DNA from: Pseudomonadales bacterium
Lineage (GTDB): Bacteria > Pseudomonadota > Gammaproteobacteria > Pseudomonadales > JAUIET01
Reading direction: 5' to 3'
DNA length: 64,000 bases
Assembly: GCA_045106985.1 (NCBI GenBank)
Contig: JBGCFQ010000020.1
Location: forward strand, 138,429-202,428
Both the position numbers and the translations under genes were made by a program. Within the stretch, counting starts at the first letter, position 1; each line of letters begins with the position of its first letter. Under the pieces are notes generated by a model. The model ran no database searches, had not been told where the DNA came from, and saw only the letters and a program-made list of their open reading frames with translations. Shown piece after piece: positions 1 to 64,000 of this stretch.

Positions 1-1201
1 GCTTCTTGCGAATCCCACGAATTCGACCCAATAGATCACCTTTTTGATTTTTATCTACCAAAGGTATGAGGCGGTAGCCAACTTCAAGACCAATTCTGTC
101 AACCGGTGCAACATCATCCCAACCCAGCTCTGACGGTTCGGCCGGTACGTCCGTCACCGGCGCTGTCTCTACAGGCTCTGGCTCAGCGTTATCGGCGATG
201 TTTTTTTGATTTACGTAATAAGCGCCACCGCCAGCTGCAGCAGCCAGCAATAGGAAGGCTACGTGAGGCATTCCTGGAATCGATCCCATCAAGGCCAAAA
301 TACCAGCCGCAATACTAAGAGCCCGTGGTGATTGAAACATTTGGCTGTAAATTTGCTGCCCCATGTCTTTAGATGTATTGACTCGGGTTACCATAATCGC
401 TGCTGAGCTGGACAGCAGCAGCGATGGGATTTGAGCTACCAAACCATCTCCGATAGTCAGCAGCGAGTATTTTTGCATAGCATCTGCAAACTCGAGACTA
501 TGCTGTGCCATGCCTATGCCAAGACCGCCAATTAGGTTAATTAGCAGAATAAGAATGCCCGCTACCGCGTCACCACGTACAAATTTACTGGCGCCATCCA
601 TAGCGCCATAAAAATCGGCTTCATGAGAAACATCTTCTCGCCGAACGCGAGCTTGCTCCTGATCAATCAGACCCGCATTCATATCGGCATCGATTGCCAT
701 TTGTTTGCCTGGCATTGCGTCAAGAGTAAAACGAGCGCTGACTTCGGAAATGCGCCCCGCACCTTTTGTCACAACAACGAAATTAATGATTATGAGGATT
801 GTAAAAACGACAAGACCGACTGCGTAGTTGCCACCAATAACGACTTCGCCAAAGGCCTCAATAACTTTGCCCGCCGATGCGCCACCTGTATGCCCTTCTA
901 GCAACACTACTCGAGTGGATGCCACGTTTAAGGCGAGCCGAAGCAGGGTTGCGACCAGTAGGACCGTAGGGAAAACAGCGAAATCCAGCGGACGCAACGC
1001 ATAAACAGCAACCAATAGAACAACAATGGCAAGCGCGATATTGAACGAGAAAAATACGTCGAGCAAAAACGGCGGCACCGGCAAGGTCATCATGCCAAGG
1101 ATAATAAGCAGCAGTAACGGAACCCCGAAATTGCCCTGTACTAAAATCCTGGCGTTATTGGCGATTGTCGCCGCGCTCGATTGTTGACTTACTGCTTCCA
1201 T
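1..1201 (-). CDS. flhA: Flagellar export gate protein FlhA (N-terminal ~400 aa; 3' end runs off the window)
   Basis: This gene is absent from the ORF track because it has no stop in the window. My reverse translation from the ATG at 1201..1199 reads MEAVSQQSSAATIANNARILVQGNFGVPLLLLIILGMMTLPVPPFLLDVFFSFNIALAIV and later RFTLDAMPGKQMAIDADMNAGLIDQEQAR, which is the conserved FlhA membrane core. It lies downstream of flhB. Confidence 0.9.
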   Translation of the reverse strand, partial: MEAVSQQSSAATIANNARILVQGNFGVPLLLLIILGMMTLPVPPFLLDVFFSFNIALAIVVLLVAVYALRPLDFAVFPTVLLVATLLRLALNVASTRVVLLEGHTGGASAGKVIEAFGEVVIGGNYAVGLVVFTILIIINFVVVTKGAGRISEVSARFTLDAMPGKQMAIDADMNAGLIDQEQARVRREDVSHEADFYGAMDGASKFVRGDAVAGILILLINLIGGLGIGMAQHSLEFADAMQKYSLLTIGDGLVAQIPSLLLSSSAAIMVTRVNTSKDMGQQIYSQMFQSPRALSIAAGILALMGSIPGMPHVAFLLLAAAAGGGAYYVNQKNIADNAEPEPVETAPVTDVPAEPSELGWDDVAPVDRIGLEVGYRLIPLVDKNQKGDLLGRIRGIRKK

Positions 1202-1467
1202 ATTATGGCGATTGAAAGCCTGCCAATTATCTGACAGATTCTCCGCTCACACTCCGTTGTGACCATTTACCTGGGTGTTTTATAAACTGATGGTTCTTAT
1301 CCATGACAAAAAATTGTCATTTTCGACGTTAAACTGTTTAATCATCAGTTGCCCACTCTTCTACTGCAAAATTCGTGCTCAAGCTGAATTTTTTGTTCTC
1401 TATTTTTTTGGTTCGGACCAACGGCGCGTTTAGCTAAGGTATTCGCACCCCAAGCAACTCATGAGGG

Positions 1468-2592
1468 TTAGTCGTATTGAAGCTCTTCGGGAATTTCTAT
1501 CTCGCCCAGCTTCGCTTGCTTACCAATAAGGGTGTTTTTAATCTGGAATACGTACGCCAACACCTGAGCCACAGCAAGGAACAACTTGTCTGGTATTTGC
1601 TCACCAATTTCAGTGGTAAAATAAAGTGAGCGCGCCAAAGCAGGAACTTCTACCAACTCTACACCGTTAGCATTTGCAACTTCTCGTATTTTCATTGCTA
1701 TTAGGTCAACACCCTTTGCAACTACAATGGGAGCCGACGAGCTTTCACTGGCATACTTCAAAGCCACCGAGTAATGGGTTGGGTTTGTTATTACCACATC
1801 TGCATCAGGAATGTCGCTCATCATTCTGGCTCTAGCGAACTCACGTTGCAATTGTCGTATGCGTCCTTTAACTTCTGGACGTCCCTCCGTTTCCTTCATC
1901 TCGTCTTTGACTTGCTGCATCGTCATTCTCAGCTTCTTTACATGCTGCTGAATCTGAAAAGGCACATCTATTGCCGCGATTAGCAGCATTCCGAGAGAAA
2001 TTAGAATAGTCGCTGTTCCGATGTCTGTACTCGCCGCAACTATCGCGTCACGTACGCCAAGTCTCTCCATCAACAATAGATCGGCACTAAAATAGTTCAG
2101 GCAGAACCAAGCAATAGTCCCTACCAGAATCACTTTACCGATCGCCTTGAATAACTCCATCACCGAGTTAACGGAGAACATGCGCTTTAACCCTTTTAGG
2201 GGATTTATACGGTCTAACTTCGGCGCCAGGGCCTTAGCGCTGAAACCCCAACCACCGAGCAACATTGGTCCAGCAACACCTAGAATAAAAAGGGCTGCAA
2301 GCAAAGGTAACGTTGTGTAAGCCACATCATCGATATTACGCTGTAATATCAGAATCATGGCAGAGGGGTCGAAAATTTCTTCGCGAGTTGGAGTGAAGCT
2401 CTCCCGCATTGAACGCGACAAGCCGCTCGCCAAGTTGCCATACCACAACCATACTGCGACAGTGCCACCGATCAGCAGAACCGCTGTGCTTAATTCTCGG
2501 GACCTCGCTATCTGCCCCTCTTTGCGCGCCTCTTCGAGGCGTTTGGGGGTGGGTTCTTCGGTCTTCTCCTGGCTAAGATCTTCCTCGGCCAA
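1468..2592 (-). CDS. flhB: Flagellar export switch protein FlhB
   Basis: 374-aa ORF with four TM segments and the NPTH autocleavage motif (VVITNPTHYSVAL). It sits in the fliR...flhA context. Confidence 0.93.
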   Translation of the reverse strand: MAEEDLSQEKTEEPTPKRLEEARKEGQIARSRELSTAVLLIGGTVAVWLWYGNLASGLSRSMRESFTPTREEIFDPSAMILILQRNIDDVAYTTLPLLAALFILGVAGPMLLGGWGFSAKALAPKLDRINPLKGLKRMFSVNSVMELFKAIGKVILVGTIAWFCLNYFSADLLLMERLGVRDAIVAASTDIGTATILISLGMLLIAAIDVPFQIQQHVKKLRMTMQQVKDEMKETEGRPEVKGRIRQLQREFARARMMSDIPDADVVITNPTHYSVALKYASESSSAPIVVAKGVDLIAMKIREVANANGVELVEVPALARSLYFTTEIGEQIPDKLFLAVAQVLAYVFQIKNTLIGKQAKLGEIEIPEELQYD

Positions 2593-2637
2593 GCTTGCTC
2601 CTCGTCAACAATATGACACTAACGTCCATTTGGAAGT

Positions 2638-3174
2638 TTAGGATGCAATATCTTGTCCAGTTTCTGTCTTTTTTGAAAACAGTTTAGCTTTTGCCGTAAA
2701 AGGCACAATGCCGCTGTATCGCCCGAGGGCCTGTTGCAAGTTTTGTTGGCCAACCCTACTGGCCCTGCACGCAATTAGGAGGTGACCTGGCTGCAATCTC
2801 GATATCGCCTTGCGAAGTCTGGAGGGCGCAGTAGTGCGACTAAAACAGCCGCCGGCCCATGCGCCGATCAAGCCCGACATAAACACTAGGCTGGAATAAG
2901 CGACTATTCCAGAGCTCGAATTTATTGGCATGAAGAGCGCGCAGGCGAGTGCCGAACTTGCAGCTGCTCCCAGTCCAAAACTGGCTTTCGGCATATTCGA
3001 CGCTGGCATGTCAACGGTACGAGCCGTTGTCTGGCACTTCACCCCTCCGGAGGGACTCTTTGAATAGACATCCAAAATGAACATCCCCTCCTCCGAGTTT
3101 ATTGCCGCTCTTAGAATATCTGCAATCAAACTCTCATCGTCACAACGGTAGTATTGGTAAATAGTTTTGCTCAT
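2638..3174 (-). CDS. Hypothetical small membrane protein (glycine-zipper-like hydrophobic core) inserted between fliR and flhB
   Basis: The ORF spans 2638..3219. I prefer the internal ATG at 3174 because it is preceded by GAAGG (MSKTIYQYYRCDD...). There is a hydrophobic Gly/Ala/Ser-rich stretch (FGLGAAASSALACALF...SGLIGAWAGGCF). I recognise no family. Confidence 0.5.
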   Translation of the reverse strand: MSKTIYQYYRCDDESLIADILRAAINSEEGMFILDVYSKSPSGGVKCQTTARTVDMPASNMPKASFGLGAAASSALACALFMPINSSSGIVAYSSLVFMSGLIGAWAGGCFSRTTAPSRLRKAISRLQPGHLLIACRASRVGQQNLQQALGRYSGIVPFTAKAKLFSKKTETGQDIAS

Positions 3175-3389
3175 GTAACCTTCTGCGCGTTGCACAATTC
3201 CGTCAGGGCCTGCGCGCATGCTAACCCGTCATTTGTCTGAACTACAAGTACTCAGGTGAACCCAAAGCGCCTAGCTGTAACTAACTCATGAGAACTTCTT
3301 GAACGAGACACTCGAAAGGGAGAATTAGATGCTTAAGTAACTGTGATGCAAGCACTGCTTTCTAGCATAAAAAGCCTGATGTTAAGCAG

Positions 3390-4160
3390 TTAACCAATCA
3401 AGCTCATCGCTGCAAACGCCGCTTCCAGCAATTGCTGAAAAAAATGTGAAAAACCCGCTAAGGTATACCAAAGAAAAAAGCCACCAAGCACAATTGCCGT
3501 TGGGAAGCCAAGAGAAAAAACGTTCAACTGTGGAGCTGCCTTGGTCATCACGCCGAAAGCGAGATTAACTATTAGCAGAGCACTGACGGCTGGAAGTGCC
3601 AACAGCAGTGCATGAGCGAACATCCAGGTGCCCTGATGGAGCATACTCATCGCATTTGCGCCAACCAGCAGCTCTCCACCGGTTGGAAGGCGTTTGAAGC
3701 TGTCAAGCATGATCTCGATCATCACTAAATGGCCGTTCATTGCAAGGAACATAAGTGTTGTGAGGATTACAAAGAACTGGGAAACCACCGCGACCGAAAC
3801 GCCGTTTGACGGATCAACCATAGAGGCGAAGCCTAAGCCCATTTGCATCGCGATCATTTGACCTGTAATTACAAACACGTGAAAAAATATCTGCAGGCTA
3901 AAACCAAAAAGAACACCCACCAAGACTTCCTGAACTACTGCGACAGCGGTTTGCAGATTAAACCCCGGATCGAATTGTAGGGCTGGCAGCAGTGGTACAA
4001 TAATAGAAGTAATCAATAGCGCCAGAATCATCCGAACGTTACTGGGCACCATGCGTGTGCCCAGTATTGGCACCACCATGAAAAAGGCCGCTATACGAAA
4101 CAGTGGTAACACGTAGCTGGCCACCAATGCTTCAATATCAGAAAGAGCAAATTCAATCAT
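3390..4160 (-). CDS. fliR: Flagellar export apparatus protein FliR
   Basis: 256-aa polytopic membrane ORF. Its start abuts the fliQ stop at 4160. Gene order is fliPQR. Confidence 0.9.
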   Translation of the reverse strand: MIEFALSDIEALVASYVLPLFRIAAFFMVVPILGTRMVPSNVRMILALLITSIIVPLLPALQFDPGFNLQTAVAVVQEVLVGVLFGFSLQIFFHVFVITGQMIAMQMGLGFASMVDPSNGVSVAVVSQFFVILTTLMFLAMNGHLVMIEIMLDSFKRLPTGGELLVGANAMSMLHQGTWMFAHALLLALPAVSALLIVNLAFGVMTKAAPQLNVFSLGFPTAIVLGGFFLWYTLAGFSHFFQQLLEAAFAAMSLIG

Positions 4161-4429
4161 TAGCCAATTAACAACGGAATGCTGCCGATCAATTTTTCTG
4201 TAAATTGGCTCAAGCGCATTAAAATATACGGGCCAGCGAACATCATCGCTAAGAATGTCGTTAGCAAACGCGGCAAGAAACTCAATGTTTGCTCATTAAT
4301 CTGAGTTGCCGCCTGAAAGACACTCACTATCAAGCCCACACCCAAACTGGGGATAATCATTATGCACACAAGTAGAATGATCAGATAGAGCGCTTCCCTT
4401 AGTAAATCAAGGACAACTTCTGGAGTCAT
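4160..4429 (-). CDS. fliQ: Flagellar export apparatus protein FliQ
   Basis: 89-aa ORF with two TM segments (LIILLVCIMIIPSLGVGLIVSVFQAATQINEQTLSF), which is the FliQ/SctS signature. Confidence 0.92.
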   Translation of the reverse strand: MTPEVVLDLLREALYLIILLVCIMIIPSLGVGLIVSVFQAATQINEQTLSFLPRLLTTFLAMMFAGPYILMRLSQFTEKLIGSIPLLIG

Positions 4430-4468
4430 ATGGCAACTCTTTTTTTAGTTTTCATAACATACTCGTTG

Positions 4469-5269
4469 TTAAACAACAAACGAAGAAGCTAAGGTACCAA
4501 TAATCAAAGCCCAGCCGTCTACGAGTACAAATAGCATTATTTTGAACGGTAGCGAGATGATAATAGGCGATAACATCATCATACCCATTGCCATCAAGAC
4601 ACTGGCAACCACGAGATCTATAACCAAGAAGGGAATGAATAGAAGAAAACCTATTTGAAAAGCTGTTTTTAGTTCGCTTGTTACGAATGCAGGTGCCAAA
4701 ATTGTAAAAGGCACGTCATCCGGGGTATCGACCTGCGGGTGATCTGCGATCCTTAGAAAAAGATCCAGGTCAGATTCCCGAGTTTGGGCCATCATAAAAT
4801 CTCTGAACGGACCGGACGCGGTTTCTAGAGCATCCATCGAGTTCATTTCTTCAGCCAGATAGGGCTTTACCGCCAGCTCGTTTATTTGGCTAAACACCGG
4901 CGCCATAATAAAGAGAGTGAGGAACAGAGCCAAACCGAGCAGTATTTGATTCGATGGTGTTTGTTGTAGGCCTAGGGCTTGACGCAATATAGCAAAAGTA
5001 ATAATGATGCGTGTGAACGACGTCATCATCATCAATATAGACGGCAACAAACTCAGTACCGTCATAAAGGCCAGTATTTGAATTGTTACGCTGTAGTCAG
5101 AGCTGCCGTCCTGGTTACTAATTACTTTCATCGCTGGAATCGCCGATATACCGGCGGATGCAACAGACTCCAATGCAGACGGTGTGACAGATGCTGCGTC
5201 AGATTGCGCAAAACTCTGGCCGGAAAATGCCAGAAAAAGTGCGAAAACTAATACGCCAATTATGCTCAT
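4469..5269 (-). CDS. fliP: Flagellar export apparatus protein FliP
   Basis: The ORF extends to 5368, but that part overlaps fliO. The ATG at 5269 gives [21 protein letters not shown], a signal peptide typical of FliP. The conserved core includes [28 protein letters not shown]. Confidence 0.9.
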
Positions 5270-5297
5270 GATGCCAGCCCCTTGGACAGGCTTACGA

Positions 5298-5645
5298 CTA
5301 TTCACTGGCTTTTCCTTTTGGCAACAAACTGGCCAACTGCCTTGCGAATGGTGTGCCAATCTCCGCATCGTTCTCTGTTAGCACCGGCTCCGCAAAAACA
5401 TGGAGCTGCGATACCCGACCAGGTGCTACACCAAGCAGCATTTGAGTATCACCCGCTTGAACTAAAAGCGCTCGTTCTCGCGTTCCCAGTGACATCGAGG
5501 CCAGCACTTTTAGTTTGGCACCGCTAGGCTGGTTTATGTTGGACAAGCGTTTAATAAGCCATAGGCAACCAATAATTAAGCCAACTACTAGTAGCAAACT
5601 TAAAAGCAAATTTCCAATTTGGGAAGCCTCAGGGAACTCGCTCAT
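5298..5645 (-). CDS. fliO: Flagellar protein FliO
   Basis: 115-aa ORF with a single N-terminal TM segment. It lies between fliN and fliP and overlaps the fliN stop by 4 nt. Confidence 0.8.
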
Positions 5646-6004
5646 AGTTTCTGAATACGCTCAGACGGGCTAATGACGTCAGTCATACGAATACCGAATT
5701 TTTCATTAACAACGACTACTTCACCGTGTGCGATTAGTGTGCCGTTTACCAGCACGTCCAGTGGTTCTCCTGCCATTCGTTCCAGCTCGATCACGGAACC
5801 TTGATTTAGTTGCAATAATTTTCTAATTGGCATTTTCGTAGCACCAACTTCCATCGAAACAGTAACAGGAATATCCAGAATCACATCAAGCTGCGGGACT
5901 GCGTCACTATTCATATCGTTGGCAGCCAAACTTTCGAGCTCTGCGACTTCGGCAGCTTGCTCTTGCTCCCCTGCTGTAGGCTCCGTTGCTTCATTACCAT
6001 CCAT
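5642..6004 (-). CDS. fliN: Flagellar motor switch protein FliN
   Basis: 120-aa ORF with a C-terminal SpoA-type sequence (LDIPVTVSMEVGATKMPIRKLLQLNQGSVIELERMAGEPLDVLVNG). Confidence 0.92.
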   Translation of the reverse strand: MDGNEATEPTAGEQEQAAEVAELESLAANDMNSDAVPQLDVILDIPVTVSMEVGATKMPIRKLLQLNQGSVIELERMAGEPLDVLVNGTLIAHGEVVVVNEKFGIRMTDVISPSERIQKL

Positions 6005-6067
6005 TGTTTACTCCTAGTCCTTTAATGCTGTTTTGCTAATCGTTAATTTGAAAGTACACCGGTAAAT

Positions 6068-7057
6068 CTACCCGGCTTGATCAGTAAGTTTTTCTTTAAT
6101 CTGCACCGCCAGGCGATCGCCTGAAACTCCAAATTTTCCGCTATACAGTAATCGGTTACCGGCCAGTATGCTGACCTGATCAGGTAGATCTATCGGTATT
6201 ACATCGCCTTCTTGTAAATCCAATATATCCCGCAATGATATTTTTCGTTCCGCAACTTTGCAGCTGATATCTACATCCGCATACATTAACTCTCGTTGAA
6301 GAACTTCAGACCAATGGTCATCCGTCATATCAACATCTGTCTTAATTCCGGCGCCTAGAGTGTCTTTAATGGGCTCGACCATGCTCAAAGGCATTACAAT
6401 ATGAAACTCGCCGCTATCACCGTCAAGGTCAACCTCAAAGCGACTCACAATAACGGATTCACTAGGACTTAAAACGTTGGTCAGCAGAGGGTTGCATTCG
6501 TGCCCCTTCGTTACGGGCTGAAATTCAACCACGGACTGCCATGCCTGCTTTATATCCAGAAAGCTCGCGGATATAACCCGGCTTATGATTCGTTGTTCGG
6601 TAAGTGTAAACTCACGATTCTCTATCTTGGATGTTTTCCCACTGCCACCAAAAAACAGATCAACCAATTTAAATACAAGAGTGGCGTCTAACGTTAGCAG
6701 GCCTCGACCATAAAGCGGCGCAAACTCTATCCAATTCAGGCTGGCGGGCACGTAAAGGCTGCTCGCATACTCCGAGTACTTTTGAACTTCAAGTTTTAAC
6801 GGTTGAACATCGCAATTACGTTGCAACATGTCAGACAAGCTGCTTCTGAAAAAACGAGCGAAACGCTCATTGAGCATCTCTAAGGTTGGCATGCGGCCAC
6901 GAACAATCTTGTCTTGCTCAGCGAAATCAAAGGACTTTGCCTCACCGTCAAGGACAGAGCGCTCAGTTTCTACATTGCCATCATCAACACCGGTTAGAAG
7001 TGTATCTATTTCTTCCTTACTGAGAAGCTCATTAGAGTTCTCTTTATCTTCACTCAT
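6068..7057 (-). CDS. fliM: Flagellar motor switch protein FliM
   Basis: 329-aa ORF. The N-terminal LSKEEIDTLL is the CheY-P-binding-type motif. The middle and C-terminal regions are FliM-like. Confidence 0.93.
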   Translation of the reverse strand: MSEDKENSNELLSKEEIDTLLTGVDDGNVETERSVLDGEAKSFDFAEQDKIVRGRMPTLEMLNERFARFFRSSLSDMLQRNCDVQPLKLEVQKYSEYASSLYVPASLNWIEFAPLYGRGLLTLDATLVFKLVDLFFGGSGKTSKIENREFTLTEQRIISRVISASFLDIKQAWQSVVEFQPVTKGHECNPLLTNVLSPSESVIVSRFEVDLDGDSGEFHIVMPLSMVEPIKDTLGAGIKTDVDMTDDHWSEVLQRELMYADVDISCKVAERKISLRDILDLQEGDVIPIDLPDQVSILAGNRLLYSGKFGVSGDRLAVQIKEKLTDQAG

Positions 7058-7545
7058 TGAAGAACGAAATCCGTGAAGAAAATCTGCTCAATGCCCGGCT
7101 TGCCCAGCTCTTTTTGGATAACGCCCTGACACACTTCGAGGGCAGCTTGACGCAGAGCGTCTTTACCATCAGCGGTTCTAAGGGCGTCGAAATCCGCGGC
7201 GCCGAACAACATAACAAGCTCGTTGCGCAAGGCTGGCATATGATTGTTCATTGCGACACGAGTTTCGTCATCACGCGTCATACCAGACACCACGATTTTC
7301 ATGAATCGTTTTTTGCCGTTGACCGTATAGTTGCTGATGAAATCTGGTTTAAATTCGATGTATTGCGCGGGCAGCGCCGAAACATCAACTGTTTCCTTTT
7401 CCGCGCTTTCATCATCTCCACCACCCAGCATGCCGCTGAAATATGCGCCCGCCCCTCCACCAGCTAACACAACAACCAAGCCAATAATCAGCGGTAGTTT
7501 GCTTTTCTTTTTCTCTTCTTCGCCTGTTTGTTCTGTAGCAGCCAT
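7054..7545 (-). CDS. fliL: Flagellar basal-body-associated protein FliL
   Basis: The ORF extends to 7593, but that start lies inside the predicted sigma54 promoter. The ATG at 7545 is preceded by AAGGAAGCAAGG. The product begins MAATEQTGEEEKKKSKLPLIIGLVVVLAGG, with a single TM segment. Confidence 0.88.
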   Translation of the reverse strand: MAATEQTGEEEKKKSKLPLIIGLVVVLAGGGAGAYFSGMLGGGDDESAEKETVDVSALPAQYIEFKPDFISNYTVNGKKRFMKIVVSGMTRDDETRVAMNNHMPALRNELVMLFGAADFDALRTADGKDALRQAALEVCQGVIQKELGKPGIEQIFFTDFVLQ

Positions 7546-7588
7546 CCTTGCTTCCTTGTGCAATCTGTTTAGGTAACAGATCTTAAAG

Positions 7589-7604
7589 AGCAAGAGCTAT
7601 GCCA
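7589..7604 (-). promoter_or_regulatory. Sigma54 (RpoN) -24/-12 promoter for fliL
   Basis: The minus strand reads TGGCATAGCTCTTGCT against the consensus TGGCAC-N5-TTGCW. The GG-to-GC offset is 12 nt. The site is about 45 nt upstream of the fliL ATG. Confidence 0.7.
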
Positions 7605-7691
7605 CAACTGTGACTTCGACGCTATCTTATTGTTTTTATTGAATTACTATTGTAATGAGACTCTTCTTCTGGCTAACTAATGTTCAAACCC

Positions 7692-7705
7692 GTCAATTTA
7701 CTGGC
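7692..7705. promoter_or_regulatory. FleQ-box-like enhancer site upstream of the fliL promoter
   Basis: GTCAATTTACTGGC matches the reverse complement of the P. aeruginosa FleQ consensus as I recall it (GTCaNTAAATTGAC, reverse complement GTCAATTTANTGAC) at 13 of 14 positions. It lies about 90 nt upstream of the sigma54 element. Confidence 0.5.
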
Positions 7706-7732
7706 GGTCATTACAAAGCCTCGCAAGGGTTT

Positions 7733-9784
7733 TCAGGCATAAGCGTCAATTCCACCGTCTCTTTCTGGCGTCTTACCAACAGAACTATTGTCGATTGCTG
7801 TGTCACTTCCGGTCCCTGGCGCGCGGTCAGCTGTCTGTTGTGGACTTTCGGGCATTGATTGCTCGTCTGAATCCTGTTGCTCGACACTAGTATCCCCTAA
7901 CTCAATTCCCATTGATTCCAAGTGTTCACGAAGCCTAGGTAAACTTGCTTCGATTAACTCGCGCGCTGCGCTTGTTTGAGTCAGAAAGCTCACTGATGTC
8001 TGTTTCTCATCGGAACTCACCTGAATCTGTAGTGAGCCTAACTCTGGAGGATCGACCCGAATTTCCGCCACTTGTGCCGCGTTGGTCATCATCCATTGAA
8101 TTCGTTGCCCCAACTGCGGCACAGTATTGCTTGCCGGGTTGCTTGCGTCCCCCATATTCAGGGCGAAGCTGGCCGACATCGTTGAACTAACAGCGGCTGA
8201 AAACCCGCTGTTCTGTCCGCTTGTGGCAAACGGCGCCGTAACCGGCCTGTCTGGCAGTTCCGCTACCGAGCTCGCTTCAGTAGAACGAGCTGCCGAGTCT
8301 ATAAACCGCACGTCAGACATCTTCGATAGCATCCCATCAGCATTAAATGAGGCAGTTCGAGCATTGGGTGAAAATTGACCGAGAATACTCGGGGCGACTG
8401 TGACTTGATTGCTAAAGTTCAGAGCATGACTCGTAGGCTGCACTGGCGTTGCCTGCACTAAATTCGTTGTGTTTGAGACGCTAGGCGACTGACGACTAGT
8501 TGGATCCGCGATTGGCACCGATGCGGCGTTAGAGAGCTCCTTCGCAGCATCATTTATGATGGAACCATTAGAGAGCAACTTAGCGGAATCGACAGAGCTG
8601 CTCATCGCATTGGTTAGATTAGAGAGCGGATTGGGCGAGCTCGCCGCAGCTAGAGCATCTTTTGACCCCCTACCAAGTGTACGCATCACATCGGGTTCTA
8701 TGGGTTTAGCCACTAGGGTGTCGGCTTCAATACCAGATGATTGTCTACCTATACGGGCGTGAACAAGCGCTTCGCTAGTACCGACGTTGAGTTCAAATGA
8801 GCCAGTGGCACGACCGGACGCAATAACAGCATCCCCAGCTGCCCCAAGCGTGGACCTGCGCGCCAAGAGTTGTTGTTCGTGTGGAATGCTAAGCGACTCT
8901 TGCGTATTTGAAGGTCCCTTGGACAATACGCTACTCGGAGTTGGCTGTTCCCCAAGAACTGTAGATTGACTGATGACTCGTGTTATTGGGCTCGAGCCAA
9001 GGCTGCCGGCTGTGGCATCTAAAGCCGGGCTTCGACCTTCAGCAGCCGCGAACACTGCACTGGATGTTGAAGTCGTCCACTTTTCAGAGCTTCTCAAGCT
9101 TCCAGTTTCAGTTTCACCAAAGGCGCGCAATGACGCCTTGCCAGCGGCATCGGCATTGGCAGCGACAGCTTCCGCTCGAGGAGTCACTGAAGCATTTGTA
9201 CTTCCAAGAGCAGCAGTACCGATCCCAAGTCCCTCTCTCGCACTAGCTGACATTTGGTCATCGCTTATTGGCGCATGCAGCTTTGACATGGTACCGGCCT
9301 GAACATTGGCATTTAAGATGTCGCTATTAAGCCCAATAAAAGTTGAGGGCTGCGCTTTTACAACTTTTGCGTTAATGGTGGCTTCAGTGCTGCCGCCATG
9401 CAGTACCTTCTGCAATGAAGTATCGTATAGTAGTTCTCGAGACACGACGCTTGAAGTGTCCAAAGGTGCAAAGGTAGCTCCTAAGCTAATTTCGAGCGAT
9501 GCTAAGGTTTGATCAATATCAATATCTTCAACGCGTAGACTAGCTGTCGTCACCGGCAAATTACTGCCATCTCCTGGCGGCAATAAGCTGCCAGAAGGAT
9601 TCGCTAGACCAGCAGCAAAGCTAGTTGGCGGTAATAGGTTATTGGCGGGCTGCAGTGACTGCAGGCTCTGATTTAAAACGCCATCAAAGCTTCCAGCGCC
9701 GGCTATTTGAAGTGCATTTGCGCCCTTCTGGCTTATGTTTCCAGTTAAAGCGGATAAAAATGAGAGTTGTACAGCATTGCTCAT
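7733..9784 (-). CDS. fliK: Flagellar hook-length control protein FliK
   Basis: The product is long, Ala/Ser/Thr-rich and low in complexity. Its C-terminal Flg_hook-type domain reads VAEIRVDPPELGSLQIQVSSDEKQTSVSFLTQTSAARELIEASLPRLREHLESMGIELG. The ORF extends to 9898 and I prefer the ATG at 9784 (MSNAVQLSF...), but the start is uncertain. Confidence 0.85.
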   Translation of the reverse strand: MSNAVQLSFLSALTGNISQKGANALQIAGAGSFDGVLNQSLQSLQPANNLLPPTSFAAGLANPSGSLLPPGDGSNLPVTTASLRVEDIDIDQTLASLEISLGATFAPLDTSSVVSRELLYDTSLQKVLHGGSTEATINAKVVKAQPSTFIGLNSDILNANVQAGTMSKLHAPISDDQMSASAREGLGIGTAALGSTNASVTPRAEAVAANADAAGKASLRAFGETETGSLRSSEKWTTSTSSAVFAAAEGRSPALDATAGSLGSSPITRVISQSTVLGEQPTPSSVLSKGPSNTQESLSIPHEQQLLARRSTLGAAGDAVIASGRATGSFELNVGTSEALVHARIGRQSSGIEADTLVAKPIEPDVMRTLGRGSKDALAAASSPNPLSNLTNAMSSSVDSAKLLSNGSIINDAAKELSNAASVPIADPTSRQSPSVSNTTNLVQATPVQPTSHALNFSNQVTVAPSILGQFSPNARTASFNADGMLSKMSDVRFIDSAARSTEASSVAELPDRPVTAPFATSGQNSGFSAAVSSTMSASFALNMGDASNPASNTVPQLGQRIQWMMTNAAQVAEIRVDPPELGSLQIQVSSDEKQTSVSFLTQTSAARELIEASLPRLREHLESMGIELGDTSVEQQDSDEQSMPESPQQTADRAPGTGSDTAIDNSSVGKTPERDGGIDAYA

Positions 9785-9912
9785 GAAGGTCCCTGACAAT
9801 AAAACATTATGTTTCATGGGCTTCACTTGCAAAATGCAATCAGTGATTAAGCCCTGACTAGATGTAGTAAAGCAAGTGCTTTGCCAACTATCGAGCAAGT
9901 GGGTATTTTCTT

Positions 9913-10281
9913 CTAAACGGCCTTTAATATCTCAGAAGACGTGCTCGCCCAGCTTTGCTTTAAATCAGCCAACGCAGATTTCATAGCACCAGTTCTGGAA
10001 GATAAAGTTGAGGATTTTGCTGCCGACTCCAGCACGTAGCAATGCCTAGCTACGTCGGCGGCACCTAAATTTAGAGCGCTCCCTTTAAAGCTATGTGCAA
10101 CTTCTGCCATTCGAATAGAGTCTTTACGCTCAAGAAATTCTTCAAGTTGCCGAAGTCGACTTTCACTATCGGCTACAAATGCCTTTAGAAATTCATCAAA
10201 ATCGCCTTCCATCACGAATTTCATTTCGTCAAAGATTGCAAAATCAATTTTAGGATTCGATCTGTTGTTCAAAGTTGCCAT
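9913..10281 (-). CDS. Histidine phosphotransfer (HPt) domain protein
   Basis: 122-aa ORF carrying the HPt phospho-acceptor motif AHSFKGSALNLGA. It lies between fliJ and fliK. Confidence 0.8.
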   Translation of the reverse strand: MATLNNRSNPKIDFAIFDEMKFVMEGDFDEFLKAFVADSESRLRQLEEFLERKDSIRMAEVAHSFKGSALNLGAADVARHCYVLESAAKSSTLSSRTGAMKSALADLKQSWASTSSEILKAV

Positions 10282-10320
10282 CTACGGTCTTGCCTGAATA
10301 TTGAGGAGCAAGATCGAATT

Positions 10321-10902
10321 CTAACACTTATATAAAACCTTTATCTGGTTAGATCGAGGCTGCAGATGTACATCACTCGCTAGTTCCTTAACCAACGTCA
10401 AACCACGACCATTAAATGCTTCCAAGCTTTGAGCGCGGGAATGCGCCTCGAAAGACTTCTGGAATCCACTGCCTGAATCGGCCACTATTATTTGAAGGCT
10501 AGGTCGATCACTTGTATCCAGCATACACTCTACTCTAATCCAGCCTAGCGCCGATTGTTCCTGGCTCAGCAGCTGACGAAGTCTGGACTGTCGCTTATTA
10601 TCAAAGTCATAAAAACTGTTTTCGTCTGACTTATCCGTATCTGCCAGAGCCAGCACTCCATAATCCAGTGCATTTATGTAAAGTTCATTAACTATGGTGT
10701 GAACATTTTGCCGTGCAGAAGAGGGTAAACCCGTATTAACAAGCGCTTCAAGGATTTCGCTAACAGGACTGCTAGCCGCCAGTTCAACGCCTTTAAACTC
10801 AAACTCTAGAAACCAGCCGTGTTCGCGGGCACACTGCACATCACCGACCGGCTGAGAGCGGGAGTCTAGATTGCGTACTGTTCGCCGACGATCAAGAAAC
10901 AT
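10321..10902 (-). CDS. Stand-alone HATPase_c / anti-sigma-factor-type Ser kinase-like protein
   Basis: 193-aa ORF with Bergerat-fold boxes: an N-box-like NELYINALDYG, a G1 box ADSGSGF and a G2 box GRGLTLV. It has no REC, PP2C or STAS domain. Confidence 0.6.
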   Translation of the reverse strand: MFLDRRRTVRNLDSRSQPVGDVQCAREHGWFLEFEFKGVELAASSPVSEILEALVNTGLPSSARQNVHTIVNELYINALDYGVLALADTDKSDENSFYDFDNKRQSRLRQLLSQEQSALGWIRVECMLDTSDRPSLQIIVADSGSGFQKSFEAHSRAQSLEAFNGRGLTLVKELASDVHLQPRSNQIKVLYKC

Positions 10903-10987
10903 GTCAATTAAAAAAATGATGTACTTAGATTAAAGGTTAGCTCTTCATAGCTGTTCCTGCCGAATTTTTACAGCACTGATTCGTATT

Positions 10988-11464
10988 TTAGCGATTAGAG
11001 CGCCGGTCGAATGCACGACGCTGCTCAGACTCTTCCTCAGTTTGGCGGTCTGCCGCTTGCTCACTCAGCACATTTAATTGCCGAGTAGCACCGTGTAACT
11101 GATCTCCCATGTTCCGTTCACGACGACTGGCCGATATCCATAACTCTGTCGCCCTTTGCGTATAGCTTTGTATCGCTTGTATTTCCAGTTGCTGTCGTTC
11201 GATAACAGTTTGTAGACGACTCAGGAATAGTTGTTGGCGAACACGGTCTTTTACTCCAGTCTGCCGTTGAAGTTGTGCCTGGCGCATGTTTTCGAGGTAT
11301 TCATTGTAGTAATCCTGAAGACTCGATAGTTTTTGTTGCTCTATATGTTCTTTTTGTCGGCATTCGCCTAGCTGTCGGGCAACGGTTCTCTCTTCGCCGA
11401 CGAGCAGTTTGTGAACAGTTGCGAGCGCTTTAGTTCGGCGCTGAAGTCGTTTGATGGTAGCCAT
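10988..11464 (-). CDS. fliJ: Flagellar export chaperone FliJ
   Basis: 158-aa Gln/Arg-rich coiled-coil ORF immediately downstream of fliI. Confidence 0.85.
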   Translation of the reverse strand: MATIKRLQRRTKALATVHKLLVGEERTVARQLGECRQKEHIEQQKLSSLQDYYNEYLENMRQAQLQRQTGVKDRVRQQLFLSRLQTVIERQQLEIQAIQSYTQRATELWISASRRERNMGDQLHGATRQLNVLSEQAADRQTEEESEQRRAFDRRSNR

Positions 11465-11492
11465 TGCTTGCGTCTTTCTAAGCCATCAGGTC

Positions 11493-12863
11493 TTATGTAG
11501 CTTCAAGTTCTGTCGATTGGCTAGTTTCCGGCAAGGTCTGGTTAATAGGTGTATTCACCAACTGGCCAAGGTCTTGGGTTGCTCTCTGCATATCAACTCC
11601 GGCTTCCACTGCCTGTTGCAGGAATGCCTGCATAAATGGCCATTTTGCAACCGCAGCATCAGCAAGCGAGTTAGCGCCCTGTTGATAGGCCCCGATCGAG
11701 ATCAAGTCGCGAACATCATTGAAGGCCGCGTTCCATTGTTTGAATTGCATGGCCTGCTGCAATTGTCCGGCACCACAAATATTGGGCATTACCCGGCTAA
11801 CGGATGCGCCAACATCAATAGCCGGAAAGTGTCCTGCATCAGCTAAGTCCCGTGATAGAACGATGTGACCGTCCAGGATCGCTCTCGCGGCATCGGCCAC
11901 CGGGTCTTGAAGTTCGTCTCCATCGGTTAGAACGGTATAAATTGCAGTCAATGAGCCATTGCCATGTTCACCATTACCAGCGCGTTCCACCAAGGTAGGA
12001 AGCTTAGCAAACACAGAGGCCGGATAACCACGAGTTGCTGGCGGCTCGCCAGCGGCAAGCGCTACTTCGCGATGTGCCTGCGCATAGCGCGAAAGAGAGT
12101 CCATTAACAGCAAAACATGTTTGCCGCTGTCTCTAAAATGTTCTGCTATTCGAGTAGCGGTGTTTGCCGCGCGAATTCGCATCAGCGGCGTTTCATCGGC
12201 AGGAGAAGCGACAACAATGGCTTTGCGTCGGGTAGTTTCATTCATGTTGTGGTCGATAAACTCCCGCACTTCCCTACCCCTCTCACCGACCAGCCCAACC
12301 ACTACGACATCAGCCGCTGTATAGCGAGTAATCATGCCCAAGAGAGTGCTTTTACCGACACCACTGCCTGCGAAAAGTCCAATTCTCTGACCTCGCCCCA
12401 GAGTCAGTAGGCTATTGATAGATCGAACGCCAACGTCCAGGGGCGTGTTAATAGGTTGGCGTTGCATAGGGTTAATTCTTGGGCCAGTAAAGCGAACTGA
12501 TTGCTGGCACTTTATCTCTCCGTGATCGTCGAGAGGTTCTTCAAGCGCGTTAATAACGCGGCCCAGTAACGCGTCTCCAACGCCAATCAATCCGCTGCTA
12601 TCCAACGGCCTAACACGCGAACCAGGAAACAATTGGTTCTGACCAGCAAGTGCTACCAGGAATGAACGATCATCTTCGAAACCAACCACCTCCGCTTCAA
12701 CAGGTCTATGTTCGGGATGCTCTATAAGACAACGGCTACCCACTGCTGCACGCAGCCCGATGGCCTCGATTGTCAGACCAACGACCCTATGTATTCGCCC
12801 AGTTGCTTTTGGCTCCGGGGTAAATTCAAATTGGGATGCTGCTTGGCTTAGTTCTTCAAGCAT
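11493..12863 (-). CDS. fliI: Flagellum-specific ATPase FliI
   Basis: 456-aa ORF with Walker A GSGVGKST and Walker B VLLLMDS. It resembles an F1/T3SS ATPase. Confidence 0.95.
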   Translation of the reverse strand: MLEELSQAASQFEFTPEPKATGRIHRVVGLTIEAIGLRAAVGSRCLIEHPEHRPVEAEVVGFEDDRSFLVALAGQNQLFPGSRVRPLDSSGLIGVGDALLGRVINALEEPLDDHGEIKCQQSVRFTGPRINPMQRQPINTPLDVGVRSINSLLTLGRGQRIGLFAGSGVGKSTLLGMITRYTAADVVVVGLVGERGREVREFIDHNMNETTRRKAIVVASPADETPLMRIRAANTATRIAEHFRDSGKHVLLLMDSLSRYAQAHREVALAAGEPPATRGYPASVFAKLPTLVERAGNGEHGNGSLTAIYTVLTDGDELQDPVADAARAILDGHIVLSRDLADAGHFPAIDVGASVSRVMPNICGAGQLQQAMQFKQWNAAFNDVRDLISIGAYQQGANSLADAAVAKWPFMQAFLQQAVEAGVDMQRATQDLGQLVNTPINQTLPETSQSTELEAT

Positions 12864-12926
12864 TTCGCTTTCTCATTTTTGATCATAAGTCAGTTAGATC
12901 GGAACCACATTGGAGTGATCCAAGGG

Positions 12927-13664
12927 CTAACCCAGCCGGGCTGGTTCAAGCTGGGTTTTCAAGGCTGCGACTGCTTCATCTATCCTGTGCTCCACAGTGT
13001 GGTCAAGTAGAGCCCTGCGGGCCTCAATGATGCAATCGCCCGCTTTTAGAGTGGGGTCTGCAACTAGGCGCCAGTTTTGACTACTCTGATAACTCTCTAG
13101 TGAGTCGTAATCTAGTTGCGCAACTCTAACCTCAATGACCTGGTCTGCATCCGCGAGGCAGCCTACAGCCTGTTCAATGATGGCCTCCATGTTGGCTTGC
13201 CCGATGTGCAGTTCGGTCTGAGTGATACTACGGAGGAGCTTTTCTATCAGTTGCAGAATAAGTTGTCTTTCCTGTTGATTGTGTACGTTCATCGTTGATG
13301 GTAACGATGCCTCAATCTGGCTAATAACGCCCATTGCCGACTCCAGCGCTTTTGATGCTGACTCAGCGCCTTTCTTGGCCGCATCTTCATAACCCTTTTT
13401 TTCACCTTCGCATCGGCCCTGTTCGAAACCTTCTGCGCGGGCTGCACTCAGTAATTCCTCCAAGTCACTTTCAGTAACCCGCAAACGACCTTTATGCGGC
13501 TCATTTGTTTTTTCCGAAGTGGGCTCACTAACAAATGAAGGTAGTTGCGCCGCAGCCACGCCTTCTTGCTTAGCAACGTACACTACTTTTTCATCGCCAA
13601 TTTCGGGCAAGGTCCAGCTTTTCACGTCTGTTAGCTCCGCGGATGGAATTCTCAGGCTATCCAC
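12927..13664 (-). CDS. fliH: Flagellar assembly protein FliH
   Basis: 245-aa ORF between fliG and fliI, with an acidic, coiled central region and a FliH-type C-terminus. Confidence 0.85.
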   Translation of the reverse strand: MDSLRIPSAELTDVKSWTLPEIGDEKVVYVAKQEGVAAAQLPSFVSEPTSEKTNEPHKGRLRVTESDLEELLSAARAEGFEQGRCEGEKKGYEDAAKKGAESASKALESAMGVISQIEASLPSTMNVHNQQERQLILQLIEKLLRSITQTELHIGQANMEAIIEQAVGCLADADQVIEVRVAQLDYDSLESYQSSQNWRLVADPTLKAGDCIIEARRALLDHTVEHRIDEAVAALKTQLEPARLG

Positions 13665-13672
13665 AAGCAGGG

Positions 13673-14686
13673 CTACAACATTTCATCGCCGGAGCCACCG
13701 AGTGATATTTCGCCATCTTCAGCGAGCTTTTGTGCTTGCATAAGAATTTCGCGCTGGGCTTCTTCAACTTCGCTGACTCGAACAGGACCTTTCGCATCCA
13801 AATCATCCGCCAGAAGTTCCGCAGCACGCTTCGACATGTTGCCAAATATTTTTCCTTTAAGCTCCTCGCTAGCGCCTTTCAACGCCGTAATTAACTTGTC
13901 TGTATCAACTTCGCGTAGAACAACTTGAATACCTCGATCGTCCACATTGAGAAGATTCTCGAACACAAACATCAAGTCTCTGATTTGACCGGTAAGCTCT
14001 TCGTTCTGTTCATTAAGTTGCTCCAACACATCAGCTTCTACTTTCTTATCGATACTATTCAGTATTTCAGCCGCTATTCGACGCCCGCCCATTGGCCTTG
14101 CCTGGGTTTTTGCGTAGCCGGCAAATTGCTGCTCGAGTATCTCGTTAAGCTCTTGCAAGGCGGCCGGGTGCACGGTATCGAGCTCAGCCACTCTACGTAT
14201 GATTTCCAATCGTGTGGGCTCGGGCAGAAACTCAAGAATTTCTGCAGATTGATCTGCCTCTAAATACGCTATTACAATTGCCTGTATTTGAGGGTGTTCA
14301 TGTCGAATAATATCGGAGACTTTACGAGCCTCCATCCACTTGAGAGTTTCAAGGCCGGAACTCGACCCGCCCAGTCTGATTCTGTCCACCAAACTGTTGG
14401 CTTTGTCTTCTCCCAGCGCTTTAACCATGACATTACGTATGTAGTCATTGGAATCAACACCCAATCCAGTTTGGCCTCCCACATCTTGCAGTAAGCTGCT
14501 AGCTGCCGCGGCCACTTGTTCCTGCTGAACATTCTCTAGTGTGGTCATTGACGTGCCAATCGCCTGCACTTCTTTCGGCCCCATATTTTTCAGAATCGCA
14601 GCCGCATCCGCTTCACCAAGAGACATTAGCAAGATAGCCGCCTGATCAACTTTGGAAATGCCAACTTCGTCCTTTCCGTCACTCAC
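13673..14686 (-). CDS. fliG: Flagellar motor switch protein FliG
   Basis: 337-aa ORF. The N-terminal AAILLMSLGEADAAAILKNMGPKEVQAIG and the C-terminal torque-helix region are typical of FliG. Confidence 0.95.
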   Translation of the reverse strand: MSDGKDEVGISKVDQAAILLMSLGEADAAAILKNMGPKEVQAIGTSMTTLENVQQEQVAAAASSLLQDVGGQTGLGVDSNDYIRNVMVKALGEDKANSLVDRIRLGGSSSGLETLKWMEARKVSDIIRHEHPQIQAIVIAYLEADQSAEILEFLPEPTRLEIIRRVAELDTVHPAALQELNEILEQQFAGYAKTQARPMGGRRIAAEILNSIDKKVEADVLEQLNEQNEELTGQIRDLMFVFENLLNVDDRGIQVVLREVDTDKLITALKGASEELKGKIFGNMSKRAAELLADDLDAKGPVRVSEVEEAQREILMQAQKLAEDGEISLGGSGDEML

Positions 14687-16490
14687 TTTCGGCTACCCAC
14701 TTCTTAATCACCTGTGCCACACGATTAGGGTCTTGCTCAATAAGCCCTTTAATCGAATCCATCTGCTGATCAAAGCTTCCCGCTAAGGCCGGCACCATCT
14801 GATCGTTGCTACCATCAGGAAGCCCTGCGAAAGAACCGCCGGCTCCGCCCAGCGCCAAATTGCCTGCACCTGCTGCCTCTCTCTTTGCATCTTCTTGAGC
14901 CGCAAGAGCCGCTTCTACTGCCTTCTCTGTTTGCTGTGCAGTCGCTTGCTCTTCAGCAACTGATGGCAATGCCGCTGAACTTGCTGAAGCCGGTGCAGCC
15001 TTGCTGAGGTTTTTCAATGTTGGACGTAATACCGTGAATACTAGAACCAGCACGAATAAGCCGCCCAGACCTTGCTTGACCAAGCTCTTAAACCAAGCTT
15101 GCTCCCAAATTTGCGGGGCAACAAACACCGGGCCAGCTTCGGGTTTAACAAACTCTGCGTTGATAACACTGACAGAGTCCCCGCGGGCAGCACTAAAACC
15201 AACCGTGTCTTTTACTAATTGAGTGAGTTTTGCCAGCTCTTCTTCCGTCCAGGCCTGCGCAATATACTCAGGCGCCTTTTCCGCACCCTCTTCTTCACTC
15301 GTTTCTGCGTCAGCTCCTTCTTCAACAACCGGTTCAGCAGTATTCAATACCGACTTGTGGTCAACCACGACGGCAACCGATATGCGTTGAACTTTGCCCA
15401 CTTGATGGCGAGTATGGCTAATGGTGCGATCTAATTCGTAATTGCGAGTGGCTTGACGTTTACTAGTTGCACCTTTGCCCGCCGCTGCTGCGCCCGTTCC
15501 GCCCGGATTATCGGCCGTTAGCAGACTTTCTGGCGGAGGTTGATTTGTTAAAGCCCCAGGAACACCAGCGGCACCATTGGCTTCTCCAGCGCCACGTTGT
15601 TCTTCAAGCGTTTCTTCACTGCGTATAGATGGAAGATCCGGGTTGAATATTTCATCCGTCTGTTCCATCTCTGTAAAGTCCACGTCGATGGTGACCTCAG
15701 AGCGGTATTTGCCACTGCCGACGATGGGACCCAAAATGCTGTTTACCCGAGCACCGAAGTCCTGTTCTATCCTGTTCTTATAATCTAGCTGTTTGCTTGC
15801 TTGCTCCAGTTCGTTACCTATCTCCGAGCTCGAAAGCAGATTACCTTTTTGATCAACTATTGTTACGTCTTCAAGCTTTAACTCAGGAATACTAAAAGCA
15901 ACCATGTTGCGTATCGCTTGAACCTGCGGATTGGTAAGTGAGCTGCCGGAATAGAGCTCAACAAATATGGATGCACGCGGTCGCTTGGCGTTACGGACAA
16001 ACACAGACGCCTTTGGAATCGCTAAATGCACTCGCGCCGATCGAACCGAGTTAATATTGCTAATAGTTCGGCCCAACTCTCCTTCCAAACCGCGCCGATA
16101 GCGTGCAGTCTCCATAAATTGGCTGGTACCGAGCGACTGCTCCTGGTCGAGTACTTCAAGGCCTATTGAAGGATTGGCATTTATTCCGGCCGCTGCCAGC
16201 TTCAATCTGGCGCTGTGCAGTGTTTCTTCCTCAACCAAAAGATTCCCCGTTCTGGGATCTAGTTTGTATGGAATGTTGTTTGTACCGAGTATGTCTATCG
16301 CCTGGTTTGTATCCACGTATTCAAGATTGTCGAATAGCGGGCGATAGTCGCCTTCCTGACTCCATAGAACTACACCAAAGCCCATCGCAACACTTGCTGC
16401 AAGGCCTATCATAAGGCCGAGCTGACGCAGGATACCCAGCCCGTTAAAGCCTGCAAAACCTAGTACAGCGGTTGAATCAGAAGACGCCAC
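14679..16490 (-). CDS. fliF: Flagellar MS-ring protein FliF
   Basis: 603-aa ORF with N- and C-terminal TM segments and YscJ/FliF-like periplasmic domains. It overlaps the fliG start by 8 nt. Confidence 0.93.
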   Translation of the reverse strand: MASSDSTAVLGFAGFNGLGILRQLGLMIGLAASVAMGFGVVLWSQEGDYRPLFDNLEYVDTNQAIDILGTNNIPYKLDPRTGNLLVEEETLHSARLKLAAAGINANPSIGLEVLDQEQSLGTSQFMETARYRRGLEGELGRTISNINSVRSARVHLAIPKASVFVRNAKRPRASIFVELYSGSSLTNPQVQAIRNMVAFSIPELKLEDVTIVDQKGNLLSSSEIGNELEQASKQLDYKNRIEQDFGARVNSILGPIVGSGKYRSEVTIDVDFTEMEQTDEIFNPDLPSIRSEETLEEQRGAGEANGAAGVPGALTNQPPPESLLTADNPGGTGAAAAGKGATSKRQATRNYELDRTISHTRHQVGKVQRISVAVVVDHKSVLNTAEPVVEEGADAETSEEEGAEKAPEYIAQAWTEEELAKLTQLVKDTVGFSAARGDSVSVINAEFVKPEAGPVFVAPQIWEQAWFKSLVKQGLGGLFVLVLVFTVLRPTLKNLSKAAPASASSAALPSVAEEQATAQQTEKAVEAALAAQEDAKREAAGAGNLALGGAGGSFAGLPDGSNDQMVPALAGSFDQQMDSIKGLIEQDPNRVAQVIKKWVAESE

Positions 16491-16528
16491 GCGTTACATC
16501 CTTGTTCTTATTAGTTGGTTGCACATGC

Positions 16529-16903
16529 CTAAATAGGCATGTTCATTACTTCTTGATACGCTTCAACCAATCTGTTGCGTACTTGTGTCATAGCTTGAAA
16601 AGAGATGCTCGCTTTCTGGGAGGCAACCATTACATCACTGAGCGAAACCGTGGTATCACCTGTTTCGTAAGCGCTTTGCAGGGCCCCTGAAGCTTTTTGA
16701 ACCCCGTTAACTTGATCAATTGCTGAAGTCAGCACATTCTGAAAGTCAGGCTTTTGGACACCCTGATCAATTCCTCGCAGCTGCAAAGAATTTTGCGCTG
16801 CAGCGTCCTGCGTTGGTGGCTGAATGGCACTTGCCTGGGCCTGTTCACGCATCACACGCATTTGGCTCAACACATTATTTATATCAACTCTGCCGACATC
16901 CAT
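16529..16903 (-). CDS. fliE: Flagellar hook-basal body protein FliE
   Basis: 124-aa ORF whose C-terminus (SLSDVMVASQKASISFQAMTQVRNRLVEAYQEVMNMPI) is the FliE signature. It is the first gene of the fliE-J block. Confidence 0.9.
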   Translation of the reverse strand: MDVGRVDINNVLSQMRVMREQAQASAIQPPTQDAAAQNSLQLRGIDQGVQKPDFQNVLTSAIDQVNGVQKASGALQSAYETGDTTVSLSDVMVASQKASISFQAMTQVRNRLVEAYQEVMNMPI

Positions 16904-16945
16904 AAAATCACAACCCGGTTCAACTCTGATCAGTAATCAAGAGCG

Positions 16946-16971
16946 TGAGCAATAAGATGAGCTATTGCTCA
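16946..16971. promoter_or_regulatory. Perfect 9-bp inverted repeat in the fliE leader
   Basis: TGAGCAATA-agatgagc-TATTGCTCA lies 43-68 nt upstream of the fliE ATG. Confidence 0.4.
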
Positions 16972-17012
16972 TCATTCGAACAAATGATCAGAAAGCAGTC
17001 AGCCAGCAACAC

Positions 17013-17026
17013 GTCAATAAACTGTC
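17013..17026. promoter_or_regulatory. FleQ-box-like site in the fliE leader
   Basis: GTCAATAAACTGTC differs from the recalled consensus GTCaNTAAATTGAC at two positions. It sits between the candidate sigma54 promoter and the fliE ATG. Confidence 0.4.
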
Positions 17027-17134
17027 TACTTGTAAACTAAGCTTCAGAGCGCAGGATGCTTTGACGACTTTTTGACGCCAACCATGTTCTGCTCAATGAA
17101 GATACGTTCTCTTCCAAGCACTATGTGATTAAGA

Positions 17135-17152
17135 TTGCAGAATTCAGGCCAA
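17135..17152 (-). promoter_or_regulatory. Candidate sigma54 promoter for fliE
   Basis: The minus strand reads TTGGCCTGAATTCTGCAA, with GG and GC elements at the canonical 12-nt offset. It is about 230 nt upstream of fliE. Confidence 0.45.
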
Positions 17153-17171
17153 CTTTGCGCCGTTGATCGAT

Positions 17172-17627
17172 TTAAAAAATCCCCATCGCGGTGCCGGCCG
17201 CAATGCTCAGCCCAAGCTCTTCACATCGTTGCAATGTTTCGCTCGTTGCTTCACCAACCGACAGCACTGGCTCCGCCACTTTTCGCAGTGGGTAGCCTTT
17301 GGTAATTCGCTCAACAGCCGCAATAGCTCCAGTGCCATCATTGCCTGCGCCTACAAACAAGGCATAGGGCAAATTCAGTGCGTGGGGTTCTGCTGGGTAA
17401 AAGGTGCGATCAAAGAAGTCCTTTAGCGCACCCGACATATAGCCGAAGTTCTCTGGGGTGCCGAATATAAGCGCATCAGCGTCCAGTAGATCCTGAAGAA
17501 CAGCATCCTTTGCCATCAACATCCTGGTCTGGATCGAATCTTCTTGCAGGGCGCCGCGAAGCACGGCTTGTGCCATTGCTTCTACATGCCGCCCCTGGCT
17601 GTGGTAAATAATTCGAAGTTGTTTCAT
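17172..17627 (-). CDS. Flavodoxin-fold NAD(P)H-dependent FMN oxidoreductase family protein
   Basis: 151-aa ORF with the motif ALIFGTPENFGYMSGALKDFFDRTF, typical of flavodoxin-like fold reductases. Confidence 0.7.
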   Translation of the reverse strand: MKQLRIIYHSQGRHVEAMAQAVLRGALQEDSIQTRMLMAKDAVLQDLLDADALIFGTPENFGYMSGALKDFFDRTFYPAEPHALNLPYALFVGAGNDGTGAIAAVERITKGYPLRKVAEPVLSVGEATSETLQRCEELGLSIAAGTAMGIF

Positions 17628-17721
17628 TGCGGTAACGATAGATGTTCAGACTTCAGCGGCTACAGTACGTATTATAAGCGCTCATTAAGACCAGCACTAA
17701 TTGGATTAGAACGAACATTTT

Positions 17722-18738
17722 ATGAACAAAACAAATCGACAGTGGCTTCTTCATTCACGTCCTGAGGGAATGGTCAGTGAGGCCAACTTTTTACTTGCCG
17801 AAACACCGCTGCCCAAACCCGACTTGGCCGCTGGCGAGTTTCTGGTTCGCAATACCTACTTTAGCTTCGAACCCGCGATGCGAGGATGGATGGAAGACAA
17901 GCCAAGCTATCTCCCTCCTGTTGCCATAGGGGAGCCTATGCGGTCCACCGCTATTGGCGAAATTGTTCAATCGAATAATCCAGAGTTTCCTGAAGGCTCT
18001 TTGGTTCAAGGAATGTTTGGCTGGCAGGAGTATGCTATTGGTGGAGACGCCAGCCTATTCCCAGCCAACCTGCTGCCGGCCGACGTTCCTCCAACGATGC
18101 TGTTAAGTATTATGGGCGGCACCGCTCTAACGGCCTATTTTGGCCTATTGTACGTCGGCGAATTGAAAGAAGGCGACACAGTTTTGGTATCCGGCGCCGC
18201 CGGTGCGACAGGAAGCGTTGTTGCACAGATTGCAAAAATTAAAGGCTGCAAAGTAGTTGGCATCGCTGGAGGTGACGCCAAATGCAGCTGGTTGACTGAC
18301 GACGTAGGCATAGACCACACAATTGACTACAAGAGCGAGAACATGAAACAACGCATTGGGGAATTGTGTCCTGAAGGAGTAAATGTGTTCTTTGATAATG
18401 TAGGAGGCGATACTCTAGAAGCAGGCATCGAGCACATAGCTCAGTTTGGACGCATCGTTCTATGTGGGGCTATCTCTGAATACAATGACGAACAGCCGCG
18501 CTCAGGTCCGAATAACCTTATGAATCTGGTAAAATTCAGTGTACGTATGGAAGGTTTCATAATGTTCAATTACATTGACAAAATAGATGAGGCCTACGCT
18601 GACTTGGGTAACTGGCTTGCTGAAGGAAAGTTACTCTGGAAGGAAGATATTCAAGAGGGTTTCGAGAATATACCCGCTACTTTTCTAAGACTTTTCAGCG
18701 GCAGCAATGAAGGCAAGCAATTGCTAAAGGTAATTTAG
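17722..18738 (+). CDS. NADP-dependent alkenal/enone oxidoreductase (MDR superfamily, zinc-independent)
   Basis: 338-aa ORF with the cofactor motif VSGAAGATGSVVAQIAKIKGCKVVGIAG and the C-terminal FLRLFSGSNEGKQLLKV, typical of the YncB/CurA/PTGR group. Confidence 0.8.
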   Translation: MNKTNRQWLLHSRPEGMVSEANFLLAETPLPKPDLAAGEFLVRNTYFSFEPAMRGWMEDKPSYLPPVAIGEPMRSTAIGEIVQSNNPEFPEGSLVQGMFGWQEYAIGGDASLFPANLLPADVPPTMLLSIMGGTALTAYFGLLYVGELKEGDTVLVSGAAGATGSVVAQIAKIKGCKVVGIAGGDAKCSWLTDDVGIDHTIDYKSENMKQRIGELCPEGVNVFFDNVGGDTLEAGIEHIAQFGRIVLCGAISEYNDEQPRSGPNNLMNLVKFSVRMEGFIMFNYIDKIDEAYADLGNWLAEGKLLWKEDIQEGFENIPATFLRLFSGSNEGKQLLKVI

Positions 18739-18806
18739 CCTACACTTCCGCAAGCGATAAAAAGAACTTAGAGTAACACTAGATATGAATACCCGAAGGA
18801 CGTTCA

Positions 18807-19658
18807 ATGAAAGAGTTTAGTAATAAAACAGCAGTCATTACCGGCGGGGCCAGCGGAATTGGTTATGCGATTGCCGAGGAAGCGCTATCTCGTGGTATGA
18901 AAGTGGCTATTGCCGATGTTGAACAAGCAGCTCTAGACCAAGCGGTTATCACCTTGTCAGAAAAAGGAGAAGTGTTAGCCATAAAAACCGATGTTTCTAA
19001 CGCGGAGCAAATGGACGATTTTGCAAAGCAAACACTCGCGCACTATGGCTCGATTCATCTCGTATTTAACAATGCCGGTGTAGACGGCAACGGACCAATG
19101 TGGGAATTGACTACTGACGATTGGAATTGGACCATAGGCGTTAATCTATGGGGCGTGGTGCATGGGATTCGCGTATTCTCTAAACATCTTGTTGAACAAA
19201 ACGAAGGCCATATTATCAATACCGCGTCCATTGCGGGGCTTGTTTCAGCGCCAGGTTCCGGGCCTTATACTGCCACTAAACATGCCGTTGTCGCGATGTC
19301 TGAGTGTTTGTTTGGAGAGCTGCGAAACGAAGGCAAAAATGTTGGTGTTTCTGTGCTTTGCCCAAGCTTTGTTAGCACCAACATCTATAAGGCAGGTAGA
19401 AACCGCAAAGACTTCGAAGATAATGAAGAAAAACAGGCCGAACTCAAAATAATTGAAGAATTAGCCGGTGGATTGTTCGCCGATGCCATGCCCGCTTGTA
19501 AGGTGGCTAGAATGACCTTTGAAGCGATTGAGTCAAAGCGATTTTACATTCTTCCGCATCCGGAAGGCTCTAAGCCATTAATTAAGCGCAGAATGGACGA
19601 AATACTGGAAGGCAATCTGCCATCAATGAAGGGGCCAGAGGAATATCCGGTAGCCTAG
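18807..19658 (+). CDS. Short-chain dehydrogenase/reductase (SDR)
   Basis: 283-aa ORF with a TGGASGIG Rossmann motif, an NNAG motif and the catalytic YTATK. Confidence 0.85.
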   Translation: MKEFSNKTAVITGGASGIGYAIAEEALSRGMKVAIADVEQAALDQAVITLSEKGEVLAIKTDVSNAEQMDDFAKQTLAHYGSIHLVFNNAGVDGNGPMWELTTDDWNWTIGVNLWGVVHGIRVFSKHLVEQNEGHIINTASIAGLVSAPGSGPYTATKHAVVAMSECLFGELRNEGKNVGVSVLCPSFVSTNIYKAGRNRKDFEDNEEKQAELKIIEELAGGLFADAMPACKVARMTFEAIESKRFYILPHPEGSKPLIKRRMDEILEGNLPSMKGPEEYPVA

Positions 19659-19717
19659 TGCGCTCTGATTCCAAACTGCCCATTGAATATTTACTCTGGT
19701 TGCGCTTAACTGCAAGA

Positions 19718-20848
19718 ATGTCTATGCGTTTTGCCCCCAAAGTCTCAGCTTTATCATTCACCGTACTTTTGGGGATGAGCGGCATCTCATCCATAACATC
19801 AGCGGCCCCGCAAACCGGTACAAAAGTTCTCGGTCAAGTGTCTCAATTAGAAGCGCATTCTGATGTAACTGCGCCAATGATTGGCAAAGAAGCAGTTGCC
19901 CCCTCTTCTGAAGACACAGGTTTACCTAGCAGCGATTCTGAGGCAGGTGATCGCAATAAAGCGGGCTGGATGGATTCTAGTCATCGCTTTGTGTCCAAAA
20001 AGAGCGACGGTCTTGTGCGCTGGTTTGACGGTTTCTTTGGAGTACCACGCTCTGATCTTGAATCGGCGCAGTCCTTTTTACGTGTTCGAATGGACAATGA
20101 GTGGGATGAAGAGGACGGTAACAGCGTTGGGTTCAGAGTTAGGGGGAAGGTGAATCTCCCAAGAGTGAGCGAACGCATAGGTCTTATATTTTCAGATGAG
20201 CGTGGCGACGAAACGGGCGCTGGTGGATCTGTGGAACAGGCACTCTCAGATAACAACCCTCGAAATGACGTTGCCCTGCAATACACAGGAATAGACAAAG
20301 AGCGTTCTCGACTAGATTTTAAATTGGGCTTTCGGTCTGGTTTGCGCGTTAAATTGGCTGCTCGTTATCGCTACGAGCTACCGCTGCAAAATGATACCTT
20401 GGCACGTTTCAGTGAAGAGCTTTACTTTAGGGATGGCGACGGTTTTGGGACCTTTACACGCTTCGACTTAGATAAGACATTGGAGCAGAAGAAGCTGCTT
20501 CGTTGGGCTAACCGCTTCGAGTGGGGCGAAAAGACGCGCGGCGTTGAATGGGGCAGTACTTTGTCACTCGCGCGACGAATCAACGATAAGTCCGCATTGT
20601 CTTACTTCGTTAATGTTGAGGGTGATACACGGCCCAATGAATTGAACCGAAGCTATGGTCTTGGCGTTACCTATAGGCGCAATTTCTTACGCAGGTGGTT
20701 ATTTTTTGAACTAGAGCCGGCGTACGTTTGGCGACGAAATCTGGAAGACCCAATGCCCGGGGTGATAGAGCCCTACTTCGCCGACAGAGAAGGTGTTGCG
20801 CGTTTCACAGCACGCATAGAGGTCTTGTTCGGCGAAGATCAGCTTTAA
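19718..20848 (+). CDS. Hypothetical secreted protein, probably an outer-membrane beta-barrel
   Basis: The ORF starts at 19658. The ATG at 19718 gives MSMRFAPKVSALSFTVLLGMSGISSITSAAP, a signal peptide. The C-terminal 250 aa show alternating amphipathic strands rich in aromatic residues and Arg (LRVKLAARYRYEL, SYGLGVTYRRNF, ARFTARIEVLF). Confidence 0.5.
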   Translation: MSMRFAPKVSALSFTVLLGMSGISSITSAAPQTGTKVLGQVSQLEAHSDVTAPMIGKEAVAPSSEDTGLPSSDSEAGDRNKAGWMDSSHRFVSKKSDGLVRWFDGFFGVPRSDLESAQSFLRVRMDNEWDEEDGNSVGFRVRGKVNLPRVSERIGLIFSDERGDETGAGGSVEQALSDNNPRNDVALQYTGIDKERSRLDFKLGFRSGLRVKLAARYRYELPLQNDTLARFSEELYFRDGDGFGTFTRFDLDKTLEQKKLLRWANRFEWGEKTRGVEWGSTLSLARRINDKSALSYFVNVEGDTRPNELNRSYGLGVTYRRNFLRRWLFFELEPAYVWRRNLEDPMPGVIEPYFADREGVARFTARIEVLFGEDQL

Positions 20849-20885
20849 GCTCCGGCACTGCTACGCCCAGTCATACAGCGTATTT

Positions 20886-21656
20886 TCAGAACCCCTCTGT
20901 TTTGTGGCCATGATCCCAAATTCGGCCAGGCATGAATTTGTTAACCCAATAGCCAATCTTTGTACCCTTGCCAGGAAAGGACAGAAACTCGCCCTTCTCC
21001 AATGACGCTTCAATATGCTCTATCACTTCTTCCGGAGTAAGGACAACGTCGACCTGCGTAATTTTCGGCACCACTGTGTCTTTGGCTTGTTTCCACAAAG
21101 GTGTTGCAACCGGCGGTGGGCAGACACAAACGAAACGCACGCCACTATTGATATTCTCGTGATAGAGAATTTCTGTATACGTCGAAACAGCCGCTTTACT
21201 TGCGCAGTAACCGCCCATAAGCAGTCCAGGAATAATTCCCGACATCGATGAAAAACTTATGAAGTCGCCCTTACCTCTTTCAACCATGCCTGGCACGGCG
21301 GCCGTCGCGACATTCACCAAACCGTTGTAATTGATGGCCATGAGCTTGATTTGAACCTTAGGATCTTGCTCAAGTAATTTACCAAAAGGCATAATAGCAG
21401 CCGCATTTGCCACCCGATCAATAGGACCTAAATCAGTTTCAACTTGCGCTACTGCGGCATGAACCGCATCAGTATCAGAGATATCTACGGTGTAGGCTTT
21501 TATATTTTCTCGGCCCGCAGTGGTCTCTGCCATTCCCGCTTCATTTACGTCAAAGATGGCTACTTGAGCACCTTGGTCAGCAAGTATTTTCGCTGCTGAC
21601 TGCCCCATGCCACTTCCACCGCCAGTGATCAGTGCTACCTTTCCGTTAAATGCCAT
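20886..21656 (-). CDS. Short-chain dehydrogenase/reductase (SDR)
   Basis: 256-aa ORF with TGGGSGMG and the catalytic YCASK. Confidence 0.85.
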   Translation of the reverse strand: MAFNGKVALITGGGSGMGQSAAKILADQGAQVAIFDVNEAGMAETTAGRENIKAYTVDISDTDAVHAAVAQVETDLGPIDRVANAAAIMPFGKLLEQDPKVQIKLMAINYNGLVNVATAAVPGMVERGKGDFISFSSMSGIIPGLLMGGYCASKAAVSTYTEILYHENINSGVRFVCVCPPPVATPLWKQAKDTVVPKITQVDVVLTPEEVIEHIEASLEKGEFLSFPGKGTKIGYWVNKFMPGRIWDHGHKTEGF

Positions 21657-21684
21657 TACTCAAACCTCTTTAGGACTGCATAAA

Positions 21685-21710
21685 ATTTGCTGACATAGTA
21701 TTCAGCAAAT
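21685..21710. promoter_or_regulatory. 9-bp perfect inverted repeat (operator or intrinsic terminator)
   Basis: ATTTGCTGA-catagtat-TCAGCAAAT lies between the sulfatase stop (21767) and the SDR start (21656). On the minus strand the stem is followed by TTTTAT. Confidence 0.4.
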
Positions 21711-21766
21711 AGTTTCTTGCAAGTTAATCTCTCGTCAGTAACGCCGCAAACTATCTGCTTCTGGGC

Positions 21767-23314
21767 TTAACGACCTTGCGCTCCTTTTGCCAGCATCTGT
21801 TGCATTTGAATCATCATGCGATCGATAGAGAAACTCGCTGTGGCCTGACGCGGCGGAAACTGTCGAAAAGTTGAAAGCCATTTACCGACCTCTTGCTGGG
21901 TTGGCACAAACAACCACAGCTGGTCTGCGAAGAATCGAGAATACATACCGGAATCTATAGAGGTCTCATAAGGGTCAGAACGAAGATTGATAACCCTTGG
22001 AAAGTTGAGAGCCTCGCGTGGACCAGACCAACCCTCCATTTGTAGCGCGAAATGGATTTTCCAATCATTCCAACGTACTGCATTCAATTGAGCATTGTCG
22101 TCAAAGTAAAACAAGGTTTCCCGCTTACCTTTGCCTTTGCCCGACAGCAGCGCTGTTTGATCGAAGCCATCCAAATGCACCTTATATGTCTTGCTGCCTG
22201 CAGCGTAGCCCTGCTTTAGCTTAGCGCCAATATTGGGCTCTCCGGCGGCCGCCAGAAAAGTAGGCAACCAGTCCTGATGAGAGAAAATATCATTTATAAC
22301 AGTTTTCTCTGCAACCATACCAGGCCAACGAATAAGTGCTGGCACGCGAAAGCCACCTTCCCAGGTGGATCCTTTCTCACCTCGAAACGGCTCTGCACCG
22401 CCATCGGGGTAGGTATTCGTTTGCGATCCGTTGTCTGTAGAGTAAACAACAATAGTGTTGTCTGCGATACCCAACTCTTCTAACTTGTCGAGCAGCTGAC
22501 CAACATGATGATCGTGTTCCTTCATACCATCAGCATACAATCCATGGCCAGAGCTGCCCTGCCACTTAGGTGCGAGCCGTGTCCAAACATGCATACGCGT
22601 CGAATTAAACCAAAGAAAAAACGGCTTGTCTTCGCTCTTGGACTTATCCATGAATTTCAGAGCAGCATCAGTGAATTCCTGATCTGCAGTTTCCATGCGT
22701 TTACGGCTAAGTGGCCCGGTGTCTTCAATTCGGCCATCAGCATAAGAATGAATAACCCCTCGTGGCGCGAATTTTTTGTGGAATTCAGGATCTTTCGGAT
22801 AGTAGTAAGTTTCTGGCTCCTCTTCCGCATTTAAGTGATAGAGGTTGCCAAAAAATTCATCGAAGCCATGGTTGCTAGGTAAAAATTCATCTTTATCGCC
22901 CAGATGATTTTTACCGAATTGCCCCGTAGCGTAGCCTTTCGGTTTAAGTAACTCTGCAATAGTTGGATCTTCACCGCGAAGGCCAATATCAGCACCAGGT
23001 AGGCCTACTTTGAGTAGGCCTGTTCGTAAAGGGTGTTGCCCAGTGATAAATGCGCTGCGCCCAGCCGTGCAACTTTGCTCGCCGTAGTAGTCAGTAAACA
23101 TTGCGCCTTCGTTAGCAATGCGGTCTATGTTGGGGGTTTCTCCGCCAAGCATGCCGCGATGATAGGCGCTGATATTAGACCAACCAATATCGTCGCCCCA
23201 TATCACCAAAATGTTTGGCTTCTCAGCCGCGGTTACCACAAGCGGCGAGAGCCCAAAAAAGACACTCACTAACAATATAACACTGGTCCGCGAAAACGCT
23301 GCTTGTCTCTTCAT
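21767..23314 (-). CDS. Arylsulfatase-family (S1) sulfatase, secreted
   Basis: The ORF extends to 23359. The ATG at 23314 gives a signal peptide (MKRQAAFSRTSVILLVSVFFGLSPLVVTAAEKPN). The metal-site sequence is ILVIWGDDIGW, and the formylglycine motif is the CxAxR variant (SCTAGRSAFITG). Confidence 0.88.
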   Translation of the reverse strand: MKRQAAFSRTSVILLVSVFFGLSPLVVTAAEKPNILVIWGDDIGWSNISAYHRGMLGGETPNIDRIANEGAMFTDYYGEQSCTAGRSAFITGQHPLRTGLLKVGLPGADIGLRGEDPTIAELLKPKGYATGQFGKNHLGDKDEFLPSNHGFDEFFGNLYHLNAEEEPETYYYPKDPEFHKKFAPRGVIHSYADGRIEDTGPLSRKRMETADQEFTDAALKFMDKSKSEDKPFFLWFNSTRMHVWTRLAPKWQGSSGHGLYADGMKEHDHHVGQLLDKLEELGIADNTIVVYSTDNGSQTNTYPDGGAEPFRGEKGSTWEGGFRVPALIRWPGMVAEKTVINDIFSHQDWLPTFLAAAGEPNIGAKLKQGYAAGSKTYKVHLDGFDQTALLSGKGKGKRETLFYFDDNAQLNAVRWNDWKIHFALQMEGWSGPREALNFPRVINLRSDPYETSIDSGMYSRFFADQLWLFVPTQQEVGKWLSTFRQFPPRQATASFSIDRMMIQMQQMLAKGAQGR

Positions 23315-23370
23315 TGATTTTGCCTTCACTAGTTTGCTTTTACACTTTTCTATAAACATTTAACTGAAAG

Positions 23371-24528
23371 TCAGAGCGAGCGAGATATAAGTTCTTTCAT
23401 AATCTCATTTGTTCCGCCGTAAATTTTTTGTACACGACTGTCCGCGTACATTCGAGCAATCGGGTACTCCCACATATAGCCATAGCCACCATGCAGCTGC
23501 AAGCACTCGTCGACAACATCGCACTGCTTTTGTGTGCACCACCATTTTGCCATCGACGCTTCTTCAGGCGATAGTTCACCGCTCATATGCTTGGTAATGC
23601 ACTGATCTACGAATGCACGCGAAACGGTCGCCTCTGTCTTGCACTCGGCTAATTTAAATCGCGTGTTCTGGAAATCAAATACAGTTTTACCAAAAGCGCC
23701 GCGTTGCTTAGTGTATTCAACAGTAGTCTCTACGGCCATTTCTGCAATAGTTGCCGCAGCGCAGGCAATACTTAAACGCTCCTGCGGCAACTGTTTCATC
23801 AACTGTATAAAGCCCTGGCCTTCTTTCTCGCCGATTAGGTTATTGAGCGGCAATCTAACATCGCTGAAGAAAAGCTCGGATGTGTCAGCATCTTTCAAAC
23901 CGATCTTTTCCAGATTACGTCCGCGACTAAACCCTTCAAGACCTTCTGTTTCAGCAACAATTAATGATGTACCCTTCGCTCCTGCGCTTGGATCAGTTTT
24001 ACACACAACAATAATCAGTTCAGCATGCTGACCATTAGTGATAAAAGTTTTACTGCCATTAACGAGGTAATGATCATCCTTTTTAATAGCGCTAGTCTTT
24101 ATTCCCTGTAGGTCAGAACCCGCTCCCGGCTCGGTCATCGCAATTGCGGCAACCAATTCGCCGCTGACCATTTTGGGTAACCATCGCAGTTTTTGCTCTT
24201 CTGAGGCATAGTTAATAAAATAGTGCGCAACGATTTGACTGTGCACAGTGTTGCCGCCAGCAACAGAAGCGGCGGCATCGCCTCGCATCATGGCGTCATA
24301 TATGATCGCCTCGTGCGTGTAATCTCCACCTGCACCGCCATATTGCTCTGGAACGCTAGCGCCTAGCAATCCAGCCGCTCCTGCATCGCGCCACGCTTGA
24401 CGATCGCACATTCCTTGCTTTTCCCATCGCTCCCGATGAGGTGCGAACTCAGATTGGGTAAACCTTAAGGCACTGTCGTGCAGTATTCGTAATTCGTCAT
24501 CCACCCAGGCAGAATTCAAAATGCTCAT
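23371..24528 (-). CDS. Acyl-CoA dehydrogenase
   Basis: The ORF extends to 24552 (TTG), and I prefer the ATG at 24528 because it is preceded by AAAGGA. ACAD motifs are AMTEPGAGSDLQGIKT, GSKTFITNG and the C-terminal QLHGGYGYMWEYPIARMYADSRVQKIYGGTNEIMKELI. Confidence 0.9.
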   Translation of the reverse strand: MSILNSAWVDDELRILHDSALRFTQSEFAPHRERWEKQGMCDRQAWRDAGAAGLLGASVPEQYGGAGGDYTHEAIIYDAMMRGDAAASVAGGNTVHSQIVAHYFINYASEEQKLRWLPKMVSGELVAAIAMTEPGAGSDLQGIKTSAIKKDDHYLVNGSKTFITNGQHAELIIVVCKTDPSAGAKGTSLIVAETEGLEGFSRGRNLEKIGLKDADTSELFFSDVRLPLNNLIGEKEGQGFIQLMKQLPQERLSIACAAATIAEMAVETTVEYTKQRGAFGKTVFDFQNTRFKLAECKTEATVSRAFVDQCITKHMSGELSPEEASMAKWWCTQKQCDVVDECLQLHGGYGYMWEYPIARMYADSRVQKIYGGTNEIMKELISRSL

Positions 24529-24556
24529 AGTGATCCTTTTGTTGTTACCCAAATAT

Positions 24557-26956
24557 TTACTGGGCAGGCTGTTGTTGCATATAACTTAGTTGTTTAATCA
24601 AACCCTCCAGACGGCTGTCTCTGGGATTAACGCCGGCAAGAGCCTGCGCATGCTGCATCGCTTTAGCTATGTCGCCACGGTCTCTCTCAATGGTCGCTAA
24701 CGCAAACAACAACTCAACATTGCCGGGATTTTCATCGGCCGTAGCTTCTAGTTGCTTGATTGCCTCTTCGCTTCGGCCAGCGGAATTCAAACCAATTGCA
24801 TATACGTATGCGTATCTCCACGAATCACTGAGCTCAGACGCATGCTGTAATTCTACCAACGCTTGATCCTTATTTCCCTGACGAGAATGCCATAAACCGT
24901 AGGCATGACGGCTCTCGGCAACGTCCGGCTGTCGTTTGATGGCTGTTGCTAATAGAGAGCCTCCCTCGGCATCTCGCTGAATACCACGATATAAGTCTGC
25001 CAAATTCAGATAAGCGGGTATCCAAAGCGGGTCTAGATTTATAGCTCGTCGATAATATTCTTCTGCGCGCGCCGTCTTGCCACGACGAGCAGCAAGAGAG
25101 GCTAAATTACTCAATGCTTCGGGCCTATCGGCATTCAGTTCTTGGGAGTTGATGTATTCGTCAAGTACACCACTTAATAAGCTGCTCTCCTTTTCACTCA
25201 ACAAGCTCGAAGATGCATCGGCAAGTGTACGGGCGGCCTCAATTCTCACCGCAAGGTGTTTGTCCCTTAACAATCGCGATGTCATTTCCCACCGCTGACC
25301 TACTGGTAATAGCTCCACCGATTGCAGCGCAGCCAACTGCATTGCTGGATTGCTTGATGCCAGCCCCAATCTCACATCCTCTAGTGCTTCTACATCTAGC
25401 TGACGAGACATAAACGCCAGTGCGGAGGCTCTGACAATGGGCGCTTGGTCTTTGTCGCTGAACACAGACCGAAGTAACCCGGATGCTGGCTGACCATTTT
25501 GTATAGCAGAAAAAGCTCTCGCGAAATGAGGTTTAGTCTCCCTTCCTGTTATGCCAAAATGCGCCGCTATAGCCTTAGTAGCCCATTGGTTTGATTTATC
25601 TTTGTGACAGTCGGTGCAAACATTGGGTGACCCAACTTCTTCGCTCAGCTCCGGTCGTGGAATACGAAAGCTATGATCGTATCTTTCATCCACGCCCATG
25701 TAGATTTTCGCGGGCATGTGGCACTGCCGACACTGCGCAGCAGCCGATCCTTCAGGGTGGAAATGATGTTCCGTTGAATCATAGCTTTTGGGCTGTAAGC
25801 CGCCAAATTGGTTCGGTGGTGATTGCTGATGACATTGCGTACAGACCGCGTTACCTTCCAGCTTCAGTTCGGCTGAATGAGGATTGTGGCAATTGCTGCA
25901 AACAACACCGGCTTGATGCATTTTGCTTTGTAGAAAAGAACCATAAACATATACCTCTTCCAGAATCTGTCCATCGGCATGGTACAAACCTTGATCCAGT
26001 AATGCAGGCACATAGTGGTCGTACAAGGACTTGCCGGGCTCAAAGCCCTCTGCGATTACGCGGCGTCTTGAATGACATCGTGCGCAACTGGCGAGCTGAA
26101 TGGGAGCCTCGCCAAGACTCGCAGCAAACCCCTTATGGGCGGGCGAACTATCGGGCGTAGAACCCTCGGCATGGCTTGCCCAAGATTGATGTTGTGATGC
26201 CGGGCCGTGACAGGCCTCGCAGCCTACATTTATTTCATTGTATTCAGTGGAGTAAGACGCTGAACTTGCGTCATACCCTTTACGTAAATTTGTAGAGTGA
26301 CAATCAGCGCACTGATAATTCCAGTTTTGATGCAAGCGAGTCCAATGCAAGGGGTCGCTCGCAGGTATCGATTCATCCGGATACATATGAAACCAGCGCT
26401 GTCCGCCATCAGCATCAGGTCTAGAATCCCAGGCCATGCTCAGAGCTTGGTAAGCACCTTTCCCAGTGGGTATGAGGTACTGTTGCAGAGGCTCAACACC
26501 GAAGGCATGACTAATCGGAAATTCTTCCTTTTCGCCAATTTTATTATTGGTTCGAACGAAATAGCTACCATCACGCTGATAGAAGAAAAACTCTTCGCCC
26601 TGATGCGTTACCGTTTGATTATCAAAGTTGCCCAAAACCGTGTCACTGTTCACGGTCTGCATAGCCAATGCATGATGCGACTGCTGCCAAAACTCAAAGG
26701 CTTGTTCGTGGCAACTTTTACAGTTTGCCGAACCAACATACTCTCGCTCTATATTGGTCGTGGGTGCAAAGGTCGACGGTTCTTGTTCACTATTTACCTT
26801 TACCTCTGCTCCGGCATCCGCAACTTTATTTTTTGCATCAACACCTACTTCAACCGGACCACAGGCAGAAACCACAAGCATCAGCAAGGCCAAAAAGGCG
26901 TTCGCAACGACATTTGACGCTTTGCAAATGTGGCAAGCCAACCTGGTCAACATCAA
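24557..26956 (-). CDS. Octaheme c-type cytochrome lipoprotein with a C-terminal HEAT/TPR domain
   Basis: 799-aa ORF with a lipobox-like LVVSAC at the N-terminus. It has eight CxxCH motifs: CKSCH, CADCH, CEACH, CARCH, CSNCH, CTQCH, CRQCH and CTDCH. The C-terminal ~300 aa are TPR-like (YYRRAINLDPLWIPAYLNLADLY...). Confidence 0.8.
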   Translation of the reverse strand: MMLTRLACHICKASNVVANAFLALLMLVVSACGPVEVGVDAKNKVADAGAEVKVNSEQEPSTFAPTTNIEREYVGSANCKSCHEQAFEFWQQSHHALAMQTVNSDTVLGNFDNQTVTHQGEEFFFYQRDGSYFVRTNNKIGEKEEFPISHAFGVEPLQQYLIPTGKGAYQALSMAWDSRPDADGGQRWFHMYPDESIPASDPLHWTRLHQNWNYQCADCHSTNLRKGYDASSASYSTEYNEINVGCEACHGPASQHQSWASHAEGSTPDSSPAHKGFAASLGEAPIQLASCARCHSRRRVIAEGFEPGKSLYDHYVPALLDQGLYHADGQILEEVYVYGSFLQSKMHQAGVVCSNCHNPHSAELKLEGNAVCTQCHQQSPPNQFGGLQPKSYDSTEHHFHPEGSAAAQCRQCHMPAKIYMGVDERYDHSFRIPRPELSEEVGSPNVCTDCHKDKSNQWATKAIAAHFGITGRETKPHFARAFSAIQNGQPASGLLRSVFSDKDQAPIVRASALAFMSRQLDVEALEDVRLGLASSNPAMQLAALQSVELLPVGQRWEMTSRLLRDKHLAVRIEAARTLADASSSLLSEKESSLLSGVLDEYINSQELNADRPEALSNLASLAARRGKTARAEEYYRRAINLDPLWIPAYLNLADLYRGIQRDAEGGSLLATAIKRQPDVAESRHAYGLWHSRQGNKDQALVELQHASELSDSWRYAYVYAIGLNSAGRSEEAIKQLEATADENPGNVELLFALATIERDRGDIAKAMQHAQALAGVNPRDSRLEGLIKQLSYMQQQPAQ

Positions 26957-28482
26957 TTGGTCGGCTTAGGTATGGTCTCCATTATTTGATCAATAGTGAA
27001 ACTTGCGGGTCGCTGTCTTGGAGGAAATGCGTGCAGAGACTTAATGAACTTACTCACCTCGACCATACCTAGACCCATTGCGATTGGAATCTTTCTTGTC
27101 CACCACTCATTGTATGCATTAGAGTCCGTATCGGCACGTTCAAATGGATCGCGACGCAGGTGAAACATTTTCGGTATTCGCAAAGGTATAAATGGTTCAC
27201 GCCAGACTTGAAAACGTTTTGCTCGCTGTTCTGCGTACACGATTTTCCAATCGTCTACTCGCGCAGATATTAGCTTGCCGTCGTCGCTAAAATATAAAAA
27301 CTCTCTGCGTGGGCCCGCTTTCTTTTCCGTTAAATGCGGCAGAAAGTTATAGCCGTCAAGATGTACTTTGAATGACTTAGCGCCGGCTACGTGACCACTG
27401 AGCAACTTCTTCTTGATCGAAGTATCACCAGCCGCAGCCATTAAGGTTGGCACCCAATCTTGATGTGACATGACTGAATTGCTGATGCTTCCTGCCTCAA
27501 TTTTCCCTGGCCATCGAACCATCGCCGGAACTCGGAAGCCCCCTTCCCAGTTGGTATTTTTTTCACCGCGAAATGGCGTTATACCACCGTCAGGCCACAT
27601 ATTGTAATGCGGGCCGTTATCGGTGGTGTAAATAACAATTGTATTCTTGGATATACCCAGCTCATCAAGCTTAGCTAATATGAAGCCAACGTGATCATCG
27701 TGTTCAAGCATGCCATCGGCATAAAAACCCTGTCCTGAACGTCCTAAGCTCTCATCTTTAACGTAAGTATGGTAGTGCATGCGGGTTGAATTGAACCACG
27801 CTAAAAAAGGCTTACCCGCTGAGTGCGCCTTATCTATGAACTTCAATGTTGCGCCAAGAAACTCTTCATCAACTGATTCCATGCGCTTTTTAGTTAGCGG
27901 GCCGCTGTCTTCAATGCGACCGTCGGCATAGCTGTGAATGACGCCTCTCGGGCCGAAGGTTTTATTAAATTCCGGATCTTTGGGATAGTCTGGATCTTCT
28001 GGCGCTTCTTCTGCATTCAAATGATATAAGTTGCCAAAAAATTCATCGAATCCATGATTGGTTGGCAAAAATTCATCCCGATCACCTAAATGATTTTTGC
28101 CAAACTGGCCCGATGTGTAACCCAGTGGTTTCAACAATTCAGCCAATGTTGGGTCTTTGGGACTAAGACCTGTATCGGCACCAGGTGCGCCTACTTTTGT
28201 AAGTCCGGTACGAATTGGGTGTTGGCCTGTAATAAAAGCTGAACGACCAGCGGTGCAGCTTTGTTCGCCGTAATAGTCGGTAAATTTTAGCCCCTCTCTT
28301 GCTATACGATCTATGTTGGGTGTGGAATAACCCATCATACCCATATTGTTAGTACTGAGGTTCCAAAAGCCGATGTCATCGCCCATTATTACAACGATAT
28401 TGGGCTTATCTGCTGCCGACACTTCTGTAACAAGAAGTAAAGTTGCCAGTAAGCCAATGCAGCTTCGAATTATTGTTCTCAT
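26953..28482 (-). CDS. Arylsulfatase-family (S1) sulfatase, secreted (paralog of 21767..23314)
   Basis: 509-aa ORF with a signal peptide, the sequence IVVIMGDDIGFW and the same SCTAGRSAFITGQHP motif. Long blocks are identical to the other sulfatase (GQFGKNHLGD, NHGFDEFFGNLYHLNAEE). Its stop overlaps the cytochrome start as ATGA. Confidence 0.88.
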   Translation of the reverse strand: MRTIIRSCIGLLATLLLVTEVSAADKPNIVVIMGDDIGFWNLSTNNMGMMGYSTPNIDRIAREGLKFTDYYGEQSCTAGRSAFITGQHPIRTGLTKVGAPGADTGLSPKDPTLAELLKPLGYTSGQFGKNHLGDRDEFLPTNHGFDEFFGNLYHLNAEEAPEDPDYPKDPEFNKTFGPRGVIHSYADGRIEDSGPLTKKRMESVDEEFLGATLKFIDKAHSAGKPFLAWFNSTRMHYHTYVKDESLGRSGQGFYADGMLEHDDHVGFILAKLDELGISKNTIVIYTTDNGPHYNMWPDGGITPFRGEKNTNWEGGFRVPAMVRWPGKIEAGSISNSVMSHQDWVPTLMAAAGDTSIKKKLLSGHVAGAKSFKVHLDGYNFLPHLTEKKAGPRREFLYFSDDGKLISARVDDWKIVYAEQRAKRFQVWREPFIPLRIPKMFHLRRDPFERADTDSNAYNEWWTRKIPIAMGLGMVEVSKFIKSLHAFPPRQRPASFTIDQIMETIPKPTN

Positions 28483-28739
28483 CTGTGTGTCCGTAATGAT
28501 TTAAGGATACTCTCTATAGACGCCAGTGCTGCTCGTCCACGGTACGTTTTTATACCATCTATAGACTTTTAAGTCACGTCTACGAGGCATGCTCGATGCG
28601 AGTTTGTATCGATGCAGTAGTTGGCTTACCTTCCGTATGTTCGTATACTCGCAGGCTTGAATGTTGGCTTTTGGCTGGCGTAATTTATGGGGGAATGTTA
28701 GCGATTCTGACAACTTCCAAAGAATAACAAAGGGTTTTA

Positions 28740-29708
28740 ATGTCTACTCTGGAAAGCCTGCACAATCTGGAAAATGCCATCAAACAGTCGGTTATCGGCC
28801 AGGATGACGTTGCCCGACAGTTGGTGATTGGCTTGTTGTGCAATGGTAATTTACTGCTTGAAGGCCTGCCTGGAACCGCGAAAACTCGTGCTGTAAAGTC
28901 ATTGGCACGCATATTGGACGTAAGCTTGAGCCGTATTCAATTCACGCCAGACCTACTGCCCTCCGACGTCACTGGTACCGAAGTATTTCATACCGAAGGT
29001 GAGAACAACACTCTACTGTTCCAACCTGGCCCCATTTTTGCCAACCTGGTTCTCGCAGATGAGATAAACCGGGCACCCGCAAAAGTGCAATCGGCCTTGC
29101 TTGAAGCGATGGAAGAGCGCCAAGTCACCGTCGCCGGCAAGAGCTACCCTATGCCAGATTTGTTTATGGTACTAGGCACTCAGAATCCGATAGAGCAAGA
29201 AGGCACATACCCGCTGCCCGAGGCCCAGATGGACCGGTTCTTATTGAAAGTTCTGGTTGACTACCCCAGCGACGACGCCGAGCTTGACGTGATGCGATTG
29301 GTGAGAAGTGAGGAAGGCGAATCTCAGCAGGCCATAAGCGATACCATTTCTAGTGATGAAATATTTGCTGCGCGGCGAGAGCTAAAAGGACTTCATATAG
29401 CGGAGAATATAGAACGTTACATAGTGGCGCTGGTACTGGCCACACGCCACCCTGAGCGTTACACGAACAGCGATCTGCATCACTGGCTTATAGTTGGCTC
29501 CAGCCCGCGCGCCAGTATTGCCTTAGATCGCAGCAGTCGCGCCGTTGCCTGGCTAACTGGCAAAGACTTTGTAGACCCAGACGACGTGCGCAGTGTTGTT
29601 CATCCCGCATTACGCCATAGACTTGCGTTGAGCTATGAGGCAATTGCCGAAGGCATTACTCAAGACGACGTGATCGATGAAATACTTCGCCAAGTTGCTG
29701 TTGCGTAG
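28740..29708 (+). CDS. moxR: MoxR-family AAA+ ATPase
   Basis: 322-aa ORF with Walker A GLPGTAKT, Walker B LADEINRAPAKVQSALLEAMEE and other MoxR/RavA-type motifs. Confidence 0.92.
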   Translation: MSTLESLHNLENAIKQSVIGQDDVARQLVIGLLCNGNLLLEGLPGTAKTRAVKSLARILDVSLSRIQFTPDLLPSDVTGTEVFHTEGENNTLLFQPGPIFANLVLADEINRAPAKVQSALLEAMEERQVTVAGKSYPMPDLFMVLGTQNPIEQEGTYPLPEAQMDRFLLKVLVDYPSDDAELDVMRLVRSEEGESQQAISDTISSDEIFAARRELKGLHIAENIERYIVALVLATRHPERYTNSDLHHWLIVGSSPRASIALDRSSRAVAWLTGKDFVDPDDVRSVVHPALRHRLALSYEAIAEGITQDDVIDEILRQVAVA

Positions 29709-29775
29709 AGTTGCTGCCATACCGTCAGCCCGATTGCTGCGAATTTTGTTCAGACAAAAAATTCGCTAGAGAAGT

Positions 29776-30804
29776 ATGAACCGCGAGAGGTCCGTGAGCA
29801 CAGTGAATAGCAAGCGAGCACACTCGGCACTTTCAGCACCCGCTGAAGACAGCCGCATTTACCTGAGCGCTCGGAAACTAATCGCGCTGCGAGCGCATGC
29901 ACGCGGCTTTGTGCTAAACCCAAGTCAGTTTATCCAAAACCAATACGTTGGTCGCCATCCGTCTAAACAGCGTGGCCGCGGATTAAATTTCGAAGAATTG
30001 AGTCATTACCGAATCGGCGATGACACAAGAACAATGGATTGGAAAGTAACCAACCGCACAGGCAAGCCCCATGTAAGAGTGTACACAGAAGAACGGGAAA
30101 GACCCGTAATGCTTGCCTGTGACCAGCGGGTCGCGATGTTTTTTGGCAGCCAGCACAAAATGAAATCAGTGGTGGCGGCCGAGGTCCTGTCACTGCTGGC
30201 ATGGCGTCAGTTTGCGCTGGGAGATGCCATTGCCTCATTGTTGTTTAACGATACAAACATGCTTGAATTTAGTCCGCAGAGAAGCAGCTCTGCTTTGCTG
30301 GAGGTTTTTCAGCAATTGAGTATCATGAATCGATCTTTGTCGTGCAAAACGGATCCGTTAGATCCGCTAGCCAGCCAAGCGTCTCTGAACAAAGCTTTAC
30401 ATCATCTAATGCGCTTATGCCCAAGAAATAATCTGATAGTGTTGATTTCAGACCTACAAGGTTACAACGACGACTCTGAAACACTCGTTAAAAGCCTTGC
30501 TATACACAACGACGTGTTCGTTCTGCATGCGATCGACGCTGCCGAGAAGGACCTGCCTGCCTCACATTCTTTAATTGCCGGCAATGGCGAGCTGCAGATA
30601 GCCGTAGGGTGCGACGAACCCTCGCTTAGAGACAACTACCGGCTTCAGGCTCAGCAATGGCTTAGTACGCTGGCTGCGCAATTTCGTCGTTCCGGGGTTG
30701 GGTACTATGCACTCAATACTGTGCAAGCCTCTGAGCAGCAACTTAGACAAGCGTTACCAGAAGCGTCTAACGTCGTACGTAAACAACATTCAAGCTTTTC
30801 CTAG
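29776..30804 (+). CDS. DUF58-family protein (MoxR partner)
   Basis: 342-aa ORF containing YRIGDDTRTMDWKVTNRTGKPHVRVYTEERE, the canonical DUF58 core. It is the second gene of the MoxR operon. Confidence 0.85.
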   Translation: MNRERSVSTVNSKRAHSALSAPAEDSRIYLSARKLIALRAHARGFVLNPSQFIQNQYVGRHPSKQRGRGLNFEELSHYRIGDDTRTMDWKVTNRTGKPHVRVYTEERERPVMLACDQRVAMFFGSQHKMKSVVAAEVLSLLAWRQFALGDAIASLLFNDTNMLEFSPQRSSSALLEVFQQLSIMNRSLSCKTDPLDPLASQASLNKALHHLMRLCPRNNLIVLISDLQGYNDDSETLVKSLAIHNDVFVLHAIDAAEKDLPASHSLIAGNGELQIAVGCDEPSLRDNYRLQAQQWLSTLAAQFRRSGVGYYALNTVQASEQQLRQALPEASNVVRKQHSSFS

Positions 30805-30850
30805 CGGTGCTCTCTTGTAAACTGGGAGATAGAATTGTGAGCGCTACTTC

Positions 30851-31396
30851 ATGAAAGCCGAGCTAAATTCCGAAGCAATAATAGATGCCACCTTCGGTAA
30901 CTACACCGTGCACGGCATTGAAGAGATAGTGTTTGCACAAGCTGTCTCTTGGATGCCAAGCACGATGGCGTGGAAGATACTTGGCCTGCTTTTACTGGTC
31001 GCTATTGGCTTCGCTCTGATGCAGTATGTGAAACATTGGCAAAGTAATGCTTATCGAAGAGCGGCTCTGCAGCAGTTAAAGGAGATACGAGCAGCCGCAT
31101 TACGGACCGATACCTCATCGAATGAGGCCTTGCTTAAGCTGCCAACACTGATGAAGGCAACCGCACTTCAAGCCTACCCGCGTGAGCAAGTAGCGTCGTT
31201 GAGCGGAGAAGGATGGCTTAAATTTCTAGATAGTTGCTACCAAGGTAAAGCTTTTAGCTCCGATGGTGGGCAGGCCTTACTGGCTTTGTCGTATCAAACC
31301 CCTGCACATTGGCCGGCGAGCAAAGCACAAACCGAAGAGCTGCTCACCTTATGTCATCGTTGGTTAGTTCAGCACAGGAAAGCCTCCGATGCTTGA
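30851..31396 (+). CDS. DUF4381-like single-TM protein
   Basis: 181-aa ORF with one TM segment followed by NAYRRAALQQLKEI. This is the usual third gene of Bat-type operons. Confidence 0.65.
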   Translation: MKAELNSEAIIDATFGNYTVHGIEEIVFAQAVSWMPSTMAWKILGLLLLVAIGFALMQYVKHWQSNAYRRAALQQLKEIRAAALRTDTSSNEALLKLPTLMKATALQAYPREQVASLSGEGWLKFLDSCYQGKAFSSDGGQALLALSYQTPAHWPASKAQTEELLTLCHRWLVQHRKASDA

Positions 31397-32393
31397 GCTA
31401 GCTTACCCTTGGGCCTTTATATTATTGCCTTTGCCCTGGTTGGCCGCACGGCTTTTGCCTGTCTATAAAGAATCACGAAGTGCTTTGCGTGTGCCTTTCT
31501 TTGAGACACTGGTCCACTTGTCTAACCACAGCGCTGGCACTGGCGCGGTATTGCTGCACCGCTCCTGGATAGAACGAATTTGGCAGATACTCGCCTGGAT
31601 GTTACTTGTTACCGCGCTGGCGTCACCGTATTGGCTTGGCGAGCCAATTGAACGAACCAAGTCAGCGCGCGATTTAATGGTTGCTGTCGATCTATCGGGC
31701 TCGATGCAAACCAAAGACTTTCACCTCACAACAGATACCAGCAAAAAGGTTAACCGCTTAGCAGCAGTAAGGTCTGTGCTCCACGAATTTGCCGAGCAAC
31801 GACAGCATGATCGCCTGGGTTTGATCGTATTTGGCGATGCCGCTTTTCTTCAGGCGCCGTTTACCGAAGACCATCGTGCTTGGCTGGTATTACTCGAGGA
31901 GACCCAGATTGGTATGGCCGGCCAAAGTACAATGTTTGGCGACGCCATTGGCCTGGCCATTAAATTGTTTGAAAACAGCGACAGTGAAAATCGCGTTTTA
32001 ATTATGCTAACCGATGGCAATGATACGGGCAGCAAAGTTCCGCCTGTTGAGGCAGCCAAAGTTGCTGCCAGCAAAGGCCTACGTATCTATACGATTGCTA
32101 TTGGCAATCCGCTGACGGTTGGCGAAGAGGCTTTAGACCTGGAGGTATTGCAACGAATAGCTGAAATCACTGGAGGCAACTTTTACCAAGCGCTGGATCG
32201 AACGCAGTTGGACGCGGCGTATCAGGCGATTACAGAGCTTGAGCCGGAGCTTTTCGAAACCTTGAGCTTTAGACCCCGACATAGCTTGTTGCATTGGCCT
32301 CTTGGTGCTGCTTTTGTTGGCCAACTGCTGCTTTTACTCGTGTTGCTTGTTTGCAGACTACGTCGATACCACAAAGTTGTTAAGTCGCTATGA
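31389..32393 (+). CDS. batA: VWA-domain membrane protein (BatA-like)
   Basis: 334-aa ORF with N- and C-terminal TM segments and a VWA MIDAS motif (VAVDLSGSM). It overlaps both neighbouring genes. Confidence 0.85.
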   Translation: MLELAYPWAFILLPLPWLAARLLPVYKESRSALRVPFFETLVHLSNHSAGTGAVLLHRSWIERIWQILAWMLLVTALASPYWLGEPIERTKSARDLMVAVDLSGSMQTKDFHLTTDTSKKVNRLAAVRSVLHEFAEQRQHDRLGLIVFGDAAFLQAPFTEDHRAWLVLLEETQIGMAGQSTMFGDAIGLAIKLFENSDSENRVLIMLTDGNDTGSKVPPVEAAKVAASKGLRIYTIAIGNPLTVGEEALDLEVLQRIAEITGGNFYQALDRTQLDAAYQAITELEPELFETLSFRPRHSLLHWPLGAAFVGQLLLLLVLLVCRLRRYHKVVKSL

Positions 32394-34129
32394 ACGCCGA
32401 GCAGCTCTTCGAGAATTTCCACCTCATACGGCCCTGGTTCTTGCTGGCGATACCCATTGTTGCCGCGCTCTGGTTCACACTTTGGAAAATGGACAAACAA
32501 AGCACTGCAGAACCTACCATTGTCGCGCCGCATCTTGCCAGCGCTCTACTAATGCCTGCAGGCAATAAAGGTTGGCTAACCCCATTGACCTGCATGCACC
32601 TACTAGCCGGCTTTTTAGCGCTGGCCTTATCAGGTCCTACCTGGGAAAGGCAATCCTCACCACTTATTGAAGATGAAGCGATCTTGATTATCGCTTTGGA
32701 TTTGTCTCAATCCATGCAGCAAGCAGACGTTCAACCTAGCCGTGTTGAGCGAGCCAAACAAAAGATTCAGGACTTGTTAGCACTGCGTGCGGGCGCTAGA
32801 AGCGGACTGATTGCTTATGCAGGCAGCGCTCACAGCGTTATACCGATCACTAGCGACCTGGACATTGTGCAAAATTTTCTAAGCGCAATACGTCCCGACA
32901 TGATGCCCCGGTCAGGAAAGCTGGCCGCAAAAGTACTGCCAGTTGTAGACTCCATGTTTTCTCAAACAGTGGGCGGCAGAAAGGATATACCAGGAACGTT
33001 ATTGCTTATAACTGACAACGCAGATTCTGCAACACAGGAAGCTTTTTCCACATTCTTTCAACAAAGTAAGCACCAGCTAGTTGTTTGGGGTGTTGGCACA
33101 ACTGACTTCACCGACTCAAGCAATGCTCAAGTACCTGCGAACTTTATTGCACAAGATGAAGCGGCACTAAAGGAACTGGCATCAAACAGCGACGGCTTCT
33201 ATCAGGCTTTTTCGACAGACAAGAGCGACGTGCGCCGGATCAACTGGCAAATAGATAATTATTTGCTCACCGTTGACGATAACGATCATCCCTGGGTTGA
33301 TAAAGGCTACGTGCTGTTACTGCCCATTATGCTGCTTTGTCTTCTATGGTTTCGCCGTGGCTGGACGGTTCAGTACTTGCTAGTACTGGCCACTTTGTCC
33401 ATAGGTTCCACAGCGTTCAGTCCAATCTCATTGGCAAACGACAAACAGCAAGTAGCTATACAAGACCCTACAGAGATTTTGCAATCAACGACTGGCCCCT
33501 TACTAACTGAGCCTTCTTTAGCTCAGCGCTTTGTCAGCCTATGGTTCACAGCAGACCAAAGAGCGCGCTTCTATTTTGAACGTGGCCACTATCACCTTGC
33601 AGCCGAGCTTTTCGAAGTACCTATGTGGCGTGGCATTGCTTATTATCTGGCTGAAGATTTTGCTAATGCAGCCGATGCATTTTCTCTAATTGAAACTAGC
33701 GACGGTTGGTTCAATCTTGGCAATGCCTGGGCGCATGGGCAGCATTATCTTAAGGCAGTTTCGGCTTACGATGAAGTACTACGCCGCAGGCCAGACCACC
33801 CGGGAGCGGTGAAAAACCGGGCGCTTATTCAAAAATTAATTGATGACATTAATCGCATGAGCGAGAGCCAGCAAGCCGAGCCAGGCGAATCATCACGAGA
33901 GCTTGGTTCAGAACCACAGCGAGCGGATGGTGCCGAGCAGCAGCAATGGGGCGTAAATGAGCAAGAACAATTTAATGCAGAACAATTATTAACGGACGAG
34001 CGCATTCAGCAACAATGGATGAAACAGGTACAACAAGACCCTGCACGCTTTCTGTCGATCAAATTTCAGATGCAGCTGTATCAAAGCGGATCCCCTATCA
34101 ATAGCCAGGTTCGGCCCGATGAAAACTAA
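32390..34129 (+). CDS. batB: VWA-TPR membrane protein (BatB/BatC-like fusion)
   Basis: 579-aa ORF with a MIDAS motif (IALDLSQSM), TM segments, TPR repeats (FNLGNAWAHGQHYLKAVSAYDEVLRRRPDHPGA) and a Gln/Glu-rich tail. Confidence 0.8.
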   Translation: MNAEQLFENFHLIRPWFLLAIPIVAALWFTLWKMDKQSTAEPTIVAPHLASALLMPAGNKGWLTPLTCMHLLAGFLALALSGPTWERQSSPLIEDEAILIIALDLSQSMQQADVQPSRVERAKQKIQDLLALRAGARSGLIAYAGSAHSVIPITSDLDIVQNFLSAIRPDMMPRSGKLAAKVLPVVDSMFSQTVGGRKDIPGTLLLITDNADSATQEAFSTFFQQSKHQLVVWGVGTTDFTDSSNAQVPANFIAQDEAALKELASNSDGFYQAFSTDKSDVRRINWQIDNYLLTVDDNDHPWVDKGYVLLLPIMLLCLLWFRRGWTVQYLLVLATLSIGSTAFSPISLANDKQQVAIQDPTEILQSTTGPLLTEPSLAQRFVSLWFTADQRARFYFERGHYHLAAELFEVPMWRGIAYYLAEDFANAADAFSLIETSDGWFNLGNAWAHGQHYLKAVSAYDEVLRRRPDHPGAVKNRALIQKLIDDINRMSESQQAEPGESSRELGSEPQRADGAEQQQWGVNEQEQFNAEQLLTDERIQQQWMKQVQQDPARFLSIKFQMQLYQSGSPINSQVRPDEN

Positions 34130-35540
34130 ACACTTTCACTGGTTTTACTTGAGCAGTTTGCTTCTCTTGCAATTAGTATCGCCAGCATTTGTGACAGCGC
34201 AGAACAGTCTCCCTGAACTGGAACAGCCCGCGAACGATGTTATAAGCATTAAACAATTGCTGGCAACAGATCAGCTTAGAGTTAAAACCTGGCTGCAGCC
34301 GGCGGATAACATTGTTGCTCGCCAGCAACTTGAGCTAAACATAGAAATCTCAACGGCCAGCTTTTTTAGCGGAGGCACTCGTATCGCTCGTTTCGAAATG
34401 AACAATGCGATTGTATTGCGCCGTAATAAGTTTGCGGTTAATTCATCTCGGCGCGAGGCCGGAACCACCTGGTCGGTGCAGTTGTGGACGATAACTATAT
34501 ACCCACAGCGTGGTGGCGAGTTTGTGATTCCCTCGTTGGCTATAAATATTTCTATTGCTGACAGTAACGGCCAGCCAATCGAGGGGCAGACCAGTACCGA
34601 CGCATTAACCTTTAACGCGACAGTACCCGAGTCTCTTAAAACAACGGCATTGAACGACTGGGTTGCTAGCAGCCAATTTTCTGTTAAGGAACACTTTGAC
34701 CGCCCACTTGATCAGCTGAAAGCGGGTGACGCAGTGCGCCGAACTATCAGTATTGAAGCCGAGAATCTCGCCGCGATGATGCTACCTTCAGTATCCTCTG
34801 CGCCTCAAGCTGGCTTGGCCTCTTATCAAAACCCCGCTAGATTAGAAGATCGTGTAAACCGCGGCAATTACCAGGCTATGCGCTTTGAATCGATAAGCTA
34901 TGTTGTTGAAGCAGAGGGTAACTACACGCTACCAGAGCTTGTTTTCTCATGGTGGAATACTGACAGCAACGAGCTCCAGTATGTCCGTCTACCCTCACAT
35001 CAACTTAGCGCTTCTGCATCCACTTTTGCAACAACACTCGACGATGAATCTGTTCGGGCACACTCAGTTTGGTATTTGCTGGCTGCCATATCTCTTCTTA
35101 TCACACTGCTTGTTTTTACCTTCAAAAGAAATCTTTGGAGTTTTCCTGAGCCTCTTAGACAACAATGGATGCAACAATGGGGAAAGCGTGCCTTGTCGTC
35201 CCAAGAGAGAATCTTGCGGCAGCAAATGCTAACAGCGCATGCGCGCGGAGATTCTCAACAAGCTGTTGTGCGACTGTATCAATGGCTATCTGTCGCCTCG
35301 CAGCTTGCCAGCGAGCCTTGCCCTGGGGCGCTTCGTCCGCTATTAACTGGCGCAGAGCACACTTCGTTGCTTGATGCTGTTAACCAACTTATGAACAGCG
35401 CTTATGGAGAAAGCCAGCCGCAAGGGCCCGATAAGTCTGCCTTTGAGAAACTTATCGTCCAACTGCAGGCTGATCTGTCAGGATCTAACATTAGCAGGCA
35501 GACAGCGACAGGCGTAAACCTTTCCGTCCTCAATCCTTAA
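34119..35540 (+). CDS. batD: BatD-like (oxygen-tolerance family) protein
   Basis: 473-aa ORF with a signal peptide, a beta-rich ectodomain and a late TM segment (WYLLAAISLLITLLVFTF). It is the last gene of the operon. Confidence 0.7.
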   Translation: MKTKHFHWFYLSSLLLLQLVSPAFVTAQNSLPELEQPANDVISIKQLLATDQLRVKTWLQPADNIVARQQLELNIEISTASFFSGGTRIARFEMNNAIVLRRNKFAVNSSRREAGTTWSVQLWTITIYPQRGGEFVIPSLAINISIADSNGQPIEGQTSTDALTFNATVPESLKTTALNDWVASSQFSVKEHFDRPLDQLKAGDAVRRTISIEAENLAAMMLPSVSSAPQAGLASYQNPARLEDRVNRGNYQAMRFESISYVVEAEGNYTLPELVFSWWNTDSNELQYVRLPSHQLSASASTFATTLDDESVRAHSVWYLLAAISLLITLLVFTFKRNLWSFPEPLRQQWMQQWGKRALSSQERILRQQMLTAHARGDSQQAVVRLYQWLSVASQLASEPCPGALRPLLTGAEHTSLLDAVNQLMNSAYGESQPQGPDKSAFEKLIVQLQADLSGSNISRQTATGVNLSVLNP

Positions 35541-35613
35541 CGCTCGCTGATGTGAGGGACCACTAAGCGAGAAATTCTAAGCTTTGATATAGGTCATTTC
35601 AAAAAAATCAAAC

Positions 35614-35633
35614 TACTGTATATATTTACAGTG
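35614..35633. promoter_or_regulatory. LexA (SOS) box upstream of imuA
   Basis: TACTGTATATATTTACAGTG matches the gammaproteobacterial CTGT-N8-ACAG consensus. It lies 27 nt upstream of the imuA ATG. Confidence 0.9.
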
Positions 35634-35659
35634 GTTTGATTTTGGTTTAGGCTGTAACA

Positions 35660-36631
35660 ATGGCTTCAACTATCCCCCAACTACATGGCCCCCAACTACA
35701 TGGCCCCCAACCATCCGGCCCCCAATCACCCGGTCTTCAAACGAGTGGCAACCAAGAAGCACTCGCCATGCTGTTGCAACATCCCTCCATATGGCAGGCG
35801 AATGAGCAGCACCTAAGAGACAACTCGAATGCAGCCGAGGCAGTGTCCAGCAGTTACCCGGAACTTGATAGCAAGCTACACATGGGTGGCTGGCCCTGCA
35901 GCGGCAGTACAGAGTTATTTAGCGATCAATTCGGCATTGGCGAACTAAGTTTGCTGATTCCAGCATTAAACGCACTTAGTCAACGCAATACACAGCGCTG
36001 CACCGCCCTTGTTGCCCCACCTCATGCACCTAACGCTCCGGCATTACTCAGGCATGGCATTGATGTGCAGCGGGTGCTGGTTGTTCAGGCGTATTCCTTG
36101 GCTGACAAATTATGGATAAGTGAACAATTATTGCGCAGCGGTCATTTTTCGGCCGTTATCAGCTGGCTTGACGAACATAAGCTCAGTTATGCCCAATTGC
36201 GAAAAATTCAATTAGCCGCCCACGAGGGACAGAGTTGGGGGGTCAGTTTTAGGCCCTCGGTACTGAGCGAACAATCTTCACCGGCCAAGTTGCGCATTCG
36301 CTTACAGGCTAAAAAAAAACACTTGCAGTTAGACATACTAAAACAGCAAGGCGGCTGGGCTGGGCAGAAGGTGTTACTACCCCGCCCCGCCGCATTGCTA
36401 GCCAACACACTGCAAGTGAACAACTGGATTTCAACTGACCTGGTTTCAACAAACTCTTTATTAACGAGCGATGGTTCAATAAATAATGCTTTGGCTAGCG
36501 ATACACTTACCCTTACTGCCCCTAGAAATATTCACTCGCGGCACAAACGAAGCAAACCCCTGCGTGGTTATTCAACAACAACGCGTCAGCTACGCCAACG
36601 CCCACGCTCTGAGATCAGGCATTCAGATTGA
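35660..36631 (+). CDS. imuA: ImuA (SulA/RecA-fold-like) translesion-synthesis accessory protein
   Basis: 323-aa ORF that is LexA-box-preceded and immediately upstream of imuB. It has an N-terminal PQxxG repeat. The reading frame continues 146 nt into imuB. Confidence 0.75.
   Translation: MASTIPQLHGPQLHGPQPSGPQSPGLQTSGNQEALAMLLQHPSIWQANEQHLRDNSNAAEAVSSSYPELDSKLHMGGWPCSGSTELFSDQFGIGELSLLIPALNALSQRNTQRCTALVAPPHAPNAPALLRHGIDVQRVLVVQAYSLADKLWISEQLLRSGHFSAVISWLDEHKLSYAQLRKIQLAAHEGQSWGVSFRPSVLSEQSSPAKLRIRLQAKKKHLQLDILKQQGGWAGQKVLLPRPAALLANTLQVNNWISTDLVSTNSLLTSDGSINNALASDTLTLTAPRNIHSRHKRSKPLRGYSTTTRQLRQRPRSEIRHSD
35676..35735 (+). repeat. 4 x 15-bp in-frame tandem repeat inside the imuA 5' end
   Basis: The units are cccaactacatggcc x2, cccaaccatccggcc and cccaatcacccggtc. 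Together they encode PQLHG PQLHG PQPSG PQSPG. Confidence 0.9.
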
Positions 36632-38087
36632 TAGCTCGCTCAGCACCGCATTAGCACTTAGTCCGCAACTCAAAACCTTTGAACGAGACCTACACTGCGA
36701 ACAACAACAGCTACATAACCTAGCGCATTGGGCATACCACTTCAGCCCCTCTGTATGTATTCCCCATGAACAACCGGAAAAGAAAGTACAACAGAAACAG
36801 AAGGAACAACAAGAACATCATTTATTGCTCATCGAGATACAAGGAAGTATTAAGCTATTCCATAAGTTAAAAAATATTCTTAATCTTATATCTACAGGGT
36901 TAAGCGATTTTGGTTATAACTTCACAATGGGTTTGGCGCATACCCCAAAAGCCGCGGAGCTGATGGCGCTAGGTAGCTTGTTGCTGTCTCGTCCGCCACC
37001 CATTGAACAGGTGCCAAGCCGGGATCAATGCCTTAGCGCGTTACGCCAGTTAAGCATTCAAACCCTGCAGGTTGATGGACGACACATCAGTAAGTTGCGC
37101 AAGATGGGCCTGCAAAATATTGGCCAGATATTGGATTTACCCAGCCAAGCTTTAGGCAAACGCTTTGGTCGTGAGTTTCTCCAGTATCTGCAAAAAACAA
37201 CCGGCCAACGCAACGACCCGCGGCGGTTTATCAAACCTAGAGAATCTTTTTCTAGTCAGCTATTTTTTCTAGAACCTATCGAAAATAGCCAAATGCTGCT
37301 GTTTCCAATGCAGCGCCTACTAGACGAATTGTGTCAGTTTCTTCTTGCTCGCCAACTACAGTGCAATCACTTCAGTTGGCATCTTCGCCAAGGCCACTCG
37401 CAACGGCAAAAAAACGGCAAACACAGCCAACTCGACATTCAGCTAAGCCAAGCACAGGTTAACAAAACAGCTTTTTTAAACCTTACGCGAATACAACTGG
37501 AGAAAATTCACCTGCGCCAAGCAGTACACACAGTGGAATTGAAGGCCATAAACTTTGTACAAGCCAATGCTCAAAGCCAACAACTATTCGATACACTTAG
37601 CGATAATACAAACCGCGAACCACTCGACAGCTTGCTCGACAAGCTACAGGCTCGCTTGGGCGAAGGCACTATGTACTGCATCGATTGTGAACAACAGCAC
37701 TTGCCCGAGCGAGCGAATACAACCGTGGCAAGCAAATTCTTACTTAGCCTTAACAATCGCCCGACTGCCTCTGTCACGCATAAAGCGGCCCACAGCCAAG
37801 ATAAAACCCAAGCCGCCGAAACCAAAGTTGCCGAACCCAAAACACCCTACGCAGTGCGGCCCGCCTGGTTACTGCGTAGCCCGGCTCGCGTGCAACAACG
37901 CGATCAAAATCTGTATTGGCGTGGCAAACTTGAATTATTGCAAGGGCCCGAGAGAATAGAAACGGGCTGGTGGGAGAGCGCCCAACAACGCGATTATTAT
38001 ATCGCTCAACATGAAGACGGTGGCGTGTACTGGCTGTATAAAGACATACCGAGCAAGACTTGGTATGTGCAGGGTGTGTTTTCTTAA
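36486..38087 (+). CDS. imuB: ImuB (Y-family polymerase-like, catalytically inactive type)
   Basis: 533-aa ORF. The N-terminus MLWLAIHLPLLPLEIF is the canonical ImuB start. The C-terminal YWRGKLELLQGPERIETGWWE...DYY...GGVYWLYKD is ImuB-typical. Confidence 0.88.
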   Translation: MLWLAIHLPLLPLEIFTRGTNEANPCVVIQQQRVSYANAHALRSGIQIDSSLSTALALSPQLKTFERDLHCEQQQLHNLAHWAYHFSPSVCIPHEQPEKKVQQKQKEQQEHHLLLIEIQGSIKLFHKLKNILNLISTGLSDFGYNFTMGLAHTPKAAELMALGSLLLSRPPPIEQVPSRDQCLSALRQLSIQTLQVDGRHISKLRKMGLQNIGQILDLPSQALGKRFGREFLQYLQKTTGQRNDPRRFIKPRESFSSQLFFLEPIENSQMLLFPMQRLLDELCQFLLARQLQCNHFSWHLRQGHSQRQKNGKHSQLDIQLSQAQVNKTAFLNLTRIQLEKIHLRQAVHTVELKAINFVQANAQSQQLFDTLSDNTNREPLDSLLDKLQARLGEGTMYCIDCEQQHLPERANTTVASKFLLSLNNRPTASVTHKAAHSQDKTQAAETKVAEPKTPYAVRPAWLLRSPARVQQRDQNLYWRGKLELLQGPERIETGWWESAQQRDYYIAQHEDGGVYWLYKDIPSKTWYVQGVFS

Positions 38088-38126
38088 ATTAGAAAAACAA
38101 CAAAACCAATAATTTATAGCGATTAA

Positions 38127-38978
38127 TCAGAGACCTTGCGATGCTTCATCCATAGTCGCAGGGTGTTCAGACTCGTTAAATTCATTAATTGACGACCAAC
38201 CAGCTGCGATATCATCCATGCTGATGTTTGCGGTATCAAGGTCAAGCTTTAAACCTTGTGAGCGTTCCCAGCGCACGCGCTTAAAAGTACCACCGCCGGC
38301 CTCAAAAAAGCCGCCACTGTCGCTGCAAGCTGGGTGACAAAGATACGCCACCAACGGAGCAACTAACTCAGGTCGAAATTTAGCAATCATTTCATCAGAA
38401 AGGTAAGCACTGTTCATTTCTGTAGCACCAATAGGAGCAACGCAGTTAACGCCAATGTTGTATTTAGCGCCTTCTACCGCCAACGTTTTGCATAAACCAA
38501 CCATGCCTAATTTTGCAGCGCCGTAGTTTGCCTGCCCATAGTTGCCATACAGACCCGAGGCGGATGAAATAAAAACAAGTCGCCCATACGAAGCTTCTTT
38601 AAAGTCCGACCATGCCGCACGCGCGAGTTGGAAGGCTACGCCAAGGTGAATATGTTGTACCGCTGTCCAATCCTCGTCACTCATTTTGGCAATGGTTCGA
38701 TCGCGCACAAAGCCGGCGTTGTGCACCATCGCGTCAATCCGAGAATGAAGCTCTTTCGCAGCCGAGATTAATGCTCCGCCGTCGCCCAGCTCCATCGCCA
38801 GGTGCGTGGCATGCAAACCTTTATTTCGAAGATCAAAGACCATCCGCTCTCCGGAATCATCCCGACCACTGCTGTGAACAATCACCGTCGCACCGTATTG
38901 CGCTAGGTAATTACTAAACGCCTTACCTAATCCGCGATTGCCACCGGTTACGAGTACTACTTGATTGTCGAACTTCAA
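38127..38978 (-). CDS. SDR, MFE-2-type (3R)-hydroxyacyl-CoA dehydrogenase-like
   Basis: 283-aa ORF with VTGGNRGLGKAF and the catalytic YGAAK (GQANYGAAKLGMVGL), which resembles the multifunctional enzyme type 2 dehydrogenase domain. Confidence 0.7.
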   Translation of the reverse strand: MKFDNQVVLVTGGNRGLGKAFSNYLAQYGATVIVHSSGRDDSGERMVFDLRNKGLHATHLAMELGDGGALISAAKELHSRIDAMVHNAGFVRDRTIAKMSDEDWTAVQHIHLGVAFQLARAAWSDFKEASYGRLVFISSASGLYGNYGQANYGAAKLGMVGLCKTLAVEGAKYNIGVNCVAPIGATEMNSAYLSDEMIAKFRPELVAPLVAYLCHPACSDSGGFFEAGGGTFKRVRWERSQGLKLDLDTANISMDDIAAGWSSINEFNESEHPATMDEASQGL

Positions 38979-38979
38979 G

Positions 38980-39888
38980 CTATAAACTCACTGTTAATTT
39001 CTCACTTAGAAATTTTGCCATTTCATCGCGCGTTTCCGGATGCTTCGCAGCAAACTCCATAAAACAGCGCACATAGTCTGCTTTGTTACCAATGTCATAG
39101 CGCACAGCATTCCAGTGTAAGGCCTGCATCGGCGAGCGAGCAGCGAGTATATTCATGGCATCCGTCAGCTGGATTTCATTACCCTTACCCATTTCAGTTT
39201 CATCCAAACAGCTAAAGATTTCTGGTGTGAAAATATAACGTCCAGCGATTGCCAAATTAGTAGGCGCTTCTTCAGCCGTTGGTTTTTCTATCAGTCGGTT
39301 AAGACCGTACAGCCGACCATCAGAACCGTCCAAAGGATTTCCATCGACAATGCCATATCGGCTGAGCCATTCGTCCGGCACCTCGCGCACGGCAACAACG
39401 CTTGACTGATAGCGCTCGTAGACCTGCATGAGTTCTTGAAGACCGTGAATACCACTCTCTTCGCCCGGCTCAATAATGGTGTCGCCCAGTAATAGCGCAA
39501 ATGGATCAGAACCCGCAAAGCTTCGCCCTAATTTAACCGCATCGCCTAAGCCAAGTTGTTCTTTCTGCCGCACAAAAAAGATATTTGCGTGGTCGCCAAT
39601 ATCACGCACCGTATGCGCTAGCGCGGCTTTCCCTTGTTTCTCTAGATGTAGCTGCAAACCAGGGGCTGAATCAAAATGATTTTCTATGGCCCGCTTACCA
39701 CGACCGGTAATAATCAAAATGTCTTCGATACCACTGGCTACCGCTTCTTCAATAACAAATTGAATAACAGGCTTGTCAACGATCGGCAGCATTTCTTTCG
39801 GGCTGCTCTTTGTCATGGGCAGGAAACGAGTACCCAGACCGGCGGCGGGAATAATAGCCTTAGTTATTTTCGTAGTAGATGTTGTCAT
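38980..39888 (-). CDS. galU: UTP-sugar-1-phosphate uridylyltransferase (GalU/GtaB-like)
   Basis: 302-aa ORF with KAIIPAAGLGTRFLPMTKSSPKEMLPIVDKPVIQFVIEEA, the nucleotidyltransferase signature. It starts 4 nt downstream of the kinase gene. Confidence 0.85.
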   Translation of the reverse strand: MTTSTTKITKAIIPAAGLGTRFLPMTKSSPKEMLPIVDKPVIQFVIEEAVASGIEDILIITGRGKRAIENHFDSAPGLQLHLEKQGKAALAHTVRDIGDHANIFFVRQKEQLGLGDAVKLGRSFAGSDPFALLLGDTIIEPGEESGIHGLQELMQVYERYQSSVVAVREVPDEWLSRYGIVDGNPLDGSDGRLYGLNRLIEKPTAEEAPTNLAIAGRYIFTPEIFSCLDETEMGKGNEIQLTDAMNILAARSPMQALHWNAVRYDIGNKADYVRCFMEFAAKHPETRDEMAKFLSEKLTVSL

Positions 39889-39891
39889 CGA

Positions 39892-40923
39892 TTAACTCTC
39901 GCCCTTCCCTTTACGCTTGTCCTTGTCCTTTATAGTTGGGTGAATAGTCTTAGCACCCATAGATTGATAGGCTTTTAACAACAAGTCAAAGCGCTGAGGA
40001 TCACCATCGTAAACGCCTATCACAGCTCCACCAGAACCAGCCAGTTTTGCGTGCGCTCCCTGTTGCTCGGCTATTTGAACAAGGCGTTTATTGCCCTCAC
40101 TCACATCAATGGTACGTGTGCGTAAGGCGAAGTTTTCGCTCAAGAGCGGACCAATTTGATCGCCTTTTCCTTTGCTCAATAAATCTCTAGCTGATTGAGC
40201 AAGGCCTGCAAATTCTTCCATCGCCGCCAATACAGCTGGATCACCACGGTTAAATCGGCTTCGTAAATCATTGTGGCTAAGCTCTGTGCCTTCAGCAAGA
40301 CCGTCGTGGTAGGCAACAAATAAAGGCGGCAAGCTCTCAGGCGACAACGATTCATAATGTCCATGGCCGCGCTCTTCCATTAAGGATTTATCGAAGTCCA
40401 TAAACACAGCCCCTTCATAGGCCTGAACAACCCGATCTTGCAAGCCAGCGCCAATCCCCAATTCCTCCAACTCAACGCTCAATGTTAAATTGGCAAGCTC
40501 ATAATCAGCTATCGATACATTATAGAAAGACATCAGAGCACGCATTGTTGCTGTCACAATGCCAGAAGACCCCGCAAGCCCAACCCGAACCGGAATATTA
40601 GAGCGGTATTCCATCGTGAAATTGCGAGCTTCCAGTGTTATGTCATTTAACTCGCAATAGTCGTTGAAGCGTTTAATGGCGGCTTTAATCAGGCGAAGAC
40701 CGCCGTAGTAGCCATTCAAACGTACGTCTTCGCTCAACTCGGCCAAGGAATTGAAGGTCATGTTATCTTGCTGGCAAGGTTCAATGCTTAGCCGGGGCGA
40801 CTCAAAGCAAACGACATTCGCCGCGAAATTACGCAATATAACGGCAATGGTTTTGCCAAAATACCCGTCAGACGGATTACCTATCAAACCGGCACGGCCA
40901 TAGGCACAAGTTTCAATAATCAT
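39892..40923 (-). CDS. GHMP-family sugar-1-kinase resembling plant glucuronokinase
   Basis: 343-aa ORF with GRAGLIGNPSDGYFGKTI, NGYYGGLRLIK, the GHMP motif VGLAGSSGIV, GLQDRVVQAYEG and LAGSGGAVIG. These blocks parallel the Arabidopsis GlcAK as I recall it. Confidence 0.65.
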   Translation of the reverse strand: MIIETCAYGRAGLIGNPSDGYFGKTIAVILRNFAANVVCFESPRLSIEPCQQDNMTFNSLAELSEDVRLNGYYGGLRLIKAAIKRFNDYCELNDITLEARNFTMEYRSNIPVRVGLAGSSGIVTATMRALMSFYNVSIADYELANLTLSVELEELGIGAGLQDRVVQAYEGAVFMDFDKSLMEERGHGHYESLSPESLPPLFVAYHDGLAEGTELSHNDLRSRFNRGDPAVLAAMEEFAGLAQSARDLLSKGKGDQIGPLLSENFALRTRTIDVSEGNKRLVQIAEQQGAHAKLAGSGGAVIGVYDGDPQRFDLLLKAYQSMGAKTIHPTIKDKDKRKGKGES

Positions 40924-40997
40924 GTTATCTACTAATTTCGATCACTCATCATTCTATTGTATCCTAATGAACCAAATTTGCTGGTGAGTCATAATCC

Positions 40998-41456
40998 ATG
41001 TCACAGAAGTTTCGTTGTCTTATTCGCGTTCGTTACGGCGACTGCGACGCACAAGGCGTAGTATTCAACGCACGTTATGGCGACTATGTAGATGTTGCCT
41101 CCACCGAATACCAACGCTTCACCGTGGGAGGCTATCAGGCCGTTCTAGACGCGGGAATAGACTTCCAGGCTGTGAAGCTAAGCATTGAATGGAAAGCCTC
41201 AGCGCGGTTTGATGAAGTGCTTGCCATTGAGGTTGAAACGGCACGCTTGGGTAATACCTCGTATGGCTTAGGCTTCACTATGTATGAATACTATTCGAAC
41301 AAGCTACTCGCTACGGCGGAAACAGTCTACGTCTGTGTTGATGCTCAATCGTTTGAGAAAAAACGCATTCCTGATTCTGTACGAACGCAACTGCAAGAAG
41401 CCGCAACAGGTGTGCTAGTTAATCAAGCCGGCATTACGCTTAATGGAGATAAGTAG
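40998..41456 (+). CDS. Hotdog-fold acyl-CoA thioesterase (YbgC/4HBT family)
   Basis: 152-aa ORF. The N-terminal IRVRYGDCDAQGVVFNARY contains the catalytic Asp motif. Confidence 0.8.
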   Translation: MSQKFRCLIRVRYGDCDAQGVVFNARYGDYVDVASTEYQRFTVGGYQAVLDAGIDFQAVKLSIEWKASARFDEVLAIEVETARLGNTSYGLGFTMYEYYSNKLLATAETVYVCVDAQSFEKKRIPDSVRTQLQEAATGVLVNQAGITLNGDK

Positions 41457-41458
41457 AA

Positions 41459-42421
41459 ATGCTTAGCGTTTCAATCGATGACGTACAAGCGGCTGCGAAT
41501 CGTATTGCAAAGTATGTCCATCAAACACCCGTGCTCAGCAGTGAACAGATCAACCGTATTGCCGGCTGCGAACTGGTATTTAAGTGTGAGAACTTACAGA
41601 AGTGCGGTGCTTTTAAGGCGCGAGGTGCACACAACGCCCTATTACAACTTACAGCTGAGCAATTAGCCCGTGGTGTGGCAACTCACTCTTCGGGCAATCA
41701 CGGCGCAGCCCTCAGTTATGCAGCAAAGCAATTAGGTACGGCCGCCCATATAGTGATGCCTGAAAATACGTCTCAAGCCAAAATTGATGCCGTGAAAGGC
41801 TATGGTGGTAACATTACTTTTTGCGAAGCCACAATGGCGGCACGCGAACAAACCATCGCTACAATTGTAGAAGCTACAGGAGCGTCGCTGATTCCCCCCT
41901 ACGATTCAGCGTCAATTATTGCCGGTCAAGGAACAGCAGCGCTTGAGCTATTGAGCCAAGTCGATTATCAGCTCGACGCCCTGATAACGCCACTCGGTGG
42001 TGGCGGCTTATTAGGAGGCACAGCCCTGGTGGGTAGTAGCCTAAGCCCCAGCACTCGCATTATTGGAGCAGAACCTGAAGGTGCAAATGATGGCTATTTA
42101 TCATTTGTATCAGGTGAATGGCAACCACAACTGGCACCAAACACAATTGCTGACGGCCTGCGTTCGTCTACAGGAAAGCTCAACTTCCAGATTATTCAGG
42201 CCTTGGTAGATGAGATTGTTTGCGTTAGCGACGCCGAAATAATTAACGCTATGAAACTAATATGGTCGCGCATGAAGCTGGTGATTGAACCATCATCAGC
42301 GACCGTTCTTGCTGCGGTTTTGAAGAACTCAGATCGCTTTAGCGGTCAAAAAATTGGTCTCATTCTTAGTGGCGGCAATGTGGATCTTAATCACCTGCCA
42401 TGGATGCAAACCAATGCCTGA
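41459..42421 (+). CDS. PLP-dependent serine/threonine dehydratase (fold type II)
   Basis: 320-aa ORF with the PLP-lysine motif CENLQKCGAFKARGA and the glycine loop GGGGLLGG. Confidence 0.85.
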   Translation: MLSVSIDDVQAAANRIAKYVHQTPVLSSEQINRIAGCELVFKCENLQKCGAFKARGAHNALLQLTAEQLARGVATHSSGNHGAALSYAAKQLGTAAHIVMPENTSQAKIDAVKGYGGNITFCEATMAAREQTIATIVEATGASLIPPYDSASIIAGQGTAALELLSQVDYQLDALITPLGGGGLLGGTALVGSSLSPSTRIIGAEPEGANDGYLSFVSGEWQPQLAPNTIADGLRSSTGKLNFQIIQALVDEIVCVSDAEIINAMKLIWSRMKLVIEPSSATVLAAVLKNSDRFSGQKIGLILSGGNVDLNHLPWMQTNA

Positions 42422-42442
42422 TTCCCTGTTGTTCCATCGTTG

Positions 42443-43483
42443 ATGAAGCTATTTAAGCTGGCCAATAGCAATGGCGTTGAAATAGCAATCATGGATCTAG
42501 GTGCCACTATTGTGTCAGTGAAAGTGCCAGATCGCTTTGGTAAAATCGCAGATGTAGTGCTAGGCTTCGATGCACTCCCTGATTACCTAAGCGACCAACC
42601 GTATTTCGGCGGCATTGTTGGTCGCTATGCGAATAGAATTGCGTACGGGCGCTTTAGTATTGATGGAAAAGCTATTCAGTTGGCGTGCAATGACGGTAAA
42701 CATCATTTACATGGTGGCACTACAGGTTTTAACAAGAGACTTTGGCGGCCTATTCCTGAGCTCAGCGGTGACCACAACAAGCGCAGCGTAGATTTACAGC
42801 TAATAAGTGAGCATGGTGATCAAGGTTACCCTGGAACACTAAGCTGTCGTGTATGTTATGTACTGGATGACAACAACCGCTTAACGGTGACCTATAGCGC
42901 CACGACTACTGAACCAACGGTCGTAAACTTAAGCCAACACAGTTATTTTAACCTGGCGGGCCATCACGCGGCGGGTCAACTTGACTCAGCTCTTGAACAC
43001 ATTCTAACAATCAATGCCGATTATTTTACTGAAATCGACGACACGCTAATTCCTACCGGTCACTTGGCACCGGTTAAAGGAACACCTCTAGATTTTAGCC
43101 AAGCTACAAAGGTTGGAGTCCGCATCAATGAAAACCATCAACAGTTGAATTACGCTGAGGGTTACGATCACAATTTTGTACTCAATGCCGACGTAGTAAA
43201 TGGCCCTGAGGCGGCAGCCAAGCTGGTTCACCTGGCGTCAGGACGCACACTGCGTATTTACACTGATGCACCAGGCATGCAATTTTATAGCGGCAATTTT
43301 CTCGATGGCTCAGCAACCGGCAAGTCAGGTGTTGCTTATCAACGCCGCGGTGGCCTGGCTTTTGAAACACAATATTTTCCTGATTCACCTAACCAACCGT
43401 TCTTTCCCTCTACTCGTTTAAACCCCGGCGGTGAGTTTAAAACACAGACAGTCTTCGAATTTGGTGTTGTATCTGGTCAATAA
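42443..43483 (+). CDS. galM: Aldose 1-epimerase (galactose mutarotase)
   Basis: ~346-aa ORF with the motifs GGIVGRYANRI, HHLHGG and FETQYFPDSPN. Confidence 0.88.
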   Translation: MKLFKLANSNGVEIAIMDLGATIVSVKVPDRFGKIADVVLGFDALPDYLSDQPYFGGIVGRYANRIAYGRFSIDGKAIQLACNDGKHHLHGGTTGFNKRLWRPIPELSGDHNKRSVDLQLISEHGDQGYPGTLSCRVCYVLDDNNRLTVTYSATTTEPTVVNLSQHSYFNLAGHHAAGQLDSALEHILTINADYFTEIDDTLIPTGHLAPVKGTPLDFSQATKVGVRINENHQQLNYAEGYDHNFVLNADVVNGPEAAAKLVHLASGRTLRIYTDAPGMQFYSGNFLDGSATGKSGVAYQRRGGLAFETQYFPDSPNQPFFPSTRLNPGGEFKTQTVFEFGVVSGQ

Positions 43484-43487
43484 TATA

Positions 43488-43507
43488 TACTGTATATATA
43501 GACAGTA
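43488..43507. promoter_or_regulatory. LexA (SOS) box upstream of dnaE2
   Basis: TACTGTATATATAGACAGTA is a near-perfect CTGT-N8-ACAG box. It lies 74 nt upstream of the dnaE2 start. Confidence 0.9.
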
Positions 43508-43580
43508 GTTTAAATCTGAATTAAGCTGAATAGTCCTCTGCATACTTTGCATACTCTTTATAAAAAGTAAGGACATTCTG

Positions 43581-46500
43581 TTGGCCTACGCCGAACTTCA
43601 CTGCATAAGCAATTTCAGTTTTCTGCGCGGCGCGTCTCATCCTGGTGAGTTGGTGATGCAGGCCGCCGAGCTGGGTTACTCTGCTATAGCCATTACGGAT
43701 GAGTGTTCGTTGGCTGGCATTGTTAAAGCTCATGTGGTCGCCAAGGAATGTGGTATTCAACTACTCGTTGGAAGCGAGTTTGTGTTGAATGAAGGCATTA
43801 AATTGGTGCTGCTGGCACCCCATCGAGACGCTTATGCCCAGCTATCAACACTGATCACCGTGGCACGCCGCCGCAGCCCAAAAGGCGAATACTCGCTTAA
43901 GCTCAATGACCTGAAACGCGGTGCAGACGAGCAACTGGCTATCTATTTACCCAGTTGTTTACACGACAATTTATCGGCAAAAGACAGGCAAGACAGTACT
44001 CATTACATTGATGACTTAAAAAGCGTATTCAAGAACAATTTATGGATTGGCTTCAATAATAGATTGAATGACGATTCACTAAACCGTTTTCAATATTTTC
44101 ATTCCTTGGCAAAACGTTATCAACTGTCTTTAGTAGCTTGTGGCAATGTGCATATGCATTGCCGCGCACGAAAGCCGCTACAAGATGTGTTAACGGCTAT
44201 TCAACACAACACAGCTATTCAGCAACTTGGAAATAAGCTACAAAGCAATAGCGAGCAATACCTTCGCCCCATTGCAGAACTGGATGTTCGCTATCCCCTG
44301 CCCCTACTCAATGAAACACTGCGCATTGCAAAACGTTGTGAGTTTTCAATGGATGAGTTGCGTTACGACTACCCGGAAGAACTAGTACCCCCAGGGCAAA
44401 GCCCTGACGCCTATTTACGCCAACTGGTGTATCAGGGAGCGCAGCAACGTTGGACGAATGGTGTGCCACCAAAAGTTCAGGAGCAAATAGAGAAGGAGCT
44501 ATTACTTATCAGGGAGCTGCAGTACGAGTATTATTTTCTCACAGTATTCGACATTGTGTACTTTGCTCGAAGCCAAAACATCTTATGCCAGGGACGTGGC
44601 TCCGCCGCGAATTCTGTGGTGTGTTATTGCCTGTTTATTACCGAAGTTGATCCCGACCGTATTTCAGTATTATTTGAACGTTTCATTTCCAAAGAGCGAG
44701 ACGAGCCGCCCGACATAGACGTGGATTTTGAGCACGAGCGACGCGAAGAAGTTATTCAGTACATCTATAAAAAGTACAGCCGTGAACACGCAGCATTAGC
44801 TGCTACCGTAATCACCTATAGACCACGCAGTGCTATCAGAGACGTTGGCAAAGCGCTGGGACTAGACGCTTTGTTTGTCGAACAACTGGCCAAGTCTTTG
44901 GCTTGGTGGGACCGTAAAGGCGACCTGCACAAGCGATTTGAAGAAGCCAACATTGAAGGCGGATCAAAAATGGCCAAGTTATTTCTTAAGCGAGTAGATG
45001 ACATCCTCGGCTTTCCGCGACACTTATCGCAACACGTTGGCGGTTTCATTATTACTCGCAGCCCAATAAGCACTCTGGTTCCAGTTGAAAATGCAGCAAT
45101 GCCTGACCGCACTATTATCCAATGGGACAAAACCGATATTGAGGCCATGGGCTTACTAAAAGTGGATGTATTGGCTTTAGGAATGCTAACGGCTATTCGC
45201 AAAGCGTTTGATTTGATCAACAGTTACCAACCTATTCCCATTGACCTGTCTAAGGTACCCGCTGAAGATCCAATAACCTATAACATGCTGTGCCGTGCCG
45301 ACAGTGTGGGCGTTTTTCAAGTCGAATCGCGTGCACAGATTTCTATGTTACCGCGCCTGAAGCCACACAAATTTTACGACCTTGTGATTCAAGTAGCGAT
45401 TGTGCGCCCGGGCCCTATTCAAGGCGATATGGTACACCCTTATCTACGCCGTCGTGAGGGTAGCGAGGCCGTTAGCTATCCAAATGATGACGTTAAAGCC
45501 GTATTAGAGCGAACACTGGGCGTACCTATTTTTCAGGAACAAGTTATTAAATTAGCAATGGTGGCAGCCGGTTTTAGTGGTGGTGAAGCCGATCAATTAC
45601 GTCGCGCTATGGCTAGCTGGGGAAAGAATGGCAACCTATTACACTTCGAACGCAAAGTCATTGACGGCATGCTAGCCCGTGGACATGACATGGATTTCGC
45701 ACAACGGCTTTTCAACCAAATGAAAGGCTTTGGCGATTACGGTTTTCCGGAATCGCATGCTGCCAGCTTTGCCTTGCTAGTGTATGTGTCTGCGTGGCTG
45801 AAATGCCACTACCCCAGCGCATTTTACTGTGCGCTACTAAACAGCCAACCTATGGGCTTTTATTCGCCATCGCAGCTAATACAAGACGCTCAACGACACC
45901 AAATAAAAACACTTGAAATCGACGTATTGCATAGTCATTGGGACAGTACACTGGACTTACAGAAAAATGCCGCGGGTGTTATGAATGTTCAGCCAGCACT
46001 GCGGCTCGGCTTACGTTTGGTAAAAGGCTTTAATAAAAATGCAGCGCATCGTATTGAGCAACTTCGCCAATCTCAGGGCTTTAACTGCGTTGAAGAATTG
46101 GCCATACGAGCGCAATTAAATAGGCAAGAAATTGAGGCATTGGTAGGCGCTGACGCACTGCGAGCATTAAGCGGTCACCGCCATCAAGCACATTGGGAAA
46201 CGGCCGCTATAGAAGCCCCACAGCCATTGCTTGAAGCGGGCGCTGAGATATTGAGCGAAGGTATTAGCTTTCCTGCACCAAGTGATGTGCAAGAAGTATT
46301 GGCAGACTACCAGGCAACTGGCCTAAGCATCAAACAACACCCAATGTCATTGCTGCGTACGCAGAAGCCCTTCTCTCGCTGTAAAACGGCTTACCAACTA
46401 CAACTTCTTAACCATGGCCGATTTGTTAGGGTAGCGGGCATAGTCACAGGCAAACAACGCCCAGGAAGCGCCTCCGGTGTTGTATTTCTAACACTGGAAG

Positions 46501-46700
46501 ACGAAACTGGAAACATGAACATAGTTATTTGGAAAAATTTGCAGGAGCGATGCCGAAAAACACTAATGCAGTCAAAAATTATGCTGGTTAAGGGTGTAAT
46601 GGAATGTAAAGGCTCAGTAATACATGTTATCGCTGGCGATCTTATAGATTGCAGCGACAGCCTAAAGCACTTTAAAAACAAGTCTCGTGATTTTCACTAA
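43581..46700 (+). CDS. dnaE2: Error-prone DNA polymerase DnaE2 (ImuC)
   Basis: 1039-aa ORF with a TTG start. The N-terminus AYAELHCISNFSFLRGASHPGELV is the DnaE2 hallmark. It has PHP, polymerase-core and OB-fold regions and lacks the tau-binding C-terminal extension that DnaE1 carries. Confidence 0.92.
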   Translation: MAYAELHCISNFSFLRGASHPGELVMQAAELGYSAIAITDECSLAGIVKAHVVAKECGIQLLVGSEFVLNEGIKLVLLAPHRDAYAQLSTLITVARRRSPKGEYSLKLNDLKRGADEQLAIYLPSCLHDNLSAKDRQDSTHYIDDLKSVFKNNLWIGFNNRLNDDSLNRFQYFHSLAKRYQLSLVACGNVHMHCRARKPLQDVLTAIQHNTAIQQLGNKLQSNSEQYLRPIAELDVRYPLPLLNETLRIAKRCEFSMDELRYDYPEELVPPGQSPDAYLRQLVYQGAQQRWTNGVPPKVQEQIEKELLLIRELQYEYYFLTVFDIVYFARSQNILCQGRGSAANSVVCYCLFITEVDPDRISVLFERFISKERDEPPDIDVDFEHERREEVIQYIYKKYSREHAALAATVITYRPRSAIRDVGKALGLDALFVEQLAKSLAWWDRKGDLHKRFEEANIEGGSKMAKLFLKRVDDILGFPRHLSQHVGGFIITRSPISTLVPVENAAMPDRTIIQWDKTDIEAMGLLKVDVLALGMLTAIRKAFDLINSYQPIPIDLSKVPAEDPITYNMLCRADSVGVFQVESRAQISMLPRLKPHKFYDLVIQVAIVRPGPIQGDMVHPYLRRREGSEAVSYPNDDVKAVLERTLGVPIFQEQVIKLAMVAAGFSGGEADQLRRAMASWGKNGNLLHFERKVIDGMLARGHDMDFAQRLFNQMKGFGDYGFPESHAASFALLVYVSAWLKCHYPSAFYCALLNSQPMGFYSPSQLIQDAQRHQIKTLEIDVLHSHWDSTLDLQKNAAGVMNVQPALRLGLRLVKGFNKNAAHRIEQLRQSQGFNCVEELAIRAQLNRQEIEALVGADALRALSGHRHQAHWETAAIEAPQPLLEAGAEILSEGISFPAPSDVQEVLADYQATGLSIKQHPMSLLRTQKPFSRCKTAYQLQLLNHGRFVRVAGIVTGKQRPGSASGVVFLTLEDETGNMNIVIWKNLQERCRKTLMQSKIMLVKGVMECKGSVIHVIAGDLIDCSDSLKHFKNKSRDFH

Positions 46701-46727
46701 GGTTATCTGGAGCTTTTCAATGGGCTG

Positions 46728-47195
46728 CTAGTGTCCCCAGCCTTCATCTCCGTCATGGGTCTTTTCGCCACGGCTGTTCAGCGTCATATCACCATCACCA
46801 TCCTGAGCAGCAAGCGCTGTACCCGTAAGCTGAACACAACGTGTGATTGGAGCTCCCGTGCAAGTGCCCCCAGTAACGCGGTAAAAGCCGCTTTCAGACT
46901 CAACCCCACCACCGCTTAAGGTATACCCAAGATCACTTAGATCTGTTGTATAAGTCATGTTATTCAGAAAGAAACGTTCCTGTTGTTGCATGATTTGCAT
47001 CAATTGCGACGCCGCGTCCGAACGGCGAGATTTCTTCACAAAGTTATCGTAGCTAGGCAACGCCACAGCGGCCAGAATAGCGACAATTGCCACTGCAATC
47101 ATTAGCTCAATCAGCGTCATGCCGTATTGCCGAGTACGAAACTCACGTCGCGGAGTTTTCCACGTAGGTAATTTATTGCTCATAATATTACTCAT
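46728..47195 (-). CDS. pilE: Type IV pilin-like protein (PilE-type minor pilin)
   Basis: 155-aa ORF with a class III signal: ...RQYG|MTLIELMIAVAIVAILAAVALPSY, with Glu at position +5. It is the last gene of the minor-pilin operon. Confidence 0.85.
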   Translation of the reverse strand: MSNIMSNKLPTWKTPRREFRTRQYGMTLIELMIAVAIVAILAAVALPSYDNFVKKSRRSDAASQLMQIMQQQERFFLNNMTYTTDLSDLGYTLSGGGVESESGFYRVTGGTCTGAPITRCVQLTGTALAAQDGDGDMTLNSRGEKTHDGDEGWGH

Positions 47196-47210
47196 ACCAA
47201 ATAATGGGTA

Positions 47211-50200
47211 TTAATTCTCACGCCAGCTTGATCTGAATGCCCGGCCTTTAGGCACACACGCTGTCGCAGCCGTTACAGCCGCTTGCAGAGCACTTGCAAA
47301 ACCATCTGCTTCGAACGCGGATGCATCGTCACATATTGGCTCACTACTGCCATCACCTTTTGTGGGGTCAGTTGGGGTGTCGCCAGGCGATACACACTCG
47401 GTACCAATGCAAACAGCTATCTGCGGCAAATGCAGAATGGTTACTTCAGGAGGTATACCAGGATGAACTAGGTCAACAAACGGTTCAGAGAACACGCTGT
47501 TACCTGTGCCCACATTGAGGAAGTAGGAGCGACCTTCGCCAACCGCACAATCTTCAGTGCCAGGTTGCGCGGGTATAAAGCTCGACACAATAACCGTGTC
47601 ATTAAAAGTAACGGCGCGTTGCAGGATTTTCTCTCCCTCACCTTGGCTCAGAGCAATATAGAAACCGTGGTCTGGCAAAGCAGTTGGGCCAGTGCCACCA
47701 ACAACCTTTCTCGTCAAATCACTTACTATAATCGCTCTAGACGACGTAGGACCCGTCTTTACATAATTGTAGCGATTGCTCTCCAGTGAACTGATCAAGC
47801 GACGACGTTTTGTATACGGATCAAATACCACATACAGCCGGTTTTCTGCTTCATCAAAATCATTAGGGTGTGCACGATATCCTGACCCAACGACCAAGTT
47901 GAAATTGTCACGACCTGAACGCGCATGGCTTCGTGAAATATCGATAGGGTTGTAGAAACGGCGTTTATCTCCGCTACCCGACAGGGTTGCTATCTTGCCA
48001 CCGCTGGACCAATCAGAAGATGCTGCTGAATCGGCGGTTTGATTAAAATCAATTCGCCAGATCTTACCGCTAATGTCTATCGCAAATATGAGGTCTATTG
48101 AACCATCACCATCAGTATCAACTGTTGTTGGTGTAGCCACAATCGAGTGGTCAATGTCCAACTCAAGATTGTGCGAATGCGATCCAGATACCACTGTAGT
48201 TGTACCACTGGGATTAGAGTTGCCCGCAGACCAGAAGAATACGTCGCCGCCGGTTGCTAAATCAACTATATAGATGGCGTTACCCAAGGTACTGTTTGGA
48301 ACATCGCTAGCGTCATCGTAAATCGGATCGTAGCCGCCAGCGAAAATTAGTACTTCAATTTCAGTACAGCCTGTTCCCAGCGCCGAACAGTTGGTTTTAA
48401 TCTTACGGGGCAACATCGCAGACCAGGTTTGTCCCATGCCGCCAAAGCGCGAGTCATCTGTAGGTTTTATTTTCCATTTTAGTTGCGGTGTGCCAAAGGA
48501 TTTATCCGCATTCGATACGTCAAGCGAGTAATAGTTTCTACCACCACGGCGCTCACCAAGGAATAAATTAACCTCAGACAGTTGGAAATTGCTCGGCGTA
48601 CTGGTGGATGACTCTCGCTGTAAAACAGATACTTCGCCATCAAAACCGTATATCTTGCGTGACCCGGCTTTGTTACCCGCGTACTCGCGAACATTGTCTA
48701 AATGCTCTTCCGGAATATAAGCCCACTTTTCGGTACCAAGCGTATCCTTCGGGTCTATAGCTCGCAAGATTCCCATATTGTCCGTTCCAAACAGCACGTC
48801 TTTGGCATTGCTAGTATCTGAACCGGAATAGGTAATAACGAATGGCTTACCGTGCAAAGGGTCGGGTGCAAAGTTGTTGGCATCGGTGTAGGAAGTATCA
48901 CCATCATCGTTGTAGACATCTTGCCCTAATAGCCAACTCAGCAACTCAGTACGCTTCTCAGCGAGAGTCGGACAAGCAGTAGGTACTGGCACGGCCGGTA
49001 GATTGTATTCAATCATGTAATCGACCGTTGAGGGTATAGCCACGGCATCAAACCAGAGTGTTATGCTATCAGCATTGCCTGGCAATGCTGCCTCACAAAC
49101 ATGGGCGGTACCGCTGGCAACGTAATTGGACGCGCAAACCGTACCGTCTGGGCCACTTGTGCGGGTGTAACGAACTTCAGCAAATACCTCCTCAGTAGTG
49201 GTAAACGATAAAATAATTCGACCGCCATCGACTCCCAGCGGCGGATCTTCTGCTAGAACACCGTCTGACGTAACGGTTATAGTCTCGCCATTGCGGTCGG
49301 CCCCTTCAACGCAGGCCGACCCCACGGTTGTGCCAATGCCTAAAGCTTCGTAGCGCACCTGGCTGTTGGTCTGTAATTTCACTTCGCCAGAAGAAGAGGA
49401 CGTTAATGCAGAACCATCTGTGTAGACGTTTCGCGAATTCGTAAGTTGTTCGCGCATACCACCCAATTCTACCTCAGCGCCATCAACAACGTTGCTCCAG
49501 AAACTCTGCGCATCTTCCCTGATTGAGCCTGAACTGCCATCTATTGCGGGTGACGCTGTGGAGTCAACCAACAGTCCCTCTGGCGTAATACGGAACTTTT
49601 TAATATTGCCCTGCCACCGCGCACTCAACTTCGGTTGAAAAATTGAGTAGTAGAGTTCGTCGCGATGCTGAAGCTGATTAAATGCGTTAACCGATACCGC
49701 CGGAGCCACGTTGGTATAGGTAATACCCTTCACTTCTTCAATGACTTGCTGAATCAGCTCGAGAATTTTGCTGGCGTCAGAGACGCCAAACGTGCCTTGA
49801 ACATAACGTCGCGGTTTAGAGCCAGGGCCCTCCGGGTCTCCCGCATTCCATTCCACATCGCCCGTATAGTTGCCTCCGGGGGATGCAATAGCAGCGGCGG
49901 CTCTTGACGCCGGAGCGTACCACGATCCACCAGGTGGAACATGCAGAATCGTAAACTGTGCTTGCAAGCCATTAGGAAGAATACTTCCATCTTTCAATAC
50001 ATTATATTCCCCAAAACCTAACAGCGTATTACCGAGGTTATGATTTGCGCTCCCAGTGGAAACCAACGATGAGCAGCATCCCCAAGGATAATCGCGAAGT
50101 GCGTCAGTGAAAAACACGAACTGAACGTTAGTTGCTTCACTTACATCCAGAACACCACCTGCAGCATAAATATTCGCTTGTCGCATTACCGCTAGTGACG

Positions 50201-50609
50201 CTGGTTGGTGATCTTGAAGATCCCAAAACCTGGGTGAACCTGGCCCATAATGACGCCCCCAGTTAGTCGCGGTCGCAATATCATTGGTGAAAGGCACAGT
50301 TACATCAAACTTGTGCTCCCGGGTGTTATGATTCGTTCCGTAGTTGACAATTGCTACTTGAATATCGTCCAAATCACTGTTTAAAACTTCAGTAATCGTC
50401 GCATCGATTGTTGCTTTACTGGCAGCAAACTCCCAAGAACTCATCGAACCTGAGTTATCAACGATAAATACGAATCGGTACTTCTCTTGATTAACCGTTG
50501 CGCAAGCGCTCACATCTGTATAAATCTCTGTATCGTCAGCCATTGCCGGTAGTGCCGCGAACAAAGCGGTAAGCAAAAGAAGGCTTAGAACATTCGATGC
50601 TATTTTCAT
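47211..50609 (-). CDS. pilY1: PilY1-like pilus tip adhesin with an N-terminal VWA domain
   Basis: 1132-aa ORF with a signal peptide, a MIDAS motif (FIVDNSGSM) and a C-terminal propeller region. The propeller carries a calcium-site-like DTDGDGSIDLIFAIDISGKIWRIDF. Confidence 0.85.
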   Translation of the reverse strand: MKIASNVLSLLLLTALFAALPAMADDTEIYTDVSACATVNQEKYRFVFIVDNSGSMSSWEFAASKATIDATITEVLNSDLDDIQVAIVNYGTNHNTREHKFDVTVPFTNDIATATNWGRHYGPGSPRFWDLQDHQPASLAVMRQANIYAAGGVLDVSEATNVQFVFFTDALRDYPWGCCSSLVSTGSANHNLGNTLLGFGEYNVLKDGSILPNGLQAQFTILHVPPGGSWYAPASRAAAAIASPGGNYTGDVEWNAGDPEGPGSKPRRYVQGTFGVSDASKILELIQQVIEEVKGITYTNVAPAVSVNAFNQLQHRDELYYSIFQPKLSARWQGNIKKFRITPEGLLVDSTASPAIDGSSGSIREDAQSFWSNVVDGAEVELGGMREQLTNSRNVYTDGSALTSSSSGEVKLQTNSQVRYEALGIGTTVGSACVEGADRNGETITVTSDGVLAEDPPLGVDGGRIILSFTTTEEVFAEVRYTRTSGPDGTVCASNYVASGTAHVCEAALPGNADSITLWFDAVAIPSTVDYMIEYNLPAVPVPTACPTLAEKRTELLSWLLGQDVYNDDGDTSYTDANNFAPDPLHGKPFVITYSGSDTSNAKDVLFGTDNMGILRAIDPKDTLGTEKWAYIPEEHLDNVREYAGNKAGSRKIYGFDGEVSVLQRESSTSTPSNFQLSEVNLFLGERRGGRNYYSLDVSNADKSFGTPQLKWKIKPTDDSRFGGMGQTWSAMLPRKIKTNCSALGTGCTEIEVLIFAGGYDPIYDDASDVPNSTLGNAIYIVDLATGGDVFFWSAGNSNPSGTTTVVSGSHSHNLELDIDHSIVATPTTVDTDGDGSIDLIFAIDISGKIWRIDFNQTADSAASSDWSSGGKIATLSGSGDKRRFYNPIDISRSHARSGRDNFNLVVGSGYRAHPNDFDEAENRLYVVFDPYTKRRRLISSLESNRYNYVKTGPTSSRAIIVSDLTRKVVGGTGPTALPDHGFYIALSQGEGEKILQRAVTFNDTVIVSSFIPAQPGTEDCAVGEGRSYFLNVGTGNSVFSEPFVDLVHPGIPPEVTILHLPQIAVCIGTECVSPGDTPTDPTKGDGSSEPICDDASAFEADGFASALQAAVTAATACVPKGRAFRSSWREN

Positions 50610-50618
50610 TCGTATATC

Positions 50619-51044
50619 CTAGTTCTTAGGAACAAGTTGGATGTGTACTATTTCTTTAATCGAGTCATCATCAAATTGAATTGAGATAGCTTCGTAGGTA
50701 TGGTTTGCCTTTAAAGTGTGCACTTGTCGAATATCACCATCACCATCAACAACCTCGGTGCGCTCGGTAATCTTAGAGATCAACTGGCACGAGGTGCAAT
50801 CGCTTGGCCACAGCCGAATTGGGATTGAATATTCGTTTTGAGACGGCGTGGCTTTGCCGCGTAAGCGAAATTGAGTTATAACAATTCTATTGGGATCTTT
50901 ATTGTCTAACTGTTGAATAGGAGGAGGTTGCCCACCACCGTTAGCCACTCCACTATTGGCGTTTTGTTGCGCGCCAACCGTGCCGGCAAACATCAATGCC
51001 GCGATTAACGCGGCAAGCATAGAAAAATGGTTTCGTTCAAACAT
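50619..51044 (-). CDS. Hypothetical small secreted protein within the minor-pilin operon
   Basis: 141-aa ORF with a Sec signal peptide (MLAALIAALMFAGTVGA|QQ) and no pilin N-methylation motif. Its stop is 9 nt upstream of the pilY1 start. Confidence 0.55.
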   Translation of the reverse strand: MFERNHFSMLAALIAALMFAGTVGAQQNANSGVANGGGQPPPIQQLDNKDPNRIVITQFRLRGKATPSQNEYSIPIRLWPSDCTSCQLISKITERTEVVDGDGDIRQVHTLKANHTYEAISIQFDDDSIKEIVHIQLVPKN

Positions 51045-51082
51045 AATATGTACTCGAATATTTCATTATCAACATGCGCTGG

Positions 51083-51637
51083 CTACCAGCCGCCGCCCTG
51101 AGGTAACAGAAACCAAAAGCCCTGAATTTGATCCGAACGGGCACCCGTATCGCCAAAGCTGGCTGAGCTCTGCAGGTTTACACGTAAGGTTCTGGTCTGG
51201 TTGTCAATTGAATAGCCTGCTGGCGCCAAGCAGTCATCAGGGTCGCAGGCCATCGCCATCGATATGTTCTGGTCGAAGGCGCCCACACCGCCGTGCGGTC
51301 CCAGCAGCTCATCAGTATCGAGTTCCCATGGTTGATCCACATCGAATTCTAGTAAAGCGAGAATAGTAGGGTCTAGATCGTCAGGCGCATTGCCATTAAT
51401 CAAATCCAATTGTGCGTTTATTTCAGATAACGCTACTCTGTGCGCATTAAGATAGAACTGATCGTTCTTCACCATTGCTAGCTGAATATTTGTGTCAGAC
51501 ATGGAGCTCATTGCCAACAGCGACAATGCAGTCATCACCACCAACACCACGATCAAGACCGCTCCGCGGTTTTTCGAGGAACTATGCGGCGACCTAAGCA
51601 ACGGCCTATTCTGGTGCATGGCGTTAACTCCGGGCAT
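51083..51637 (-). CDS. pilX: PilX-like minor pilin
   Basis: 184-aa ORF whose N-terminus (NRGAVLIVVLVVMTALSLLAMS) is typical of PilX. It lies after pilW. The start may be the ATG at 51619. Confidence 0.7.
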   Translation of the reverse strand: MPGVNAMHQNRPLLRSPHSSSKNRGAVLIVVLVVMTALSLLAMSSMSDTNIQLAMVKNDQFYLNAHRVALSEINAQLDLINGNAPDDLDPTILALLEFDVDQPWELDTDELLGPHGGVGAFDQNISMAMACDPDDCLAPAGYSIDNQTRTLRVNLQSSASFGDTGARSDQIQGFWFLLPQGGGW

Positions 51638-52514
51638 TATTGATGGTTACCGTTGTAGTAAAAATCTGTCGGCGTGACTTATCCGTATAATTCAAACTTG
51701 GCGCATCAAGCAGCTTGAAAGTTCTTGATGCTTGAGTGTCGCTCGTGTCGTCTAAACCGCTGCTGGCTAATAAAGCAATACGTACAGCAGCTATATCAAC
51801 CCAGGGAGTATTCGCGCCTTCTGGAACATCTAGCCCTCCTACATCATCAGCGTTGATATAGCGTTGAATCTGTGTGTCATAAGCTTGAACATTTTCCACA
51901 TCGGTTACACCATAAAGCACTTGCAAATTATCGATGCCGCTGACTAACACTTGTGGTGTTGCGTTAACAGCCGTGGCAACACCGTCCTCATCAACAAGAA
52001 AAGTCTGACACATTAAGCTATTAACACCACCGTCATCGCCAATCATGTACACATAGGCAGCCATCGAAATGGCAGCTGTTTCCGTGTCCACATCCAGCGG
52101 CAATCCAATGCAATCCTCGTCGGTACCATCATCAGGTGGCGGATTCATCAATACTGCAATTCGGTCTGGGGTTGTTCCACCGCCATCGGCTGTACAAGGG
52201 TCAAAACTGCCGCAGGCTCCGGCGTAGAACTGGCCTGGAGGAATTTCAGCGTCTCTAGTCATCAAATCTACATAACTGGCCATGCGAATGGAGCTTGCGA
52301 GTTCATCCATCGCGAACCTGGCGTTTTCTTGTAACCTGGAATTTACATCTTGTGTGCTGTGAGCAACTCGTGAGCTCAGTAGAAAAGACATAGCAATACC
52401 AAGAAAGAATATGCCGAGTCCCATAGAGACCAACAACTCAATGAGCGTAAAGCCTTTGCTTTTTTGTATTTGAATCGTCATTACCTTTGAAGATGTCATA
52501 TTAGTAAATGTCAT
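51624..52514 (-). CDS. pilW: PilW-like minor pilin
   Basis: 296-aa ORF with KG|FTLIELLVSMGLGIFFLGIAMSFL. The start is possibly the internal ATG at 52481. Confidence 0.8.
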   Translation of the reverse strand: MTFTNMTSSKVMTIQIQKSKGFTLIELLVSMGLGIFFLGIAMSFLLSSRVAHSTQDVNSRLQENARFAMDELASSIRMASYVDLMTRDAEIPPGQFYAGACGSFDPCTADGGGTTPDRIAVLMNPPPDDGTDEDCIGLPLDVDTETAAISMAAYVYMIGDDGGVNSLMCQTFLVDEDGVATAVNATPQVLVSGIDNLQVLYGVTDVENVQAYDTQIQRYINADDVGGLDVPEGANTPWVDIAAVRIALLASSGLDDTSDTQASRTFKLLDAPSLNYTDKSRRQIFTTTVTINNARS

Positions 52515-53116
52515 GGTCGAAAAGTCAGAGTAATTCGTTCCATAGCGGCATCTCGCGCTACACCACCAATAGTCACGCTGTTGTCTCTAAGTCGAGCATC
52601 GCTGTCTACAGCCTTCGATATCCAAGAAAATACCAAAGTCATATCAGCGCCCAACGCACAACCACCAACACAGGAAAGTTCAGCGTCAAAATCCAATAAT
52701 TGTTGATCCAGTGGAACGCCCCCGCCACAAATTGAGCTCCACACATCGAAGGTCGCCATTTGCTCTGTCGTGCACTCCGCGGGTGATCCACCGGTCGCCG
52801 CAGAGCAAGATGTTCCCGGCGCAGCAGGACAGGCGCCCATACCGGTGACCGCATCAACATACGCTTCCATTGAGCCGACCGTTCTATTTGCTGCAATCCG
52901 GTCAATCAGACCATTGGCCCGCCAGAGTGCTACGGATCTTTGCTGGGTATCTAAGGTTTCTTGCATGGATTTCGATTGCAGTGCGCTAAACCCCATCACA
53001 CTGATGCCGAGCAATAGTAAGGAGATAAGTAGCTCTATCATTGTGAACCCGGCAGAGTTGCCAGGAAGACAATTGCCTGAGTGAGATTTACGACTGCTAG
53101 CGTTAAGACGCGTCAT
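52511..53116 (-). CDS. pilV: PilV-like minor pilin
   Basis: The ORF extends to 53131. The ATG at 53116 overlaps the upstream stop as TAATG. The class III signal is ...NSAG|FTMIELLISLLLLGISVMGFSAL. Confidence 0.8.
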   Translation of the reverse strand: MTRLNASSRKSHSGNCLPGNSAGFTMIELLISLLLLGISVMGFSALQSKSMQETLDTQQRSVALWRANGLIDRIAANRTVGSMEAYVDAVTGMGACPAAPGTSCSAATGGSPAECTTEQMATFDVWSSICGGGVPLDQQLLDFDAELSCVGGCALGADMTLVFSWISKAVDSDARLRDNSVTIGGVARDAAMERITLTFRP

Positions 53117-53640
53117 TAGGCTGGGTTGCATCCATCCCCCCTACTGCTGTCTAGCTTTCGCGTTAAAGAACGACCGACTTGATTGATCTCGACATGCCGA
53201 CCATACCCGGAGCCTCGCTCATCACAGATACCAAACGTTACTGCGCCACCACCTTCTTGCAAACGACCACGCGGAGTAAAGCTGACACCGTCGGCCGCCG
53301 CCGCGTTGCCTTCTATAGTTACCTCAGTTCCAGCCACTTGAACTGATTTTAAAAATCCATCCCCATCTGGGTCGCAGGCTTCACCCGCTACGGCAACCAC
53401 GCAAACTGCAATTTTATTGCCATCTTGCGTTTCCAAAGTAACAAATTGATTGCGAGCGATAGCCTCGCTGCGGGCGTACTTCAGAACCCCTGCCAATGCT
53501 TGGGCTGAAGAATGTAACTGATTGTTTTGAATCCAGTTTGTAACCGGCGGGCCAGCGACAGCTGTAAGTACGCCACCAATGGCCAGCACTATTAGCAGCT
53601 CTATCATTGTTAAACCGGTGGAACTTCGCTTAGATTTCAA
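53116..53640 (-). CDS. FimT/FimU (GspH-family) minor pilin
   Basis: 174-aa ORF with MKSKRSSTG|LTMIELLIVLAIGGVLTAVAGP. It is the first gene of the operon. Confidence 0.8.
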   Translation of the reverse strand: MKSKRSSTGLTMIELLIVLAIGGVLTAVAGPPVTNWIQNNQLHSSAQALAGVLKYARSEAIARNQFVTLETQDGNKIAVCVVAVAGEACDPDGDGFLKSVQVAGTEVTIEGNAAAADGVSFTPRGRLQEGGGAVTFGICDERGSGYGRHVEINQVGRSLTRKLDSSRGDGCNPA

Positions 53641-53709
53641 CGCTCTACGCCGTGTTATTTATCTCTAACTAACACTAGTTCACCGAAGGCGATTGTCAAA
53701 ATTCACACT

Positions 53710-53750
53710 CTTGATATCGCTTGTTAAAGACTGTGCGGTCTTATATCAAG
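53710..53750 (-). terminator. Candidate intrinsic terminator after the LLM oxidoreductase gene
   Basis: The outer inverted repeat is CTTGATAT...ATATCAAG, with a nested AAGAC-tgtgcg-GTCTT. On the minus strand an ATTTTG tract lies about 8 nt after the stem. Confidence 0.4.
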
Positions 53751-53775
53751 ATAAACGCTCGTAGCTGAACGGTTT

Positions 53776-54762
53776 TTAATCGGTTAGTGCATTTAATACC
53801 GACTTTTTATAGAGCTTGATACAGTCCCAACCTCTCTCAACAGATATACCCCCGCAAAGGGGATGTAGAAGAGCGTTATAGTCATTGTCGGCCTGATGTC
53901 GCGCAATACACTCCTCTGGCGTAATGATTTCATACAGCTTACTGAGTTTTAGCTCTTCAACAGTGTGCACGGGCATTTCGAGCGGTCTATACAGTCCCTT
54001 CTGCGCCCAGGATGAATACTCCTCAACTTCGTTCAAGAAACACTCTCCCAATTCATCCCAAGCACTTTCCGGGTGCTCATCAATAAACAGGCAAGAAAAG
54101 TTGGCAGGCGGCGTGTAAACAAAACCTTGCTTACCTTGCTTGGCAAGCTCTTCGTAGTACAGTGCCTCTAGCTCGGGCATAGGGGACGGCGGAGCAAAGG
54201 GCAGACCATATCGCGCCGCCCTGCGCGCCGCAGGCTTGCTCATTCCCCCAACCAAGAACATAGGGTGAGGGCGACTGTATGGCTTCGGAGTTACATTTAT
54301 TCGAATGCCATTGTAGTCAAAGGGTTCGTCATACCAGGCCTTGAGCAAGGTATCCAGTACGTGATCCATCCATTCACCACGGTTTTCAAAGGGTTTGTTG
54401 GTTGCTCGAAATTCTAGCTCGCGGTAACCCATGCCGGCAATAAAGGTCAGCCGTCCGCGCGATAACAGATCGACAACCGCTATGTCTTCGGCAAGCCGAA
54501 TGGGATCATAGAGCGCGACGAGTAAGGCCATAACGCCGATCTTAACCCGCTCGGTCCGCGCTGCTGCAGCTGATGCCATGGTAAGAGGGGAAGGAAGCCA
54601 GCCGTTGGCAGCGCCATGATGCTCTTCGAAATTGACTGCGGTAAATCCATTCTTGTCCGCATATTCAGCCATATCGATAGCAGCGCGGTAACGCAAGGAA
54701 CGCAATTCAGGGTCGGCTTCACTACCGGTCATGTTAAACCGCAGAGACGATTGAACTGTCAT
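53776..54762 (-). CDS. Luciferase-like (LLM class) flavin/deazaflavin-dependent oxidoreductase
   Basis: 328-aa ORF with a TIM-barrel LLM pattern (LPSPLTMASAAAARTERVKIGVMALLVALYDPIRLAEDIAVVDLLSRGRL). Confidence 0.8.
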   Translation of the reverse strand: MTVQSSLRFNMTGSEADPELRSLRYRAAIDMAEYADKNGFTAVNFEEHHGAANGWLPSPLTMASAAAARTERVKIGVMALLVALYDPIRLAEDIAVVDLLSRGRLTFIAGMGYRELEFRATNKPFENRGEWMDHVLDTLLKAWYDEPFDYNGIRINVTPKPYSRPHPMFLVGGMSKPAARRAARYGLPFAPPSPMPELEALYYEELAKQGKQGFVYTPPANFSCLFIDEHPESAWDELGECFLNEVEEYSSWAQKGLYRPLEMPVHTVEELKLSKLYEIITPEECIARHQADNDYNALLHPLCGGISVERGWDCIKLYKKSVLNALTD

Positions 54763-54770
54763 AGGCCTGC

Positions 54771-55472
54771 CTAGTAGCTTTCCGGTCTCAGTAATTCACC
54801 GTCCACCAGAAAAGAATCAAGGCTGAATTCAAGCTTACGTTCCATAATGGCAAAAAACACTACATTAGCGCGTGTATGACATAAGGTAGATTGAGGCAGT
54901 TCAGGTGTATTAGAAAAAATAGCGGCCGGATGAAATAAGGCGATATTTCGTCCGCCATTGATGCATCGCGCAGAGGGGTACACTAATACTTCAACGGCAC
55001 TCTCTCTAACCCGTCTGCCTAAAGACTGAGTTTCCCGGTAAGAGCGACGGTCTTTAAGCTCTTCGGAGGATTCCGCGTAGTCGTAGCTGCTGAAGTCCAC
55101 CCCTGAATCGCTACGATAGCTAAATTCGAACAAAGTGTGGCAACTGTCTATTGCGTGAGGTGGTGCTTCAAGCATGTCATGCCACCAACAAAATCGATAA
55201 TAAGCCACCTCCGCCATGCAGGTTTGCGCCTGCCTGGACGCATAAAATATACCTCGTTCAGCACGTGTTCCAAATCGCGACCCGTACTTAAGTGGGGGAT
55301 ACCTAAATGGCGTGTACAGCAAGTAATGCATATGCTGGCAATCATCTGGTACAGGTGGCTTGGCAGAATCAATAATAGATTCCAACAAGTCTTGTTCAGC
55401 GAGTGAATCTGTTAGTAGCAGTGTTGCTGTGACTTCCTGGCTTTCAACCAGGCGATGCGCCCTGCCCATCAT
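54771..55472 (-). CDS. RES-domain toxin (NAD+-targeting family)
   Basis: The ORF extends to 55553 and the start is uncertain: ATG at 55472, or GTG at 55505 overlapping the antitoxin stop. RES elements are SRFGTRAERGIFYAS, the E in CMAEVAYY, and YPSARCINGGRNIALF. Confidence 0.75.
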   Translation of the reverse strand: MMGRAHRLVESQEVTATLLLTDSLAEQDLLESIIDSAKPPVPDDCQHMHYLLYTPFRYPPLKYGSRFGTRAERGIFYASRQAQTCMAEVAYYRFCWWHDMLEAPPHAIDSCHTLFEFSYRSDSGVDFSSYDYAESSEELKDRRSYRETQSLGRRVRESAVEVLVYPSARCINGGRNIALFHPAAIFSNTPELPQSTLCHTRANVVFFAIMERKLEFSLDSFLVDGELLRPESY

Positions 55473-55497
55473 AGGTTCAGGGGCGAATCTTAGCGAA

Positions 55498-55863
55498 CTA
55501 AGCACGGCCACGCATTGCATCACAGTATTGAGCAACAGACACCAGGCCATCAACAGATTTCATCACCTGTAACGGTATTTGGTCGGCAAATGCATGATTG
55601 GGCGTGTTCAGCCAATGCTGTATATTTTTCGTATCTCCACCCATTAGCGTGTGAACAGATCGGTAAACACGCAACACAATTGCGGCAAGACGCCCTGCAT
55701 TCTGCTCTGGGTCAATATTCTCAGTCTGGTACACACGGGCCAGCGTCGTGCGATTGACGCCAAGAATATCCGCCATTTGCTGATTTTCGACGCCCATGGC
55801 TACCTGTGCTCTGTAGAGCGCCTTAGCGAGCACAGATTTAGCGTTGGCATGAACTTTAAGCAT
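55498..55863 (-). CDS. Xre-type antitoxin with a DUF2384 (MbcA/ParS-like) toxin-binding domain
   Basis: The ATG at 55863 is preceded by GGAGG. The product has an HTH (QQMADILGVNRTTLARV) and the C-terminal HWLNTPNHAFADQIPLQVMKSVDGLVSVAQYCDAMRG. Confidence 0.8.
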   Translation of the reverse strand: MLKVHANAKSVLAKALYRAQVAMGVENQQMADILGVNRTTLARVYQTENIDPEQNAGRLAAIVLRVYRSVHTLMGGDTKNIQHWLNTPNHAFADQIPLQVMKSVDGLVSVAQYCDAMRGRA

Positions 55864-55955
55864 GAAACCTCCGAAATAGATGTATTTCATCTATTATAGC
55901 CAAAATTCAACCAAGTAACCAGGCGTATGCGTCATAAGGCCTTAATATGATACTT

Positions 55956-57110
55956 TTACACCTTCTGAATAATCACCCCTGACTCAAGGAATGCGGATAT
56001 CTCTTCGGCGTGAAACCCAAGTTCGGTTAATACCTCCTTTGTATGTTGTCCAATTGTGGCGGGCGGGCGCTGAATTGTCGCCTCTGTACGGCTAAAACGA
56101 GGGGCTGGCTTTGGCTGCCATACGCCATCTTGGTCTTCAAAGGTCTCTCGCGCCTTATGATGAGGGTGTTGCCTCACCTCTGCCATTGACAGTACCGGTG
56201 CGTAGCAAACATCACTGCCTGAAAACACGCTATCCCATTCATCACGTGTTTTTTGTTTTATGAGTTCTGCCATTTGATCTTGCATTAATGGCCAATTCGC
56301 AATGTCGTATTGCTCGGCGAACATCTCTTTGGCAGGCGTACCAAGTTTCTCTAGCAACTCAGCATAAAACTGAGGCTCAATCGCCCCTAAGGAAATGTAC
56401 TTGCCATCGCTGGTTTCAAAGATTTCGTAAAAATGTGAGCCACCATCAAGCATGTTGGTGCCTCTGTTATCGCTCCAGTAATTCGCCTGAAAAGCGGCAA
56501 AAGTGCTGGTCATCAAAGCCGCCGTCCCGTCAATCATTGCAGCGTCGACCACCTGCCCCTGAGCCGACGATTTCGACTCAAACAAGGCGCAGACTAAGCC
56601 GAAAGCCAGCATGAGCCCACCACCGCCAAAATCTCCCACCAGGTTGAGAGGAATAGCTGGCTTTTCCCCTGCACGGCCAATCGCATGTGCGGCTCCGGCC
56701 AGAGAAATGTAATTGATGTCATGCCCGGCGCTGCTCGCGAGAGGGCCTTCCTGCCCCCATCCAGTCATTCGTCCATAGACCAAAGCCGCATTGCGTTGCC
56801 AACAATCTTCAGGACCTAAGCCAAACCTCTCCATCACTCCCGGTCGAAACCCCTCAATCAAGGCATCCGCCTTTTCCACCATGCGCTTCACTGTTTCCAC
56901 GCCGTCTGCCGTCTTCAGATTCACGCACACTGATCGCTTGCCACGATTTAACAAATCCAACTGTGGCTGATCATAATCGCCAAACGTACCCCCACCTGGT
57001 CGATCAATACGTATGACATCAGCTCCCATATCAGCAAGCATCATTGCCGCAAAGGGCGCTGGACCCAAGCCAACAATTTCAATAATAGTAGTACCGTGTA
57101 ATGGGCCCAT
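55956..57110 (-). CDS. CaiB/BaiF family III CoA-transferase (alpha-methylacyl-CoA racemase-like)
   Basis: The ORF extends to 57152. The ATG at 57110 gives MGPLHGTTIIEIVGLGPAPFAAMMLADMGADVIRIDRP, the family N-terminus. Confidence 0.88.
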   Translation of the reverse strand: MGPLHGTTIIEIVGLGPAPFAAMMLADMGADVIRIDRPGGGTFGDYDQPQLDLLNRGKRSVCVNLKTADGVETVKRMVEKADALIEGFRPGVMERFGLGPEDCWQRNAALVYGRMTGWGQEGPLASSAGHDINYISLAGAAHAIGRAGEKPAIPLNLVGDFGGGGLMLAFGLVCALFESKSSAQGQVVDAAMIDGTAALMTSTFAAFQANYWSDNRGTNMLDGGSHFYEIFETSDGKYISLGAIEPQFYAELLEKLGTPAKEMFAEQYDIANWPLMQDQMAELIKQKTRDEWDSVFSGSDVCYAPVLSMAEVRQHPHHKARETFEDQDGVWQPKPAPRFSRTEATIQRPPATIGQHTKEVLTELGFHAEEISAFLESGVIIQKV

Positions 57111-57304
57111 GCTGTTTCCTTTACTGATTCGTTCGTTGCTTGATCCACCCAAGATTGGAACAAAATCCTTACATGAAACGCAATGATTCTGTCGCTATAG
57201 CAATGCGCTATGTTAACTGTGCTCTTCCCTTTAAATCACTCACATGGCACATTTACTCAGTGAGCGATGAGCTCGCTCGCGAGTATTCCTGCAGAGATAG
57301 CACA

Positions 57305-57841
57305 ATGGAACAACACGATAATAAGCCAGATCAACGTCCGGAAACCACGGCTGAAAAAGAGCGCTTCTCTTCCGGGGGGCGCACATGGATGCTAGTTCTC
57401 CATGGTAAATGGGGCTTGGCAATAGATAATGTACTGGTGTGGTTAAGCGGATACTCACTGATGACAGCCCAGTATGCTTGGGCCAATCAAACAACTTATA
57501 CAGACACTTTAATGATCAGAACCATTGGCGCCAAAAGCAAACAACTGCGCACCGCTTGCCTACCTTACTTTCAGGTAGGCGGCGATCTTGTTGTACGTGG
57601 TAGCAATGGCGGAGGACCCACCGATCCTCATTGGGTTCATAACATACGAGCTAATGAACATGCATGGATAAGAGTAAATAGAAAAAATCGCCCTGTGAGC
57701 GCGCATGTAGCAAGTGGTGAAGAGCGTGACGCTTTGTACGCCGAGTTATGCCGAATGAGCAGCTCAACCGAAGGCTACCAGTTGATGTGCGCTCCAAGAG
57801 AGCTTCCTTTGGTTGTATTGCGTGACTGGAACAACACTTGA
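57305..57841 (+). CDS. DUF385/Ddn-like nitroreductase-family deazaflavin-dependent oxidoreductase
   Basis: The ORF starts at 57140, but that part overlaps the CoA-transferase gene. From the ATG at 57305 the core reads RTIGAKSKQLRTACLPYF..GGDLVVRGSNGGGPTDPHWVHNIRANEHAWIRV...ASGEERDALYAEL...RELPLVVL, which matches the Ddn/FDOR-A pattern. Confidence 0.7.
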   Translation: MEQHDNKPDQRPETTAEKERFSSGGRTWMLVLHGKWGLAIDNVLVWLSGYSLMTAQYAWANQTTYTDTLMIRTIGAKSKQLRTACLPYFQVGGDLVVRGSNGGGPTDPHWVHNIRANEHAWIRVNRKNRPVSAHVASGEERDALYAELCRMSSSTEGYQLMCAPRELPLVVLRDWNNT

Positions 57842-57890
57842 ATTTCGCTCTCCCCACGACTTCTGTCATTCACCAAACTGCGAGAATAAA

Positions 57891-58688
57891 ATGAACCCCG
57901 TATTGATTGAAAAAAACGACGGCGTAATGACCGTTACATTAAATCGACCAGAGAAGCGCAACGCCATTAACTGCGAATCAATGTGCATCCTGTTTGATGC
58001 GTGGCAAGAACTGGATTCCGACAAATCCCTCAGCTGCGCAATCTTGACCGGCAATGGTCCGATTTTTTGTGCAGGCATGGACCTTTCGGAAATTCCGATT
58101 ATGAGCACGGGCAAACCCAACAGCAATTATATGAAGCGCGCGATGGAAGATCCTGCACTGATCATGGGGGCCTGGCTTAGAACCTATAGGCCTAGCAAGC
58201 CAATCATCCTGGCCGCGGAAGGAGTAGCTCGCGCTGGAGGTACTGAAATTTTGCAAGGTACAGACATTCGAGTTGCAGGAGAAAGCACAGTGTTCGGCGT
58301 AACCGAAGTACAACGCGGACTGTTCCCCATGGCTGGATCGGCGGTACGCCTAAGACGGCAAATTTCCTACGCTGTGGCCGCAGAAATGTTGCTCTGCGGT
58401 GAAGATATGAATGCCCAGCGTGCCTATGAGCTTGGCTTGATCAACCATGTCGTTGCTGACGGGCAAGCGCTTGGTAAGGCTCGTGAAATAGCAACTCGTC
58501 TCACCAAGAACGGGCCACTGGCAGTCAAAGCAATACTAGCTACTTTGCGAGAAACTGAAGCTCTGAGCGAAGAGGATGCCTATCCTATCGAACAGGCACA
58601 TGGTATGACGGTGATGAGATCCAAAGATGCGATGGAAGGCCCTATAGCGTTTATGGAAAAGCGTGAGCCAGTTTTTAAGGGCGAATAA
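57891..58688 (+). CDS. Enoyl-CoA hydratase/isomerase (crotonase)
   Basis: The ATG at 57891 gives MNPVLIEKNDGVMTVTLNRPEKRNA. The oxyanion region is FCAGMDL and the C-terminus is EGPIAFMEKREPVFKG. Confidence 0.9.
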   Translation: MNPVLIEKNDGVMTVTLNRPEKRNAINCESMCILFDAWQELDSDKSLSCAILTGNGPIFCAGMDLSEIPIMSTGKPNSNYMKRAMEDPALIMGAWLRTYRPSKPIILAAEGVARAGGTEILQGTDIRVAGESTVFGVTEVQRGLFPMAGSAVRLRRQISYAVAAEMLLCGEDMNAQRAYELGLINHVVADGQALGKAREIATRLTKNGPLAVKAILATLRETEALSEEDAYPIEQAHGMTVMRSKDAMEGPIAFMEKREPVFKGE

Positions 58689-58710
58689 ACTTGGTAAAAG
58701 CAGGCTCGGT

Positions 58711-59253
58711 CTAATGACTCGAGCTTAGCTTTACCACCATAGCCTGGTGCATTTTGTTAAACGCTTTTTCTACATGTGCGGTCATATTTTGTTCAGCTGG
58801 AACTATATGAGCAACCAAACCGCCAAACTCTTCAAACTGCTCAAGCAGAGTGCCAGCTGTATTACTTTTCTTGAGCACAAAACAGTGGCGGGTGTCGAAC
58901 AGTCCAGGCAATTTTAATTTTCCTCGCCAGCAAAAAGACTGGCCTGGCACTATCTCGCTAACTGTGGGCTTCACCGTCAACACATCATCAAAGTTGCCAT
59001 CTATCAACTGTACTTCCAGGACTCCTCCCACAGCGAAGTGTCCTTCAACTTTTATAAGATACGGATTCCATTTAGGGTACGAAGAAAAACCGCTTAGTAA
59101 ACTCCAGCTCTGCTTTAAACCTGCGGGCAGTGCCACAGTACTTCGAACAACGAAAGCAGGTTCGTAGAATCGACTGCTAAAAAATGCGAGGCTTGCAACA
59201 AATAACAGTACAGCAACCGCTAGAACGGCTGCGAATAATCTTAGAACTTTCAT
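58711..59253 (-). CDS. SRPBCC-fold protein with an N-terminal membrane anchor
   Basis: 180-aa ORF with a TM segment (LRLFAAVLAVAVLLFVASLAFF) followed by a polyketide-cyclase/START-like pattern (YPKWNPYL...FCWRGKL). Confidence 0.6.
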   Translation of the reverse strand: MKVLRLFAAVLAVAVLLFVASLAFFSSRFYEPAFVVRSTVALPAGLKQSWSLLSGFSSYPKWNPYLIKVEGHFAVGGVLEVQLIDGNFDDVLTVKPTVSEIVPGQSFCWRGKLKLPGLFDTRHCFVLKKSNTAGTLLEQFEEFGGLVAHIVPAEQNMTAHVEKAFNKMHQAMVVKLSSSH

Positions 59254-59446
59254 GATTCATCCAACACTGAAAACAAGCAACGACCCACAACGAAGGAAAT
59301 GAAGGCATTTTATCATCTATGTCAGAACGAACTGCAAACTGCACAGCTCTGTAATCCAGCTGGCTTCCATCCAATCAGCAAACGGTTTATCGTAAGCGAA
59401 TTGGATTACCATCCTTTTGCTTAAACAACTCAACGAGACACGAATA

Positions 59447-61327
59447 ATGCCAGCAACCGAAACAGTATGGGACAGCCTAATACAAGGCGCTCTAGTCTTT
59501 GATGGCACTGGCGCGCCAGCGGAAGCTTTGGATATCGCGATTAAGGACGGTCGAATAGTCGCCAAAGGGTCAGTGCTTGCGCCACAAATGGCCGACGAGG
59601 TGATTAATGCCAATGGCCAATGGCTTATGCCAGGGCTTCTAGATATACATACTCACCTCGACCTAGAAGTAGACCTTGATCCCAGGCTCACGGAAGTGGT
59701 CCGCCACGGAACAACCACAGTACTGGTTGGTAATTGCAGTTTGGGCACGAGCTTCGGCCAGCAGATCGAAGACAATCAAAATCCCATAGTCGATTGTTTT
59801 ACACGGGTTGAGAACATACCCAAAAAGGTACTGCGTAAGTGCGTTGAAGCCGTGACCTGGAACAGCCCGGCAGAATACATGGACCACTTTGACAATGTGC
59901 CACTCGGCCCCAATATAGCCGCCCTACTCCCGCACTCTATGCTGCGTATTGAAGTTATGGGGCTCAAAGACAGCGTCAGCCGCGATCCAACAGAACAAGA
60001 ACTTACGCAAATGACTGAGCTTTTGGACGACGCACTCGATCAGGGCTATGTTGGCATGAGCACCGATGGGCTTCCATTTCATTTCCTCGCCTCTGAACCG
60101 TATACCGACCAGAGAATTCCGACTCAATTTGCAAAGTTTGGTGAGCTAAAACAACTGCTGCAAGTGGTACGCAACAAGAATCGCGTATGGCAAACCACTC
60201 CTATTATTGAAAACCGCGCCAAGGCTTTCGTTTACTTCGCGCTCACTAGCGGCCGCCTATTTGGCAAAACACTGAAGACATCAGCGTTATCGGTGATGGA
60301 GTTTGTGTTGATGCCCAATGCCAGTGGGGCCTTTCTCGGATTCGCCAAATTGATGAACAGCAAATTGTTCCAGGGCGACATGCACTTTCAGTCTCTGGCA
60401 ACCAATTTTAGAGTTTGGTCAGATGGCATAGTTAGCCCGCTTTACGAAGAGCTGGATTCAACGTGTCAACTCATAGCTAAAGAGTACGATGATGTAGAAG
60501 GCCGTCTCGCGCTACTCAATGACCCCGTATTCATAGAGCAGTTCAGAACGGATTGGCATCATGGCAGACGTGGCAATACTATCGCGCACCTAAAATCGAA
60601 GCTCGGTATGCCAGACAGTTTGGTGATTCGTGATTTGAAGCGCATGGTGTTCGATCGAGCACCCCTCGACCTATGGAATGGCGAGGATCTGCAGTCTCTA
60701 CTCGATCGATTGGAGAAATTCCAGAAAGGCGACGCGAACTCTGCCAGGTCTGACGAAGAAAGAGCAATATTTGATAAGTTCCCCTCACCCATTGAGGACG
60801 ATGCAAACTTCATGCTCCACCTTCTCCGGGAGTACGATCGTAACTTCAGATACTGGGTAGATGTCGGCAACGTCACCAAGTCAAAAGTAAAAGAGCTAAT
60901 GATGCACGACCAAGCGCTTCCAGGGTTTTCTGATTCTGGTGCGCACATTACGAATATGGCTTTCTTCGACGTTAACCTGATGGCTTTAAAGCTAGGCCAG
61001 GAAGATGGCACAGACATGGTTAGTAAAGTAGTACGTCGCCTGACCAGGGAGCCAGCGGAGTTTTTCGGGCTAGACACAGGCCGCCTGGATATTGGCTGCC
61101 AAGCTGACATCACGCTAGTAGACCCTGAAGCTCTGGAGAAGTACGACTCTAATGAAAACAGACAACTCATTTACCGCGAATTGTTTGAGCACGAGCAGAT
61201 GGTCAATCGGTCCGATGGCGTTGTAAGCCGTGTGCTTATAAATGGTCAAACCGTTTGGGTTGATAACGATTTCACGGAAGTTTTAGGTCAGCAGAAACTA
61301 GGCAAGGCATTACGGGCCGGCCAGTAG
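59447..61327 (+). CDS. Amidohydrolase, N-acyl-D-amino-acid deacylase family
   Basis: The ATG at 59447 gives MPATETVWDSLIQGALVFDGTG. The metal motif is MPGLLDIHTHLD. The C-terminal ADITLVDPE...VLINGQTVW is typical of D-aminoacylases. Confidence 0.8.
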   Translation: MPATETVWDSLIQGALVFDGTGAPAEALDIAIKDGRIVAKGSVLAPQMADEVINANGQWLMPGLLDIHTHLDLEVDLDPRLTEVVRHGTTTVLVGNCSLGTSFGQQIEDNQNPIVDCFTRVENIPKKVLRKCVEAVTWNSPAEYMDHFDNVPLGPNIAALLPHSMLRIEVMGLKDSVSRDPTEQELTQMTELLDDALDQGYVGMSTDGLPFHFLASEPYTDQRIPTQFAKFGELKQLLQVVRNKNRVWQTTPIIENRAKAFVYFALTSGRLFGKTLKTSALSVMEFVLMPNASGAFLGFAKLMNSKLFQGDMHFQSLATNFRVWSDGIVSPLYEELDSTCQLIAKEYDDVEGRLALLNDPVFIEQFRTDWHHGRRGNTIAHLKSKLGMPDSLVIRDLKRMVFDRAPLDLWNGEDLQSLLDRLEKFQKGDANSARSDEERAIFDKFPSPIEDDANFMLHLLREYDRNFRYWVDVGNVTKSKVKELMMHDQALPGFSDSGAHITNMAFFDVNLMALKLGQEDGTDMVSKVVRRLTREPAEFFGLDTGRLDIGCQADITLVDPEALEKYDSNENRQLIYRELFEHEQMVNRSDGVVSRVLINGQTVWVDNDFTEVLGQQKLGKALRAGQ

Positions 61328-61452
61328 CCGAAACCGATCTGCGCAGCCTGTGCAATGCAGGCTTAGCTAAGCAGCCCACGTAGAACAATAGAGAGACCTT
61401 TCCAAAAAGTTTACCTTTCAAAACGTCATTGAGGCTAACGGCTCTGGCGCGT

Positions 61453-61466
61453 GTCAATTATTTGAC
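61453..61466. promoter_or_regulatory. FleQ-box-like palindrome upstream of the zinc-ribbon/GGDEF-like gene
   Basis: GTCAATTATTTGAC has perfect GTCAA/TTGAC arms. It differs from the recalled consensus GTCaNTAAATTGAC at two positions. It lies 222 nt upstream of the ATG at 61688. Confidence 0.4.
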
Positions 61467-61687
61467 TACTCTTAGAGAATGATTGAAATTTGCGCGCCAA
61501 CTGTTTGTTATACATACAATTAATGAGCAAAAATTGATTATTTATTAGCCTTCTAGGATGGTGTTATGTAATTGCTTAGAACACCAAAGGGCAAATCGAC
61601 AAGGATTCGTTTAATAACTGAACAGTCAGGTTGCTTATCGACCGGTTGTGGCCGACCCACTACATTGGCAATACGTACAGGTAACAA

Positions 61688-63094
61688 ATGAATCCAGACT
61701 CTCATCCATCTCTAAGTGCACCCATTCTGCATTTGGAACTCGGCGCAAGCGCTTTACAGGCTCGAGCGTTTGGAGAGCTTGATTGCGTCCGCCTGGAGCA
61801 TTTTAGTAGCTCCGACGTCAATACCTTGATGAAAGACCGACCGGCCCTAGTCATTACTGCGCCGCGAGTTATTGATGCTGAACTGGCTATGATCGCTGTT
61901 AGACAGAGTGAGCAATATTGGTTTTTACCCGTTTTTCTAAGCCTACCCGGCACTGCAATTGCCGAAGCGCTTGCAGATGGAATGCCCCAGAACCTTGATG
62001 AGCTAGTGTCAAAGTTCGATCTCATTCAACTACGGTTGCAGGAGTTACCCGAGACACAATTAAAAAATGCGACGCCAGAATTCAAATTGTGCGCCTATCT
62101 TTACTCTCGTCCTGAAAGCTTACTAAGCCCGCTTCAATCCATCCATACGACTGAAGTGTGGACCTATCCGCTGGCCAATACCTTTTCCTCAGGTGAGCAA
62201 ACCGCAAACCATCTAATTTCTGACCTGGAGCAGCGCAACCTGCTCGCGCAGGGCAAACTGATTGATCGACTGAAGAGTTGTGCTAACTGCGAATCTGCCC
62301 AGCTAAGTTTTATAGATACCTGTCCTGACTGCAGCAGTATAGATATTGAAAACTCGCAGTTTTTTCACTGTTTCACCTGCGGTCATGTTGCCCCTGAATC
62401 GAAATTTATACGGCGCGACTGCCTGAAGTGCCCACAGTGCGAGACCAAATTTCGGCACATTGGCGTTGACTATGATCGTCCGTTAGAAGAGCTGTCCTGC
62501 AAGGCTTGCTCATCAGCATTTATAGACGGACAAGTAATTGCACGCTGTCTCTCGTGCGAAACAACCAACGACCCCGAACATTTGCGGTCGCGAAGAGTTT
62601 ACGAATATTCATTAAGCAGCAGAGCACCTTATGCAATACGACAAGGAGAGCTGGAAACACCACTAGAGCTTGTCGACCATAGCCACTTTGCGTCGCCCGC
62701 CTACTTCAATCAAATGATCGATTGGCTGGTATCGCTTGCTCGGCGTTATGAGACCGACGGTTTTAGTGTACTAAAACTTTCAGATACAAGCCCGGCTGCA
62801 GAGCGCAGTTCAACGAAGACTGAGCAAAATGAAGTGTTCTTCAGGCGCATAGCAGAACTCTCTCGCGAAACGGATCTGTTGCTAAGAGTCGGGTCGCAGG
62901 AGGTATGGATTCTTCTACCTAAAACCAATGCTCATGATAGGGAAATATTTGTTCGCGAAGTTCGCACACTGGCAGAGAAGCTCCGCCCTGGGCAAGGACT
63001 TGAGAGCTTGCGCATCTTTGGGCTGAGCGTGCCTGAAGACTTCACAAAAGACAGCACCGGCGCCACTGTACTAGAAGCATTGGAACGAGGTTGA
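61688..63094 (+). CDS. Triple zinc-ribbon protein with a C-terminal degenerate GGDEF domain (I-site retained); putative c-di-GMP receptor
   Basis: 468-aa ORF with six CxxC pairs between aa 198 and 290 (CANC/CPDC, CFTC/CLKCPQC, CKAC/CLSC). The C-terminal region aligns to the GGDEF fold (SPAYFNQMIDWLVSLARRYETDGFSVLKL ... RETDLLLRVGSQEVWILLP). GSQEV replaces GGDEF, and RETD sits exactly five residues upstream, in the RxxD I-site position. Confidence 0.65.
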   Translation: MNPDSHPSLSAPILHLELGASALQARAFGELDCVRLEHFSSSDVNTLMKDRPALVITAPRVIDAELAMIAVRQSEQYWFLPVFLSLPGTAIAEALADGMPQNLDELVSKFDLIQLRLQELPETQLKNATPEFKLCAYLYSRPESLLSPLQSIHTTEVWTYPLANTFSSGEQTANHLISDLEQRNLLAQGKLIDRLKSCANCESAQLSFIDTCPDCSSIDIENSQFFHCFTCGHVAPESKFIRRDCLKCPQCETKFRHIGVDYDRPLEELSCKACSSAFIDGQVIARCLSCETTNDPEHLRSRRVYEYSLSSRAPYAIRQGELETPLELVDHSHFASPAYFNQMIDWLVSLARRYETDGFSVLKLSDTSPAAERSSTKTEQNEVFFRRIAELSRETDLLLRVGSQEVWILLPKTNAHDREIFVREVRTLAEKLRPGQGLESLRIFGLSVPEDFTKDSTGATVLEALERG

Positions 63095-63103
63095 TCGAAA
63101 CCT

Positions 63104-64000
63104 ATGTTTGATATAGCTCAAGAAGCCTTCGCAATCTACGAAGTTTACATTGCAAACTTTCGAAGTGGCGACGCCATAGTGTATGCCATGGAATTGGCGC
63201 CATTCATTGCCATGTTCGAACTTCCCTTGTACTTGCTGATCTTTCTTGGAGTTCTGAAATATTACCGGCGTAAGGCGCTCACTCCACCAAAGCAACTTAC
63301 TTTCTCTCCTTCAGTGAGTTGCATCGTCACCTGCTATTCCGAAGGCAAGGACGTTCAAACCACCATAAGCTCCATGGCCAATCAAATTTACCCCGGCGAT
63401 ATTGAAATACTCGCGATGATCGATGGTGCAGTGGCTAACAAGCCAACCTATGAAGCCGCAGAGGAAATGCACGCAAAGGTTGCGCGCATTCCGCGTCGAA
63501 CGCTTCGGGTAATTCCTAAGTGGCTTCGGGGTGGTCGAGTGTCATCTGAAAACACTGGGCTCGCCATTGCTAAAGGCGAAATCATTATGGTGCTCGACGG
63601 AGATACATCCTTCGATAATGACATGGTCGCAAATGCAGTACAGCATTTCGCGGACCCTAATGTTGCTGCGGTTTCCGGAAATTTAAGGTTGCGCAATATT
63701 CGTGACGGCCTAGCAGCTAAGCTGCAGGCAATTGAATACATGATGTCAATCGGCACCAGCAAAGTGGGCCTTAGTGAGTTCAACATTGTAAACAACGTTT
63801 CTGGTGCATTTGGTATTTTTAGAAAGAGCGTCATGCAGCATATTGGTGGCTGGGACTCTGGTACAGCTGAAGATCTGGATCTTACACTTCGTTTGAAAAA
63901 ATACTTCGCCAGATACCCCGATATGCGCATAGTCTTTGAATACTATGCATTGGGTCATACCGATGGTCCTGGTACGTTCAAAGAATTCTTTCAGCAACGG
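63104..64000 (+). CDS. Processive family-2 glycosyltransferase (PgaC/NodC/BcsA-like synthase), 5' part; continues beyond the window
   Basis: This gene is absent from the ORF track because it has no stop in the window. My translation from the ATG at 63104 reads MFDIAQEAF..., with a TM region (LPLYLLIFLGVL). GT2 motifs are VSCIVTCYSEG, VLDGDTSF (DxD), GAFGIFRK, TAEDLDLTLRL and FFQQR at the edge, which would begin QxxRW. Confidence 0.8.
   Translation, partial: MFDIAQEAFAIYEVYIANFRSGDAIVYAMELAPFIAMFELPLYLLIFLGVLKYYRRKALTPPKQLTFSPSVSCIVTCYSEGKDVQTTISSMANQIYPGDIEILAMIDGAVANKPTYEAAEEMHAKVARIPRRTLRVIPKWLRGGRVSSENTGLAIAKGEIIMVLDGDTSFDNDMVANAVQHFADPNVAAVSGNLRLRNIRDGLAAKLQAIEYMMSIGTSKVGLSEFNIVNNVSGAFGIFRKSVMQHIGGWDSGTAEDLDLTLRLKKYFARYPDMRIVFEYYALGHTDGPGTFKEFFQQR

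Follow-up and report, generated by a model that had tools for sequence, protein, structure and literature searches.

An exported sulfatase encoded beside an octaheme cytochrome-HEAT/TPR lipoprotein in several bacterial lineages

An exported S1 sulfatase of the CTAGR (cysteine) type and an octaheme cytochrome-HEAT/TPR lipoprotein are encoded side by side in a Pseudomonadales bacterium, in four of its five sister species, and again in unrelated bacteria. This gene pair is the conserved unit, and not the four-gene operon in which it was first noticed. Judging from gene order and sequence comparison, we put the probability that the two proteins are functional partners at about one half. The arrangement had been flagged in a first-pass annotation as apparently undescribed, and a literature search likewise found no link between sulfatases and multiheme cytochrome-TPR proteins.

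Sulfated polysaccharides, mucins, and many small molecules are turned over under the control of sulfatases, enzymes that stay inactive until formylglycine is formed from a single cysteine or serine residue. We know of only two types of maturase that carry out this conversion, FGE and anSME; work on E. coli aslB and ydeM has reportedly provided evidence of a further bacterial maturation route since about 2007. The locus described here points to a specific candidate, namely a cytochrome family that is very large, highly conserved, and unstudied. Its genes lie repeatedly beside those of sulfatases, and its carriers include genomes that have a single sulfatase and lack any known maturase.

Gene order and encoded proteins

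The window, that is, the whole stretch of DNA analysed, is 64,000 nucleotides long and contains the following features.

26953..28482, minus strand: sulfA, exported S1 (formylglycine-type) sulfatase, 509 aa (six-frame open reading frames and sequence reads)
24557..26953, minus strand: gene of the octaheme, c-type cytochrome-HEAT/TPR lipoprotein, 798 aa
26861..26953, minus strand: lipoprotein signal peptide of the cytochrome, MLTRLACHICKASNVVANAFLALLMLVVSAC, with lipobox LVVSAC and Cys31 (sequence read)
25544..26752, minus strand: heme domain of the cytochrome, residues ~68-470, hemes at C78, C215, C245, C290, C352, C371, C408 and C446
24572..25522, minus strand: HEAT-like and TPR solenoid of the cytochrome, residues ~478-794, with Pfam TPR_2, TPR_14, TPR_19 and related matches at residues 598-790
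23371..24528, minus strand: acyl-CoA dehydrogenase (ACAD), cytoplasmic, 385 aa from its ATG, Pfam Acyl-CoA_dh_N, _M and _1
21767..23359, minus strand: sulfB, paralogous exported S1 sulfatase, likely start at the ATG at 23314
21685..21710, no strand: 26-nt palindrome between the sulfB stop and an SDR gene
28740..35540, plus strand: MoxR-DUF58-DUF4381-VWA-VWA/TPR-BatD (Bat-like) operon, Pfam AAA_3 and bpMoxR, divergent from the sulfA block

The four co-directional, minus-strand genes reported initially were all recovered from six-frame open reading frames and sequence reads, and within the block the minus strand shows no terminator-like intergenic site; the 26-nt palindrome at its 3' end may be a terminator or an operator. 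The stop-start overlap claimed between sulfA and the cytochrome gene exists, but its letters had been misread as ATGA: the minus strand reads TTGATG from 26956 to 26951, and the sulfA stop TGA (26955-26953) and the cytochrome ATG (26953-26951) have one base in common (TGATG). The other spacings given for the block were reproduced, with 28 nt between the cytochrome stop and the ACAD ATG, upstream of which lies an AAGGA, and 56 nt between the ACAD stop and sulfB when counted to the signal-peptide ATG (11 nt when counted to the first, upstream sulfB ATG).

Both sulfatases match PF00884 over the full profile in a Pfam scan (E=1.6e-52 for sulfA, E=3.9e-57 for sulfB), and they are paralogous, as had been noted, with 58% identity over 499 aa. 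Sec-type signal peptides are predicted on both, with cleavage of sulfA near VSA/AD. The S1 signature, (C/S)-x-(P/A)-x-R followed by xxxx(T/S)G, lies near the N-terminus of each as CTAGRSAFITGQ, and includes the CTAGR motif that the first-pass annotation had picked out in both proteins, at Cys76 of sulfA (residues 76-80, nt 28243-28257) and Cys97 of sulfB (nt 23057-23071); the motif Cys is the predicted formylglycine site. SulfA and the sulfatase next to the cytochrome in sister species share 84-87% identity, and sulfB orthologues occupy the same position in those species (88% identical; degraded in L012). The closest solved structure to sulfA, 7AJ0, scores 199 bits over residues 20-462, a distant similarity.

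The protein encoded between them combines a lipobox, eight CxxCH motifs, and ~320 aa of helical repeats, an architecture read from the sequence at the outset and borne out by Pfam, which matches cytochrome as well as TPR families, and by AlphaFold2. Its signal peptide fits the lipobox pattern [LVI][ASTVI][GAS]C, predicting a lipoprotein, and an N-terminal Cys is kept in the consensus of the cytochrome family. The AlphaFold2 model of the full-length cytochrome (pLDDT 87, pTM 0.86) begins with a helix at residues 14-28, followed after lipobox Cys31 by a low-confidence linker of ~40 residues (pLDDT <50 for residues 32-67). It then contains a beta-rich insert between hemes 1 and 2, and ends in a solenoid (residues 478-794) that is all-helical, with ~16 helix pairs at pLDDT >90. 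None of the eight CxxCH motifs varies among 50 homologues, nor do several further His and Met residues, whose number may allow full six-coordination of all hemes.

Profile searches place the heme domain in the NrfA/c554/MccA/OcwA lineage, with a match to OcwA (6I5B) at E=3e-23 over several heme motifs and weaker matches to 6QVM (1.8e-10), c554 (3e-6), MccA (2.6e-4), and NrfA (7.8e-4). The OcwA-type fold relationship rests on this search because a heme-domain-only AlphaFold2 model, built from 10 sequences, reached a pLDDT of 37.6 and was left unused. Where members of that lineage have a C-terminal three-helix bundle, Pfam, AlphaFold2, and Foldseek find the HEAT/TPR solenoid instead, and TPR proteins were the sole Foldseek matches to the full-length model. 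The Pfam scan of the cytochrome matched neither PF03781 nor the di-heme peroxidase family.

Recurrence of the pair

Adjacency of sulfatase and cytochrome in related genomes had been set beforehand as a test of the pairing, and it proved to be conserved in relatives and to recur in separate lineages. The pair is present in four of the five sister species (G402-G405), where the stop/start overlap is retained; in this genus it is extended by the second, paralogous sulfatase. A CTAGR-clade sulfatase adjoins the cytochrome in five separate lineages of gammaproteobacterial genomes (this genus, Photobacterium, Microbulbifer, G028, and G086), and remains adjacent in Photobacterium, whose cytochrome is 38% identical to the one described here. 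G028 and G086 each have one PF00884 gene, 1-2.5 kb from the cytochrome; the chance of finding the sole sulfatase-family gene in that place is ~0.2-0.3% for each. Sulfatases of other clades adjoin the cytochrome in Xanthocytophaga (Bacteroidota), G212, and G329, and three more genomes (G419, G427, and G430) have cytochrome neighbours known to the level of the sulfatase family. Adjacency recurs in varied gene orders in at least five or six lineages, and the sulfatase-adjacent state is scattered over the cytochrome tree, whose well-supported branches force at least three changes.

Sulfatases lie at most three genes away at 4 of 20 unbiased cytochrome loci, where ~1.5-3% would be expected (binomial p = 2e-4 to 3e-3). 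In 10 of 399 gammaproteobacterial genomes a sulfA-clade sulfatase is found together with the cytochrome, against ~1.2 expected (Fisher p = 7e-9). Outside this genus, some 70-75% of cytochrome loci lack a sulfatase in their vicinity, and the same is true of G401, from this genus, and of all three genomes of the sister genus. The cytochrome is itself absent from 8 of the 18 genomes that have a sulfA-clade sulfatase, so the sulfatase does not generally depend on it. Among 32 cytochrome-positive genomes checked, none lacked a sulfatase-family gene, which tells little because PF00884 is common.

The Bat-like operon is a recurrent third partner of the pair, lying next to it in three lineages (this genus, Photobacterium, and Microbulbifer) and being absent from 20 other cytochrome loci. 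If the cytochrome is a sulfatase maturase, the operon might help to assemble the complex.

Sulfatase maturation and rival readings

FGE and anSME had been reported missing from the window, and canonical forms of both are also absent across the whole assembly and the genus. This genome (G000) and the five sister species carry 9-20 PF00884 genes each, and their sole PF03781 proteins are EgtB (EgtB-EgtD) and a Cys-less PEGA/FGE-fold protein, which in G000 lacks the catalytic Cys pair of FGE, GGS[FY]xCxxxxC. A search for anSME (radical SAM/SPASM, TIGR03942 cut-off) gave no match in G000 or its genus, with Photobacterium L004 as positive control at 484.6 bits; G028 and G086 gave no PF03781 or TIGR03942 match at E <= 1e-20. 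In G249, which has no cytochrome, a canonical secreted FGE (GGSFLCTDQYCxRY) adjoins each CTAGR sulfatase.

The Photobacterium island that contains the pair also encodes a genuine anSME (485 bits), and G329 has an anSME as well, so the cytochrome is not a simple substitute for known maturases. A strict either/or relation was rejected: complementarity of cytochrome and FGE is weak (p = 0.04, resting partly on genomes 62-67% complete), and Photobacterium and G329 are counterexamples, having both an anSME and the cytochrome. E. coli can mature Cys-type sulfatases by some other route, with no octaheme cytochrome-TPR protein involved, so the absence of FGE and anSME does not specifically implicate the cytochrome. 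CxAxR sulfatases have been assigned to anSME (PMC2459300). In the sulfA clade CTAGR is invariant wherever a pattern scan could read the motif, and CxAxR is a fixed trait of the clade, cytochrome adjacent or not; sulfatases with CxPxR motifs (CTPSR, CAPSR, CAPTR) also adjoin cytochrome genes. On these grounds, the cytochrome was rejected as a maturase for CxAxR sulfatases alone. The pairing does recur in unrelated bacteria, some of them without any known maturase, which makes the cytochrome a testable candidate for a missing activation route.

If the two proteins are partners, both would reach the periplasm through Sec and come together there. The lipid-anchored cytochrome would hold the sulfatase, or a still unfolded N-terminal segment of it, with its HEAT/TPR solenoid, and the heme domain would carry out or relay a redox reaction required by the sulfatase. 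Our favoured candidate for this reaction is conversion of the motif Cys to formylglycine without FGE or radical-SAM chemistry, electrons passing down the heme chain. As a new formylglycine maturase the cytochrome is a possible but not a probable candidate. Also doubtful is the full form of the idea, a third formylglycine-generating system in which the solenoid would capture the unfolded motif of a Sec-exported Cys-type sulfatase, an open heme would oxidise the Cys, and the electrons would reach the respiratory chain through the other hemes; oxidation at an open heme would dispense with both the O2/Cu chemistry of FGE and radical SAM. If true, this would explain how sulfatases are activated in this genus, G028, and G086 without FGE or anSME. 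Should the maturase idea fail, the pairing would still be the first functional handle on the cytochrome family, and possibly on Bat/MoxR-VWA operons.

Co-location without direct partnership is a somewhat unlikely alternative, under which the cytochrome would act broadly in periplasmic redox chemistry, as an enzyme or an electron carrier, or would be a redox arm of the Bat system. It might, for example, detoxify or reduce a small nitrogen or sulfur compound, like its OcwA, NrfA, and MccA relatives (OcwA reduces nitrite and hydroxylamine), and the sulfatase would be nearby through shared regulation or a shared niche, such as growth at low oxygen on particles and on sulfated polymers. The very large size of the family (8000 of 8000 scored candidates matched) suits such a general role, as do the cytochromes of Methylomirabilales (L086) and Pseudoxanthomonas (L001), which have no adjacent sulfatase, the 16 of 20 unbiased loci with no sulfatase near, and the Bat operon adjoining in three lineages. 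It accounts poorly for translational coupling to sulfA that is maintained across the genus, for the placement of the sole sulfatase-family gene in G028 and G086, and for adjacency in varied gene orders across lineages. A scaffold, in which the solenoid would tether secreted sulfatases to the membrane or an envelope complex and the hemes would be unrelated or structural, draws on the large, confidently modelled solenoid, on the predicted lipid anchor, and on the two sulfatases that flank the cytochrome gene in this genus and at most Photobacterium loci. It is nonetheless quite improbable, as conservation is higher in the heme domain (67-68% identity to sister species) than in the cytochrome as a whole (58-61%), the 50 homologues share every one of the eight heme motifs along with several more invariant His and Met positions, and conservation of this degree would be unexpected in a passive tether.

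The first-pass annotation had treated the four genes as one operon and suggested a sulfated lipid, sterol, or alkyl substrate. In such a catabolic unit the sulfatases would desulfate the substrate, the cytochrome oxidise the product, and ACAD break down the acyl chain. The co-directional genes, their short gaps, and the absence of an internal terminator are compatible with such a unit, and SDR and CoA-related genes are close by, sister species having ACAD, enoyl-CoA hydratase, and CoA-transferase genes nearby. Comparison with relatives speaks strongly against it: at the ACAD position, four of the five sister species carry two other ACAD genes, ~27% identical and on the opposite strand, and the Photobacterium, Microbulbifer, G028, and G086 versions of the pair have no ACAD. 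ACAD, moreover, has no signal peptide, and the other three proteins are predicted to be periplasmic. With other genes at this position in sister species, ACAD was rejected as a member of a conserved module, and the sulfated-lipid substrate is left with no comparative support; a four-gene catabolic unit is very improbable. The ACAD and SDR genes are bystanders from a fatty-acid/CoA neighbourhood, and placing ACAD and the sulfated-lipid pathway outside the unit removes a misleading reading of the locus.

Comparison with known systems

With respect to the favoured partnership of sulfatase and cytochrome, the locus resembles sulfatase-maturase operons (Klebsiella atsBA, with a radical-SAM anSME, and the FGE-sulfatase neighbours of G249) in that a sulfatase gene adjoins the gene of a redox protein; in G249, the neighbour slot of the same CTAGR-clade sulfatases is filled by the canonical secreted FGE. 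The neighbour here differs in being a periplasmic octaheme lipoprotein with no FGE fold or radical-SAM domain, and its maturase role is putative. The operon beside the pair has the complete MoxR-DUF58-DUF4381-VWA-VWA/TPR-BatD set of Bat (Bacteroides aerotolerance)/MoxR-VWA operons, whereas the described Bat operon contains no cytochrome or sulfatase, and most cytochrome loci have no Bat set.

The best solved relative of sulfA, 7AJ0, is described in PMC8484680 as the fucoidan sulfatase PsFucS1 of subfamily S1_13. It too has a non-proline signature, CTSSR, and is related to sulfA by remote similarity.

For the heme domain, the nearest counterpart is OcwA of Thermincola potens, with OmhA, c554, MccA, and NrfA as weaker profile matches. 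Heme 2 is an open catalytic site in MccA and OcwA (PMC6703420), and OcwA has two open-coordination hemes. Both proteins have a beta-rich insert after heme 1, as does the AlphaFold2 model of the cytochrome. In contrast to OcwA, which has nine hemes, the present protein has eight and is a predicted Gram-negative lipoprotein with a 320-aa HEAT/TPR solenoid in place of the C-terminal three-helix bundle, and it is paired in the genome with a sulfatase instead of an electron-transfer chain to minerals. The closest precedent for the proposed mechanism is MauG, a periplasmic c-heme enzyme that oxidatively makes a cofactor from residues of exported pre-methylamine dehydrogenase. MauG has no homology to the cytochrome and a different number of hemes, and its product is tryptophan tryptophylquinone, whereas the reaction proposed here would convert Cys to formylglycine.

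Gene organization and conservation of the locus

The window lies at C13:138429-202428 of a 4.75-Mb assembly (96.75% complete) and carries, as the first-pass annotation had described, four co-directional minus-strand genes, an arrangement borne out by the open reading frames and by reading of their junctions:

26953-28482, minus strand, sulfA, exported S1 sulfatase, 509 aa
24557-26953, minus strand, octaheme c-type cytochrome-HEAT/TPR lipoprotein (hereafter the cytochrome), 798 aa
23371-24528, minus strand, acyl-CoA dehydrogenase (ACAD), 385 aa counted from ATG
21767-23314 (or to 23359), minus strand, sulfB, exported S1 sulfatase, 515 or 530 aa

Both outer genes match Sulfatase (PF00884) in Pfam/NCBIfam; their products, which share 58% identity, both begin with a Sec signal peptide and contain the CTAGR motif already noted, while the fourth gene carries all three ACAD domains. 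The sulfA stop does overlap the cytochrome start, but as TGATG rather than the ATGA first reported: the minus strand reads TTGATG, with one base common to TGA and ATG. The 28-nt cytochrome-ACAD gap was recovered at the junction, as was the 56-nt gap between ACAD and sulfB, which becomes 11 nt depending on the start. No terminator-like sites were found on the minus strand in the intergenic stretches of the block. The sulfB stop is followed, ahead of the SDR gene, by a near-perfect 26-nt palindrome, ATTTGCTGACATAGTATTCAGCAAAT (21685-21710), which could be a bidirectional terminator or operator.

In the sister species, the cytochrome (58-61% identity) directly follows a matching sulfatase (84-87% identity), with stop and start overlapping or abutting, and a Bat-like MoxR-DUF58-DUF4381-VWA-VWA-BatD operon runs divergently on the other side of the pair. 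The interval between the cytochrome and sulfB (a mere remnant in one species) is occupied by two opposite-strand ACAD genes only ~27% identical to that of the window, which places ACAD outside any conserved transcription unit. Conservation of the neighborhood thus holds for the sulfatase-cytochrome pair, in sister species and in distant lineages, but not for ACAD; the proposed four-gene unit fails at this gene, and a four-gene catabolic operon is not supported. Across 24557-28482, comparison with loci L007-L012 of the genus shows the cytochrome to be by far the most diverged (58-61%, vs. 84-88% for the sulfatases and 71-75% for MoxR), its heme domain (67-68%) being better kept than its solenoid.

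Recurrence of the pair and its neighbors

Of 400 gammaproteobacterial species genomes, 27 encode the cytochrome and 19 a member of the sulfA clade (CTAGR-type relatives), the window's genome being counted in both; with that genome left out, the two co-occur in 10 of 399, vs. ~1.2 expected (Fisher p = 7e-9). At four of 20 cytochrome loci fetched from this sample, a sulfatase lies within three genes (L020, CAPSR; L025, CTPSR; L026 and L027, CTAGR), where some 1.5-3% would be expected from background (p = 2e-4 to 3e-3). In a sample of relatives, the pair is adjacent in four other species of the window's genus (G402-G405) and in G419, G427 and G430, and not adjacent in G401 (also of this genus), the sister genus (G406-G408), G418, G420 and G429; in G412 the genes are ~7 kb apart. 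Pairing is seen in about one quarter to one third of lineages outside the window's genus. On a maximum-likelihood tree of the cytochrome the adjacent state is scattered, with at least three changes forced by well-supported branches; the parsimony count is seven. The most informative cases are two gammaproteobacterial genomes, G028 (99% complete) and G086 (100%): each encodes exactly one PF00884 protein, whose gene lies 1-2.5 kb away from that of the cytochrome.

The cytochrome belongs to a very large family (8000 of 8000 scored candidates matched), its sources among the matches listed including Pseudomonadales, Microbulbifer, Marinihelvus and Methylomirabilales. A Photobacterium block unites a minus-strand sulfatase, a plus-strand sulfatase, the cytochrome (38% identity) and the MoxR operon; these sulfatases are 60% identical to sulfA/sulfB and contain CTAGR. 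The block ends in a LysR gene, an FGE-fold lipoprotein in which VRGSSFSYDAKESQNYRRD replaces the Cys pair (L004:19871-20665, minus strand) and a genuine anSME (L004:20855-22069, plus strand; 484.6 bits vs. a cut-off of 349), so that the sulfatase-cytochrome-Bat block is bracketed by sulfatase-related genes. In Microbulbifer sp. ALW1 the MoxR operon is divergent from the cytochrome, with a CTAGR sulfatase (48-50% identity) on the other side. The MoxR-DUF58-DUF4381-VWA-VWA/TPR-BatD set hence adjoins the pair, in varying orientation, in the window's genus (28740-35540, plus strand), Photobacterium (L003-L006) and Microbulbifer (L087), and is absent from 20 of 20 other cytochrome loci in the gammaproteobacterial sample. 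Its position may be an initial clue to what Bat-like operons do.

Other neighbors also recur. Beside the pair in both G028 (L026:15227-16051, minus strand) and G086 (L027:9836-10633, plus strand) lies a conserved protein of 266-275 aa that matches nothing in Pfam or NCBIfam, and a DUF1254/DUF1214 protein directly adjoins CTAGR-clade sulfatases in G086 and, twice, in G234 (L027:10650-12077, L048:5077-6585, L050:5018-6544). A 560-620-aa PF01663 protein (phosphodiesterase/alkaline-phosphatase superfamily; L031:1356-3209, L036:324-1997, L044:3746-5446, L003:19945-21636) immediately precedes the cytochrome in G258, immediately follows CTAGR sulfatases in G014 and G027, and occurs in the Photobacterium island as well.

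Formylglycine maturases

CxAxR sulfatases have been assigned to anSME and CxPxR sulfatases to FGE (PMC2459300). The window's genome encodes 16 sulfatase-like ORFs, 14 with CxPxR; CTAGR is confined to the two flanking the cytochrome. The maturase absence originally noted for the window extends to the whole assembly, in which neither a canonical FGE nor an anSME was found. Its PF03781 proteins are only an EgtB-EgtD fusion and a PEGA-domain protein with an FGE fold lacking the catalytic Cys pair, which resembles GldK and PvdO; tblastn with canonical FGE returned nothing further. The fusion (773 aa; C16:53542-54258; L014:217-2538, minus strand) joins both ergothioneine-synthesis enzymes in one polypeptide. 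The PEGA protein (C17:147806-148582; L013:127-2289) is a membrane protein of 720 aa that combines PEGA-like repeats with the Cys-less FGE fold at its C terminus; it is kept in six of six genus genomes, where it is the sole FGE-fold protein besides EgtB. Five sister species, with 9-20 PF00884 genes each, likewise have no canonical FGE or anSME, and the lack is therefore no assembly gap.

Neither PF03781 nor TIGR03942 gives a match in G028 or G086 at E <= 1e-20. In G249, which has no cytochrome, a canonical FGE (signal peptide, motif GGSFLCTDQYCxRY) adjoins each of two CTAGR sulfatases. Scored by PF03781 matches, with the Cys pair read in a minority of those from other genomes, every one of the eight genomes that encode a sulfA-clade sulfatase but not the cytochrome has a match, and a canonical FGE is missing from five of 11 cytochrome-positive genomes (four without any match, the window's with Cys-less and EgtB types only). 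This complementarity is a weak signal (p = 0.04), arising partly from incomplete genomes.

A possible redox role for the cytochrome

The lipobox (Cys31) and eight CxxCH motifs first read in the cytochrome are confirmed, the latter invariant across 50 homologues. The protein matches Cytochrome_C7, C554, c3_2, Paired_CXXCH and many TPR families (Pfam/NCBIfam), and its AlphaFold2 model (pLDDT 87, pTM 0.86) predicts a beta-rich insert (residues 98-189) within the heme domain and a solenoid built entirely of helices (478-794). A fold search with the full-length model matched TPR proteins only; a profile search with the heme domain retrieved OcwA (6I5B, E=3e-23), OmhA (6QVM), cytochrome c554, MccA and NrfA. 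OcwA has been placed in the NrfA/c554/MccA lineage, has open distal sites at hemes 2 and 5, and, like MccA, contains an additional beta-sheet domain (PMC6703420). Together, these profile matches and the described lineage of OcwA assign the cytochrome, by sequence, to a lineage of catalytic multiheme enzymes.

The data favor a functional link between the exported S1 sulfatases and the cytochrome, and we put the chance that they are functional partners at about one half. A redox role of the cytochrome in sulfatase activation would fit the predicted periplasmic location of both proteins, the peptide-binding type of fold of the solenoid, the catalytic ancestry of the heme domain, the missing known maturases in the window's genus, G028 and G086, and the neighbor position taken by FGE in G249. 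That the cytochrome is itself a formylglycine maturase is distinctly doubtful. A general or exclusive maturase is disfavored because most family members have no sulfatase beside them, many genes of the sulfA clade are found in genomes that lack the cytochrome, Photobacterium and G329 carry anSME as well as the cytochrome, and bacteria have at least one further, unidentified sulfatase maturation route.

Co-location without direct partnership is possible but less probable than partnership. A pure scaffold role is improbable, and a sulfated-lipid operon is very improbable.

A literature search found no paper combining sulfatase, multiheme cytochrome and tetratricopeptide, in keeping with the earlier view of the arrangement as undescribed. 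What is new here is the lack of known maturases throughout a genus with many sulfatases, the finding of G028 and G086 as genomes with a single sulfatase, the G249 case with FGE in the cytochrome's place, the MoxR/Bat operon as a recurring third partner in three lineages, and the demonstration that ACAD is a bystander. In contrast to the OcwA-type lineage, the cytochrome described here has eight hemes and a predicted lipid anchor, and a HEAT/TPR solenoid replaces the C-terminal helix bundle.

Follow-up and report, generated by a model that had tools for sequence, protein, structure and literature searches.

What is made by the two genes with which this locus ends, and what turns the process on? 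The window (the whole stretch of Pseudomonadales DNA analysed here, 64,000 nucleotides) closes on a 468-codon ORF followed on the same strand by a GT2 gene. The protein coded by the ORF is 100% identical in a homology search to one from a Pseudomonadales MAG, and the gene pair, unannotated, goes by 'hypothetical protein' and 'glycosyltransferase'. We consider it probable that an Mxd-type EPS operon begins here, coding for a c-di-GMP receptor and a GT2 synthase, and the features on which this reading turns are as follows.

61328-61687, plus strand: intergenic region of 360 nt, presumed promoter or leader, between an amidohydrolase ORF (59417-61327) and the start codon at 61688
61688-63094, plus strand: mxdA-like gene, 468 aa from an ATG start, predicted soluble, with receiver-like, TackOD1, and degenerate GGDEF domains
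61688-62053, plus strand: flavodoxin- or receiver-like domain (residues 1-122; AF2 model and Foldseek) lacking the phospho-acceptor Asp
62060-62614, plus strand: TackOD1 domain (residues 125-309; PF18551, E 3e-61)
62279-62557, plus strand: six CxxC pairs (12 Cys), H227, and DYDR (residues 261-264), from conservation in 296 relatives
62675-63091, plus strand: degenerate GGDEF-fold domain (about residues 330-468; family profile and Foldseek)
62864-62875, plus strand: RETD, an RxxD I-site (R393-D396) and putative c-di-GMP contact, from conservation and profile alignment
62891-62905, plus strand: GSQEV (residues 402-406), a degenerate A-site at the GG(D/E)EF catalytic position
63104-64000, plus strand: 5' two-thirds of an mxdB-like GT2 gene, with 299 of its approximately 447 codons lying before the window closes

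The two genes are closely packed, with the TGA stop codon of the ORF (63092-63094) separated by 9 nt from the ATG (63104) of the GT2 frame, the distance given in a preliminary description made from the sequence. The 360 nt upstream offer few clues: a promoter scan of 61328-61687 found no sigma-70 consensus site, an Rfam scan that included the c-di-GMP riboswitches returned zero families at E≤1, terminator matches were at chance level only, and there are no palindromes or repeats of note, just one trivial 11-nt repeat pair. We found no convincing membrane segment in the 468-aa ORF, and a marginal hydrophobic stretch at residues 53 to 71 is a buried strand and helix in the AF2 model (pLDDT 85.5 for the ORF).

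The C-terminal domain follows the GGDEF fold with an active site reading GSQEV, as the preliminary description proposed. The Pfam GGDEF model (PF00990) scores 15.6 bits, under its gathering cutoff of 23.8, and NCBIfam TIGR00254 scores 14.4 bits against a cutoff of 37.4. A profile of the family matches GGDEF domains among solved structures at E 1.4e-8, and the Foldseek top 50 for the AF2 model are exclusively GGDEF structures, PleD, WspR, and PelD (4eu0, 4dmz, 4etz) among them, at E 3e-6 to 1e-3 and with target-normalised TM scores that reach 0.73 where the target is an isolated GGDEF domain. In the profile search, GSQEV aligns onto the GGEEF of solved cyclases, and RETD aligns with RxxD in two GGDEF domain structures, PDB 7e6g and 6zxm. 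The five residues between the two motifs (LLLRV) give the PleD-type I-site spacing, which had also been recognized at the outset. This spacing goes beyond chance, because R393 is Arg in 290 and D396 is Asp in 295 of 296 non-identical relatives, such that the I-site is kept in ∼98%, and GG is absent from positions 402 and 403 in every one of them. Position 395 is Thr or Ser in 273 of the 296, and positions 402 to 406 are variable.

We therefore reject the protein as a diguanylate cyclase on the GSQEV motif, the two subthreshold model scores, and the lack of GG in all 296 relatives, and the 'diguanylate cyclase' name that NCBI gives to many family members is probably wrong, since the catalytic motif occurs in none of the 296. 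A broader version of this idea, in which the protein would alter the c-di-GMP pool instead of sensing it, either as an unorthodox cyclase or as a modulator of real cyclases, draws on those names and on Shewanella work: two papers (PMC3691769, PMC3409153) attribute to Rakshe et al. 2011 a control of cellular c-di-GMP by MxdA, and the cyclase PdgA interacts with MxdA (PMC7666153). That control by MxdA was itself described as indirect, and the free variation at all five motif positions and the Pfam score weigh against an enzyme, so we judge action on the pool to be very improbable.

The central part of the protein is a TackOD1 domain, which the preliminary description had offered as a low-confidence guess and which is borne out by a full-length match to PF18551 (206.7 bits, with the cutoff at 32; positions 4 to 188 of the 188 in the profile). 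The three zinc-ribbon-like units seen earlier are present as six CxxC pairs (C198/201, C212/215, C228/231, C248/251, C271/274, and C287/290); each of the 12 Cys and H227 is kept in 286 to 296 of the 296 relatives, and D261, Y262, D263, and R264 are kept in 294 to 296. Residues 130 to 211 have an alpha-beta-alpha-alpha-beta-beta order of secondary structure in the AF2 model, and the domain probably has a winged-helix-like start with three zinc ribbons after it. The Cys array would probably bind three zinc ions; zinc binding by TackOD1 domains is a prediction from the Cys pattern (PMC5847659). A profile search of solved structures returned nothing for this part of the protein. The domain is so far described only as an output of archaeal response regulators, and a search with the Pfam-defined domain alone yields 1054 clusters (50% identity) at E≤1e-10. 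It is not mentioned in the Mxd literature examined, and seems to have gone undiscussed so far in the Mxd or EPS context.

As an output domain of response regulators, many of which bind DNA, TackOD1 could make the protein a c-di-GMP-responsive transcription factor, like VpsT, FleQ, or BrlR, that would bind the 360-nt upstream region by its winged-helix-like start and its zinc ribbons and control the operon without contacting the synthase. The winged-helix-like order at residues 130 to 211 (our own reading of the AF2 model) would suit this role, a similar Cys-rich insert in PriA positions a DNA-unwinding wedge (PMC5847659), and a place next to the operon is no less expected of a local regulator. 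However, zero DNA-binding Pfam families are matched, the search of solved structures is empty for the TackOD1 part, and the upstream region has no notable palindrome or repeat. The 9-nt gap, the overlapping stop and start codons in several relatives, and the position before GT2 across phyla are instead typical of complex subunits, and those who work on MxdA see it as acting on the machinery, as its effector (PMC7666153). We thus regard a transcription factor as unlikely, and a receptor subunit of the synthase as the better account.

The first 122 residues adopt a flavodoxin-like fold in the AF2 model (pLDDT 85.7), and Foldseek matches them with B12-binding and REC domains at TM 0.5 to 0.59 and E 3e-3 to 7e-2, with no match reaching E 1e-3 (best, 3e-3). 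Pfam does not match the receiver family PF00072 in the 468-aa ORF. At the end of strand 3, residue 57 is Thr, and the family as a whole has a mixture of N, D, A, and S at that position. These data weakly suggest a receiver- or flavodoxin-like fold and agree with the preliminary description, which saw such a fold without an obvious phospho-acceptor. The top profile matches among PDB sequences are designed TIM barrels, which we reject as spurious matches to beta-alpha repeats; the best natural match is a response regulator (E 0.044), and the fold assignment thus relies on Foldseek. One homologue (P0076) has a genuine N-terminal PF00072 REC domain upstream of TackOD1 (E 2.5e-28).

Position 424 is Glu here and Lys or Arg in 281 of the 296 relatives. 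It lies 28 positions past the I-site Asp, at the spacing of PleD R390, the second c-di-GMP-binding residue, and c-di-GMP affinity could therefore differ in this protein. In an extreme case the protein would be a constitutive subunit or scaffold of the synthase in this lineage, with a vestigial I-site and with control through a CheY-like partner of the receiver-like domain or through the metal or redox state of the Cys residues. The 12 invariant Cys could sense oxidation, and in Shewanella MxdA binds CheY3, the phosphorylated form of which is required for biofilm (PMC7666153). We nonetheless think this quite unlikely: R393, T395, and D396 are intact here and nearly invariant across the family, the neighboring R423 and R426 could substitute for the missing basic residue, and structural zinc is the usual role of invariant four-Cys sets.

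The downstream gene codes for a processive GT2 synthase of the cellulose, chitin, and hyaluronan kind by its sequence features, with DxD, TED, and QxxRW motifs and flanking membrane segments. The frame from ATG 63104 stays open for 299 codons to 64000 and matches PF13641 (2.3e-17), PF00535 (4.9e-17), and Chitin_synth_2 (1e-11). All three motifs were claimed in the preliminary description; two are present in the window, as DGD (residues 165-167, nt 63596-63604) and TAED(LD) (residues 254-257, nt 63863-63874), but the third is incomplete at the window end (...FFQQR). It is visible in full as Q298-R-H-R-W302 in a longer contig (L001) that is 100% identical to the window, and QRHRW is also present in the close relative L005; these two also show hydrophobic segments at about residues 30 to 56 and 329 to 392. 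The nearest named model is that of PgaC/IcaA (TIGR03937), on which the window fragment scores 124 bits and the complete L005 protein 137 bits, far under the equivalog cutoff of 422, and we therefore reject identity as a PgaC/PNAG synthase.

The preliminary description had named a lack of co-occurrence of the two genes in related genomes as one way in which it would fail, and GT2 starts less than 600 nt downstream of the mxdA-like gene in 71 of the 72 loci with room for it, so the proposal stands on this point. The two genes keep together in many phyla, and in several relatives (L060, L083, L084, and L086) the stop and start codons overlap. Of 56 loci with room, 55 carry an HlyD-like adaptor gene and 54 a TolC-like gene, which suggests tripartite export. 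Two close relatives, L004 and L005, share a four-gene order; in L005, the ORF homologue has 52% identity and GT2 is 90% identical to that of the window, and the genes checked code for GT2 (447 aa), an OEP/TolC-like protein (874 aa), and an HlyD-like protein (351 aa). The adaptors of L004 and L005 match Shewanella khirikhana MxdC at E 8e-36 and E 1e-27, respectively. No MxdA-GT2 fusion was found among unusually long TackOD1 proteins, two of which (P0475, 971 aa, and P0444, 752 aa) are without a GT2 domain.

The gene pair is a relative of Shewanella mxdAB, and thus belongs to a system that has been described before, if little studied. P0328 of S. khirikhana has 31% identity to the ORF over residues 118 to 465 (E 2e-55); the GT2 encoded in the mxd locus of P0328 (L086) and the window GT2 share 51% identity (E 2e-106). 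The order in that locus (pseudouridine synthase, TackOD1 protein, GT2, HlyD-like protein, and a 137-aa ORF) matches SO4181 (pseudouridine synthase)-mxdA-mxdB-mxdC-mxdD of Shewanella oneidensis (PMC3691769, PMC7253198). The link to S. oneidensis MxdA (SO_4180) rests on this S. khirikhana ortholog, identified by its five-gene synteny; no S. oneidensis entry is among the homology-search matches listed, and the matches to GT2 carry generic names only. The proposal of a candidate new module, with a zinc-ribbon component that fits no described EPS system, thus has to be withdrawn in favor of homology to mxdABCD.

The mxdABCD operon of S. oneidensis has been known since 2006 (PMC3691769, PMC7253198). 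The GGDEF domain of MxdA is degenerate (PMC3409153), and three-dimensional biofilm depends on the protein (PMC3691769, PMC7666153); mutants in mxdA and in mxdB have a common biofilm defect. Two papers (PMC7666153, PMC11395469), citing Gambari et al. 2019, present MxdA as an effector that binds c-di-GMP, has CheY3 and PdgA as interaction partners, and is suggested to switch on the Mxd polysaccharide machinery. This matches the role originally proposed for the ORF, a separate receptor subunit that gates the synthase. The Mxd genes of S. oneidensis MR-1 (SO4180-SO4177) share with the window the order of degenerate-GGDEF receptor and GT2 and continue with an HlyD-like adaptor, but the closest relatives of the window have an 800- to 874-aa TolC-like gene between GT2 and the adaptor. 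This gene is missing from Shewanella, Vibrio, and Agarivorans loci; the 137-aa ORF at the MxdD position of L086 has no match in any other locus, and most have the TolC-like gene instead.

It is probable, then, that the mxdA-like gene codes for a cytoplasmic receptor composed of an unphosphorylatable receiver-like domain, TackOD1, and a catalytically dead GGDEF domain with RxxD, and that the mxdB-like GT2 would be membrane embedded, polymerizing and translocating a sugar chain. Rising c-di-GMP would bind at RETD, and the receptor may then switch on or stabilize the synthase directly, through contacts of TackOD1, the receiver-like domain, or both. No contact between MxdA and MxdB was found in our analysis or in the literature examined. 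Beyond nt 64000, the closest relatives predict a TolC-like outer membrane protein and an HlyD-like periplasmic adaptor, forming a synthase-adaptor-channel route across the envelope by which the polymer would leave through the TolC-like protein. BgsA/BgsB/TolC provides a precedent for such export (PMC13438883).

Each part of this scheme has counterparts elsewhere. Pel synthesis in P. aeruginosa is likewise controlled by a degenerate GGDEF protein, PelD, that binds c-di-GMP at RxxD (PMC2170427, PMC8461298), but PelD contains a GAF domain along with four membrane helices and lacks TackOD1 and a receiver-like domain, and the Pel synthase PelF is not a GT2, with export through PelB and PelC. A PelD-type receptor was rejected for the ORF, in which GAF is not matched and no convincing membrane segment is present, an I-site-bearing GGDEF fold alone being shared by the two. 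PelF belongs to GT4. BcsE of enterobacterial cellulose synthesis also carries a degenerate receiver domain. It is likewise a soluble accessory subunit with a non-catalytic GGDEF-like domain and an I-site (PMC8461298), but it is without TackOD1 and works beside the PilZ domain of BcsA; the likeness is one of described architecture. PssE of Listeria and YdaK of Bacillus, I-site-only GGDEF proteins beside a processive GT2 and needed for the polymer (PMC4125290, PMC5422440), differ in being membrane anchored, without TackOD1 or a receiver-like domain, in Gram-positive hosts with no adaptor or TolC.

On the export side, a GT2, HlyD-like, and TolC-type route has been proposed for the rhizobial mixed-linkage glucan (BgsA/BgsB/TolC) and for the tripartite cyanobacterial cellulose system, both activated by c-di-GMP (PMC13438883, PMC5567048). 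In these, however, c-di-GMP binds a C-terminal domain of the synthase itself and not a separate subunit, the housekeeping TolC is encoded elsewhere, and the GT2 is cellulose-synthase-like. The archaeal REC-TackOD1 regulators of Thaumarchaeota have the same domain, likewise preceded by a receiver (PMC5847659), but that is a real receiver, there is no GGDEF domain, and the genes lie in type IV pilus loci and not beside GT2. Nothing is therefore overturned here, as both I-site-only GGDEF receptors beside synthases and GT2-adaptor-TolC export have precedents.

The findings place an unannotated MAG gene pair in a system with published genetics, and cast Shewanella Mxd as a reduced form of a four-gene module that occurs far more widely and has a TolC-like channel of its own. 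We offer more tentatively the possibility that MxdA-like proteins mark a large, essentially unstudied class of synthase-dependent polysaccharide secretion in which TackOD1 couples c-di-GMP at the I-site, a CheY-like partner at the receiver-like domain, and possibly the metal or redox state of the Cys residues to synthase activation, and which makes a polymer other than PNAG, cellulose, or Pel; it is similarly speculative that a GT2 would be joined in each such system by an HlyD-like adaptor and by a TolC-like channel dedicated to it. Shewanella, Vibrio, Aeromonas, and Pseudomonas stutzeri provide a tractable bacterial setting for the function of TackOD1 and for the polymer. At least 579 species-level genomes, spread over many phyla, carry the module class, and we note that the cluster members behind some of the homologues are not from Shewanella but from Aliivibrio, Marinobacter, and Vibrio.

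The receptor ORF and the synthase gene are immediate neighbors at the end of the window, as follows.

61688-63094, + strand, 468-aa receptor ORF (MxdA-like)
63104 to the window end, + strand, start of the GT2 synthase gene (MxdB-like)

The gap from the receptor TGA to the GT2 ATG at 63104 is 9 nt, and the ORF and frame coordinates confirm this arrangement as given in the preliminary description; the GT2 frame continues without a stop to the window end (299 codons). The product of this second gene belongs to glycosyltransferase family 2, with Pfam matches to PF13641, PF00535, PF13632, and Chitin_synth_2. PgaC/IcaA, the closest curated model, scores 124 bits versus a cutoff of 422, and the protein is thus PgaC-like in fold class and not a PgaC ortholog; a PgaC identity was rejected on this score. 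Three synthase motifs had been claimed for it, of which DGD (165-167) and TAED (254-257) are present in the window, but QxxRW is not: the sequence terminates at ...FFQQR, and Q298-R-H-R-W302 is complete only on L001, an identical, longer contig. A riboswitch, a promoter consensus, and an operator-like repeat were all searched for in the upstream region, and none was found.

The receptor is soluble and made up of three domains, of which the GGDEF domain is dead and has a conserved I-site. Its central part (residues 125 to 309) is a full-length match to TackOD1 (Pfam PF18551, E 3e-61), so that the resemblance proposed with low confidence from the cysteine array was correct. The Pfam GGDEF match at residues 386 to 431 is under threshold (15.6 versus 23.8 bits), and the C-terminal GGDEF fold that had been proposed is borne out by profile and structure comparisons. 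A family profile matches solved GGDEF domains with E values down to 1.4e-8, aligning the family R-x-T-D with the RxxD I-site of real cyclases and the next-but-five positions with GGEEF. An AlphaFold2 model built on an alignment of 32 homologues (mean pLDDT 85.5, pTM 0.60) has only GGDEF domains among its top 50 Foldseek matches in the PDB, including PleD, WspR, DgcR, the Thermotoga maritima and Marinobacter cyclases, and PelD. TackOD1 probably opens with a winged-helix-like unit in this model, and for this reason we considered that the receptor might instead be a c-di-GMP-responsive DNA-binding regulator.

The N-terminal 122 residues, modeled on their own (pLDDT 85.7), are flavodoxin-like in the fold search, matching B12-binding domains and numerous receiver domains at TM 0.5 to 0.59, with E values of 3e-3 to 7e-2, none reaching 1e-3. 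The acceptor Asp after strand 3 is absent, with T57 in its place, and membership among true receivers was rejected on these grounds. At the level of the predicted fold, "receiver-like without a phospho-acceptor," as first proposed, is a fair description. A receiver origin is supported by P0076, a 489-aa homologue with a bona fide N-terminal receiver (PF00072, E 2.5e-28) upstream of TackOD1 and a GGDEF domain barely over the Pfam cutoff (24.7 versus 23.8 bits); its domains suggest a REC-TackOD1-GGDEF response regulator as the ancestor of the family. Other TackOD1 proteins are longer, such as P0475 (971 aa) and P0444 (752 aa), in which 400 to 620 N-terminal residues are without a Pfam match, and P0444 has two TackOD1 stretches. 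We also looked among these unusually long proteins for a receptor-GT2 fusion and found none.

Conservation was counted in 296 non-identical relatives. R393 of the RETD motif is Arg in 290 and D396 is Asp in 295, position 395 is Thr or Ser in 273, and essentially no variation is seen in six CxxC pairs (12 cysteines), H227, or a D-Y-D-R motif (261-264). The receptor would be expected to hold about three zinc ions per monomer. The five GG(D/E)EF-equivalent positions vary freely and begin with GG in none of the relatives. The I-site is thus under strong selection, and the catalytic site is gone across the whole family. NCBI records give the name "diguanylate cyclase" to many of the family's proteins in Vibrio, Aeromonas, Marinobacter, Photobacterium, and Pseudomonas despite the absence of a GG(D/E)EF motif from all 296 relatives, and active cyclase membership was rejected on this absence and the subthreshold Pfam score. 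PelD membership was rejected on architecture. As a caveat, the position 28 residues past the I-site Asp, which we take to be the spacing of PleD R390, is Lys or Arg in 281 relatives; the window ORF has Glu there (residue 424, nt 62957-62959), flanked by R423 and R426. The basic residue seems to have moved to position 426 in the closest relatives of the window ORF. A c-di-GMP-independent scaffold in the window's lineage is a rival explanation of the receptor.

Relatives of the receptor number at least 579 in a scan with one genome per species, and TackOD1 alone yields 1054 clusters (50% identity) at E<=1e-10; among the best 150 of these, nearly every protein measures 440 to 480 aa and carries the domain in the same place. 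We surveyed linkage in 80 loci fetched from Gamma- and Betaproteobacteria, Desulfobacterota, Myxococcota, Campylobacterota, Synergistota, Negativicutes, Fibrobacterota, Lentisphaerota, Planctomycetota, and Armatimonadota. The receptor's linkage to a processive-type GT2 is near-obligate: a same-strand GT2, 45 to 90% identical to that of the window, starts within 600 nt downstream in 71 of the 72 loci with room for one, as the predicted co-occurrence of the two genes would have it. The module is usually also linked to an HlyD-like adaptor (55/56 loci) and a TolC/OEP-like match (54/56). Only L044 (a Gammaproteobacteria MAG, match 9743-11044) has ample downstream sequence (10 kb) and no module gene match, with GT2, adaptor, and TolC-like genes absent throughout the 21 kb fetched.

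In L005, the closest relative with flanks, the order is receptor, GT2 (447 aa), an 874-aa protein (9891-12515), and a 351-aa HlyD-like adaptor. The 874-aa protein has a signal peptide and OEP repeats (PF02321, E 1.2e-9; the OprJ match is weak) and is TolC/OEP-like in its first half only; its last ∼250 residues are without a Pfam match, yet conserved, and this piece (∼250 to 300 aa) stands alone between GT2 and adaptor in the Pseudomonas loci L060 (12638-13549), L075, and L081. TolC-like and HlyD-like genes are likewise expected past the GT2 gene of the window. In L025, L029, L034, L055, L057, and L061, from Synergistota, Bacillota, Negativicutes, and a Patescibacteria-labeled MAG, these two genes are found upstream rather than downstream of the receptor and GT2. 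The module consists of receptor, GT2, and adaptor only in Vibrio parahaemolyticus, Agarivorans, Shewanella, and a few others. The Agarivorans locus (L084) also has a small GGDEF fragment (7746-7886) upstream of its mxd-like operon and, directly downstream on the opposite strand, a dCache-GGDEF gene (11826-13232) that is likely an active cyclase; this could be a local c-di-GMP source.

By membership, the window module is Mxd-type. In Shewanella oneidensis, mxdA (SO4180) codes for a degenerate-GGDEF protein, mxdB for a membrane GT2, mxdC for an efflux-pump-like protein, and mxdD for a protein without homology (PMC3691769, PMC3409153), and aggregation and three-dimensional biofilm are lost in mutants of either mxdA or mxdB. 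With the Agarivorans homologue as the query, a search found P0328, a TackOD1 protein of Shewanella khirikhana, whose locus has, on one strand, a pseudouridine synthase, the TackOD1 protein, a GT2, an HlyD-like protein, and a 137-aa ORF. SO4181, an "RNA pseudouridylate synthase family protein," adjoins mxdA in the same orientation (table in PMC7253198), and the five-gene order therefore matches that of S. oneidensis. The window ORF matches P0328 (E 2e-55, 31% identity), the window GT2 matches that of the P0328 locus (E 2e-106, 51% identity), and the L005 adaptor matches its MxdC (E 1e-27). We regard these comparisons as good evidence, if indirect, for an MxdA/MxdB pair in the window, with the link running via S. 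khirikhana and not the S. oneidensis sequence. The earlier proposal of a new system is not supported, the module being Mxd-type by homology to the S. khirikhana locus, which is syntenic with that of S. oneidensis, and the proposed mechanism, a separate receptor gating the synthase, gains support from homology to the studied Mxd system.

Passages in two papers (PMC7666153, PMC11395469, citing Gambari et al. 2019) term MxdA a c-di-GMP-binding effector, give CheY3 and the cyclase PdgA as its partners, and state that it "probably activates the Mxd machinery." It is also conceivable that the receptor is a modulator of cyclases. In the reading that we prefer, of a receptor gating its synthase, c-di-GMP would bind at RETD, the loaded receptor would activate or stabilize the synthase via TackOD1 and/or the pseudo-receiver, and the sugar chain would exit through an adaptor-TolC conduit, as already proposed for BgsA/BgsB/TolC and for cyanobacterial cellulose (PMC13438883). 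PelD (PMC2170427, PMC8461298), BcsE (PMC8461298), and PssE and YdaK (PMC4125290, PMC5422440) share this logic, in which a GGDEF receptor that keeps only the I-site sits next to a synthase. TackOD1 within an Mxd-type receptor, the module's own TolC-like gene in its usual form, and the cyclase annotation of many members all appear to be under-described; the term TackOD1 occurs in a single paper of the literature searched.

Elsewhere in the window, an Xre/MbcA/ParS-type antitoxin ORF (55498-55890, - strand; PF09722 and PF20432) is overlapped at its end by a RES-domain toxin ORF (54771-55553, - strand; PF08808, E 1.4e-26), and the two, spanning 54771-55890, look like a type II toxin-antitoxin pair. 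An ORF with a match to F420H2-dependent quinone reductase (57140-57841, + strand; PF04075, E 4.8e-21) overlaps an enoyl-CoA hydratase ORF at the latter's start, with CoA-transferase and amidohydrolase genes around it.
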